Source: Phallusia mammillata
Taxonomy: Eukaryota
Reading direction: 5' to 3'
Length of the DNA stretch: 64,000 nucleotides
NCBI GenBank assembly: GCA_965637545.1
Contig: OZ281501.1
Span: 6,758,001 to 6,822,000 of the forward strand
The position numbers were made by a program, and so were the translations under genes. Below, in pieces: positions 1-64,000 of this stretch. How positions within the stretch are numbered: position 1 is the stretch's first letter; every line of letters starts with the position of its first letter. Under the pieces are notes generated by a model. It was not told the origin of the DNA. It did no database searches and saw only the letters and a list, made by a program, of their open reading frames with translations.

Positions 1-130
1 CTAAAACTACGACAAATGCGGCTAGAATAAGATCATGCCCGAACCAAGCCTGTTATATATTCGAACGTCAGACCGAACCCGACCATAAAAGCGCCAATCG
101 ATTTACAACTCAGTAAACATCGAATTTCAG

Positions 131-1050
131 GTTTGTTACTTGTGCGACCCGAAATGGATCGAGCCTATTCCGAAAAACCCTGCTTACGACGTCAAAATTG
201 TGCATCTTGTCCGCGACCCGCGAGCCATCATCAAGTCAAAGATCAGCCTTAAACACACACCGAACACAATCCACATAAACGAAGTCAGGTAGGATTAAAG
301 GATGTAGTTATGCCATTATCCAACGTTTGACTTACAATAAGGGCCTATAATAACACAGTTTTAAACCTTGAATTTTCGGAAAAGGCGAAATTTGACCAAA
401 TTGTTTAGTTAGAATGGTACTAAAACAGATACAGCTACTTTCAACTGGTGCCGCTTACAATAATGATGTAGCTGCACCACGTTTAGCCATTATCCACAAA
501 TCATGACTTTCACTTTTTATCGTTTCTTCACGTTTAAACACGCGCCGCTATCTCCGGTTGGCTTAATATTACGGTGCAATTGCGCCACTATATTTTTTTC
601 ACCAAGCAAACAAAACTTAACTCAACTTGTGTTTGCAGAGGAATGACAACCAAGACCTGTGAACAGGTCGAAACAATGACAAAATACGTCGACACCAATC
701 TAGCGCATGACAAGAGCAAATACTTCAGAATTCGACATGAGGATTTTGCACTGGACACAGTTGCTTGGACTCAAAAAATCTACGATTTTGTTGGACTACA
801 GATGACAACACAAATACAAAACTGGACTATTTCGGCAACTTCAGCAAAGAACCTAAAAAACCTGTCCAATAAAAACAAATTTGGTACCAAAAGGAACTCA
901 GCAGAGGTTGTAGTAAGTTGGCGGAAGCAACTATTGTTCGAACAAATCGAAGTTGTACAGGATAATTGTCAATATTACATGATGAGCTCTAACTACAGAG
1001 CATTCGACGACGAAGCCACTGTCCGAAACCTTGACGAGCCGAGTTTTTAA
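131..1050 (+). CDS. Carbohydrate (Gal/GlcNAc 6-O) sulfotransferase, CHST1/3/5-like, last two coding exons (gene begins upstream of window)
   Basis: Exons 131-288 and 639-1050 join in phase 2 (ag|gt...cag|a). Translation contains YDVKIVHLVRDPRA (3'-PAPS-binding motif) and RHEDFALD...IYDFVGL...WRKQLLFEQIEVVQDNC, typical of the CHST C-terminus. AATAAA at about 1136. Confidence 0.9.
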
Positions 1051-1290
1051 TGTGAGAAGCTTACAGCATGTGTATTATATTAACTGGTTCAAAGCCAGTG
1101 ATTGGCAACTTTATTCTCCATGTTCCTTAAAGTAAAATAAACAAATTAATTGATGACCATGAAGGCTTTCATGTTTGTTCGCCTTAAATACTGTAAGAAA
1201 TGTTCGTAAAATTTACTGACAAAAGCCGTTTGTTTTTCTGTCAATACCGTAGACAATATTTACCAATTTTGCTGTAAATTTGCCTTTTTT

Positions 1291-1343
1291 CACGGGGTTC
1301 GAACCCAGAACATTCCCGGGGACGAATCCCGATCAGGGTTTTT
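1291..1343. repeat. Dispersed repeat with tRNA B-box-like GGGTTCGAACCC; second copy at about 21263-21313
   Basis: ggggttcgaacccagaacattcccggggacgaatcccgatcagggtttt recurs as agggttcgaacccaggacaccgccggggacgaatcccgatcagggtttt at about 21263. Could be a SINE or MITE fragment; class not resolved. Confidence 0.55.
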
Positions 1344-3103
1344 ATCTCTATATATTGCGCTGATCAATAGCATTGCAGTACGCCAACACGTGATGTTAAT
1401 GTGGTGCATGCTACTGCCTGCTGTTGCCAAAAGACAAGAGACTGTTGTTTGTTGTCCAGCACAGCTAGTCATGCGATTAATTTTAGGTTTTGCTTTCTGT
1501 GCGATAAAACCTAAAATCGAAACAAGATCATCGTGTTTAGAAACCAGTGCGATTATTGGCGCCAAATAAAACATATTTGCAGACAGCTGTTAAAATGTTT
1601 TGTATTGCACTTTTCCAAGTCTTAGTATTGTAAGTTAAATGGAAACGAAATTTATTTGCGTTGAGCACATGTGAAAGGGAATTTAATGCTATCAATGAAA
1701 TCAAGCATGAAAAAGAACATATGCAAAAGAGGCAGTGATGGCACCGGTTCAGCCGCACCGGTTCTATAGAACCGTCTTACGAAATTTTATGAGATCAGCG
1801 AACCGGTTAGCATTACTGGTTACTATCAATGAACGTTTTGTAACAGAACCGGCTGAAAAATATGACTGTTGTAAAAGGACAGACTGACAAAAAATTTGAA
1901 TTCAACCACTGAAAGGGTTATGAAGTTAAGTGTCCGGATGTCCAATGTGAGTTTTCATACACTGTTGTGTCATATTTTTTTATCTCATTCAAGTCGCTGT
2001 CACACTTCTAGTCTCAGTTCCAGTTTGAATAATTTAACTCACAGGTTTGAAGAATGTGCAAAGACAACGTTTTAAGTGTTCCACGGCAAGTTGCTGAGGT
2101 AAACGCACAAATATCTATGCCATTTCCTTTTGAAACTGCTCTGAGACAACAAGCTCTTTTATTGAGAACTGTATAAACGAAGTTTATTCTAGTCCTGCTG
2201 TCAGGAGGGAAGTTGTCAAATTAACTGTTAAATAATTATTTTTTTTTAAATTTTGAACATACGAAACGACCTGGAAGAAAAAACCTCGAAGTTGTTGCTT
2301 TTATCAAAAGGTATTCAAAATCATTTGAGGATAGCATTGACGGGGATAGAATTGGAAATGGAATCGATGATGTGCCAGTGCCACCAATCAGTTGGTATAT
2401 AAAGTAGAAAACGAAACAAGGAAGGATAGGAAGTGGATGAAAGAATTTAAACTTGCAAAAGTAAAGCCTTAAGATGTATCCCACAAAAAAGGATCTAAAA
2501 TTAGTTTTTTACCAGCACTTGCATGCAGAATAAAAGTAAAGTCAAGGAGTATATGAATAATGAGCGCCAAGAGGATATTTCAAAGAAAACTTTGGTGTCA
2601 ATCAAAATGACCATTTTTGTTTGAGGAAGATGTCATATACTCAGACTACAGTCTAAAGATTGTCAACCTATCAGATTGTAAAAACAAATTAATTGAAGTC
2701 CTAAATGAGAGATCTACAAGAATATACAAGTAAACACACAACCCAAATGTATTGTATTGCTTTAAAACCCATTGAAATAACTCGTGTTATGTTCTACTTT
2801 TTTCAGAATTTTGAAACATCAGGCTACTGTACATTTTATTAAGTTGTGTCTTTGTAGGGCAGGGCCGAATCCGGCCCGCGAGGTCACTCCATCTGATTTT
2901 CATCTAAGATTCACAAGTATGGAAATTGTTAAAGATATACAGATAAACAGCAGCTCCCTACGACATTAAGACACTAGTAGTAAGCATGGTACTCACACTT
3001 CAACAACTTGGTTGTTAAATCGCTGTAAGATGAATTGCGACACTAATGTTACTGGAGTAAAGTCTGGTCCTAACCAAGCCCGTTTTAATAAACCTTTAGA
3101 GTA

Positions 3104-4307
3104 CAGTGGTTCCCAACCTTTTTTGGTGTCAGGGCCGAATTTCAAATTTCAGAGTACGTTTGGAGCCGCACGAATATACTCATTAAGTATAACAAAAATT
3201 ATAAAGCATGAAAGCACGTACCAACGAATAGCAACACTAACAAGAAAAAACACACAAATCAATTTAATGTCCAACTTGGCATTGGCTTTGAGCTTTAAGA
3301 AGTGTGTCAAAGCGAGGCGTAATTGCAGAGGATGCAGTACGCAGTAGCTGCTTGAGGTGGTCATCGGTCAATCGATTGCGATATTGATTTTTGATTATGA
3401 CCATTTTGCTGAAAAGTGCTTCACACACATAAGTTGATCCAAATAGAGAGGTGTTTTTCTGGGCATTGGTTATCAAGTTGGGATACTTTCCCTCTGGAAC
3501 TTGACTCCAAAATTCAAGTAAGTCTTCACTTTTAAATAATTGCTTGAGCTCGATATCTGACTGCATGTCTAGCAACTCCAATTGAAAATTGTCAGGGGCA
3601 GTGGCCACATTAATTGCAATAGGATTTGAATTAAGAGATTCCAACTTCCTTTTCCTTGATTCTCCTTGGTAGCAATCATATTCTGAAGAATGAGTTTTGT
3701 AGTGCCTCTCAATGTTAAAAGATTTTACGCTACTTATCACCACAGGACAAAGAAGGCAATGGGCTTTGTTGTCTACCTCAATTTGAAAATACTTTGCTTC
3801 CCAATCACTTTGAAAAACACGATTTTCCTGCTGAAGTGTACGTGCTTTCTTTGAAGGCTGTTCTGACATAATTTAAAGCTTGAATATACCTAAAACTTAA
3901 GTAAATGACTGATTATCCTACTGCAGTTTTATAGCGGTTGTAACTACTTTAGATCAAGTTCAATAAAAAGTTCACAAAAATAGAGTAAAATCGAGAAGAA
4001 CTGGACAGCTGCTGCTGGGTTTTGCCTTAACTATAGCTGCTGCTCGTTCAAATGGAAAGTTATGACACATTGCTTTGAAACAACAGTGACGTAACAATAG
4101 CAGTCTATTCACAACTTTCCTCTCATCTTAATTATAAACTCCAGACTCCAAGCCAAGCAAGGGTAATTTTTGAATATGATTTTTATTTTTTTGTTATAAA
4201 TAGATTTTTTTAAATATTTTTGTGGGATTTTCAAACGTCAATGAGAGCCGCAAGAAGGCTAGCTGGGAGCCGCATGCGGCTCTAGGAGCCGCGGTTGGGA
4301 ATCACTG
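3104..4307 (-). mobile_element. hAT (Charlie/SPIN/GTF2IRD2-like) DNA transposon, internally deleted
   Basis: 15-bp TIRs CAGTGGTTCCCAACC (3104) and GGTTGGGAATCACTG (4293-4307), 1 mismatch. Near-TSD ctttagag (3094-3101) / ctttagac (4308-4315). Contains a transposase-derived ORF. Confidence 0.85.
3264..3869 (-). CDS. Truncated hAT transposase: N-terminal zinc finger fused in frame to C-terminal dimerisation domain, catalytic core absent
   Basis: 201-aa ORF. FQSDWEAKYF..HCLLC...NIERHYKTH (BED-like Zn finger) is followed directly by APDNFQLELLDMQ..FWSQV...YPNL..LFGSTYVCEALFSKM..KNQYRNRLTDDHL (hAT dimerisation region). Confidence 0.8.
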   Translation of the reverse strand: MSEQPSKKARTLQQENRVFQSDWEAKYFQIEVDNKAHCLLCPVVISSVKSFNIERHYKTHSSEYDCYQGESRKRKLESLNSNPIAINVATAPDNFQLELLDMQSDIELKQLFKSEDLLEFWSQVPEGKYPNLITNAQKNTSLFGSTYVCEALFSKMVIIKNQYRNRLTDDHLKQLLRTASSAITPRFDTLLKAQSQCQVGH

Positions 4308-4900
4308 CTTTAGACCAAACCCGGCCCGAAAAGCGCTACTCGATATCGAGTTGAAAAATTTACAACTCAGTGTTGAAAAATTAATGAAAAAAAAATCGAA
4401 ACAAAATTTGAAACAAAAACTTCGTTTTCATTTTTTTCGTTTTGGATCGTGCTATAGGACATTTCATGTTGAAGAAATGCTAATGAAACGTTATAATGCA
4501 AAAAGCGGGCAGCTTGAAAACATGTGTCTACATATTTCCACGTTCAATGCGAGCAATTCGGCAACTTTATTCGCTATGTTCTTAAAAGTAAAATACAAAA
4601 ATTAATCGACAGTCATGAAGGCTTTCGTTGGCCACCTTTAAATAATTCTATGACAGGTGTAATTGTGTATGAAACCAATGTTTTGCGTTGTTTTGATTTT
4701 TCAATGTAATTAAATTACCACGTTTAACGTCAAAGCGAAATGAACTGTACTTTTGTGGCAACAATGTCGCAAAACCATCCGAAAATTGTTGATCAGACAT
4801 TATTGGAAGCAAAAACAGAATACTGCCACCTTTAAAGGTTTGATTAAAAAGTGAGCAGAAAACCATAAATAGACGAAAGGCATAGGTCTATACTCTATAG

Positions 4901-5243
4901 CAGGGCTACTCAAATGGCGGACCGCGGTGCATATCCGGACCTTTGAGGCGTTGAATGTGGACCTCGACAGTTTTTTGATGACGGCAACATATTATAGAAT
5001 ATAGACCATCATTTGTGCGTTAATTACCTAAACATTGCTATGTAGAGACAGTTTTTAACTGGGGTCCGCATATAGCGATTGATCTGCGAGGAGTCTTGCC
5101 AAAATCTTATGTGATTTCAGATTGTCCAACCGTTACGAAAAAATGGTCGATTATTCAACTTTACAATTAAAAGTGTCCGGACCTATGGTAATTTTTACCT
5201 TTTCTATCTGGACCTTTGACAAAACTAATTGAGTAGCACTTTG
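4901..5243. mobile_element. hAT-type MITE
   Basis: Starts CAGGGCTACTCAA, ends TTGAGTAGCACT(TT)G; internal ggaccgc/ccggacc subterminal motifs. TSD is imperfect. Confidence 0.6.
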
Positions 5244-8200
5244 CTCTAGCGATACATTTAATACGACAAAAAGGTTACAAAACGTCGAAAGCGAAGATCA
5301 AAAAGCCTATTGCGTCACCAAGCGGCAAAAACCAAACACTAATCCAACCGGACGAAGCCGCCAATCACCAGACTAATAGTGTAACAATATTTCTCAAAAC
5401 ATTAGCCAAAGTACCTGTTTTTATACAATACTGTACGGTGCCTGCTACATATATATCAGGCGTCGGAAACCCACAACTAAATGTGCTCCTTAAAATTTAA
5501 AAACAATAAATTAAGAGTCTAAAGAATTTGATTGTTATTTTGTTCACGAGCAGTGGTTTACTGACGAAATTATGAATATATATTTATTACCTAATTTGTT
5601 AAAAAAATGCAAACCAAGATTTGTGTGATAGCCAGATGCAGTAAACAAAACAACCACTTTAGGCTCGCGGGCCATAGGTTCCCGAACCACGATATAGGCT
5701 ATACATAGGCTACATGAAACTGACCGGGTCTCGTACAGATTAATGCCTCAACTTCGAACCGTTTGAAACAAAAAATATATCGACAGTAGGCTATGACATG
5801 AATAGCAATTGCAACAAAATACCAAACCGTATAGTTTTAAACTTGGTCGCTATATACGATATATTACACGTTGCTGCCAAAGAATTGCAAGTCGGGTCAC
5901 GTTTGGGGTATTTTTTTTATGAAAACAGACCTGACTTTAAACTCGACCTGACTTCACTTTGTGCGGCAATTTCTTTAACTTTTAGGTTTCGTTTTGGGAG
6001 AGATTGGGTTTGGGCTCCACTTTATGGTATCGCAAAATCATTAAATATGTTAAGCTAGTCATTGTTTGCCAACATTGCCAAAAATGTCAAAGTGCAGATT
6101 CAAATGCAGAAATGTTATCAAGAGAAACAAAATTCAGCTATGCCTAACCTGAAAGGCGCATCTCAAAAGTGAAAAAATGGCGTACTGTCTGCGAGATTGA
6201 AGTTTAACTGAAAAAGTGACAATTTTATACCTCGTGCGAAACATGTTCGTTGGAGCGAACACTTTGTGCAATATTTGTAAGTTTGACGCAGTAAATCGAC
6301 GTGAGGGCGCAAAAAATCCAGTATTAAAACCTCGTAAACATTACATTGCACAGATTTACAATGTTTTGGTAACAACCTAAATTACTGACCATCATCAACA
6401 GCCCCTTCTCTTCTCAAGCAGTGGATATCCACCACGGCCAAAAAATGAATTGATAGGCTAAGACCTTAACAAAAGGTTTGACTTTGTTGTCCACGCTGTT
6501 TAATAAGTGTCATCTAACGTGTTTTAATAAAGTGGACTCCACTTCAAGATAGGGAGGCTGTTGATGGGTTATGTTTGCTGTAATGAAGTAGTGTCAGTTT
6601 TATCGTAAAAAGTCGTGAAGAACCATTCCAAAAGAATCCAAACTTTCTTTCAATAACTTTTAAAGATTTGGCTGGACTCGGAACCCATAATGACTTGAGA
6701 CTCAAACCCCTTTTGACTTGTTACCCAACCCAGCTGATCATAAAAATCCTTGTCAATATCTGTCTATAGTGGGGTGAAAGGGGCTTTTGCACGCTTTGAG
6801 ACAGTATTACCGCGTGGATTCAGTCCTTCAAAAACAGAGTTTTGCGGAAGTACTTTTCAAACCAAATAATTTTTTTATTAGATGCTGAATTGAAACCCAG
6901 TTTCTATAGTTTGTCATGAACTTGCTCAACCACGTGCAAACAATGCCTGCAATATGTGCTCCAGAATAATACACTCGTCCACAAAGGACATTTTGATCAA
7001 AGGCCGAAATGATTACACGAACATGTTAACACACTTTTCACGTATCTGACGTTCGTCATCGAGGGACAAATCAAGAGTTATCAGATAAAAAATATCATTG
7101 TACCTGTCAAAAGAACAAAATGGAAAAATCGTTGTTTGCATTGTTTGATTCTACAATAAAGTTTTGTTCAACGTTTCTTTTTTGTGTTGCCGAAAACACT
7201 AATGACCCCGGCAAGATAATAGATAACATCGCATTGTGACGCACGAATGGATCGTTTGTTTGTTGGTGGATAGGACTTTGCATTTGTTGCCTAACACGTT
7301 GCTCACGTGGTAATTGCCACAAGAATTTCTTCCTGCCTAACGTAATAAATGTAACTCCTCTGTTAGATTTGGAACACAAAATGACAACTTATTCAAAGAA
7401 CTGCCACCAAACCAGTTTGAGATAACTTTGTGATTGCATTGTGTGGAAAACTTGCAGAATTGGATGGTATAGGTTGTTTTCAGTTGGTATCCTTCAGAGA
7501 GGGAAAACTTACTATTTCCAATTGACAGAGGTAATTACAGTATTACAAAGTGCAGCAACATTTACATTTATGTTAACCTAATAGTTTATGTATTTATATA
7601 TTGTGTACCACTGTTACCTTGGCGTGGTGAACATATTTACCATGCCATGTAATTAACACATCCATAATATTGTGGTTTTCAGTTCTCAAAATGACCAAAC
7701 TTTCCAAAATACATTCCATGTGCGTAAAAGCAGATGACTGTTTTCTCTAGGTGTAAGTTCACAGAAGCATTGCATAACAATGAGGGATTGCAAACATAAC
7801 ACTGAATATCCACCATTTTAACTTTCAAGCATCAGTACAAAGAAAATTGTGTATATGCCATCTTGTGCTCAATTCAATGAGGTCCTGAAAACAAAGTTTA
7901 ATGGTAAAAAATGTTCAATTACTGCAACACAAATAACTCACCTTTTGTGCGGCATTGTTATTGTGTACAATGACTATGTAAAAAATGCTACATTTTTATT
8001 AAAATTTGGAAACTACACTTAAGTATATATTTTGGCAATCTTATTCATTGATGTACCTACTTCACTTCTGTATTTTTATATATGCAGTAGTTGATACAGT
8101 TGAAGTGTGAAAAACTTTTGTTTAACATTTTCAATTGGTTTTATTTTAAAAACAAACAAATTTGCTGACCAAAATTCTGAAATAAATTTATAGCTAACAG

Positions 8201-11078
8201 CTCAAATTTAACGTGTGAAACTGATGACTAAGCAGCGAAATCTGATAGTTCCTATCACTTTTTACTCGGATTCCCGAAGAGTTGAAATACAGTCCACCTG
8301 GGCAAAATCTCATTTTTATTCAAAAAAATCCCTCCAGTCGTGTCGTAAACTTTTACCACACACACAGAAGTCATTTTGAGTTTTTAGATATCACGTAAAA
8401 GTAATAACATGTTTAATACCTTGTGCCAGCTCAGTTTCAACTACTTGGAACCGAAACCTTATTCTTTTTGAATTACACAAACTACATTTTCCATAACTTT
8501 AAACGTAGAGATTTGCAAGCTTAGGCAAAGTTATTTTGAGATCTCGATTGTTTACAATTTTATACCGTTTTGGGGGTTGTAGGAAAATGTTATCTTGCTG
8601 GACACTAAAATTGCACCCTTTTCAGGAGTCTTCAATTTAAACCTCTTTACCTTGACAAGACCATTAATTACGATACCAGCCGTCGAAAACAGGTAATACC
8701 ATGCAATTGTGAGCGATCGCCTGGCGATAAACCGTCGAGGATTAACATCCCGAGTAAGTAATAATCCCTCTGACGCGTGAAAACAATATCTTTCCGCGAA
8801 CTCCCAATGACATCATGAAGAATAGGAGTCTAGAAATGATGTAAGTAAATCACTAATGGAACCGAATTTCAGGCTTTTAGCTATTATGACTTTAATATTT
8901 ATTTAAAAGAGTCAACGGAAAGAATGTGTGACTGTTTAAACAACCTGTCTAGACTGTGTTAGTTCTGTCATAAACAAACCTTTTAGACTTTTTACTCATA
9001 TGTCTGAAATGTATTACAGATCAAGTTTAAGGGTTTTGACGAGTGTAACTTGGTCTATTGTGTAGGTAACCTTTTCACTATTATCATCATTTAACATCAA
9101 CGTAAACCGGCGAATAGCTTCCGTTGATATTATCGCTTTGTTTATGTTATGATGTTTAAAGGGTGTCGACATTGACTTATGCCTCGTCTTCGAAAGGCGC
9201 CGGACACTTGGTTTACACCAAGATACAGCGAATCACAGTAAACACAAGGGCTCATCTAATTCAACCTGCTGTCGGCCGTGCAATTACATCATTGTTTTTG
9301 CGAAGACAGACCACAAACACATGATGGATTGAGTGAATTGCGTATGTCTCCAGGGCCGTATGACTCGCGGCTCTGTTTCATTTCGGACTGCATTGTCTCA
9401 ACGGTGTGCGATAATCACGGTTTGATGCAATACAACCGGCACATTGTTCGCCTCCATCTGATCAGGTCACGCCAATTAAAGTAGTTGTCTATCATCGCCC
9501 GGCGAAAATAGCAGTGACGACCGAACACTGTTGCTCCTAGGTTACATAGGAACCTTATCGTCAACCCGGAAAGCCGGTGCGGGTGGTAATTGCGCTAATT
9601 GACTTTGTGTAATTTTCGCTATCGTTACTTGAACTTTGTTATGCACGGAACTATAGCGTGCCGTCCTGACTTGATTAGATCAAACCAGCAGGCCATCTTT
9701 GACGCTTTTGACAAGGCGTAATCATCACGTTTGATCAGGTGATGTGGCTCACGTCAGAGCTTTTGTGGCAGCGTGCTGCATGACAATCAATGTGAAGAGG
9801 CCGCGGTTAACGGATTGGCATTTGTTCTGTTGTAAGGATATCAAAAGCGGTTGCAACGGAGAAATTGAAAGGTTTGCTTCACTTTCCAAAGAGTATCGAA
9901 ATGGTTAGCGGAATTGCTAAGTGGCTAATTGTTTTCTACCACAAATATCGATTGGTCCTTAATTCGGAACCAACTCCAATACTCCCACTTAGGCCTACTT
10001 AACGCATACCAAAGTTTAATGACACAGGAAAACATATTTTATATTGATTGTGAACAAACCTATGGACTATTGCAGTAAATGAGCTGCTGCTGTGAGTAAT
10101 ACCGCATGAACAATGATTGTTCTTCCAACAGGCTATTGTAAATGCTTCGTAATGTCACCCCTATAACTTCTCTTGTGCGTTTGTACATTTTTAAAGATTT
10201 GAGTCAGTTTTTGCCAGAAGTGTTTGTTTTTGGAATGCTGTTGAGATTCGTTAAATGGCCAGTAGGAATTTGAGGCTAGATCATGCGGTTTCGAGCTAAT
10301 GGAAGAAATGTAACCACCATGACGTTTTCAATTGCTGTTACACAACTTTCGGCTAAAAATGCAGGCACATGGACATGTTGTTATATGTCATCAAATACCA
10401 CACTACAAAACGTTACATCGCCGAACATTACAACCTATTGTGACTAAATTAAGTGGTCAAGCAATTAGACCGCATTGGCCCGCGCCCACGAAACGGGATG
10501 GCCCGCGACGGCAATAACGGCGCCACTTCAGGAATGACCACAATTTCTGAGGGCGCGTTGTTGACAACTGTTACGTAACCACCACGCGTACAGGTATACA
10601 AAATGCGTTCATATATTGGCGCGCGAAACTGTACACAGTAAACAAATCGTAGGGGGAATAATAAATAAGAAAGGCACACGCGGTAGAAAATAACAAAAAC
10701 AAACTGAAAAACAGATGCGGTTGGGCAGATACAGCTGCAACTGCAAAAAGCGTATTAAAAAAACACGTTGGCCGCAAATACTTGAAGCATCATTTGAAGA
10801 GTTTTCTTCCTTCGCAGGCCAAACGAACGAACGCGAACGAACGAACAAACGAACGAGGTATTGCGTTGTAGCACCGATGGTTTGGGCTGCGAAGGATATT
10901 TTTCAACCTCCATACAACTACTCTGTGTCCGCTTGGGAAACGAAGCGAAACCAGCGCAGTGAACTTATTAGGGCATTTGTCGCAACGATAAAAAATAAAC
11001 AAAACAAAACACTTGTAGAAAAGTCAACCTTCCTCGAGGAATGTATGGCACAGTGAAGCTTGGGAGCTTTAAACTTGC

Positions 11079-14000
11079 TCAACTATCAACTGGCATATTC
11101 CGGTAGCTTAAGCGGTTCTTGGCTGGAAGCTGATTGGCCGAGAGACAGTTTCTGTGGCAACGACAGTTGGATATCATCATGAGATTCTTGTTAAACCGGG
11201 CGCCACTCGGACAAACAAATCTGACGTTGGCTGTGCGTGTATGTCTCGGCGTGCAGCACCTGGTAATGGAAAATGCAAGTGATTGAATGTCAATGCCACA
11301 AGATGTGGTGTGAACGCGTGCCAGTGCCTGTCAGGTTGATGTCTATGCGAAGAACCATAGGAATGTGAAATTGCTGCACGACTTGTCGGAAAGTATGTCT
11401 AGCGACATGTTCTAGATTGGCAGAAATGCATTGAATTCTCATAGACAAACAAATTGCAAGTGACATAAACGAGTGTTTTGTACGCGTCGATTGTATATTA
11501 GGCCGAGTCTTTCGGTTCATTTAGGATTTGGTAATAGTTCAGCCCTTGGTTGTATTTGTGTTTTAATAGAACAAACTTAAAATGGGCCTGACTTTACAAT
11601 AAATCACACTTGTGTTACAACTTAACTTCCGTGTTCACAACTATAGGTCTAATTTGGCCTCATTATTTTACACAACATGGACGAAGCAGCCAAAATAATT
11701 TACTTTTAACGTTTCAGCACAACTGAACGTTATTGTTATCTTTTACATTTTTGCGGAGTGTTAATTGATGGTTACATCATCGTAAGTTAAAAGGTTCGTA
11801 GTATAATGTTTTCAAGTTCGCTTCTGGAGTAATGTACAAGGTTTAGCTCCAATATCTTCAATGCTGATAATGATTTCAAATGCTTACCTATCCTGGTCCA
11901 AACACAGCCCGCAGTATTTTAACCGAAGCCGTCGAACGCTTTGGCATCCGGCATAGTCCACATGCACTCGCTTAGGAGACCGGCGAAATTTGCTGCACCT
12001 GCGGCCGTGCTGTGAAAAGAACACCGGGCGATGAAATATTAGACACTAGAGGGGTTATAATTACAGTTTTTTTTTACTTTTGTAAATTGCGTATGAATGT
12101 GTACATGATTGATTTAACTTTAAGACTGTTTATCTTATACAGAGAGCATATACGAAGATTTGACTACATATTTATCACATCAAAACACAATTGTGTTGAC
12201 AAGCCGGCCATGAAAATCGAAATTATTTAAGTAGGCTAATTGTATTTTTACGAATAATTAGCAGAATATATTAGCGTTTGCGACCACCATATATAACCAA
12301 CAACGAAAACGATGAGTCACATAGTTTGGGATATTAACACAAATTGATCAAATTTTTACCTTTGGTTTAAAAAGTTGATTCTGGTCGCATGGACGAACAA
12401 TGCAAAGTCGAATCTCTCGTTTCAAGCGGCATTCTGCGTTCAAATTTGCCACGCGAGTCGAAATTCCGAGTCCGCAAGTCTTTGAGCAGGCGCTCCACAG
12501 GGACATACGTGTTGTGCAGTGGGGTCGGCTTCTATGTTGGTGTACGGAAGTTGCTACATCGACTTTGGTCACTGTCGAAGCCAGGCAAGCAATGTTGAGT
12601 AAACAAGCCAAGGGAAAAACTCCACTTAAGGTTAGATAGACTTTCATCTTGTTTGAATTAACAGTACAGCTTTTATGCTTAGTCCTACACGTGGGACGCT
12701 TGTTCAACAAAGTTTTTCTGAAGGCGCAAAAAAACACGTATAAGTTGAAGAACAATAATACAGCTGATACACTGAATCTCTAAATTTATTGTTTGTCTGC
12801 AATAATGCCTCTAACCCTGAGGTCTGACCTTTTTGTCCGATTTAAGAATCCTTGCTTGAAAATAATACTGCCCAATGCCGACTTATGAACTTAAACAATG
12901 ATTTTTTTGATTTACGTAAAGTTCGGTGTCACGAGTCTTCACCTGAACGTCATAACATTTTCCTATTTCGGGTCGTTCTTGGCCAATTAATACCAGCATC
13001 AGCCAAATTCATCGCTACCCAATGCGCTCAATTAACTGGCACCGCAAACCATCCGCGAAATGCTATATTTAGGTCAGTAAATAATATTTTCCTGCAATAC
13101 GCCGCGTGCGGATGTATTTCGTCGCCAAAGGAGCTACCTCTGAACGCCGCAACCTGACAATCGACCTGCTGCTTGGATGAGTCGCAAGTGCCTCTCTATT
13201 ACTCTGCTGCATACACAGGTCAAATCGCGAAGTGTCAGCAAATTGAATACGCGCTGACCGCAGATCTTGCATTCCGGATACTGGCAATTGGCTCCAGCAT
13301 ACACCATACATGCTCAGTACTTGTCTTGGCGGCGCTGACAAGCGTTGAAGGATCACCCATCGTGTCACATGCATTTATAAGGCGCTGACCAACGCACGCG
13401 CTAAGCCCACAAAGCCTGAGGTGGCCCACTTCAGCGAACATCGGCGTATGACGTCAGGCGATAGTGGCGATGGCATATGGCAACCTTGCGCTTTAAAAGA
13501 GTTCCTAAATACTCCCGGACGCATCCTGAGTCATGAACTAAGGGCATCGGGAATGACAATACGCCACTTATGGCGGCCCTGAATCACTAGCCCCTTTGCT
13601 CTTCTGGCGCTGACGTTATTTCCGTTAATTTCTGTTCAACACTCGGCGTTTATCGTGATCGAAATCTTCGCCATTACGACATTAATCTCCTCTCGTAATC
13701 ACAAGCGCATGTTCGCGCGACGTCAAGTGCCGAAACGCGGTCACACAACCACTGCAACGCTCCGAAAATCTCTTCTGCTTTATCAAGAGTACCGAAAGCA
13801 TATTGTCCACGCGCAAGACCGCCTCAAGACTTTTTGCACAAAGAAATCGCGTCGTAAAATTCGCAACGTCGCCCGTTAGCTAGGCAATTTGAAGACAGGT
13901 TTATGTGTTGCCGCGGCGCGCACCGTTTTAAGACGTATCAGCTGTATTAACGGCATGCCAAGAGCGGTTATAAATACGCCCGGCAAAAGGGTTTTCGCGA

Positions 14001-17000
14001 CCCCGCCATGATTCGGACCTTCGAGCGCCACTCACAGGAATGACGTATCTGAGATGTTTCACGGCGCAACGTTTATACAACTGCGGCAATTGAATGGTAT
14101 GAAATTGACTAGTGCCCAATTTTCCAATTCAATCGGTTTTACAGCGTTTCGAGTGCTCTGGAATGCGCGCTGAGTCGCGTGGGCGCTATGCTACCTTGAT
14201 TGTTATTTTTACCCGAAATTCCAACGAATTCGCGGTTGGTCTTGTAGAAATATTTTTATGGGCCGGGGTGCTTTCGAGCACTTGGAAAACAACAGTGTAT
14301 ATACGGTATACGGAAGTTTATCTAGACCATTTTTTTTTCATATCAATAACTATTTTACGGGTACCCTTGAAATTGACATTAAAATGAAGAAGCTGCCAGA
14401 GCTTGTAAAACTATTGCTAAACACCCCAATGTGTTACTATTATATGAACACAAATCTGTACAGTAGGTTTACCCTTTCGTTGTAACAACGGTCGCAACAC
14501 AAACCACGCAATTTTTAAGATTCTAAAATATTTACATTTTCAGAGTTCTATAGCGACTGAAATTGAAACAGTACAAAGCGAAGAATTACGCAATACGCTT
14601 CGATTTCGACACTGGCTAAAAATAGCGCCAACACATACCTCACCTTTGAATCTTTTAACGTTACAGACAAACTCGTTTCCCTAAGAAAACATATTTTAAG
14701 CGATTCTATCTGTTAGATGAATCAACGCCGGTAGATAATGTCAACATACATGAAGAGATAAGAATGACAAAGTGTAAACTAATGGAATTGTTCTCCTTAG
14801 CTGTTTTAGAAGGAAATGTCATTGCTGGCAATATACTCTTAAAATATCACTTTGGCACGGTCTATGACTGTACTGGTGACTGTATGTATAAACTACGATA
14901 TATTTAACCTGTTAAAGCTTACATACCTGGAATTAGATTGGTTTGGGACCAAGCATCATCAGGGAGATCCGGCTCATTGATATACGCCAACTGATAATCA
15001 ATCAGTTCATCACCATCCCAATCCTCATCGCCGTCATAAAAGTCCACATCTCTAGCGACGTTAGTGGCCAATGGATCCGCATCAGGAAGAAACCCAAGGC
15101 CCTCGGTAAGATCACTCACATTGACCGCAACATGATCATTATCAACAAAATCGGTCCAGAAAGTCTGATCGGCGGGAAGTACTCGGTCACCTGATTCAGT
15201 GCTGCACACCCATTGGTCGCAGCACTCACCCGGAACGGACTGAAGACGAGCATTGGTACAAACCTCAGCTCTTGGAGCCTGAACTTCGTGTGGACATTGC
15301 GGAACACAGCCAATGTCGCCGTCCAGACACCAACATCTCATTCGACAAGAAGGTTCGAACATTGCGCCACTTGGTCTTCGCTCTCCGTCGTGCCAGCAAG
15401 GTTCTCCGCTTTGTGCTGCATCAAATGAAGAAAAGAATGTTAACTGGTTATGGGCATGATAAAACTGGAAATCATTTGAAGTGTTTAAAAGTTGTCAACA
15501 CCTTCACACCAAATTCCGAATTTAATGTCCGCAAATCAAAAATTATGTTTTTTTTTAATTCTAAATCAAAGCAATACTTTTCCCCTAGAAAGCACGTTTA
15601 CTGTGACCATACAGCGTTGACGCTGGTATATAATAAAAGTACCCACTTACATATTTTACAAACATATGTTATAGTGTGGTCTTTAGTGGTAAACCGATTT
15701 TCCAACAATACGCATTATATTTTTAGCTTTTGATCAATATAGCAATAAAACTGAGCAATACAGAAATATATAGTGTTGTCGCTGTGTGTTTATTTTTTTG
15801 TTGATCTGCAACTTTTTTGGCACAAGGATTTAGATAAGCTGTTGTTATCTTTCAATATCCCGCAAAATATAACGTTTTAGTATCAATCAAACTTTATGGT
15901 TTGCCCATACAGCTGGCATCAATATTATGAGCTTTACAATTTTATGCATCTGCGAAACGCCATCCGATAAACGTTGTCAACTAAGGATATTGAAAGGAAG
16001 TATGGTATTGAATCGCGAGACAATATCCGAATTTATTTTACGAGTTGGTGGAAATGAAATTACCTACCATATCTTCGCACGCGAATATGCTTTAATGTAA
16101 AAGAAGTGCTCCTAAGTTTGTTTGTTTTATTACAGAAACGTTTTTAGACAGTTTTTTGATGAAACGAAATAAATATTTGGGTGTTAACTGTGCGTATCTG
16201 GCGATTACTTAAATGTAATATTAATTTTCTCAGTTTTGGGCGGCTTACTATTTTTAACAAGGAAAGTTTAAAACACGTTGCGCAAAATGTTTCTTCAAAT
16301 CTACAAATAGGAACAAAAAAGAGATCAATTTTTAACCACAAGTTACATTTTTAATTAGTTTAGCAATGTAATGCTCTAAAATGAAGTGACAACAGCACAA
16401 TTTACAATTATTTTAGTAACCTCCATTTAATCTGCTTTTAAAAAGGCAGGGAAATGTATTTTTTAAACTATTTTTTTAACTTCATATTTACAACTTTCTT
16501 GCAATGATTTATCTTAAGATTTTGTGACGCCGCAGACACATGATATAGACCCCAGCATGAGCCATCGACTTTAAGGGAAATATAGCCAGAAACTATACTT
16601 ACCAGTGCATATGCCACCACCGTGGTTCGCGCCACCGTTCGAATAATCGCAGAAGAGGCCACGATGTGGATCACAAACTTCCTGAAAGTAGTTGCAAGTC
16701 TCGCCTGCCTGACGAGCACAGACACGGCAGCAATTGCAACCGTCCACCACACGACTGACTCCTATAGGACAAGTGGAAGGCTCCCCGCTACAATCACATT
16801 CAGCAGGGCATCCTGCAATTGTCTGCTTAAACAATAATACGATTTTTAATTTTTGTAATATCGCGAGGTGTTGGGTTTTGGTTAAACTGTTTATTGTAAT
16901 ACATACGTTGCATGTAATTTTTAATCAGATAAAGTTTGCCACGTTGTGTTGCAAAGTCTTTTTTGGAAGAAATTTTCGATTCATAGCGTCGATTCATTAA

Positions 17001-17279
17001 ACATATCGAACATTTTAAGATTTCAAATGTTTGACACTTTAAATTTATCATTTACTTTTTAACTTTGTTGTCGTTTTAGGTGCCCAAAAATATATTAAGC
17101 GAAAAAACAAATGATTTGATTTTTTGCCGTTGTTTATTTTAGTACAATGCCAAAACGGTTGATTCTATTCAATCAAAACGACTGAAAATACATACAAAGT
17201 AACGCATAACATTTTATCAATAAATTCTTACCTCACGAAACATGAGAACAAGAAACAAAACAGTCAAGAAACTTCTCAT
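11079..17279 (-). CDS. CCN: CCN-family matricellular protein (CTGF/CYR61/NOV/WISP-like), 423 aa, 6 coding exons
   Basis: Exons 17279-17232 (signal peptide [16 protein letters not shown]), 16822-16603 ([16 protein letters not shown], 12 Cys), 15415-14927 (VWC plus acidic hinge), 12571-12360 (TSP1, [16 protein letters not shown]), 12009-11888 and 11259-11079 (cystine knot, 10 Cys, CG.C....RCCTP). All junctions are GT-AG and phases match (total 1272 nt). Confidence 0.95.
13270..14165. promoter_or_regulatory. Putative intronic enhancer of the CCN gene (CRE, AP-1, TEAD motif cluster)
   Basis: GC/CpG-richer intron segment with TGACGTCA 13449-13456, TGAGTCA 13527-13533, TGAATCA 13580-13586, near-CArG CCACTTATGG 13564-13573, and CATTCC/GGAATG at 13270, 13550, 14037, 14160. 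Confidence 0.45.
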
Positions 17280-17423
17280 ATTTTTGTTTTATGTTAGCTC
17301 AAAAATTAAGATCAAAATCTAATCATTAAAAAAAATAATTAGCAAAAAAATCCTTTCCATAATATTTGATACCGAATTTTTTTTTTACCTCGCCTTAACA
17401 GTCCACCTTAACTTTTCATACTC

Positions 17424-17604
17424 TGATCCCAATGGGTCCAAATTTGGGGCTTTTATAGCTATCGGGCTTGGACAAGCAACAATAGGGGTCTGTTCTATAT
17501 GGAAAATAATTGCAGTGTCATTTTTTTGGGAGCGAGGTCCCAGGACCCGTTGACGGCACCCAATGTGACTTTAACCCCATTACTAGGGGTACTGACGTCA
17601 TTGG
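17424..17604 (-). promoter_or_regulatory. Putative CCN core promoter
   Basis: On the minus strand: TATAAAAG 17458-17451, Inr-like TCAG with A at 17424, perfect CArG CCAAATTTGG 17438-17447, CRE TGACGTCA 17593-17600 abutting CCAAT (17604-17600). A donor GAG|GTAAAA at about 17390 suggests a 5'-UTR intron before the ATG at 17279. Confidence 0.55.
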
Positions 17605-20600
17605 CCCGATGTTTTGAGTTAGTTTGGGTTAAAGAAAATGTGTTTTTGTACACGTAGAAAGTTAAAATGTTAATTACGTACCAGGCATCGTATTCAAGTG
17701 AAACGCTTGTTTGTTGTGTAATCCTTAAATTTATTTTAAAAGGGAGCATTTAATTGATGTTAAAAACAACCAGAAACGTTATTTGAAAAATAATATGTTG
17801 TTTTGCAACTATTTGGAATTCAAAACACAAAGTAACAGAAAGGGCAAGAAAAAACGCCCAATAAACGAATTCCCAATGAGCATGTTATGTTTTGTGTGAA
17901 AATTCTAGTGTCTTGTAAAAACAAAAACACATAAAATTGAGTTTAGTCGTAAGGCAATATCGTTGTGAAAGTGATGCTGCGTCCAAAAATAGAACCTGTT
18001 TATTTTTGGCGCAATTCGACGTAAACCGCTTACGGCAAATTGTTATTCGCTACCTCCCAAACCGGAGGTGGTGTTTACTCGCCTTTCATCAGCCGAAAAT
18101 TGCTTCTAATTGCCCCACCTCAAGCAATTGTCTTGCACAGACCAAGACCGACCTCACGCATGCACAAAGCGGCGAATTAAACACGTCTTTTTGACCACTG
18201 AAGACAACTCAAGGGCTCCCGCGTGAAAGTGGCAACAATGAAACGCTTAGTATTGGGCCTAGGCGTAATGGCGTCTAAGCAAAAGGGATCACTTGACACT
18301 AAATCCACAGTGCAACGGCTTTGGACTGGGTCACTCCGTTTCGTTATGGCGGTTACTACAGAGCGAGTGAGGACGATGGCTGTTGACAGCATGGGAACCG
18401 GTTCGGATTACGGCTCGCGCGGTCAGTTACGTCATTTGTTTGTAATAAGCAGATTGATGACGTAATGGAGGTGCAAACGACCAGTTTTTCAAGACTTGTG
18501 ATGAAAACAAGGATTTGGAGTTAATTTATCGCGTTTGATAATAATCGCTGATATGAAAAAGATTATATATTAACGTAAGCCCATTTAGGTACGGAGCTTT
18601 GTGGGATTAAATTGCTTCGTCACGCTATAAGGCCAGTGCGATCGTAAGGATGATTGATGAACGTTGTAATAAATCGAGAAACAAATGAAAATTAATCGTT
18701 ATTAGAATGTGAAATAATAAGCGATGATGTATTGATGTGTATTGCGGACGTCTGTGTATGTAATCCTGAAACTAAAGACCATTACTTATCCAGTAGATAT
18801 GTAACAAACACAAAGAAACGGCTGATACCAATTGTATTAGCCACAGTGCTGACTTTGTACTAAAGAGCTTCAATTTATCCTTAGGTGTGGCCGCTTGCTA
18901 CAAATGAGAGGATTATTGTCAAGCATTGTCCACGCTCCTTAAACAGAAAACAAAACCAGCAATCAGGGGAACAACGTCAACAGCCCAAAATAACGCACTA
19001 CTTAGCACGGCGACGCCGAAATCGTGTAACAAGCGCTGTGACGACATTAAACTATTCAAAACATTCGTGGCCTGATCCTAAGTTTCGCGTCTGGCCGTCT
19101 CCTATGAGACAAAACGAGCCTTCATGCAGACCTGTACGCCAATTGAACTTTTGACATTAGCCACTTGCGAACAAGGATTAACAATCATAACAAAGGTCTT
19201 GCGAGTCGGTAGCACTCTCTAGTATGAGTGATAGTCTGGCTATGATTGATGGCAAATGCTGGAAATAAACTGCGTGTTATTTTGGGTCCCAAGAACTGGC
19301 CGAATTCTGACGGCTTGTTTACCGGAACCAAGATGTGTTTCGTTATGGGAATTTACGTTAATTGGACAATTAGCTGTGAGAAGTCGTAGTTTGGGAACAA
19401 CTCTGCGCCAAATATACGCTTTAATTTGTGTTGGAGAAAGTTAATGTAAACTGTTGCTCAATTATAATTCGATAAATTAGTCACTAACGCAAAAAAGTCA
19501 CAAGACAGCAGAACAGATGAGTAACCAAAAAGAAGAGCATACCACTGTATATGTAATATGACCCTTTACACATGAAAACTTTTGTAATTTGTTGATAGCA
19601 TATATCAAGCCACAATAAATTGGACAAACAACTCTGTTTTGAAAATATTTACATTTTTATAAAGTAACGCAATGACCATTACAAACAACGCAAGATGTGT
19701 CGAAGGCCCTGAAAGTAGTAAATTAATTTTGTGTCTCTAGAAAAAGGATTCAATCCAAAGTAGAATGCCAAAGTACAAATTCAACAAGTTTAACAAACAT
19801 TGTGGCATTAACTAAGCAATATTTTTAGTCGAAAAAAAACGTGTATATGATTTGAGTTGCACAGTTTCAATTCGATAGTTGGTAGTATTGCGTTTTCAGT
19901 TTAATAAATGCAAAAAAAACAAAAATATGGTAAACCAACAAATGTGTTTTAAACAATAAATTTTATTAAAGTACCAAATTCCAACATTCAAATTTGGGAT
20001 ATGAAAAGCAATAAACAAATTAATCCATAGCATAAGTTACAAACCACCTTTTGCCCAAAAATGTAGCAGAGAGACAACTAAAGATGCTTATTTTCAAACT
20101 GCAGTTGTCAACGATCTAGCATTATTAGCAATATTCGACACTTTATAAAGTTTGTTTGGGACACAAGCCACGCAAGTCAGAACGAATCCTTCTAATTGTC
20201 CTGCGCACGGCGCACATGCTTTATGTGGTGGTTTGTGGTTATTTTCAGCAACAAACGTGTTCCATGGAATCAGGCGAAATCGCATTTCACCTTTGTGTTT
20301 TGCGTGCAACATTTACGATAGCTGGAAAAGATTAAATGCGCCTGAAAGTGCAATGGGCAAGTGTACCGCAAGGCAGGTGCAAATGGTCGTCTTGGCCTTG
20401 CACCTTAGCCCTTATAATTACATGCGGACCTGTGATCCTGTAAAGGAAATCCCTAATCACTGAGGCAAATGAATAGGTCTATTGTTCGGTGGTGTTAGAA
20501 AATGTTGCTAACGTCCTCAAAACTTTTGCCGGCTGTCAAAGCCGACAGTTTTAAGATAAAAGGGGCGATAAGGCATAAAGTGTTAAAGAAGCGAAGTCCT

Positions 20601-22818
20601 AACTGCATTAGGTGGTCGTTTAACCCCTGATTTAACCTCGTGTGATTAAAGAAGCCAAGCAAGACTGTTATGTGCATATTAAATTATTAGGTTGCAAATT
20701 TATTATTTTGCAACTTTTGACACTACATAAGTAGGTGTATCAGTAACTTGTTTTATGCTAAACAAAACGACAAGTTCAACATAAGTTTTGCAATATTCGA
20801 AATGTTTTTGTTACATGAATCGCTAAAACGCAATTTAAAATTTTAATTTTTAGGCAATAAACTATTACCAAAGAGTTAAAATAAAATGATTATCGGATTT
20901 GTAATTCATTCAAGGCAACGGCAGAAACATCGGCACAACGGCAACGTAATATATTTGGCCGAAATGTTTCGATCAACCGAAACTTCGGTGCATCACTAGT
21001 AGTTATTTGCCGTCTTTGAAAAAAAACTTATTTGCCCGTCTTGAAATAAATGGTTTGTGACCTTAAAACAGGATCTGTCAAAAATGTTTCAAAACGATCA
21101 GAACTTGCCAAAACGCTGCCCAATTGGCCTTACTTAATGATGTCGTTGAAATTAGATTCGTCAATATTGTCAAGAAAAACCCTAAAAAACCCTATTTAAC
21201 CCTAAATATCAATGTAATGACGAGGCTTATTTTAATAAAATATTGTGAAAGTTGTTTCTTTACAGGGTTCGAACCCAGGACACCGCCGGGGACGAATCCC
21301 GATCAGGGTTTTTCAAGTCTGTAAATGCGGGTCAGGCGCGTCGGACCATTCGGCCAAGTTCCTGCCAAAAAATATTGCGAAAGTCAAAAACGAGCAACTT
21401 TGAAATACCCACAGCGCCACTTCGTGGTGATTATTGTCATCACTTTACGAACACTATAAATGTGGCGCAGTTGAAAACGGGCAGCGTACAACAATGAACG
21501 TTTTCCCTGTTTTTTAAGTATTTTTTTTCACAACGAGTTTTCGATTTGTTATTTACAATGTCATTCCAAGTTATTCTTCCAAAGTATGTTTGTAGGAATA
21601 GCATCAGCATTTGGACAAACATTGGTTTCCTTTTTTGTTAAATTTGTCCGTGTGAAACAAACCTCATCATATTTCACATCAGTTTTTGGAAATCAAAATA
21701 ATGGAAAACACTTTATGTATAAACCAAGAAGATGCTTTGAAAATAACGTTAGGATTTTTTGGGGAATCAACCTACGTTTTCTTTATTATTCATAGCATGT
21801 AAATTCGTTGAAATTCGTCGATGACCCTACTTCATGACATCACTCCCAACGAGCTAATTTTAGATTGGTGACGCTATAATTTACGAGCAAGAAACTCCAG
21901 TTCGCACAAAGGCAAAGTTTTTCATTCAAATATTTGGCAAATCAACTAAACAATTCGGACTCAAATAATTTACATTTGATATTTCGTACGTATAGAACTC
22001 AAAGTAAAAGTTTTGCATTTGCAAATAGCTCCTAATACCAATGCAAAGGTCCATAAGCATTTACGTCTAAACATTTTTGTCTGTGTCCTGTGTCAATAAT
22101 ACACTTTTATTTCGAAATGCATTTGAGTGGTGAAAAAAGTTACGGCTGTATGTTAAAGTTGCCAAGAATGCCAGCAGAGCTCATCTCGAACACTTCTAAA
22201 CTATTGGTATGGTGTGTGGTCAAATTTTCAATCGAGATGGTGTGTAGCCAATTTTTGTTCCGATGTCTAATCGCACTAGTATTGACAGCAAATAAAACAC
22301 CAAATATAATGTTTAAAACACATAACGTCATTTGTAGGCAATGTTGACCTAACATTTTATCTTTAAATTTTCAAATATTTTTTTCGAATTTATCACCTTT
22401 GACAAATAATTTCTGTCATTTTAATACTTACGGTAAAACCAATTCTATTTTCGTTTGCTGAAAAGGCCCATAATAAGATCGCAACATTTTTTTGTTTGGC
22501 ATCGATCGGTTTACATAAAGGCTTATTTGATTGTGAGCCTGTCAAAAGGCCCCTATATTAAATCATTAATTGAGCGACGTGATGTTTCCTGAAGTGCCAA
22601 ACTGTTGACTCGCGAAGGGAATGGAAGAACGCACGCAGGCCGTGCCGAGTGCCTGTATCTAATTACTTCGTGATGACACACAACTTACTAAAACTGCAAA
22701 AAAACGTTTTTCCAGCTGTGTGTAATACGTGCAGTTAATCATAAGTGCTTACAAGGAAGGATAAGACGCTAAATTGTGTAAAGTTATTATTTAGCGTAAT
22801 TTGTAGTGTGTGAAAGAT

Positions 22819-25800
22819 ATGGATTCTAAACATGTGAATGAAATGGACTTGCCAAGGCATCAAGCGTTTATTGCATTTGAGTTTATATTCACTGTGGCTG
22901 GGATGTATATGTTGATCGCCGTCTTAGTTGTTAATTGCAGAAAGTAAGTTGTATTCTGTGCAAAAACAAACGTCTTTGTACCTCTACCAGCCATCTATGC
23001 TACAAAATGCGCCAACTGGACATATTATACGTTTATCTGATTTATAGTTTCTATAAATTTGGAACATTTGCGAAGTGATTTTATGAATAGTAAACATATA
23101 TGCCAAAAAATCGTTTATATATCCGTGTTTTGTATTCTTTACACAATTTTCGAATGTGGTAAAATACAAACTTAAAGTTAGAGGATACAGTACGGTTATG
23201 CTAGTGGCAAATCGCAGGAAGGAAGTTGTACAAATACTTGTGTAAAATTTACAGGGTGACCAGAACGTGTCGGGCGTTATATTAAATGTAAGGTATTATG
23301 AAAACGCCAAGACACATTTACTGTTTCTTAGTGTGTAAAACAATCGCTTTGTAAAAGTTTGTAAAAAAAAAAGTTTTAGACAAGTTGTACTATTTGTTTG
23401 CTTATGATTACTAAACATTTCCGTGTGCTGTAATACCCTTCCACATAGAGTAAAACTGTCCGTACTTAAGAGTGTATAATCTAGTTGATCTGTGATATTA
23501 ATTTGTTCTTCGCTTGAACCAGCGTTTCACATAGCCCTAAGTGTACTAAAGGTTACGCATTAATGAAGGTTCACAATTTTGCCTGAATTTCATTTCGCAC
23601 CTTTGTAGACCCAAATCTTATATTTTGATTCACAACGTTTCGTGATATGCTGACACAGTTTATTGTACAACGTACTTTTTTGTTTTGTTTAGTGTACTTG
23701 GTCCTCATTTGCACCTCAACAACCTACTTTGAAACTCAATATTCATGCTAAATATCATTGCTTATTTACAAATCAATTACAATTTTGCATTGCTTGATAA
23801 AGGCCTTCATTAATTGTTTCAGATACGCTTGTTCTCGTGCTTATGTTTCCAAGAGATTGTGGAAGACCCGATTTCTTCTCGACGGCTTTTTCGTGTTCTA
23901 CATCGTGACAGCAAATAGCAAGTTCCTTCTCAACCTTATTACATTGCTCTCTCCACCCCCGACATCTGTAAGCAGTTGCGCAAAGGTCGGAAAAGCGTTC
24001 CAGTTTCTTCACGCCGTGGGTAAGTTTAATCGAAATTTGTTGATTGATGTTTATGAGTGTTAGGCAATGTTAAACTGCTGTTGAGAAGTTTGTATTGAGT
24101 TAAACTGTTATCAACGACTACGTAAGGTTCTCTAAGAAGGGATTTGACATATAGCCAAAGACGGCGCCGGCAGAAAATTTGGCAAAAGGGGTACATTTTT
24201 ACACATACATAATTACATGGATAGATTACAATATCATGTAATTATGTTCACAAAGGCATGTTTTATAAAATAAAACACCCATAAAACTCCACAAAGTAAC
24301 TTTTTTATTCATTAGGTTTTTCGACAAAATATGTTAACTTAAAGGTACATTACAAGTCCAAGAGGGGGGCAAGGCCCTTTCTTGCCCCTACGTGCTGGCG
24401 CCCATGGGTTAGTGGTTGCCTTATCTTTACCACTACGAAACGAAATATCCGTAGGTCAGATATCCGTATTAATTAGTAACCCTAATGGATTGAACAATAC
24501 AGTGTTTTTGCCAATTGATGTAGCCCATGTGTGTGTTTCAACCTGTCTTACAAACTTCACAGGCGCTGGATCTCTTTATATATTCCTGTGGTTGCGACAA
24601 AACACACTGTACCGGAATCCATTTCTCAAGCGGCTGGCGACGCCATGTTTGATTGGGTAATCTTTATTTATATGTTTAGATTCCAGCTGTTCAAACAAAA
24701 ACACAACTAAAATATAGTTGAAAGACCCTAAGTGTATCTAAATAACATTCAGTTTGCAAAATTGGCAAGCTTGACCGAATATTGGTTGCGTGTGTGTAAG
24801 GTTGGTCTGGAGGTGATAGGACGAGCGGTTACTTCGGTTTACACATGACGCTTAGCACGCATCTGAAAAGCCACGTACGTAATAAGTTTCTTGTGCCGAA
24901 CGTGCGTAAGACAAGGTTTGCACAACACCAAAGGCGTAGGTGTTAACCTCCTGTAGACAAATCACAATTCAAAGCCTTTAAAAGTTACCAGACCTAAAAG
25001 TGTTGATTTTGAACTTAGGTTAATGGAAAGACAACGCTTGAAGTGCGTTACAAATTTTACAGTACAACTTCATTTCCGTTTTGTTATCAATGGTTGTAAC
25101 AACTAAAAAACGTGCAATATTTAACAAAACTAAAATTCGTGGCAAATAATAATTGTTGTCCCACTACCGTGATATGTAACAATATTCATAATTGCCTAGT
25201 GTACACTCCAATAAGCGTTATTGGTGCAAGCAGTCATGTGAAATATAGTTTGTTCATTGTCCCATAGCAATAATTTTTTTCACATCAGCAGTAGTAAAAA
25301 GGTTAAGACGGGCACGACGCGTTGCTCATAAAACCAGGAAGCACCTTAACTTCCGTTCAAAGTCTACGTTCTAGACTCTATAGAGTAGTCGAATTGACAA
25401 ACATTCATTAGGGGGAAATCCGGATAAGGCCGAGACTTAAGTAAAACGCAAGCGAAAGTACAGATTTGCTTATGCGGCGAAAGCACACTTTTGCCAAGTA
25501 TTGAATTAGCAGTATTATTAATTGCAGGTGCCGATGGCAACTGAAAACGAAACAGTAACTTGTAAACGAAAGTAACGGACAAGTTTCTAACGTAAAGATC
25601 CGATTTTACAAAGCTGAATCGTCCCGAAATGTATGATACAGTGATGCACAGCTGTCATTTTACCTACAATGTGTTAATTTACAAATACTATGTTAACACT
25701 GATGTAAACTTACATACTTGTGATGACACTTACTATCATGCAGTAAAAAAACATGTCAAGTTTGATACTTATTACCAGTGTAATAGCGTCAATATATTTG

Positions 25801-27679
25801 CCTTCACAGGGTGAGTTGGGTGCTTCTTGCCGTGATTTTGCTTATTGTCGGCGTCGGCACAGTTGCGCTGATGGTGACGTCAAACGGTATGACGTACGTA
25901 ATTGGCAACGTCAGCGGTCAATGTGAAAACGCGATGGAAGACACCAAGAACACCACTGTGGTCTACGCAGGCTACTCGGCCGTTATGCTGACGCAAGGTG
26001 ACTCAGCGCTTTAATAGGTTAATTTTAAAACGGATATCCTTGAAGCAACTGACGGGGAAAACGTGAAGTTGTTATAGTGGCAATAATTTTATCCCGAAAC
26101 ATATTAGTGCCGTCGTGTCGTTTGGGATGTAACTTAACTACATATGACGGAAGTATATTATTAAGTTCTGCACGTTTGAACTTTTAAGTCTTGTGACATA
26201 GCTTGCTTCGGCGAATTTTGGACGTTTAACAAGAAGTAGCCTTATTTGACTTCTGCCCAACGTAGTAAACAAAACAGCTTGTCACTTATGACTAAAATTT
26301 TAACAAATACATTACCAATTTTTAGCTATAGACCAATTTTATGTCATATAGATTGCCAGTATAAACAAGCTTATTTGAAGGTCACATACAACCTTTTAAC
26401 ACAAACATTTGGCAGTAACGGACACCAATATTATCTCCAATACCCCATAAGATCAAATTGCCCAGCGTGTCATATCTCAAGAAAATGAACCAAAGGTCAA
26501 TATAATAAACACTTGCACTTCGCATTTTCAGTGTGGCTGCTTTTTATGTTCGTGTACATTCTAAAACGACACGAGAATCTCAATCAGCGAAGTTTTACCA
26601 ATATTTCAAAGAAACGATGTCTCAGTGTCGTGATACGAAATTGCTGTATTGCTGCTGCTATAACGACTGTTACAGACCTTGCTGTTATTCTATGTAATGT
26701 GCTTGGACTCCGCTACAAGCTAACTCAACAGGTAAATGGTTCGTGTTTTTAATGGATAAAATAGCTATACTATAAACTTTCCTTTGCGAGGCGTAGAAAC
26801 GTCGGATAATTTGTTTGTGTTTGCCGGTTAAACAAAAACGAAGGTTTATGAAATATGCCTGGCAAAAACACTATTGTTATACTTATACCAGTCTTGCTTT
26901 ATCAGTCAAAAGTAGCAACATGTAATTTTGCAGACGATTTTTTATTGTTTTGAACTTTCGTTCTTCTGGGTGGCAAGTAAAAACACCTTTACCTGCACTT
27001 TACGTGCACTTCTCTTGTGCCCTTAGTTTAAACAAAAAACTGTGCCTAACCTAATGTGCTAAACTTATCAACTTAAAAAATTAACTTACAAAGGTAATGC
27101 AAAGCGGCAAATATGCAACTGCAAACCGCAATGCAGTGCATGGGATTCTTAACAAGTCCAATATCCAAATTTTGAATGTGCTCTATAGTTTATGATTTGT
27201 AAGATTCGGTAAAGCATGCAAGCAAATGCAAAGAACTAAAACGCAACAAGGTTTTCAAATTGTCACCGTGTTTTATCATTTTGGTACCTTTTTTAATTTG
27301 CACGCGTATATATTGAAAAAAAACATCGATTTTTTACGTTTATTTGCTGCATTTATTGCGATCGTGTTATTGATTTCAAAAGCGGTCAAAGTCGTTGCGA
27401 CATGAATTATGAATTAAAAAAATCTTTATCTTCCGCGTTAGTTTGGATAACACCTCGTGAGCAATTCATCATGTGAATCTAAAAGAGCGCTTTATTCTAT
27501 TTCAGGAAATATACGTGCTCTGGGACTTCGACTATGCAATCAACTTGGCTTGCACGCTGTTCTGTTTCCGAAACTGGAAAACACTCCTTTTTCCGTGGTT
27601 TACAAAACGATGCGATGGGGTTAGAAGGCGCGAAGTAGGGACGATTTCAAATGGGCCTTCGGCTACTGCTACAGGTTGA
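22819..27679 (+). CDS. Orphan rhodopsin-like 7TM receptor, 325 aa, 6 exons
   Basis: Exons 22819-22943, 23823-24019, 24563-24656, 25810-25997, 26532-26731 and 27506-27679 are phase-consistent (978 nt). Seven hydrophobic segments; Cys at the top of TM3 (SCAKV) and in ECL2 (GQCEN); YIFLWLRQ at the DRY position; W..LLFPW after TM7. Confidence 0.85.
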
Positions 27680-29150
27680 CAATATCAAAAATGACACACA
27701 AGAAAAACATTTCGCCCTGCTGTGGTTATCCTGAGCATCATGCTAAAGGATGAAGGTGTATTTCTAAGGACTTGAAATCCATTCCAGAGGCAGGACTTTT
27801 ACAAACAAAGTTTACAAACAAAGTTGTACAAAAAAAAAACTGTAACTGTGAACCCACGCACTGACAGGCATTCTTTTTGATTTTTGCTATTCTTCATCAC
27901 TTTAGTTTTTTATGTCAGTCAAAATTATAACATGTACAACTGCAATTGGATACAGCACTTTCTGGCGTAATGAGTAGACGACTTGCGTCAGTGTGTAGTG
28001 TTAAAGTCTGATTAAATATTTTGTTAAGGCTCAAATCAGAATCGTATAGTTTAAAACATTAAAAGGGGTATTTTTTGTATTTGCACGTAATTTCAGGAAC
28101 GCTAGCAGTTAGTACTTTGGACATTGATGTCCAGTTTGAATAATGACGCTTTTCTGCCATAAAACAAGAAAAAAACCTCATTTTTTATCACAAAAGCGTG
28201 ATATTTGTTCAGGCCCATACCAGAACTGTATAGTTTCAAATGTTTTGTTTTGTGTTTTCACGAAGTTTCAGGGAAGCTTTGATTATACAACATTTAACGC
28301 TGTATTGGATGTCACTATATTCGCCAACCATGCATTTGAACTACCGTTTTCTGAAACGTGACTGTTTCTTGCTTAGGTCACCTATTTTTCTCAATGATCT
28401 GCAGCTCATAATAGCTTCAAATTTTTACTGTTCAATTTCTTCGTATTGCACTTGTAACAGCAGCAAAAAATACAATGAAATGTGTCTTCAGTGACACAGA
28501 GCTTGAAAATCGGTGGGAAGTGCAAACAAATTTTTCTAGAGATTGCAACTTAACCGCTACGATAAGTCCAACGTCAAGTGTTTCCAGCAGTAATGTGTCA
28601 TCACGTGCTTCGGTCTTCTGTGACCCCTGTCAATTAAGGTGTAAAACGCTTGTAATGTCGTTCATCCATTTATTAGGAAATTTCTGATGTGTTTTGTAAA
28701 GTTGTTTGTATTTTTCGCAATACTGAACTGTCTTTTTTCTCAACTGTGTTTTAAACTAAAGAGGACGTTATTAGGAAATACACGAAAGGCAACTGCTTTA
28801 AAGGTATCGAAGCGTTACAATCAAGGAAGCATCAAATGGGAAATTCCTCGTTTCGGTCTGCTGCATCTTAATCACGTGACGTGTTTCCGCAACCTGCCCA
28901 GTAAACAGCTTAATTACCAGGTGCTAAATAAACTTCAATGAAATCATGACATCAATACTTGGTGATAGTGTCAGTGTGATTTTGTGGCTATTATTTCTAT
29001 CAACCTGCAAAAAGTCACATAACTAGCTGTTTCAAGCAAGTGTGTTTGATTGCCAGCATCGTTATTGCCAAAGGGTTCACTGTAATACAGTGGTTTTCAA
29101 CTGGTAGTACATGGTCCACTAGTGGTCCATAATGGCTTTTGGGTGGTCTA

Positions 29151-31000
29151 CAAGTCAAGTCAAGTCAAGTCAAAATTTTATTTGCATTGTCACTAAATCA
29201 ATTGTCATTGATGAACATTTTAGTAAACACAGCAAGGACACCGAAAAAAACCGTTGGTTATCGAGTCAAGTGTCCCGTTATTTGAATGATGCTTGAAGTA
29301 TTGTGGGTTTTGTTCTGCCGTAGGATCGCAACCGACCGCACGAACCTGGCGGGGTACGTCCGGTTGCATAAGACGGTGGTTGAACCCGCGGGTTCTGCTG
29401 GCCAAATGAAACCCGCCTAAACGGAAACACCAGCTCGGTTCCTCGGAACGTTTCCTGTGATCCCGTAGGCAGACCCGGGTGTCCCGAGGACAGTTCGTTG
29501 CGATGGAAGTTGGTTCTGAAGTGTCCGTCGCTTATCTCCTCTGCTTCCTAGGTTTCGTAGGATCGATGGCGGGGATCTCCGATGTTGAACGGTGTGGAAG
29601 TGATGACTGTTCTCGTCCCAGGTGGCAGATCTGAAAAAGTCAAATCCTACGGCAGTACTTTGCCCTTTTATGTGTGACTACGTAATGTTGTTTATGCACA
29701 AAATAAACAAATATTAAAAAGCGATAACAAAAAAATAACACTGGAATAAAACTGTGGGAAAGGAAATAAAAACAAAAAATCAGAGTATGTGGAGAAGGAA
29801 AAGGAAACAAGGCTATAAATTAATTGTTTAGGGGGGGCTGGGGGCCTGGACTTCGAGATGTATTAGTTCGAGATTGATGGTATTGCATCAGTAGATGCGA
29901 ACGGTATTTTTTCCTAAAGGAGGAGCGTGCGAGCGACTTTGTGACGTGTGGTATTTCTTCCCATACTTTTGGACCTCGATAGCAAATTGACCTTGAGCCA
30001 ACGGCGGTGTTTGCGCGGGGATAAAAATAATTCTGACTGTCGGCCCTTCTGGTGTTGTGAGCATGGACTGACGAAATAGGTGTAAACAGGGTGTTGTATG
30101 TGGAAGGTAGTGCACCAGAATGAAACGCGTGAACCAGTTTGGCTAATTCTAGTTTGTAGATGTCTCTAATTTTCAGAAGGCGCATATGGTAGTATATGGG
30201 GGTGGCGCGACATCGGTAGGTACTCCGAGTAATAGCTCGCAAGATTTTATTGTGTTTAATGTTGAGGTTATGCAGTGATGCGGTGCAGCCACTGCCCCAA
30301 GCGGCGACGGCATATTGCAGATGGGAGTATGCAAATGAGTAATAAATAATTCGGAGAAACTTTTCTCCAAGGTAATCGCGAAGCTTATACACTATACCGC
30401 AAGCTTGAGCCAATTTTCTTTCGACATACGTTATATGGTGTTTCCAATTTAACTGATCGTCGATGTATACTCCCAGGTATTTTGTTTTCGTCGATCGCTG
30501 TACTTGTTGCGATCCCATGAATATGGAAAACTTGTCGGAAAAAGAACGCTTGCTAGGACGAAACAGTAGGTACGTTGTTTTACTGGTGTTTAGTGATAAT
30601 TTGTTGTGTCGCATCCAATTGTCCACGTGTGTGAGTTCCTTGTTTACGTTTTCCTGCAGATCAGTTAAAGACTCTGATGACATGCAAAGGCACGTGTCAT
30701 CCGCAAATAATTTGGTTGTGAATTGGGATGCAGTGGGGAGGTCATTAATATAAAGGGAAAACAGAAGAGGAGCCAAGGAGGAACCTTGAGGACAACCGCA
30801 CGTAACGTATTGAAATTGTGATGTTACATGTGATATGCGTGTGCATTGCCTGCGGTTACGTAAGTAGCTACATAGTAATTGTAAGGGGCCTCCCCGTATT
30901 CCATACAGGTGCTCCAACTTCCACAACAAAACCTTGTGATCGACGGTGTCAAACGCTTTTGATAAGTCCAGGAAATAGCTATTGATTAATACAAGACGTT
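29151..31000 (-). mobile_element. 5'-truncated non-LTR retrotransposon (L2/CR1 group, Crack/Daphne-like)
   Basis: RT ORF is followed by about 650 nt of 3' sequence, AATAAA (minus, 29182-29177) and a (GACTT)n tail at 29151-29173. Flanked on both sides by pieces of a MITE family also seen at 33903-34260. Confidence 0.88.
29820..30984 (-). CDS. Reverse transcriptase C-terminal part of LINE ORF2 (no endonuclease or N-terminal RT)
   Basis: FLDLSKAFDTVDH, GCPQGSSLAPLLFSLYINDL, FADDT, KYLGVYIDDQLNWKHHI in an uninterrupted frame (track ORF 29820-31061). Confidence 0.9.
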
Positions 31001-32129
31001 GATTAATTATGTTTGGTGATAACCTGGAATTAGTTGCGTATAGTTTTTGAAAATGTATCACGAAAAAGCTTATCTATGTTATTGGCCAATACTTGTGGGT
31101 TATTTCATACCACTTCTCCAAATTTTGTACTAAAGAAATATATTTCAAGCCAATATGCTTGTTGTGGATGCTTTCTTTATCCTCATTGGACTGGTCCACG
31201 AGACTTATTTAAACCATTGCTGTAATAGGAAGCCAACGCATGTCTTTTTGTTCAGCTTTTTCCTTTCAATGTTGATGAAAACATGAATTTAAGCGGGGTA
31301 TAGAAAACAAGAAAGTATACAGAAAAGGAAAAAAAACTCTTAAACCGGTTGCGTTTTGTTGCAACGGTGATAAAACCAGTAATGAGGCAAATGCAGAGCA
31401 TATCAAAACTGACAAACCTTGCATTATAACGCTGCCCGATACATCAGTGTAATGCTGCAGGGCCCAATTTCCGTTTCGTACCAATCGGCTGTTGATCACA
31501 ACAAAGCTGTTGTTCCTAGAAACCATGAATTATTACTGCAAAACAACCGTACACAATAGCGTGAAAACAATTAGATCCAACTAACAATAGACCATAACAA
31601 TCCTTCGTGTTCGCGAAACGGATGACAGCATTACACCTTATGTATTGAAAATGCACAAATGCTGAACACGTGTACATTGGATACCGCCTCCTACAACGAT
31701 TGAATATTCTATTCTCAAGGGTACTATAGTCAGTCGCAAAGAGATATCCAAGTGTGCTTGTTTGTGCCGGGTGTTATGAGTATTCATGACGAACATTGTT
31801 AGGAGCTGTGCTATCACATTGAAGTTGCAAAAAAGTTTTTTTAACTATTGTTTGCGAGTTTATCGTGAAAAATTTATTAGTGTGGTCTGATCTTACGTTT
31901 AGAAACACTGTTCCAAGGCAAAGTTTAAAAGCGACTAAAAAGCTGCAATAGTGACACCTAGTGGTATGCTTACCGACTATCTGACTTAATTAGCGCTTGT
32001 TTTGTATTGATATGGGAAACATAACTGGTTAAATATTACATAACACGTATTGTCAACTTCAAGATTAAATACGAACCATATGAGGTTTATCTTCAAACAT
32101 TTGCAATAGGTTGTATAAGAAGTTCAAAA

Positions 32130-35100
32130 ATGTTCACAAACTTCGCACTGGGTTTTCTTTTCTTTGCTGGGATCCTACAGTACAAGCAAGCAAATGGTGA
32201 GTGCTCGAAATATTCAAATGGCTGTTTTGAACACTTGCACGTTTTAATTTCGCAATCAAATACGATGTAAAGTTTAAACCTCGCAGCACGTTTGTGACAC
32301 GCAGTTTGGTTATCATTTTTAAGCCCTGTGTCTCGACCAGAAAGAGAATGTTTATTTAACATCAAATAGATTGTTGTTGAAACTAAATGCTCTGATGGTA
32401 AGTTTTTAACTATTAATTTTGTTGCAGGATGCAGTAATTGGTGTTTTGCAACTGGAAAATGTTATCCTCCACAGCCTGGTGATTGCACAGATTGTCTTAA
32501 GAATTACTGTGGTATGTGTTAATGAGATTTTATAACTTATGAAATTAATAACTTATCTTTCAAGTTAATTTTCATTTAGTCGCCAGTTTTAAACAAGGCA
32601 AAAAGACAAAAATATTATTCTCACAAATTTTGTAAGTAGTAAGACAAAAACATTATAAAATCAAACAATACACGACAAATTACAATCTATTGCTACAAAA
32701 AAACTTTATAATGAAGCCCAGCACTCTTCAAAGGGTACATAAAATATTTAAGGGAACTGCAACGGAGAAGCTACATCAAAACATTCATATTAAAACACAG
32801 ATATTAGATATAACTTAACAAACTTGAATCGAGCTAAAATGTTACTTGACAAAAAGTACTATTTCTTGTCATGTATCCTTGGGGGCTATCTTTAACGAAT
32901 ATTTTTGTCCTAAACAGGCATGGATTTCTACACGCCATTTCAAAGCAACTTCGCAAGTCAGTGCATATTTAGAGCAATGAAACGGCCATCACAATGTAAG
33001 GCAGTGTGTGGTGGTGTAGCCACCAACAAGCTGAAAAAAAGGCGAAATAAATGCAACAACTGTATCCGTCCTTGCATTGGTAAGTCTTGTCCCTTTAAAA
33101 ACTTTTTACAGCAGAATTTTTTTACTTTATGGTGACGAAACTAAGTTTTTTTGCAAACCACAGTTGATGTAAGTTTAATATAAGTTTGCACAATTAAATG
33201 TCAGGATGCGTTTACGCGTTTATCACTACACATATCGCCGCTTGTTGTTTGATGTTGCACAAATGTTTTGAGCAAAGAGCGTTGGGTTGGCTTGTTAAGT
33301 TTTTTTTCGCACTTTAATATAACGTCTAAAGCTAACGCAGCCTCTTTCTACAAATGCATAATAAAGGCTTTAAATCGAATCAAGACCGTCTTCCGCCAGT
33401 ATTAGCATTATCGTTCAGCAGAACAACGGTTTAAAAATCTCGCCTGGTGGGACTGTTCCCTGGCAAATGGGCCTGCCGCTCTACCAACTGAGCTATGTCG
33501 TCTAAGTTCGAAGCCTGTTAAAAGCCAGCCTCTTATACAGAGTCGCAAATTCGAAAAATAATTAAATAAACGCCCTTCGTAGCTTTAAAGAAAAAAAAAT
33601 GACTTTTTTATTGCAGAAGAGGCTCTTGAAAATCCGGACAACTACTGTCCTTCACTATATCCACCGGTTCCACCTGTACAACAAACTCAGATTCCGGGTT
33701 CACTGCCAAACCTCATTAGCCAGATGATGGAGGGTCAAGATTCACACACCAATGATACAACAGCACCAGTTCCATGCGAAGTTTGCTATGGGAACGACAG
33801 CTGCCCAACCATCCAAGAGTTGTTATCTTACCCTCAGTTTTGTCTGGAGTACGTTGCTCTGAAATGCAAAGGTAACCTGTCGTACTTTTTAATTGTATAC
33901 ATCAGTGGTTCTCGACTCGTTTCAGGCCATGTACCGCCATTCCTATTAAATAAATATCGTGGACCAGTCCATTGTTAAATATGGATAACAAAAGCATCCA
34001 TGGATACAGCTACCATGTCGCCTTGAAATATATTCTTTAAAGAATGAACTCAATACAGAATTTAATCTAATAAAGAAATAACAAATTACAACAAATGGAC
34101 AATAACTCGCATTAGCTTTTATTGTACTTACTATTCAATAAATTATATGCAACTAGGCTATTTTCAATTTAACACTAAGTATAGTTAACGGCCTATGGAC
34201 CACCCAAAAAGTCGTCAAGGACCACCAATGATCCATGGACTACCAAAAAAGAGAACCACAAGTCCAAATATTCTGTTTTTGTTGTTATTTGATGACACTT
34301 TGACAATAATTTTGACTGAAATGTATTTATAAAGTCCTGATGCTTTAAACTTACAAACTTGTATTGTGGTCGGAAATTGTTAGGTTTGGGTTTGACTTGT
34401 GAACGCTAAATGGACATGTTTAAAGTTATCTATTACATTGCAAAATCTTCCAAACACAAGATTTTTGATCTCGTTTTCAAGGCTTTACCATGGTATAAGA
34501 CTTTATTATCTTTTTAGTCGCAATAATAGTTCGCTTTACCAGTAAATATTTTTGACAGCTTTCAAACAGCACATCACTGGAGGAACCCATGCTAACATTA
34601 GCACCGCTCAGACTTGGGAATGCATCATAAACGCTTGGAACGATTCCTGCTCGGAATGTCCATACATCAATCCAGATCGCTTTATAAACTGTCAAGCTTG
34701 TCTTGAAACGTGCACAGGTACTTTCATTGTATTAGTAAACTTTACAAAACGGTAATATCTAGTAACACCAGACTGACATTTAGCTACTTTTGGATAAGAG
34801 GCGCAAAGAGCACCTTTACCCATTTAAACCGATATATCTCTAAAAATGCTGACGGTTAGGGCTATTTGGTTTGTGTCAAGATATTATCATTAAAAATTCT
34901 GTTAAACTAACTTAAAAACTTCCTAACCTCACCCCTCTCTGACGGATACAAAATCTGTCAAAATTTAGCTAACTGTGGGTCGGCCGTGTGTTATGGTGTT
35001 AGTAGGTCTCCCTTCTAACTGACAATATAAAGATATCTTAGTTGGTTACGTAAGACACGCAGTTAACAATATCAGTTTTGTTTTTGGCAATGCTATCTGT

Positions 35101-35833
35101 ACAACATTTTTTATTATGCAGCTGCTTTGGATTGTGCTGTTGGGTGTGTTCTCAATCGTGGCATGTACCCGATGGTAATACCATGCGACAAATGTGCAGC
35201 GTTATGCAGAGGTTTGTTGTGCGTTATATGTTAAATCTCAATGACCAAGTGTATAAACTGTGTAACAAATATTTTAGTGAAAATATGTTGACACCAATGA
35301 TGTACAGTAAAAACGAGGCCAGATTTGATAAAATTCGCATTCATCAAATTTGCAGCAATTTATTGAGGATTTTGTTACATTTTACTTTTAATCGGTTTGC
35401 CTCAAATTTTACTTGATTCTTGATTCAAATACTGTTTTGAAGTAAATCGTCTCACGTGATTTTTATATTTAGAATTAGGTACAACACCCCAGGAAGAAGT
35501 GGACTGCATGAATCAAAATTGCCCGGATTGCATTGAATGTGACGAATGCTATCTGGCTTGTGAAGCCGGTAAGTTTTCGCTTATGTGTGATAAATAAATC
35601 AGACAAACAATAGGATGCTTACGTTTAAACCGGCCCTTTTACAGTCTCTATGCTAAATTTCCGCCCAATACGTGTTCATTTATCCCGTGTTGACGACCTT
35701 TTGTCTGGGGTCTAGAATTTTACATTTCATCTGTAAAATGCGTTTGGTAACATGTCTGGCCTAACGCTGACAGCGTTAATTTTGTGTTTCAGATGGCTAT
35801 GCAGAAAATCTCTGCAAATGTATATGGTATTGA
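32130..35833 (+). CDS. Secreted Cys-rich modular protein, 317 aa, 8 exons, unknown family (vanabin/metallothionein-like Cys spacing)
   Basis: Exons 32130-32196 (signal MFTNFALGFLFFAGILQYKQANG), 32428-32511, 32918-33079, 33617-33871, 34559-34717, 35122-35211, 35473-35568 and 35793-35833. Every intron is GT-AG phase 1 and the frame is open to TGA (954 nt). 37 Cys, with five 6-Cys exons. Confidence 0.82.
33440..33502 (-). pseudogene. tRNA-derived sequence (tRNA pseudogene or SINE head)
   Basis: Minus strand reads GACGACATAGCTCAGTTGGTAGAGCGGCAGG...GGGAACAGTCCCACCAGGCG: intact A-box/D-arm, but the T-loop lacks GTTCRA. Confidence 0.6.
33903..34260. mobile_element. hAT-type MITE in an intron of the Cys-rich gene
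   Basis: Begins CAGTGGTTCTC, ends GAGAACCACA. Its ends match, in reverse complement, the sequences flanking the LINE (about 29088-29150 and 31185-31225). Confidence 0.55.
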
Positions 35834-36733
35834 GGACAAGTGAGATCAGCGCTCTTTCAGGGAACTTTACAATTACAATCTCAAAAATTCGATAATTCTC
35901 ATCAGTCTGTTGAATATAATATAATTGTGTTTGGATTTTTTCATTAGATTTGTATCTTTTGTCTTGGGAGTTGACAACTGGTTCAAATGTGATTTGTCTG
36001 TTATCAGCTTTGGTGTTTGTTAAATGTTAGCTACGTCCATTGAAAGAAAACTGTTTCAAGTTATATTTTGTGCTTATCGACAAATTTGTGCACTTGCCTT
36101 GTGTTGTGTCATTTTGAAACCTGTTCTATGTAAATACTTGCTATTTGTATGCAGAACATAAAAACTCTAAAATGAAAACACAGCAATGAGTCCATTTTAG
36201 CGCAGAATAGTCCCGTGTCTTTTATTCAGTCGTCGAAGATAAATGTTTATGATATTTTGGCAAGATTTTTAACGTTTATCGTTTTAACAGGCTAACGTGT
36301 AAAGACTAACATCTAAACATTGAACACATTTTAAACGTTTTAAGAACAGCTTATAGCTTTTCAAGCTGTTTTAAATTGCATTTTGTTTAATATTTAGAAT
36401 GCGTTTACGAAATTAGTTTGCGTCACACAGCTTGTTACGGCAAACATTGCAATTTTGTGAGGATGACGCAACAAAATCAATTCCCCGCGCCAAAGAAAAC
36501 CTTTCCGCTTTGCTGGGTCTGTAACAATGCAAATTGCTAGTTATGAAAATCGCACCCACGACAGTATCATAACTGCGGGCCAATTTTATTTGGGTCTGCA
36601 CGCAAGAAGAGGGTCAAAAGGTTCAAGCAAAATGTAAAGGAGCTGGACAACTTATCAGCTATAGTTCGCATTGTCATTAGCTGACTTATAGAACAGTAAG
36701 ACTTGCTTTGAACATGTAGTAATATTTGGAGAT

Positions 36734-39637
36734 ATGCAAGATAGCACGCAGTGGTATTGGATAGGATTTGGTGTACTTCTAGTAGGTGGTTTCGTGGTTG
36801 CTGCTTTCTTTTTTGTACGAGCAATGTGCCTTTGTCGAGGAAACGAGTAAGTACAATCTGCCTCAAAAAGATTAAGTGCTAAACTACACCAAACAATTAC
36901 TTTTCTTTTAAATTCCATGAATAAAGACTAGGTATAATTGCATACGTTTCAAAACCTTGATATTAATGGTGAAATTTAAACAAGATTTTAAAATTTGTGT
37001 GATAACTTCTTGTACTTTCTAAACAGTATAGTCTTCATGTGACAAAAAATTAATACATTCAAAATTCAAAGGTACTTTACTAGTAATGTCATTGTTTAAT
37101 ATGACGGTAATTTTTTAGTTTTAAACTATAAGACCTTTGTTGTTAAGGATTCTAAGAAATAGAAGAATTAAAGACGTGACCATTTCGCTAACAGTGAGAT
37201 CCAAGGAAGATCTGGAGTCACAAATATCTACTGTGCTTACCACTCCATCGTTTAAACCAGAATTTATGTCCACACCAAATATACAAACGTCAACCACACA
37301 TACAGACTTTTTTGCAACTAGGGTTAGTTTTTTTTTGCTTTTCATGTATGTTTGTTGTACAATTGGAGGAATAACAAACGTCAGCCTTCAACAACATGCG
37401 TGAATAACCAATAACAAAGTTATATGTACTGAACTCAATAAAGATAGGCTAATCTCAAAAACATAACTTATTCATTAAGTGTAGGCCCTGAGGTATTTTT
37501 TTAAAATCTACAAAGCATGCAATAATCCGTGTAACCAATTGTTTGACTGATTTCCTTCTACAGTAGCTTTATTCAACCTAAAAACGTGCCCAATTTAAAG
37601 GAGGGTTTGTAAATTACAGGAGACCGCTGATTATTTCAATTTTTCGAGCAAAGTTCACCACGGGAGAATCTCACGCACTCACAGTTTAAGCAGGTAAAAA
37701 AGGACAGAAACATTATGGCTCATGTCCTTTTATCACAAACAAAATGGAAAAAATAAAATTTTCTAAAATTGTTCTTCACATTGGTTTAGGCTGGACGATT
37801 CGCATTTGAGAAGCGTGTCTAGAATGTTATGGCAGAAGCTCACCGTTTCAACAAAGGAAGAAACAATTACAAAAACTACTTATAGAAGATCGGTGAGTAA
37901 AACCGCAACGTTTAAAATAATCAAAGTAGCAGAGTGAGTGGGTCAATTTAGGAATAATTTGAGTCGATCAGTAAAAATGGGTCCACATGAAATATTTGCA
38001 ACCACTGACGCCGTTAATACATTTACATTTTTGAACTAAACACGTTGACAGAAAAGCACATTAACACGCCGTGACCACCGAGTTTACACCAGCAACCCTG
38101 GCAAGTTTTTCCCCAATCACGTTCACAGGCGGGCAAATGTCAATAGACTTGCGTGGAACAACAACTCGATGAAAGTTCAACTTTTTGCCAAGCTGGTATC
38201 GGGATATTTCACCGTTGACAGCATGGGCAGATTATGCAAGGTAAGAGAATACCATTGTGCTGATCTGACCTGCAGTCTGTTGATTTTTAACGCTTGACGA
38301 ATGCCGTATAGAAACAGTTTACAATTAAAGGCTTCTAGTATTATTCCGATTTTACTAGCATAGCCGGAATACATTGCTTTGGTTTTCATTTGCGTTCGTT
38401 TCTTCTTGTTATGGTTATCTATTTAAGTCAAAGATTTGTTTTAACCAGGGAGTCGAACCGGAACTGAACCCGCGAACGCGAACCGGTTTGAGCGGTTAAT
38501 TTCATTAAACCCGAACCGAACCCGAACCGCTAATTACGATTTTCTAAAAACCCGAACCGGAGTTGAACCCTATATTTTGTTTGGCGTTGGACCCGAACCG
38601 GAACTGAACCAGTAAAAAATGCAGTCTGTTTTATATTTTGCGATTTTTTTTTCAAAATAGCGCACTTAAGAATACGCGAGATAACACTTATAGGGCGTGT
38701 CAAAAATAACAGTGCACGGTCAAAAATCTTGTGGGGTTTGATAAGGCCAGGAAGATGATAGATAGAATTAAATTAAAACGAATGAAAATTTGAACCGGTT
38801 TAAAAACCGCAAACCGGTTCGGACCGGATAATTTGCCCAAACCGGAACAAAACCCGAACCCGAAAATACACATTTTTAAAAGCCTGAACCGAACCCGAAC
38901 CTTTAAAAACAAAACGAAGTGAACCCGAACCGAACCTGAACCCGTATGACAAGCGGTTCGACTCCCTGGTTTTAACTAGAGATGTACCGAATATTCGGTT
39001 TGCCGAATTTATTCGGCCGAATCGGCCACTTTTGCAAAGATTCGGTTTCGGCCGAATAATTTGTTGCGATTCGGCCGAAACCGAATCTTTTACGACCGCA
39101 TATTTAAAGCGTTAAACGTGTCTTTTCTGCTTAGTACCAACGAAAATCGCGCCAATCATTATCTTTTTTTACACATTATCGTTTTTACCACTGCAGACAA
39201 GTAATCAGTAATTCATTGTCGGGTTGGCAATCATGCTTGAGGCAATTTTAAACCCCACAGAACTAAAATAGGGACTAAACACAACCATTCTGCACTAATT
39301 GCCTGGTAGATAAACATATATTTTCATGTCAAACGCATAGCGTACGACTTCGCGTGACGTCATAAATGATTCGTTTGATTCGGCCGAATTTATTCGGCCA
39401 AACCACCGAATATTCGGTTTCGGCCGAATCGAAATTTTGCCGATTCGGTACATCACTAGTTTTAACTAATAGAAAAACTGAATTGACCAAAACAAAAAAT
39501 CATTTTTTTGTACTTGGTACTTATTTTTACAGGTTAACGACTGGAAACACGTGAGCGACAAAGATCTGCGTTATAGAGAAAAGGCGATATTCGCACTTGC
39601 CTGTAACAACGAGATCGAGGTTAGCGACGATTCATAA
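36734..39637 (+). CDS. Small single-pass membrane protein of unknown function (about 189 aa; N-terminus uncertain)
   Basis: Exons 36734-36846 (TM WYWIGFGVLLVGGFVVAAFFFV), 37148-37322, 37620-37693, 37790-37892 and 39533-39637 chain with consistent phases 2,0,2,0 to TAA (570 nt). The frame is also open from an acceptor at 36691. Confidence 0.65.
38446..38968. mobile_element. hAT MITE family A (CAGGGAGTCGAACCG TIRs, internal CCCGAAC repeats)
   Basis: Perfect TIRs; 8-bp TSD GTTTTAAC at 38438-38445 and 38969-38976. Confidence 0.9.
38977..39458. mobile_element. hAT MITE family B (TAG(A/T)GATGTACCGAA TIRs, TTCGGCCGAA repeats)
   Basis: TIRs tagagatgtaccgaa / ttcggtacatcacta; TSD GTTTTAAC at 38969-38976 and 39459-39466. 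Confidence 0.9.
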
Positions 39638-40279
39638 AAATCAAAAGTATCAACAACGGGAATCACCTGGGTGCCCGCAACGCCTGACGTTTTTCACAAG
39701 GTTACGTTTAGGCGTTGACGAGTGTAACTAGTTGTTTGTTTTGTTGTCACCCGCAATCAAATCAGTGATAGATTATAATTTCTTGTTTGTGTTGACTCTT
39801 AATGACAAGTTGTTTTTGAACATCAATTTTGTATTTTTACAGCATGTTGCAACACTTAACATTTATGAATACAAACTTACTCTTGCATGTAGTATACTAT
39901 AGACCACAGCGATAAAGGATAACCTTTAGTTCTTTTTATGAAACCGTTTTCCACTCCATACATTTTTGTCCCTGTTTTCATCGTTTTGTATCAGCACTTT
40001 TTTCACCTTTGTTTCGTGATATTTTCATGACATTACATTACTTTATTGTTTCGTATCTAGACTATCATAGTACTGGCGAAATATGCCCAATGCATACTTT
40101 GAACGTTCATATAGGTTATGATGATTTGAATTTGACGAACAATGCGGCAACTTTGTACTACGGACTAATTTTGTTTTAAAACAAAAAAAGATGTAAAATT
40201 AGTTTATTTCGACTACTAGGTATTAGAAATCACGTGCACGTGTGCTGTGACATGATTAGAAAGGGCCTAGTTTTATAAC

Positions 40280-42485
<2,206 letters not shown>

Positions 42486-43799
42486 GTTTGTTATCATCAA
42501 ATCCTGTTCATAACAGAAACGCTTTCTAACAGCTAGAAGCTAAAGGCATTTGAGGTTTAAACTGTATGAGCATCTGGCAACATGCGTCTGGCCTGCACAC
42601 AGACAGTCACAACCTGTAACTTGGCCCTCAGTTCAGTAAACTGCTTTGGAAAATCAGCACATGCAATTCGACTGGACTGTCAGAACTCAGAACAAGACAA
42701 ACAGTGACTCAATTGTCTCAGCGTTGTTTGTTCACACGAAAACCCGCTATTAGCTCAATATGAGCATCTCTCATCGAACAGAACAGTATAAGCCTAAATT
42801 GTAAAGATTGTGAAAAAATGTAAGGCACGTTAGTGTAACGCTTTCCTTTGCGTGTTCCCCTTTTTCTCACGCAAGCGTCACACAATGTGGCTTAAGTAAA
42901 ACGCGGACATCAAGTGAACGACAATTCGTTTTAATTGTTTGGTCAAATCCGGTTTTTCTGCGAATGAAAACGAAAACGTATCAAGCAAAAATCGCACTCG
43001 AAACACAACAAGTAAACATACCGACTGTTTGGCCACAGGGGTTTTGGTATTAAATGTTGTTTTAAAGGCCGAACGAATCCTGCACAAACAACCAAACGTT
43101 TACAGGTTTAGAACAAAATTTCACATTACAGTACAAAGCCAAACTTACCAGCAAAATGATTCACAAACGCAGCTTTATCAAACTCAGCAATTTATTTATA
43201 CTTTCTAGCTGCTAAATAAAGGTATCAGAGTTTAGATTGATGGCTTCAATTCAAATTATGCCTGTCAGCAGTTCACAAACGTACACCACGAGGCAAGTTA
43301 CAAATGATTGTAACATACACAGTACACAGGCAATTGACGTCACGCATTGGAACATTAATTGTCACGCATTGGAACACTAACTGTTGCGTCACAGGACAAT
43401 TGTTATACGTTTGCTGGACAAAGTTTTATTCACAGCAGTTGACAAAAACGACGTAGTCACGTAACACGTTAGCGATGAGACAGAAAAAAGTGCGCGCGTT
43501 TTTCTAATGGGGCAGTTAATTAAAAAAAGTATTAAATGGCCACACGATGTCGCCACGCAACAGTTATAGTTAGGGCTACTGTTGTCTGATAAAATCGAAC
43601 GTTTGAAAGAAAAATTTAAGAAATTAATCATATTGCTGATACAATGTCACAATACTATTGTGTGCCAATTTGCCTGGAAAGTAAAGGTGGCCATAAATTT
43701 CCACTTAACAGTCAACTGCATGAGAAAATGAAGGTGACTATCAAGCGTTGTGACCCTTAAACTGAAAAGTTGTGGAAACCGATAATTTATTTATTCTAT

Positions 43800-45870
43800 C
43801 AGATGAAAGAAATACATGGCCAGCACGAGAAGTTGTTGATCAATCAATGATCGCCAAATTTAAACAGCAGTTTCCTGCTACCAGAGTTATTTTAGATGCC
43901 ACAAAAATTAAAAAAACCAACCAATGTTAAAGCTCAAAATTCCACATTTTCAACATGTAAAAATACCATAAGGATTCTGGTTGGAATTTTACCAAAAGGG
44001 CTAGTGACTTTTCTAAGTAATTTTCATGGAGGATGTACAAGTGAGATGCTAGTGATAGAAGATTCTGTACTATACTAAAATGTCTCAGAGTTTTCTTAAC
44101 CCGTATACAGCATTATGGCAGATAGAGGAATCAGAGTGCAATATTTGTTTACATCCTTAGATATATTTGTTAACATCCCTAACAATGCTAAAAGGAAAAA
44201 GCCATGAAAATATTTCAGTAGTAACTAAAGGATAGGCATACTGCATCAGAAAGGATCAATGTTAAGAGAGTCATAGGACTCTTAATATAAAATAATATAT
44301 AGCTAAAATATACAATATATTAAAGCAATCCATGCCTCATTATGCTGCATCTGTCAAATAAACTTATTTTTGTTTGTTTTATGGGGACAAATGTTAGGTT
44401 TATGGGGACAAATGTTAGGCAATGTATTGTTAGAGATAAGTGTTACATTTTTTGTGTATGTCAGTTAGGGTATGGCAGTTCTGTCCAGCACAATGTGTGT
44501 GTGTTTTCCAAAAAGTACATGATAATGTATTCTTGTGTTATCAACTAAACATTTAGTATATAATTACTTAAACCTAATTTTTCTGCACAAATACATCTTT
44601 AAATGTATACACCATAAAGTAGCAGTACTGCTTATTAGCAATGCCCAAATGTCCTTGAATCTGAAAACTTAAAAATCTTCGAATTCATACACCACAAAGT
44701 AGCAGTACTGCTTATTAGCAATGCCCATTTGTCCCTGAATCTGAAAGTAGTATTTATGATTTTTTTAATTGAAGGCTGTCACTCACAAATTCAGATATGG
44801 GAAGTTAGCACCTTCGGTTATAATTGCAATCTTTCCCTAGATGGACATTTAATCTTAACCAAACCAGTTTTCTCTTGCTTTGCATCTGGTGTTGCAGCAA
44901 AGTATGGCTGTTGGTTGTCAATAAACAGACCTGCCGCACTCATGTGGATATTTTTTGTTTTGCTGAACAAAGTAAGTGCCCTTTTTTCATACATTTTGCC
45001 ATGACATATTGCTCCTGTGGACAGTACAAACTTAGAGTTACATAGTTTTGCATATTTCTTCTTTCAGTTGCCAAAATAATATCCCTAAATTTTGGTGCTG
45101 TTATGCGAAACTTTCATTGGTTAACATTCCTTGCACTTACTTTGTTCAGTTGTGTTTCATTCAATTTTTTAATTTGTAGAAAACAAGGTTTACAAGTCAC
45201 CACTATACAGTACATGTAATAAATAAAGTGAGTGATTACTTTTCAATTGTGTTGCAGGGTGGTGAAACGTTTAAAACTGATCTGTATAACTTTTCTTAAC
45301 AGATAGCTCTTCTGTGATGTGAAATTTGGAAACCATAAGAGCTGTGGCTGCTAGATGTTTGCATGTAGCAACAGGTCCTCTTCCTGCTGCACACTCACAT
45401 TCTGAATTTACAATTTCTCCACTGTTTTCAAGTTTTATTTTGACATTATATGAAACATTTTTTTCAGTGAAGCATGTACAATGCCACTTAAATAAAACTC
45501 AAACAAACATTTCAGACTAGGCGTCCTTTCACAATAGCCTTCACATCACTGTTGGAAATTTTGTCACATGTGGACTTGAAATGAAAATAAACTTTCACTT
45601 GTTCCTCAGTTGTGTGTGGTATTTGATCCTAGCTGATTATTTGAGTAAACTCTACTTTGTGCTACTGTAACTCAGAGCTGCTACCTACATTCTCCATCAA
45701 GCTCGCAGCACAAGTGAAGTTGTCATTCCTATCATGAGCCTGAAGTCTGTGTACAAGTAGTTATGCAGAGAAAAAACAAGAAGCTATTGCAAAAAAACAT
45801 AGAAATACAACGCATCTTAAAATTAAATCCTCCTTCTTGCCAGTTGTTTTGGGACATCTTTTATTTAACT
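43800..45870. mobile_element. Decayed ISL2EU-like (PIF/Harbinger superfamily) transposon: DDE_Tnp_4 transposase (+) and convergent SWIM/YqaJ nuclease ORF (-)
   Basis: + strand about 43810-44300: WPAREVVD..FPATRVILDAT..STFST..GGCTS..SIMADRG..VNIP..ASERINVKRVIG with stops and frameshifts. - strand: CECAAGRGPVATCKH (SWIM, about 45350-45400), RITAPKF, GLFID..YFAATPD..KIKCP, NHKYYFQIQGQMG (YqaJ). Termini not resolved. Confidence 0.75.
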
Positions 45871-46609
45871 CAGATTTCCATTTAGAATAATCCATTTTTA
45901 GTTGATTTAAGTTGGCAAATAACAATGTTTAGTGGTAAAAATATGACGGAGTAGAGTTGTGTTGACGGAGTAATGCGAAATTTAGGCCTTTCAATTTGTG
46001 CCGTTATGACAACTATAACTGTTGCGTGGCGACACCATGCGGAATTTTCGACCCCTTAACTGCCCCATTGGAAGTCAACCTTTGGTCCAGCTAGTGTCAC
46101 GCTTGACTGAAGTTTAGATTTGCTTTTTCCTTCACCACCTGTTCCGAGAATTGTTAAAAACTATACTAAGTAGGTTTAATGCTTTTTGCTATGTTTAATG
46201 CTTTTTGCTTTGTTATTGAACATGTAATATTACAAATAGCTGTTACAGAGTATAGCCTATTACAGAGTTAAGTCTCTTGTATGGAATGAAGGTGTTCAGT
46301 TCGCATTTGCCAATCTTGCATGGTATGAGAAAAGCTAGATTAGGCCTAAACCCTGTACGTGAAAGTAATAAAACCTCGAAAAAGGGATAATGAATACAAC
46401 AAAACATCGGTTTTTAGCATGTATGCACTCCAGTTGTATCTGTTTTTACAAAATATTCCTATGATTTGGAGTATTTTATCTGCTAATGCAGGGGTGTGCA
46501 ACCTTTGTTACTGTGGGGCCAAATACAATTGCTAAAATTAGATCGCGGGCCGTACCTGTGAATAACACAAGGTGATTTGACTTTTTTGCATACCAAATAT
46601 GCTTAACTG

Positions 46610-47005
46610 TGTAGGGGCTTTATGGTCCTGATGACGTCGTACTTATTACTACGGAAGTATCTTTCGCTGTAGATGTTTATACTTTAAGTCCCTGGCTATC
46701 TGAGCTACTGCTTGTCTGGGCTTAGTCCAACAAGGAAGACGGCGTTTTAACCTTGATGTTAGTTTATTGCGTTAAGAGAGTTATACGTTCTGACCATGAG
46801 AGTTACAACACATGTGAATATATAGTGACAAAGGTGACGATGACGCAACTGTACAATTGTGCTTAAGGTGCTAAACAGCGACAACTGGCATTTAAGATCG
46901 AGTACTGAAAAGGTGACGATGACGAAATACAACGTTCATGCAATCACAGTAACTCGTATGATAATATACGCGCTTATGTATAACTTCAATACACGATACT
47001 CCACA
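46610..47005 (-). repeat. 3' LTR
   Basis: Direct repeat of 51692-52087. Minus strand carries a TATATA box and a downstream AATAAA. Confidence 0.95.
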
Positions 47006-47777
47006 CAGGCCACCCCGCCGAAAAGTGTTTTTCCGATTTATGTCGATTTTGACATGTGTGATTCTTTGCCTTCTGCTTCTTGGTTCGTTCCAGTCGCGAG
47101 TGTCTTTTCGTTTTGATTGTTTGTTGTTCATTCTTGATGACCAGTTGTTGAACGTTGTTGATTTTGATTCGATCGTGATTCGGTGTTGTGGAGATGACAT
47201 CAAATCTTTGATTTGTCCAAATGTCGTTCGATTGAGATAGGTCGACGTTCTTATGATAAAGATGACGATAAACAGTAATGTGACGTGACGTAGAATTACG
47301 TTGAGCTGCGTGGCGAGTTTGACGATGTGGTAGCCAATGACATTGATGTTGTTAGATATCCTGCATAGTCAATCTCCGATCGACTTTGCATGACATCTGT
47401 CAACATCGTCGTAGTTTTGATGATGATCGTCACAGTGTTAGTCGGCCTCGTGAACAACCTGGTAAGAATGTTTTGATTCATCGTGATGAAGAACACGGAT
47501 GTTGGCGATGGAGTCTCGTTAGTTTGTTGAACTTCTTCTAGCAGATGGTTCGTTTGTGTGATCATGGGGAAGACTGAGTTGGAGAGTCGAGTATTGATTC
47601 AAAGCAATTTATCATGCATCAACTTTCAACGTTCATTTCACATGCGGCAAAATAACTTAATTTTAATTTGATCGTATGTTAATAATGAAACATTGTTTTA
47701 CAAACATGCAACAAGTTAGTATATGTCAACACTGCAAACATCACAAGTAAATAGTGGAAACTCGGTGACGAATTTGG

Positions 47778-49595
47778 TTACTCGACGTTCCGTTGGAGAT
47801 CATGGAGTTCGAAATTGTTTCCAACGTTTTCACCGACGTCCCCTATTACATTGTCATGTTTGTGTAACAGTTTGGTTTGAACTAAACCAAACACCCAAAA
47901 TCCATAATGTTTCAGAGCTATGCCAGTTAACACTATTCCCCAAAAGCATGCTAAGAACAGTGCTATGGTTACCAGAAAGTTTATAAATGGCGATGTTATA
48001 GAGCTAATAACATGCAAAAACACGTTCTTTGTTGCTGCGTCAATCTTGTCCGTGATGTATCCTACGTCCGCTTCTTCTGATGGGTCAAGGTTAGATTGCA
48101 TGTATTGTGACAGCTGTTCGTTGTGTAATCGAACTTCTGTCAGTGTCATTAGCATGCTGTTCATATCCTCGATTCCGCTGCTCGATTTCGGGAATTCATC
48201 CATGAAGGATTGATAGTCCGTTGTCCGATGGCTGAAGTGGATTGGCGATAGAGTTGGGACGATTTCGTGGACGTTCGAGTCCACGTGCGTCAATGTGTAG
48301 TTGTCGAATACAACGAATTCTTCTTCAATTCGGAATGACAGTACTCGTCCCGGTTGATAAGTTTCAAGAAATTTGACGTTTTGATAAACAAAACCATCGC
48401 GGTATAGTTGACCGACTATTCTTGTTCCGGTTGAGTCGATGTATTCGATTAGTGGCCTTGTAGCGAAAAGGTCACCATGGCGAAGGCTATGAAGAATTGT
48501 TCCATTGATTTCTTCGCAGGTGATTTCGGTCATTAGGTCGGATGTTGTGATTGCTGCTCGATGTCCTCCAAGTACTTGGCTAATGATTTCACCAGGATAT
48601 TGACGGGACAGCAGTGAGTAGACCGTTGATAGTAGAGACTGAATTTGGCACTCTACATAGTGTATGTCGTTCGTCATGTTTGTGATGCTGGTTATCAAAG
48701 CATCGGTAGCTTCGTTCAGGATTAGACCTTGAACTCCGTCTTTCTGCGAACGTTGCATAATGTCCAGCCGATTCCTCTTTGTGTTGATAGTACAGTTTTT
48801 AGGTACAACGATAATTCCTCCGGCACAAAAAGCGTGCGGGGAGTAGCAAGATGCAACCTCCTTGGGACATTCAAAAGTGTGGTGAATGCTGAGGCCAAGA
48901 TCGGGTATTTCGAGGCGTCGAGGTTGATTCACGGAATCGCCGTGATGCTGGATCATCTCGTGGGTGCCTATGGGATATGTAATGGCACAGTCGACGTTTT
49001 TAGGAACTGACCAAACGAAAGTACGAGTTCCTACACTGCAAAAACCTTGATGGACGTTGCAGCTTGACATAATCCCCAAAGCGCTACGAAGCTTTTTGTT
49101 GATGGGATCATAATAAATAGTCGACTTGGTCAGTATAGCGTTGTTGACTGACCCCACGTTGCTAGTTGGCCATTTGTATTCTATTTTTATTTGATTGTTA
49201 GTAGAATACAATGTATCGCTTTTTTGCAACAATCTGCCGATAATTGGTGTAGATAAAGTACGTTTCCATTCTTCACAAGTGCCAGGAGTAGGAGCGGGAG
49301 CGGAAATTGTATTTTTTGTGTGGAACTTTCCACCGAAGAAATAGTAATGCGACTCGTAGCTAGTGGTGTATATTTGACACATGGCAACATTTATTTTAAT
49401 TTCCCCTTTGGACGGGTTGAACACGTCTACAGTACATTTGTCTTCTAAAGGGTGTTTGTAGTTCTTCTTACAAGGCATGGGTTTGGGAATGAAATATTCC
49501 CCTTTGGAAAGTGTGTCGTGGCATAGCTTGAACTTGTGTGTTGAGCTGTGCGTAGTTGTGATGGAAAGAAATAGGATTAAACTGAAATAAATCAT
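47778..49595 (-). CDS. env: Envelope glycoprotein, class III fusogen-like (herpesvirus gB / chuvirus G type), 605 aa
   Basis: Signal peptide MIYFSLILFLSITTTHSS; Cys-rich ectodomain; N-glycosylation sequons NCT, NMT, NGT, NYT; KRNR before a long helix; gB-like stretch ECQIQ...YPGEIISQVLG..DLM....C...SLR...ATRPLIEY...GQL...VFDNYT; C-terminal TM FINFLVTIALFLACFWGIVLTGIAL. Confidence 0.85.
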   Translation of the reverse strand: MIYFSLILFLSITTTHSSTHKFKLCHDTLSKGEYFIPKPMPCKKNYKHPLEDKCTVDVFNPSKGEIKINVAMCQIYTTSYESHYYFFGGKFHTKNTISAPAPTPGTCEEWKRTLSTPIIGRLLQKSDTLYSTNNQIKIEYKWPTSNVGSVNNAILTKSTIYYDPINKKLRSALGIMSSCNVHQGFCSVGTRTFVWSVPKNVDCAITYPIGTHEMIQHHGDSVNQPRRLEIPDLGLSIHHTFECPKEVASCYSPHAFCAGGIIVVPKNCTINTKRNRLDIMQRSQKDGVQGLILNEATDALITSITNMTNDIHYVECQIQSLLSTVYSLLSRQYPGEIISQVLGGHRAAITTSDLMTEITCEEINGTILHSLRHGDLFATRPLIEYIDSTGTRIVGQLYRDGFVYQNVKFLETYQPGRVLSFRIEEEFVVFDNYTLTHVDSNVHEIVPTLSPIHFSHRTTDYQSFMDEFPKSSSGIEDMNSMLMTLTEVRLHNEQLSQYMQSNLDPSEEADVGYITDKIDAATKNVFLHVISSITSPFINFLVTIALFLACFWGIVLTGIALKHYGFWVFGLVQTKLLHKHDNVIGDVGENVGNNFELHDLQRNVE

Positions 49596-49600
49596 GATGT

Positions 49601-51595
49601 TTAATCTCTAAATCTGAGTGGTCGTCTGACAACTCGACCGGTTCGGGTTTTGATGATTGGTGCAGGAGGAGTAGGTGCAGCGGTTGATGATTCTGGTGTT
49701 CGATCAACCTCGATATCGTGTGCTGCGGCTGTTTCGCTTCCTTCAGATTTGCCTTCAAAAATATCTGGACAAATTAAAGGATTATTTCGAGATAGGACAA
49801 AGTTCGTTTTTGAAATGAATTTTGAACTTGTACCTTTTCGATTACCATACACAACCTTTGACTTGTATGTAATGGGATCTCTAAAGACAGTTTTTAGTTG
49901 CGTTGTTGGATAACGACTTTTAGTTGTTAAACATACCTCAGGATCTAAACCATTCGGTTTATAAATTGGTCTTTTACGCTTGGGTAAAGATGGTGATTTA
50001 ACAGTTTTCTTGCTAGATTGTGAAATGAGTTTCCTCCTGCGGATGTCAATTAAAAGATTGTAATGACGTAGAAAATCAGCACCAAGGATTGGTTGGCGTA
50101 CAGCACAAACTAAAAATCTCCATCTGAAAGATCTGGAAAGATTAAAATTGACTGACAATCGTTTTTCACCGAACGATGTGAAGCCCTTTCCTGCGGCACC
50201 GTACAAGTAAACAGATTTTTTGTTGTAAAAACCTTTTGCAAACCATGCAGGTACGATGCTGACGTCACTTCCGCTGTCCACCAAAAAACTTAAATTGTTG
50301 TTTTTATCTTTTATGGTAAAGGTTTTTCTCTTACTTGCTGGACGACGCCCACGGTAAGTTATTGATTGGGCCCGAAGCTGTTGGTGTTCGTTCGACCACA
50401 AAATACAGTTCGGTCTGCACTTACTTGCGTTCATTCCATAGATAGAATGATAGTAGCACAACCGATGCGACGCAGGTTGATCTCTCAGTGGAGGAAATTT
50501 ACTTCTAGATACTGGAACATATTTAGCTTTTCCAGCATAGTTACGATTCGGTCAAGATTCAAATGATCTATATTCCGACCGTAAGGGTGTAGAAGTAGTC
50601 TGCGGACTTACTTGAGGCTGGCCCGCATTATTTAATAATGACATGGTTTGCATCGTCTTTATGGCATCCATGTCATTGGATAGCTTTGCGAAGCGCCTTT
50701 CGAAATCATCATAACCATCGTCTGATTTGTTAATCTGGTGATGGGATGATTGCGGTTGCTCTGTAGTTCCTCGAGAAGTGGAAACAGGAGTTTGCGACTG
50801 TACAAATAAATGTGGAGAATTTAGCATCATTACAGAATCGGCAATTTCTGCTAGACTGTCTAAATCCTGATGAATACTTGCCGATAGAACAAGTCTGACC
50901 TCCTTTGGCAGTCGATCTAAAAACAGTTTTTTTAATAAGGCCACAGCCGATGGACCTAAATCGCCATAACCAGCCAATAACAACTTCATTTCGTAAAGTA
51001 GTTCGCTGGGTCTCTTATTGCAAGGTTCGCCAGCACTTAACAATTGGTTTAGGCGCATCATTTCCCTCGTCTCATAAAACTTAAGCAAATCCTGCTTTAA
51101 GTGTGAATAGGGATGATCGGAAGTTCGGTTCAGAATAAGATGACCAATCTTCGCAATCTGATCCTCTCCCAATCTTGGTATGATTGCAGCGAATTTTTCC
51201 TGCTCGCTGTAAATCTGGTTAGCTTCGAATATGGTTTCAACGGTTGCAAACCATACAGCACACCGTTCGGCCCAGAACTTAGGGATGTTCAATTTTGCAA
51301 GCAGCATACCTCTGTTAGGTGGTGGCACGGCAGTTTCGCACCCGGTTTGTTGATTTGTAGATAAATCCGGGTAAACCACCTTGATATCGGACGGTTGACT
51401 GATGGGTGAACTAGACCCACTGTCACAATCGTCTTGACGATTGTTTGTTTGAAACGGCCCAGGATGACGAGAATCCTTGGGTAATTGTCCAGTACCACTG
51501 TAAGAGGGCAGCTCAGTGCTTCTTATGATGGGAGTAGAAGTCAGTTTTGTCTTTTTGGATTTACCAAAAGGCAGAAGATTATGCATGTAGGACAT
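49601..51595 (-). CDS. Gag (CsRn1-type with CHCC nucleocapsid) plus retropepsin, one frame interrupted by a single TGA at 50554-50552
   Basis: Gag LNIPKFW...WFATVETIF...QEKF...PYSHLK..L...LNQLL......RPSELL; after the TGA, CYYHSIYGMNASKCRPNC (Cx2Hx9Cx3C); protease FLVDSGSDVS...ILGADFLRHYNLLID; tail TRTGRVVRRPLRFRD. The two track ORFs differ by 1170 nt, so they share a frame. Confidence 0.88.
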
Positions 51596-51668
51596 ACTTA
51601 AGTATAAATAATTGTAAATAGTCAACAACAAAATAATACCTCACCGTAATTGAGTATGGTCCGTCAAG

Positions 51669-51686
51669 ATCACGTCGGGTTCGCCA
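51669..51686 (-). promoter_or_regulatory. Primer-binding site, tRNA-Trp-like
   Basis: TGGCGAACCCGACGTGAT, 5 nt downstream of the 5' LTR. Complementary to ATCACGTCGGGTTCGCCA, which resembles the 3' end of eukaryotic tRNA-Trp as I recall it (ATCACGTCGGGGTCACCA). Confidence 0.8.
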
Positions 51687-51691
51687 ATTTA

Positions 51692-52087
51692 TGTAGGGGC
51701 TTTATGGTCCTGATGACGTCGTACTTATTACTACGGAAGTATCTTTCGCTGTAGATGTTTATACTTTAAGTCCCTGGCTATCTGAGCTACTGCTTGTCTG
51801 GGCTTAGTCCAACAAGGAAGACGGCGTTTTAACCTTGATGTTAGTTTATTGCGTTAAGAGAGTTATACGTTCTGACCATGAGAGTTACAACACATGTGAA
51901 TATATAGTGACAAAGGTGACGATGACGCAACTGTACAATTGTGCTTAAGGTGCTAAACAGCGACAACTGGCATTTAAGATCGAGTACTGAAAAGGTGACG
52001 ATGACGAAATACAACGTTCATGCAATCACAGTAACTCGTATGATAATATACGCGCTTATGTATAACTTCAATACACGATACTCCACA
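51692..52087 (-). repeat. 5' LTR
   Basis: Direct repeat of 46610-47005, followed on the minus strand by the PBS. Confidence 0.95.
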
Positions 52088-53066
52088 ACTGCAAGCAAAA
52101 TTCGCATTGATTCCAACCACATGTTGCCAGGTCGCATAAAATAGCACCGGGCGCATTAATCCATGCTCAAAAATATATAAGTTGGACTCGTTTGCAAGTA
52201 CATTCGGCGTCTCTGCGGGCCGCACAATATCTTTTTTCAAGGGCCGCATTTGGCCCACCGGCCCCAGGTTGCACACCCCTGTGCTCATGCCATGGTTATG
52301 TTTCAAATGAAATGACAAAGATGTGTTCTGCGTGCAACATACCACACCGTCATAGTATACTCGGCTGCTTTGACATTGCTTTCAGCTTGATTTACTCGCA
52401 TGCTACAACATACATCAATTTTAATTCAACTCAAATCTTTATTTGCAAAAAACAGGTTGGGTTTTTGGATCCAGCCTAATTTGGACTTACCGGATAATCT
52501 GGCAACATTTGCGACAAAGTTACCATTTGGTAACTTGGCTGCTTGATTTAGATTTTTTAGACAAAAAATAGGGTATGTGAAGGATTTTTGGCTACTACTT
52601 CTAGTTCAGGCCCCAAAGCTGACCCAGCTTCGACACAAACAGAAAATGTGAAGTATTTTTCCCGGCTGCAGACATTGTAGGCTACACTGTTTTGACCTAT
52701 CATTTTATGCAGCTGAAAACATGCCAGTGGCCGTGCGATCTGGGCCGTGTGTACTTTTGGTCTTGTTGCAGTCCACAAATGCAATTTTTGCAGACCACAA
52801 ATTGTAGGTGTACAAAAAACTAAAATCTGACTCACAAACTTACAAGACTCAGCTTCGACACAAACAAAACATGTGAAGATTTTTGTGCCGGCTGCAGACA
52901 GAGCACACTGCGTTAGTGCAGCTGGTGACAAGACATTGGCGGTACGATCTGGACCGTATGTACTTTTGGTAGGTACCTCATCTTTGCATGGGTATTGTTT
53001 TTGTTTTTATTTGGCAATTATTGCATAGTTATTAAACACAACCACAGCATGTCCATCGATGTAGTT

Positions 53067-55546
53067 TCACAATGAGTCAAAATTATCTGGCAAATGATAC
53101 TGTTCACGAATTAGCTTTTCCACGTAATCCGGTATAATATCCTTCATGATGGATAATGGTATAATGTGATTAGGAAAGAAAATGTCACGGTCACGCATCA
53201 TTGTTCCTCGTACAATTTCAGCAGCGCATTCGATTTTCGAATGTAGATCGCTGTGTATATATTTCTGCAAGTTTGTTGCCATGTCTGTGTCTGAAAAAGT
53301 TTTACAGATTTTTTGGGTTTTTCTGTTTACTTGCTTGCATTTTTCTGCCTGGATACTTTTTTTTATATTTGACTAATCATAAACACAACAAAACTGACTA
53401 AAACAAGCGTTTTGCCAGAAGATGCCACCAACTAATTTCCGCAGACAGCAAATGTCGTCAGTTTTAAGCACTTTTTAAACCTTCAATAACCTAAATTGAT
53501 ATGGCAAATAGCATTTTTGTGCCAGTGTTGTAATATGTGTTTATTTCTTCAGTTTCCTTTATTGCACTCAGTTAAAGTTATCTTTATTTGACAAAATTAT
53601 ACATCAATTTGCAATCAAGTTTCCCAGTGAATCAACACAAGTATCGTTTTACCTATAAATCCAAGATTGCAAAGAGAAATTAAGACCTCTGTTGTTTTGT
53701 TGAACATCAGCTCCTGTCGTAAACTCGTGAAAAAGCCGTTTAGTGCGAACTTGCTTGTGCTGTACTGGACTTGCAGTGGAACACCAACCATACCTGAATT
53801 AAGTAATATAAATCTAAGTTCTTAATATGTTGTTTCAGGTGTTTGAACATTGGTCACTTCATTTAGAATGACAGAGTAATCAGATTTGCTTCCAAATTTT
53901 TTAACGACTCTTATATCATGTGTCTCCTGTGCGACAAACTACGTTTGTCAATCGGTTTTATCTTAATGTCACATAACCTGCTGCCGAAGAAACTGCCACG
54001 ATTCTTCCCTTGTTTTTAATCAAAGTTTTCAGGGCAACGGTTGCCATGTGAGCGTGGGTCCAGGTGTTAGTCATCAACGCTCGTTCGATTTTGGCAACGT
54101 TGTGTTGGTAACCTCCGTAAATTGATCCAGAATCAACGTGATTCAAGATAAGGACGTCGATTCCACCTTAAAACCAACCAGTACAACGTTAGATTGAAGA
54201 GTATGGTCATTTGAGCGCTAGATAAGTCATTGTAGAACTGATTATTATAACATTGGAATAAGATTTTTTGGTCAGTTTAAGCTTAACCCTATTGTTTAAA
54301 TCCGTCATTACATCAAAAACATACCAATTGAAAAAAGCTTGCAGTGGCCATTAGGTACTAATACTATTCTAGTGCCGGGTACTAAAACAAAACTACATAA
54401 TTATAACCGCTCAAAACCGGCATACAGGGATGTGCAATCTGCCGCCCATTGATTAAATAAAGGTCGTGCGGCTCGCAGAGGCGCTTGAATTTAAAATATA
54501 CTGGCAAACGAGTCAAATTGTTACATATTTTTGAGCAGATGAATGCGCCCAGTGCTATTTTTCTGCGACCTGACAATATGCGGCTAGAATCAAAATACTT
54601 GTAGTTAGGCATACTTGGTACGGAACAAAGTATCACCTTGTGTTATACAAAGGTGCGGCCCGCCATCCTATCATAGCAACAGCATTTTGCACCACAGTAG
54701 CAAAGGTTGTACACCCCTGGTTCAAACAATCGCAAATAAAATGTAATTTAAAGTATGGAGAGGAGAATTTTCAATGCAAAATGGAGCATAGTTTTGAGAG
54801 TGGGCAACTTTTAAGTCCAAACCAAAAGGTGCAATCCCTGTTCGACTTAAAATCGAGTCCATCGTTCAACATTAGCTGGGAAACATTTGTTAATCATTAA
54901 TATCAGCAGCACCAGAAACTGGTGTATAGTACTTTTCCAGAAGCACAATGCCTATAGTTCTAACCAAATTTCTCCATTGCTGTATGGATAACTTTGGATG
55001 CATTCTTGTAACTGCCCATTGACACAGCAACATAATATGACTCTGGCGAACCAAGCTCCTTGCATTTCTTTACAACCTGAAACAAATTTGAGAAATTCAA
55101 GCCTTCATACAACATGACCATTAATTTGCCAACATGTTTAATGAGCTACCGAACACTATTTGTTTGAGTTGACCAAACAATAAATACATCTTGTAGGTTG
55201 TAGCATACCAACGTGACATTATAATTTCATGTTAGGTTAATGGCTTACTTTCTGCAACTTGCTTTCCGTTCGTGCTGTAACCAAGACCTTGGCGCCCAAG
55301 CTGGCAAATTTGTAAGCAACCTCTTCACCAATACCAGTACTGCTTCCAGTAACTACAACTCTGAGACCAGCGACCTCAGCTAAGAAGCAATGTACTAATG
55401 TACTACAATGTTAAGAACAATTTACGACTTCAGTTAAGATGATTCAAATTACCTGGGTCATATTGAGGCTTTCTTCGAAAGAAACCAAAATACACCACAA
55501 CTGCAATTACTGCAGCGACAGCAGCTTTCGTTTTTAACCCAGCCAT
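53067..55546 (-). CDS. HSD11B1L: HSD11B1-like SDR, tandem copy 2
   Basis: MAGLKTKAAVAAVIAVVVYFGFF; TGSSTGIG; GIDVLILNH; GRIVAVSSAAG; YSTSKFALNGFF; last exon MATNLQKY...DSL*. Same intron positions as copy 1. Confidence 0.88.
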
Positions 55547-57175
55547 ACCTTACATTCTTGAATACAGCTAAAAACACACGCTTAATATAAAAATGCACTT
55601 AAAATGAATATCAGTTCAATATCAGTTCTATAACAGGATGTCACCAATTGATTGATTCAGCAGCAAAGTCTGTTCTAAAAGAGCTTGCTACATGACTTGT
55701 AGCGTCTGTAACGTGATACTGGTGCAGTGCAGCCAGCGTAGCCAACAAATCAGGGCAGCAGGCTACCGACCAGTCAAAGACGCTGGTTTGTTTGCGCCTC
55801 GAGCCACTTGTGAACAAAAAAGACAGAAGCGTGGAATAATCAAATAAAGTTTTCATGACCGTTTTGAGCAAATCTCACAGTACGATTTGGTTGCATGGAT
55901 CTATTTTAACAAACTGTGCCGATTTGATGTCGATATTGTTTTAACAAACGCAAATACGTAGCCTATTACCAGTTACGTAGCAGGCTAAATATTAAGGCCG
56001 TTTCCGAAATGAGGGGTCGGCAAATCCTGGCACGCAAGGTAATTCTGTATAACACACCAAACGATTTGTGAAATAATACCAAAGTACTTTTGGTATAATT
56101 CAAACAAGTATATCTAAGGAGTATTGGTAAATTCAAACTATTACGTTGCTTGTTTATAGTTTATTTTGATGCAATAGTCTCAAAACCCACCCTGCGCGCA
56201 CAAATCTTTCTGCCTTCTAAATATGATTTATATCAGCTGTTATACAAGTTGCATGTTTGCCAAACATGCACTCCAGTTGTATCTGTTTTAGAAAACCTGT
56301 GACTTTGATTTTTTTATCTGCTGATAGATTGGTTACATTTCAAATGAACTGTGTCCTGACAAGAAGTCTCCTACGTGCGTCATATCTCATCGTCATAGTA
56401 TACTCGGCTGCATCGAATTTGCCGTCAACTTGACTTATTCGCATGCCACAAAAAAACGCAAAGAACAGTTCGGGTTTTTGGATCCAGTTTAAAAGGACTT
56501 AACCGATAAACCGGCAACATTTGTGACAAATTTATCCCTTGGTGACTTGGCCGCCTAATTTGTTTTTTATGTACAAATACGGTTTTTGACGAATTCCTGG
56601 CTACTATACTTTCTAGTTCGGGCCCAAAAACTGACCCAGCTTTGACACAAACAGAAAACGTGAAGTTTTTTTCTGCCTGCAAACAGTGCACAGTTTCGAC
56701 CTATAAGGTTTTTTAATGCAGTTGGTGACACGGCATCGGCCGTACGACCTGGATCGTGTACATTTTTCAGTGTCCTGATTATAGCAGTCGACACTTTGTT
56801 TTTATTTGGGTAATTAAGCCATAGTCATAAAACACGATCACAACATGTCTATCGACTTGTAGTTTCACAATAAGTCACAATGCAAACGTAGTACAGCCGT
56901 ATTTTCACACAAATTCATGTTAATTTATTATTTACTTAATGCATTTACAGGAAAAACAGTTATTACGTAGTGCTTACTTTATGTTCGTTTTCTTCTTGTG
57001 TTCACAATTTAAACAAAAATTCACCAAAAACAAATAGATAGGGTCAGCTTTAAAAAAAAAGCAAATTGTGGTTCCAGCTGCACCCTTTTTGTTTCAACGC
57101 TTATAACCCGTATGTCACCTGTTTTATTATACTTGGGCGCTGAAACAAATTAAATTGATTCATTGATTGTAATCA

Positions 57176-59150
57176 TCACAATGAGCCGGGCGCATGATAC
57201 TCTTCACGAATAAGTTTTTCCACGTAATCTGGTATAATGTCCTTTATGATGGACAGTTGTACAATGTTGTCAGGAAAGAAAATGTCACGGTCACGCATCA
57301 TTGCGCCTCGTACAATTTCAGCAGCGCATTCAATTTTCGAATATAGATCGCTGTGTATATATTTCTGCAAGTTAGTTGCCATGTCCGTGTCTGAAAAAGA
57401 TTTACAGATTCTTTTTTTTGGGGGGAGGGGTCGTTTTACGTACGTACATTTTTGTCTGTCTAGTTACATCTGTTAAAACAAGAGACTTAGTACTGTCAAT
57501 AATAAAGTTTACTAATATCGCTAATTTGACAAATTCATGCATTTGCAATCAAGTTTCCCAGTAAAACTACTTAAGTATCGTTTTACCTATAAATCCAAGA
57601 TTGCAAAGAGAAATTGAGACCTCTGTTGTTTTGTTGAACCTTAACTCCTGACGTAAACTCGTGAAAAAGCCATTTAGTGCGAACTTGCTTGTGCTGTACT
57701 GGACTTGCAGTGGGACACCAACCATACCTATAATAAGCAACATAAATAAAATGTTTTTGCGGTGTTTAACTTTAAACATTGGTCATTTCATTTAGAGTGA
57801 CTGAATAATCTGATTTGCTTCCAAATTTCATGACGACTATGACATGCGCCTGCTTTCGGTCGTTTTGCCAAGCGGTTGTGTTGACGTGATACAAAACCTG
57901 CTGCCGAAGAAACTGCCACGATTCTTCCCTTGTTTTTGATTAAATTTTCCAGAGCAACAGTTGCCATGTGAGCGTGGGTCCAGGTGTTAGTCATCAACGC
58001 TCGTTCAATTTTGGCAACGTTGTGTTGGTAACCTCCCAAAATTGATCCAGAATCAACGTGATTCAAGATAAGGACGTCGATTCCACCTAAAACCAACCAG
58101 TGCAACCATAAATGTCTCTGTTGATCTAGTTATTTTTGAACTGCAATGCAGGCCTACTGTTGCACTGCATATTAAATAAACGCAGATTTTTGTTCGGTAT
58201 GGAGGGGTTTTAAATTCAAAATCAAGCAAAGCTGTGAGCGAGATAACATTAAACCCAAACCAAAAAGTACAAGACCTGTCCTTAAACTCTTTCGTTTAAC
58301 TTTCGATTTTTGTTTGCTACAACGCGCCGTATTGACTCACAAACAAGCATTAATCCATCATATAGCAGCACCGGAGACTGGTGTATAATACCTTACAAGG
58401 CTTACATCAAGTACTGTGTCTATGTAGTTAAACAATTTAGCTACTGTTACTGAAAACTGCCAAGTTTACCAAATTTTTCCATTGCCACATCGATAACTTT
58501 TGATGCATTCTTGTAACTGCCCATTGACACAGCAACATAATATGATTCTGGTGAACCAAGTTCTTTGCATTTCTTTACAACCTGAAACAAATCAGAGCGA
58601 TTCAAGCTTTCAAAAAATGGCCATTTATTGCCAACAGGCTTAATGAGCTACCAAACACTGTTTGTTTGCGTTGACCAATCAATAAATACATTTTGTAGCA
58701 TACCAACGTGACATAAGAATTTTAAAACTAGAGTATTGCTCATCCAGCAGTTTTATTGTAAACAATCGACGTTTCGACGTCCGAAACGAGACGCCCTCAT
58801 CAGGATAATGGCATATCTTGCAAGACAAATAAGAATTCCATGTTAGGTTGCTGGCTTACATTCTGCAACTTGCTCTCTGTTCGTGCTGTAACCAAAACCT
58901 TGGCGCCCATGCTGGCAAATTTGTAAGCAACCTGTTCGCCAATACCAGTACTGCTTCCAGTCACTACAACTCTGAGACCAGCAACTTCAGCTTAGAAGAA
59001 ATGTACTGTTTCAATGTAGAGAACAATTTACATAAGTAAAAGGTGATTCAAATTACCTGGGTTATATTGAGGCTTTCTTCGAAAGTAACCAAAATACACC
59101 ACGACTGCAATTGCTGCAACAACAGCAGCCTTCATTTTTAATCCAGCCAT
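57176..59150 (-). CDS. HSD11B1L: HSD11B1-like SDR, tandem copy 3
   Basis: MAGLKMKAAVVAAIAVVVYFGYF; TGSSTGIG; YSTSK; last exon ...EYHAPGSL*. Much closer to copy 2 than to copy 1, including flanking DNA. Confidence 0.88.
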
Positions 59151-60255
59151 ACTTTACATTCTTGAACACTGTTTACAACACAAGCTTAATGCACTTAAAT
59201 TTAATAACAGTTTTAAAATAGCATTCCAACAGTTAATTGATTCAGCAGCAAAGTCTGTTCTAAAAGAGTTTCTTATCCTAACCTAAGCCAATTTATCAGA
59301 TACTGTGCCTCTGGTTTGGTTCCAGCTTATTATATGCCTTGTAACGTCTGTAACATGATACTGGTGCAATGCAGCCTGCGTTGCCAGTAAATAAGGCCAA
59401 AGGCTACCGACCAGTCAAACAAACTGGTTTATTTGCGCCTGGAGCCACTTGTGGACAAAAGTGACAGAAGCGTGGAATAGTTAATCAGATTAAACATGCA
59501 GTTTTGAGCGAATCTAAAGTGCCGATTTGAAGTGCCTTATTGCCCCTACGTGTCGTCGCCCATGCTGACATTTCATCACAAATCTAGTTAGGTTTGTATA
59601 TAATGCAACATTGTCTTCAGCGTCTCAAATGTTGACAGTGTGCTTTCGAAATTCTCCAATATTTTTTCGCTGTAGCGTGAGAAAAGGAATGTGTACAGGT
59701 TTACTGCAAAAGGGAGCTTGAATCGTTTTTGAACTCTTTGTGCAGCTGTAACTTAACGATGGTACATTTTTGGAATTTGTGGGAGATAAGGAGAAACTGT
59801 TTAAAAGTGGCACGCAGAGCATTTGAAAATGGCACGCAACTTTTGGACATTCTGATGGTAAACATTAGGATTTGTCACGCAATTAATATTTTTCTATTGA
59901 TCTTTTTGGCCTTTATTCTAAATTCAGTAAAGATGATCAGTATCAAGGTTACACAAATCCACTAATTAAATTGGTCGTTTTTAGACTCGAATTCTGGATA
60001 ATTCCGGGCCTTTATGCTGTCGTATTATATTCCATGTTATGGATTCTGCGCTTTAAGCGTCATGGTATGTTATAAAAGGTTTCTGGAGTATCATAAACAA
60101 GTTTACTCGCGTTTGACAACATATTTTTTTCTACCGTTAAGACGTTTAAGACATGGTTTGGAAAAAGTAGGCCTACCAAACGTTGGCACGCGAGTATATT
60201 TAAAAACCTAGATTGGCACGGCGGTGCTTTCGAGTTGGACACCCCTGGTTTAAAC

Positions 60256-60683
60256 TAGTGATGCACCGAAGTTTCGGTTGGCCGAAACATTTCGGCCGAA
60301 TACGCTGTTTTTTGATGTTTCGGTTTCGGCCCGAACTTTTTTCGAAAATTCGGCCGAAACCGAACTTTTTGATTGCATTGAATTAATGCCTAAACTATCA
60401 TTTTCGCCTATACGAAACGTAATAAATTAACTAATTGTTGTGTATATATAACGAGCCACAATGTCTACAAAATATTACAAGTTTAGTAAAACTTCCGCAT
60501 AGTGAAAGTGATTTTGATTTATCATAATTCACTCCACTCGCATCCACGACACAAGGTTCACTTGGCAACATTCATATAAACGGGGATTTTAGGTTCGGCC
60601 TGATTCGGCCGAAATTATTCGGCCTCGTGGCCGAATATTCGGTTTCGGCCCGAACCTTTTTAGGCGGGTTCGGTGCATCACTA
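60256..60683. mobile_element. hAT MITE family B
   Basis: TIR TAGTGATGCACCGAA; perfect TSD GTTTAAAC (60248-60255, 60684-60691). Abuts the right end (GTTGGACACCCCTG) of another hAT MITE. A partial copy lies at about 20960-20998. Confidence 0.9.
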
Positions 60684-60962
60684 GTTTAAACTGTGTTTGT
60701 CATAGTGCTGCAGAGGTGTTTTCCAAATCAGTTGTAAACAATCACTTACCTTTTGCCAAAAGAGCGTACATAAAATGCTAAAAACAAATTTGTGTGAGAA
60801 AACTGAAATTCGAAATAGAACGCAGATTGCATTTTTTATTTTGTGAAAACAATAACGATTGAAATATATCCATCTTCTTTCCGCTTATTTAATAGAACGG
60901 CATCTTAGACATAGATATTCTGAACTAGCTCGGACAACATTTTTCCATGCACAATCGGTATG

Positions 60963-63900
60963 TCATAAATTGCCTTTAGCCTGGAAAAGCTGCTGGGTTA
61001 GCTTCACCCTGCAAAAGAAACTGCAAATTTAGTATTTATTCCTTAATATTATGTCAAAATAAATGTTTACACGCGAAAACTTCGCTCAACCTGTTAAACA
61101 AAGCCCCGTCTGTTGCGTCTGATAGTTTATTGAGGGCTTCCACCACCCCAAGGTCTCTCATTTTTTGTTGCCTGTCGTTTGATCCAACTTCATCAACGCG
61201 ACAAAGGGAGTTAACACATGCGACGCCAGCAGTTTGTAGCTACAAAACAGATTTATGGTTATATTTTGCAAACAGTTTCCGTGCACAATACTAGAAAACA
61301 CACAATAAATATACAACCAAGGACTTTTAAAAACAACAATACAAAGCAATAAGTAAACGCAGAAGGAAAACATGGGTCTCCAAAACTGCGTAAGCAAAGC
61401 CATTCAAACCAGGGTTGTAAATCAGGCCGGGCTTTTCGGGCCGGGTTCGGGCTTAGGTTTCTTCAAAAAAATGGGCCTGACTTTACACTCTGTGTCACTA
61501 TTTTTTGAATAAATTTAACTAGGTAAGTAGCCAGTTGCTGGACCTGACCAAATGTCAAACAGCCCTAAAACGCCTTGTTCAAGACCAATTGTCTATTATT
61601 GTATATTGCGTGTGTTGTCTTGGTCTTTCATTGTGCTTCAATGTATAGGCTTGCCAATCAAACTTTCGGGCCCAAACGCGCTTCTCAAAAACGAACTGGG
61701 TTCGGGCAGTGCTTTGGCCTTGTGCTTTTAGGTTCGGCCTCCATTTTCAGGCCCATTTACAACTCTGACAGTTTGTTGAATGTTGAATCCAAGATAGATT
61801 ACCAACAATTTATTACACATGTAGATATCCAGTCTTTGTTATCCTACGTCGCTTCGTGCAATGTTACTTATATGTACTATTCTAAACCGTTTTTATGTGC
61901 ACAATCGACATACCTAAACCTCAATACATAAAACACATACCTCTGTGTCGCTGGATCCAATAAACTGAACTAATCTTCTCATTAAATTTTCATTGTCGTC
62001 CCAATACTTTCGCAAGGTGGTGGCCCCGTCTCCGCCAGCAACACAGCCGAGCACACACAACGCATAAGTGTGCACAGCTGAGGCTACATCCCGGTTTCCA
62101 AGGGAGGTGGGTGGAGTGGGGACAGGTAAAGAGGTGGATTCAATTGCAATTGCACAAGCCTGCATCACCGTATCCCCTAACGTCGACATTACTATATCTG
62201 TATGCTAAATACAAAAATTGAGTTCACGATTTTTGCAATTGAAATGTTATACTGTAGGGCAGGGCAGGGCAGGGCTCGGCAACCTTTTTAGTACTGCGGA
62301 CCGTTTTTGAAACAGAAATTTCGGCCCGGTGGTTGCTGACCACTGCTGTAGGGGTCCGCAAATACTTTTTGGCGTTAACTAAATAATTAAGTTAAGAAAC
62401 AACCTTTGGCAAAAACATTGCACAAAAACAAAACAACATATTGTAAGCGTCACACATATTGTTGTCATGTCTATTGAGTTCATAAGTTATGCAAAACCAT
62501 ATACATGACAAAAATGTGACCCAACATTTGTAGATTTGTGATTTTTCGATTTTACACAAATGGCTCTTAAATTCCTTTTGGCGCTAAAGCTTGAGTTGTG
62601 TCTAATTGATTGAGTTATAAAGTATTACACAACCTGTTTTGGAAATGAGCATTAGGAATTAAAATTCGAGTTAAAATTGATTAAGAATTAAAAACAACAT
62701 TTGTATGCATATCATATCCTACAAAAAGAGTAAAGAAACAGCCGCCTATTGACACGAACCTCTTTGCTGGTAAGAACATTGTTTAAGACTCCAAGGGTTT
62801 TAGTAATGATGTCATAATCTGTACTTGTTAGCAGCGAAAACAAAAGATCGACTCCCAAAATATTCATTGCTTCCATCTTGAGTTTTAAATCTGCCTGCAA
62901 GTGAACAAGAAACGTAATCTTACATTCATAAATACATATTACATGTTGTTGTAGGAACAAAAATAGGCCTAATGTGGGCCTTTGTGTTCATGAAGACTGT
63001 CTAATACAGGGGTTCTTAACCAGGGGTACGTGTACCCCTTGGGGGTACGAAGCACCAAAGCAGGGGGTACGACATGCAGGCTAAAATTATACGCTATTTA
63101 GGCATATTTGTGAAGAATGCGTAACAAGTGACTTTGTTATATATCTAGAACGAGTTGGTTTTGTACTACTTACAATACTGTTTTAATGCATTCAACACGC
63201 AAGTTATAAATACACTGAGTTTAATTTCTATTATTACAATTTTATTTATTTTCGTCGGCCATTGTAGATAGGGGGTACGAGAAAATTTCATGAGAGCTCA
63301 AAGGGTACGGGCGCTAAAAAGGTTAAGAAACACTGGTCTAATAAATCGTAGCCCTCGTAGAGGGTGTCAGTGATTTTGGTTTTCCTGGTTCGGGCATTCG
63401 GGCGTTATGTCTTCATTAAGCTATGTTAAAGGCCCAAAGCCCAAGGCTACAAACCCCGTATTGGCTCATAGCTTTTTCCGATAGTTGTATTTACGTCGAA
63501 ACGACAGGACAAAAAATACAAGTGCCAGAGGAGCTATGTTGGATTTATATAAAGCTCACTTCTATATGACTTAAATGCAAATTGTGCATAACTTTCTGGG
63601 CAAAAGCGACAGTTGGAATGTGCCGTATGCTTAAACCCATTTATCTAAATTTTGAAACCCGGACCGAAGCAGCCTATAAGTAAAAACTTAAGTAAAGTAC
63701 ATAAACGCTTAAAAGAGCAACAAACGGTTCGCTTACTTGGAAAGTTACGTTGAGTAAGCACCAAACTCCGTTGCGCCGCAAGTGGATGCTCTTTTCGTTC
63801 TCGCACCAAATTTTTACAGGGTAAAGTATATTACGAAACAGTAGTTTGGCCTTGGTAGGACTGAACTCAAGCAGAAGGTTACAGACAACAGAACTGGCGG

Positions 63901-63976
63901 CAACTTGTTCTTTCACGGCTTTTGTATCATCGAAATTTAACGGCGTCGATTCTCTGTACCAGGGAGCATGAGCAAT
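60963..63976 (-). CDS. ARMC8: Armadillo repeat-containing protein 8 (CTLH/GID complex), 3' five exons; gene continues beyond window
   Basis: Exons 63976-63737, 62894-62760, 62204-61941, 61239-61091 and 61008-60963 are phase-consistent. ASSVVCNLLLEFSPTK..NGVWCLLNVTFQ..LLFSLL..D....KTLGVL.N..RQQKMRDLGVVEALNKLS matches the ARMC8 C-terminus as I recall it. Confidence 0.9.
61410..61767. mobile_element. MITE with CAG(G/A)GTTGTAAAT termini
   Basis: Inverted termini and internal GGGCCGGG/TTCGGG repeats; related ends at about 20-115 and 4320-4372. TSD not recognisable. Confidence 0.55.
62260..62345. mobile_element. Very short (86 bp) hAT derivative
   Basis: (CAGGG)3CTCGGCAACC...GGTTGCTGACCACTG flanked by perfect CTGTAGGG direct repeats (62252-62259, 62346-62353). 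Confidence 0.7.
63007..63335. mobile_element. hAT MITE in an ARMC8 intron
   Basis: TIRs CAGGGGTTCTTAACC / GGTTAAGAAACACTG; perfect TSD GTCTAATA (62999-63006, 63336-63343). Confidence 0.9.
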
Positions 63977-64000
63977 CTGAAATATACATGTGCATGCTTG

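What the first reader, a model, noticed from the sequence alone, without database searches (positions are those of the whole stretch)
32130..35833. Unannotated-looking secreted protein built from exon-encoded six-cysteine modules (vanabin-like spacing)
Seen: a signal peptide, then modules each on its own phase-1/phase-1 exon, most ending in CxxCxxx(x)C (CTDCLKNYC, CNNCIRPC, CQACLETC, CDKCAALC, CDECYLAC). 37 Cys in total (an odd number); one strongly basic module (KLKKRRNK) and an acidic last module. None of it appears as a long ORF, so it is easily missed. Known: symmetric phase-1 exons mark shuffled extracellular modules; ascidian vanabins are small proteins with repeated C-x(2-4)-C motifs. 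Inference: a lineage-specific metal-binding, defence or tunic protein family with a possibly new disulfide-rich domain.
Basis: partly seen in the sequence, partly recalled or inferred. Interest (0 to 1): 0.7.

Follow-up and report, generated by a model that had tools for sequence, protein, structure and literature searches.

The report
Orphan sea-squirt 37-cysteine secreted protein gene
This is an intact eight-exon sea-squirt gene for a secreted, disulfide-rich protein; it is the one scattered member of an undescribed family that the scan had already met as a tandem array on the same chromosome, it is not a vanabin, and its function is unknown.

Summary
Eight exons (32130-35833, + strand) join in one frame through seven canonical GT-AG introns. 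All six internal exons are phase 1/phase 1. The product is 317 aa with a signal peptide and 37 Cys (0/6/6/6/6/5/6/2 per exon).

The gene is not unique. The genome holds seven full paralogues and two partial copies in a tandem array on the same contig, 5.6 Mb upstream, with the same exon order. The scan had already reported that array on other DNA (note s1-349157). All 35 Cys of exons 2-7 align with the paralogues, although overall identity is only 38-46%. The pattern of one basic module and several acidic ones is also shared. This argues for a real gene under selection.

No exon matches Pfam. The exon-3 and exon-5 modules match no solved structure. The exon-3 profile found nothing among 1.84 billion representative proteins.

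Vanabin kinship is not supported. The genome has five true vanabin exons on another contig. Our modules share with them only the short C-x2-C-[LI]-x2-C motif.

No module occurs in any other gene, so exon shuffling is not shown. Function (defence or recognition, matrix, metal handling) remains inference.

The parts
32130..32196 (+). Exon 1: start codon and signal peptide (22 codons plus 1 base; a 12-residue hydrophobic core, then Q-Y-K-Q-A-N-G)
   Evidence: coordinates, GT donor. (in-frame stop upstream at 32022, with no earlier ATG). (paralogues have a homologous exon 1 ending ...E-Y-Q-Q-T-N).
32428..32511 (+). Exon 2: module with 6 Cys (C-x3-C-x5-C-x7-C-x2-C-x4-C), phase 1/1
   Evidence: It is 41-59% identical to the paralogues. 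The profile finds only the 8 family genes.
32918..33079 (+). Exon 3: basic module with 6 Cys (net +10; holds KLKKRRNK), phase 1/1
   Evidence: The profile finds 8 copies in the genome and none among 1.84 billion representatives.
33617..33871 (+). Exon 4: one Cys, then a Pro-rich acidic linker with two N-glycosylation sequons, then a 5-Cys module; phase 1/1
   Evidence: In paralogues E and F the linker holds (G-P-P) repeats.
34559..34717 (+). Exon 5: short linker with N-I-S and N-D-S sequons, then a 6-Cys module ending C-x2-C-x3-C; phase 1/1
   Evidence: AlphaFold2 predicts a two-helix hairpin at low confidence (pLDDT 55).
35122..35211 (+). Exon 6: 5-Cys module. The place of the 'missing' Cys is Met before a conserved Y-P, and it is Cys in paralogue B. 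Phase 1/1.
35473..35568 (+). Exon 7: acidic 6-Cys module (net -8), C-x4-C-x2-C-x2-C-x2-C-x3-C; phase 1/1
35793..35833 (+). Exon 8: short tail with C-x-C and an aromatic C-terminus, then stop TGA
   Evidence: Homologous tails (C-x-C, ending in W/Y) follow exon 7 in paralogues A, B and partial copy P1.

Best explanation
Shown: this is an intact eight-exon gene for a 317-aa precursor with a signal peptide, and the mature protein of about 294 aa carries 37 Cys. It is the only dispersed member of a gene family confined, in this genome, to contig C8. It diverged early from the rest. The other members are seven full genes and two partial copies in a tandem array 5.6 Mb upstream. Inferred: the protein is exported, N-glycosylated on its Pro-rich linkers, and folded into a string of six small disulfide-stapled modules that are probably helical. 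Their C-x2-C-x3-C motifs would put three Cys on one face of a helix. One module is strongly basic and three are acidic, and this pattern is kept across the family. The odd Cys count is also a family trait, so one thiol is probably free for a covalent link. Most likely mode of action (inference, roughly 40%): it is not an enzyme but an extracellular binding protein used in defence or recognition in blood or at the body surface. The basic module would bind polyanions, and the rest would evolve fast outside the Cys scaffold. It is not a vanabin.
For: The exon chain, phases and Cys count come. All 35 Cys of exons 2-7 align, while identity is 38-46% overall and 26-38% outside the shared Cys. DNA similarity to the array is limited to 36 nt inside exon 3, so only the coding sense is kept. 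The signal-peptide exon and the tail exon are homologous in the paralogues. The charge pattern is conserved: exon 3 is +4 to +10, exon 4 is -1 to -8, exon 5 is -3 to -8, and exon 7 is -1 to -8. Five module profiles find nothing else in the 240-Mb genome. There is no Pfam, PDB or Atlas match, and the exon-3 profile found no representative-library match. Helices are predicted in both modules that were folded. The earlier scan note s1-349157 reports that the array is transcribed; I did not check this.
Against: The gene lies between a reverse-transcriptase remnant and other repeats, away from its family. The structure models are of low confidence (pLDDT 55-57), so the helical, stapled picture is weak. 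Nothing in the data tells defence from matrix, metal or gamete roles. The protein libraries plainly lack this species' own proteins, so the absence of hits says little about other sea squirts.
Confidence: 0.65

Rival explanations
1. It is a structural protein of the tunic, mucus or another extracellular matrix. Chains would assemble through the opposite charges of the basic and acidic modules and be locked by the one unpaired Cys.
For: The basic/acidic module pattern and the odd Cys count are conserved across the family. The linkers are Pro-rich and carry glycosylation sequons. In paralogues E and F the linker holds five G-P-P triplets.
Against: The window's own linker has no collagen-like triplets. 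There is no matrix domain. Divergence outside the Cys is high, which is more usual for recognition or defence proteins. No expression site is known.
Confidence: 0.22
2. It is a distant vanabin relative or functional analogue: a metal-binding or metal-reducing protein (V, Cu, Fe) of a vanadium-handling sea squirt.
For: The motif C-x2-C-[LI]-x2-C is shared with this genome's own vanabins. One module is Lys/Arg-rich, and vanabins bind V(IV) through Lys/Arg (PMC9486056). The genome does encode vanabins.
Against: PF11437 does not match any exon or any family locus. hhalign probability is 4-10% and covers 10-13 columns only, no better than module against module. A PDB profile search finds 1VFI with the true vanabins but not with our modules. 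Vanabins have an 18-Cys core of about 90 aa. In this genome about 70 positions of that core sit on one exon, not on 6-Cys exon modules. Most of our modules are acidic.
Confidence: 0.07
3. It is a silent or decaying stray copy: a duplicate that left the array, sits among transposon remnants and is no longer expressed.
For: There is no RNA evidence. A reverse-transcriptase remnant lies 1 kb upstream and LTR-element notes lie downstream. Some array copies do show damage: a frame break in exon 5 of E, and a lost Cys and an odd donor in D.
Against: All eight exons are open, all 14 splice sites are canonical and all family Cys are kept. This holds even though divergence is so old that no intron similarity and almost no DNA similarity remains. 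A dead copy of that age would be broken.
Confidence: 0.06

Closest known systems
The scan's own 'orphan sea-squirt 37-cysteine secreted protein array' (note s1-349157; contig C8, 1.13-1.20 Mb)
   Same: Same eight-exon plan, same phases, same 37-Cys scaffold, a homologous signal peptide and tail, and the same charge pattern.
   Different: This copy lies alone, 5.6 Mb away. It is only 38-46% identical to every array member, whereas the young clade C-G is 58-78% identical within itself. It has the most basic exon-3 module and the most acidic exon-7 module, and its linker has no G-P-P repeats.
Vanabins (Pfam PF11437; Vanabin2 structure 1VFI)
   Same: Small Cys-rich proteins that are presumably helical, from the same animal group. 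They share a C-x2-C-x3-C motif. One of our modules is Lys/Arg-rich.
   Different: No profile match was found. Vanabins have an 18-Cys core of about 90 aa rather than six different 5-6-Cys exon modules. The gene structure differs. Our protein is three times longer, mostly acidic, and carries a signal peptide and glycosylation sequons.
Other orphan Cys-module families noted by the scan in this genome (s1-392397, 12-Cys repeat proteins; s1-408679, 36-Cys region fused to a trypsin)
   Same: Secreted products, about 36 Cys, six exon-encoded modules, and no catalogued domain.
   Different: None of five module profiles from our family reaches any locus outside C8, so no sequence kinship is detectable. 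Our modules are not a clear A-B repeat.
Rusticalin Cys-rich repeats (Styela rustica, PMC6339383)
   Same: An ascidian secreted protein with exon-sized Cys-rich repeats.
   Different: Its spacing is C-x6-C-x6/7-C-x8-C-x7-CC, it is beta-defensin-like, and it is fused to a peptidase domain. It is unrelated to the spacings seen here.

Membership tests
Vanabin (PF11437) | Sequence match to the Pfam Vanabin-2 model above its 25-bit cut-off | tested here: not met
   No exon matched even at E<=10. The genome-wide PF11437 scan lists five exons over the cut-off on contig C1 and none on C8.
Vanabin (PF11437) | Core of about 90 aa with 18 (16 in VanabinX) conserved Cys forming nine disulfides (PMC9486056) | tested here: not met
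   Our modules have 5-6 Cys in 27-53 aa with other spacings. hhalign against this genome's vanabins aligns only 10-13 columns, at 4-10% probability.
Vanabin (PF11437) | Bow-shaped four-helix fold as in 1VFI | tested here: inconclusive
   The AlphaFold2 models of the exon 3 and exon 5 modules are helical but have pLDDT 55-57. Foldseek against the PDB gave no match. The PDB sequence profile search finds 1VFI with true vanabins but not with our modules.
Vanabin (PF11437) | V(IV) binding through Lys/Arg, and V(V) reductase activity | not testable with these tools
   Only exon 3 is basic (+10), and the other modules are neutral or acidic. This needs biochemistry.
Orphan 37-Cys family of contig C8 (scan note s1-349157) | Eight exons in the same order with phase-1 boundaries | tested here: met
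   tblastn hits in the order 2-3-4-5-6-7 in seven paralogues, with splice sites placed. Exons 1 and 8 were recovered in several of them.
Orphan 37-Cys family of contig C8 (scan note s1-349157) | Shared Cys scaffold | tested here: met
   35 of 35 Cys of exons 2-7 of the window gene fall in columns that are Cys in all, or all but one, of the paralogues.
Orphan 37-Cys family of contig C8 (scan note s1-349157) | Significant and exclusive profile matches | tested here: met
   The window exons score E 1e-11 to 1e-25 against the family profiles, and no locus outside the family passes E 0.4.
Orphan 37-Cys family of contig C8 (scan note s1-349157) | Transcribed and spliced | not testable with these tools
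Metallothionein | Small cytosolic protein without a signal peptide or aromatic residues, whose Cys bind metal as thiolates | tested here: not met
   The sequence shows a signal peptide, 317 aa and many F/W/Y residues.
Catalogued extracellular Cys-rich modules (EGF, furin-like, TNFR, Kazal, ShK and others in Pfam) | Match to a Pfam model | tested here: not met
   The exon-by-exon hmmscan at E<=10 gave only two chance-level rows, both far below their cut-offs.

The most novel reading that the evidence does not exclude
The family is a new disulfide-rich fold, specific to vanadium-handling sea squirts. It would act outside the cell in metal or redox chemistry, as an extracellular counterpart of the vanabins, using its C-x2-C-x3-C helices and its one free thiol. 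The old single-copy gene in this window would carry the ancestral function.
Probability: 0.06. Interest if true: 0.65.

Novelty: new variant of a known kind. Interest (0 to 1): 0.3.

Why it matters
Sea squirts are the closest invertebrate relatives of vertebrates, and their genomes hold many unannotated, short-exon genes for secreted cysteine-rich proteins. This gene shows that the 37-Cys family is older than its tandem array. A copy that separated long ago still keeps every cysteine, the exon plan and the charge pattern, so the scaffold is under selection and the family is worth an expression and binding study. It also removes a tempting but wrong label: it is not a vanabin. On its own it is a modest addition to a family the scan already knew.

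Tried and rejected

Everything was done exon by exon, by reference. Full-length searches, a full-length fold and the length-matched word search were therefore left out.

3. The search for homologous proteins was not run. Its length window (0.55-1.75 times the query) excludes full-length relatives of an exon peptide. In addition, the exhaustive search of the same collection with the exon-3 profile found nothing, not even this species' own product.

4. Internal repeat (A-B)x3 idea: exon 2 and exon 6 align Cys for Cys, with a shared Y-P. However, hhalign probability is 1%, and composition-matched shuffles reach the real scores in 6-17% of trials. The best case is exon 5 against exon 3, at about 2%. 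This is suggestive, not shown.

5. Structure: both AlphaFold2 jobs gave pLDDT 55-57. Foldseek against the PDB gave nothing, and I ran no further fold searches on such models.

6. The ESM Atlas gave no usable hit for either module tried.

7. Rusticalin-type repeats were rejected because the spacing differs. Two literature searches found no description of such a family.

8. tRNA or other RNA genes in the introns: none. An inverted-repeat element in intron 4: none.

Full report
**The observation**

Reading the window and rebuilding the chain by script gave eight exons on the + strand:
- 32130-32196
- 32428-32511
- 32918-33079
- 33617-33871
- 34559-34717
- 35122-35211
- 35473-35568
- 35793-35833

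All seven introns are GT...AG, with pyrimidine-rich acceptors. All six internal exons are multiples of three and are phase 1 at both ends. The coding length is 954 nt, which is 317 codons plus TGA.

Cys per exon is 0/6/6/6/6/5/6/2, which makes 37, and no junction codon is Cys. Exon 1 reads as a signal peptide, with a 12-residue uncharged hydrophobic core followed by Q-Y-K-Q-A-N-G. There is an in-frame stop upstream at 32022 and no earlier ATG. No exon lies in a plain ORF longer than 84 aa.

The exon-2 motif has five residues, not three or four, before its last Cys. Exon 6 has five Cys and exon 8 has two.

**The gene is not unique**

Six-frame searches of the window's own genome used exons 3, 4, 5 and 7. 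The genome is 240 Mb, and the window is contig C8:6758001-6822000. Hits fell only on the same contig, at 1.131-1.196 Mb.

I fetched that stretch and ran all exon peptides against it. This showed seven full paralogues (A-G) and two partial copies (exons 6-7 only). All are on the + strand with exon order 2-3-4-5-6-7. Phase-1 splice sites could be placed for most exons. Homologous signal-peptide exons and homologous tails (C-x-C, ending in aromatic residues) were also found in several paralogues.

Only after this did I read the scan's earlier notes. Note s1-349157 describes this array as a transcribed orphan family of 37-38-Cys secreted proteins. The scan therefore found this family before, on other DNA. 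The window gene is its one dispersed member.

**Is the window copy alive?**

- Per-exon alignments put all 35 Cys of exons 2-7 in columns that are Cys in all, or all but one, of the paralogues.
- Identity summed over exons is only 38-46% to every paralogue, and 26-38% outside the shared Cys. Array members C-G are 58-78% identical among themselves.
- At DNA level only 36 nt inside exon 3 still resemble the array, and no intron does.

The split is therefore old, yet every exon is open and every splice site is canonical. This is what purifying selection on a working gene looks like.

Net charge per module is also kept across the family:

| Exon | Family range | Window copy |
|---|---|---|
| 3 | +4 to +10 | +10 |
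| 4 | -1 to -8 | -8 |
| 5 | -3 to -8 | -3 |
| 7 | -1 to -8 | -8 |

Four N-glycosylation sequons sit in the exon-4 and exon-5 linkers. This is read directly from the translation and fits a secretory route.

The five-Cys state of exon 6 is shared by all copies but B. The odd Cys count is thus a family trait, and one thiol is probably unpaired.

Direct RNA evidence for this copy is lacking. 

**What the modules are**

- Exon-by-exon hmmscan against Pfam at E<=10 gave only two chance-level rows.
- Profiles of the exon-3 and exon-5 modules hit nothing meaningful among PDB sequences.
- The exon-3 profile found no protein at E<=0.001 among 1.84 billion representatives.
- The ESM Atlas gave nothing usable.

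There is a caveat. The library did not return even this species' own product, so it is largely blind to sea-squirt proteomes. A 53-position profile also needs roughly 40 bits or more to pass at that library size. 'No relatives' therefore means no catalogued or close relatives, not absence from other tunicates.

AlphaFold2 on the exon-3 and exon-5 family alignments predicts helices. For exon 5 it predicts a two-helix hairpin carrying the C-x2-C-x3-C motif. Confidence is only pLDDT 57 and 55, and Foldseek against the PDB found nothing.

No full-length search or fold was made.

**Vanabin test**

Pfam has a Vanabin-2 model (PF11437). In this genome it finds five tandem exons above its cut-off on contig C1, at 24.53-24.545 Mb. 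It finds nothing at this locus or in the array.

I aligned those five true vanabin exons (A2). As a positive control, this profile picks the Vanabin2 structure 1VFI as its top PDB hit, weakly, at E 0.029.

hhalign of our exon 2, 3 and 5 profiles against A2 aligns only 10-13 columns around C-x2-C-[LI]-x2-C, at 4-10% probability. This is no better than our modules score against each other.

According to PMC9486056, vanabins have an 18-Cys core, form nine disulfides, and bind V(IV) through Lys/Arg. Here only one module is basic, the Cys pattern differs, and the gene structure differs. The resemblance is a shared short helix-staple motif, not membership.

**Shuffling and internal repeats**

Profiles of exons 2, 3, 5, 6 and 7 each recover only the eight genes and the two partial copies. 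The modules are never seen in another gene or in another order. Symmetric phase-1 exons are present, but shuffling is not shown, and the gene duplicates as a whole.

A lead from note s1-392397, a 3 x [linker-A-B] plan in another orphan family, made me test for A and B module types. Exon 2 and exon 6 align Cys for Cys around a shared Y-P. The missing Cys of exon 6 falls where exon 2 and paralogue B have Cys. However, hhalign gives 1% probability, and composition-matched shuffles reach the real scores in 6-17% of trials. The best pair, exon 5 against exon 3, reaches about 2%. This stays a suggestion.

**Surroundings**

- Upstream, on the minus strand, lies a 413-codon ORF with a reverse-transcriptase domain (29820-31061).
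- Downstream, on the minus strand, lies an exon of a short-chain dehydrogenase (40768-41034).
- First-reader notes place an LTR element at 46610-52087.
- No further copy or fragment of the family lies in the window.
- No tRNA or Rfam family lies in the introns.

**How it most likely works**

Shown:
- an intact gene with a signal peptide;
- a conserved 37-Cys scaffold;
- a conserved charge pattern;
- a family confined to one contig;
- no catalogued domain;
- not a vanabin by any sequence test.

Inferred:
- The protein is exported, glycosylated and folded into six disulfide-stapled modules, probably helical, on Pro-rich linkers, with one free thiol.
- I rate an extracellular binding role in defence or recognition as most likely, at about 40%. 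The grounds are the fast change outside the Cys, the tandem expansion and the cationic module.
- A cross-linked matrix or tunic role comes next, at about 22%.
- A metal or redox role is at about 7%.
- A silent stray copy is at about 6%.

None of these can be told apart without expression and biochemistry.

**Verdict**

It is a new family of a familiar kind of protein that the scan had already met, so interest is modest (0.3).

Noticed in passing
G000:C1:24529897-24544553 (loci L035-L039): Five tandem exons match Pfam Vanabin-2 above its cut-off (28-38 bits). This is a true vanabin gene cluster, which marks the genome as a vanabin-bearing sea squirt. Each match covers about 70 of the model's 93 positions on a single exon.
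   Followed up: partly
G000:C5:24162127-24288491 (loci L040-L042): At least 18 copies of a 59-codon open frame, all with the same weak score, are spaced about 1.57 kb apart in two blocks. They give weak, sub-threshold Vanabin-2 scores (16 bits). This is a tandem repeat of unknown nature.
   Followed up: no
window 29820-31061 (-): A 413-codon ORF with a reverse-transcriptase domain (RVT_1, E 6e-20) lies 1 kb upstream of the gene. It is a retroelement remnant.
   Followed up: partly
window 40768-41034 (-): An ORF piece matches short-chain dehydrogenase (adh_short, E 1.5e-6). It is probably an exon of the next gene downstream.
   Followed up: no
window about 33430-33500, intron 3: By eye, the reverse complement of this stretch reads like the 5' half of a tRNA (box-A-like). 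ARAGORN and Rfam call nothing here. It may be a SINE fragment. I sent it to no further search.
   Followed up: partly
G000:C8:1148031, 1167578 and 1179987 (exon-4 donors of paralogues C, E and F; loci L030, L031, L033): These three array copies have GCAAGT where the others have GTAAGT, so they appear to use GC-AG introns.
   Followed up: partly
G000:C8:1167901-1168146 (paralogue E, exon 5) and 1153206-1154687 (paralogue D): E has a frame break inside exon 5. D lacks the first Cys of exon 2 and the usual start and donor of exon 4. Both are probably decaying array copies.
   Followed up: partly
G000:C8:1167285-1167578 and 1179679-1179987 (exon 4 of paralogues E and F): The linker holds about five G-P-P triplets, a short collagen-like run between Cys modules. 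The window copy has none.
   Followed up: no
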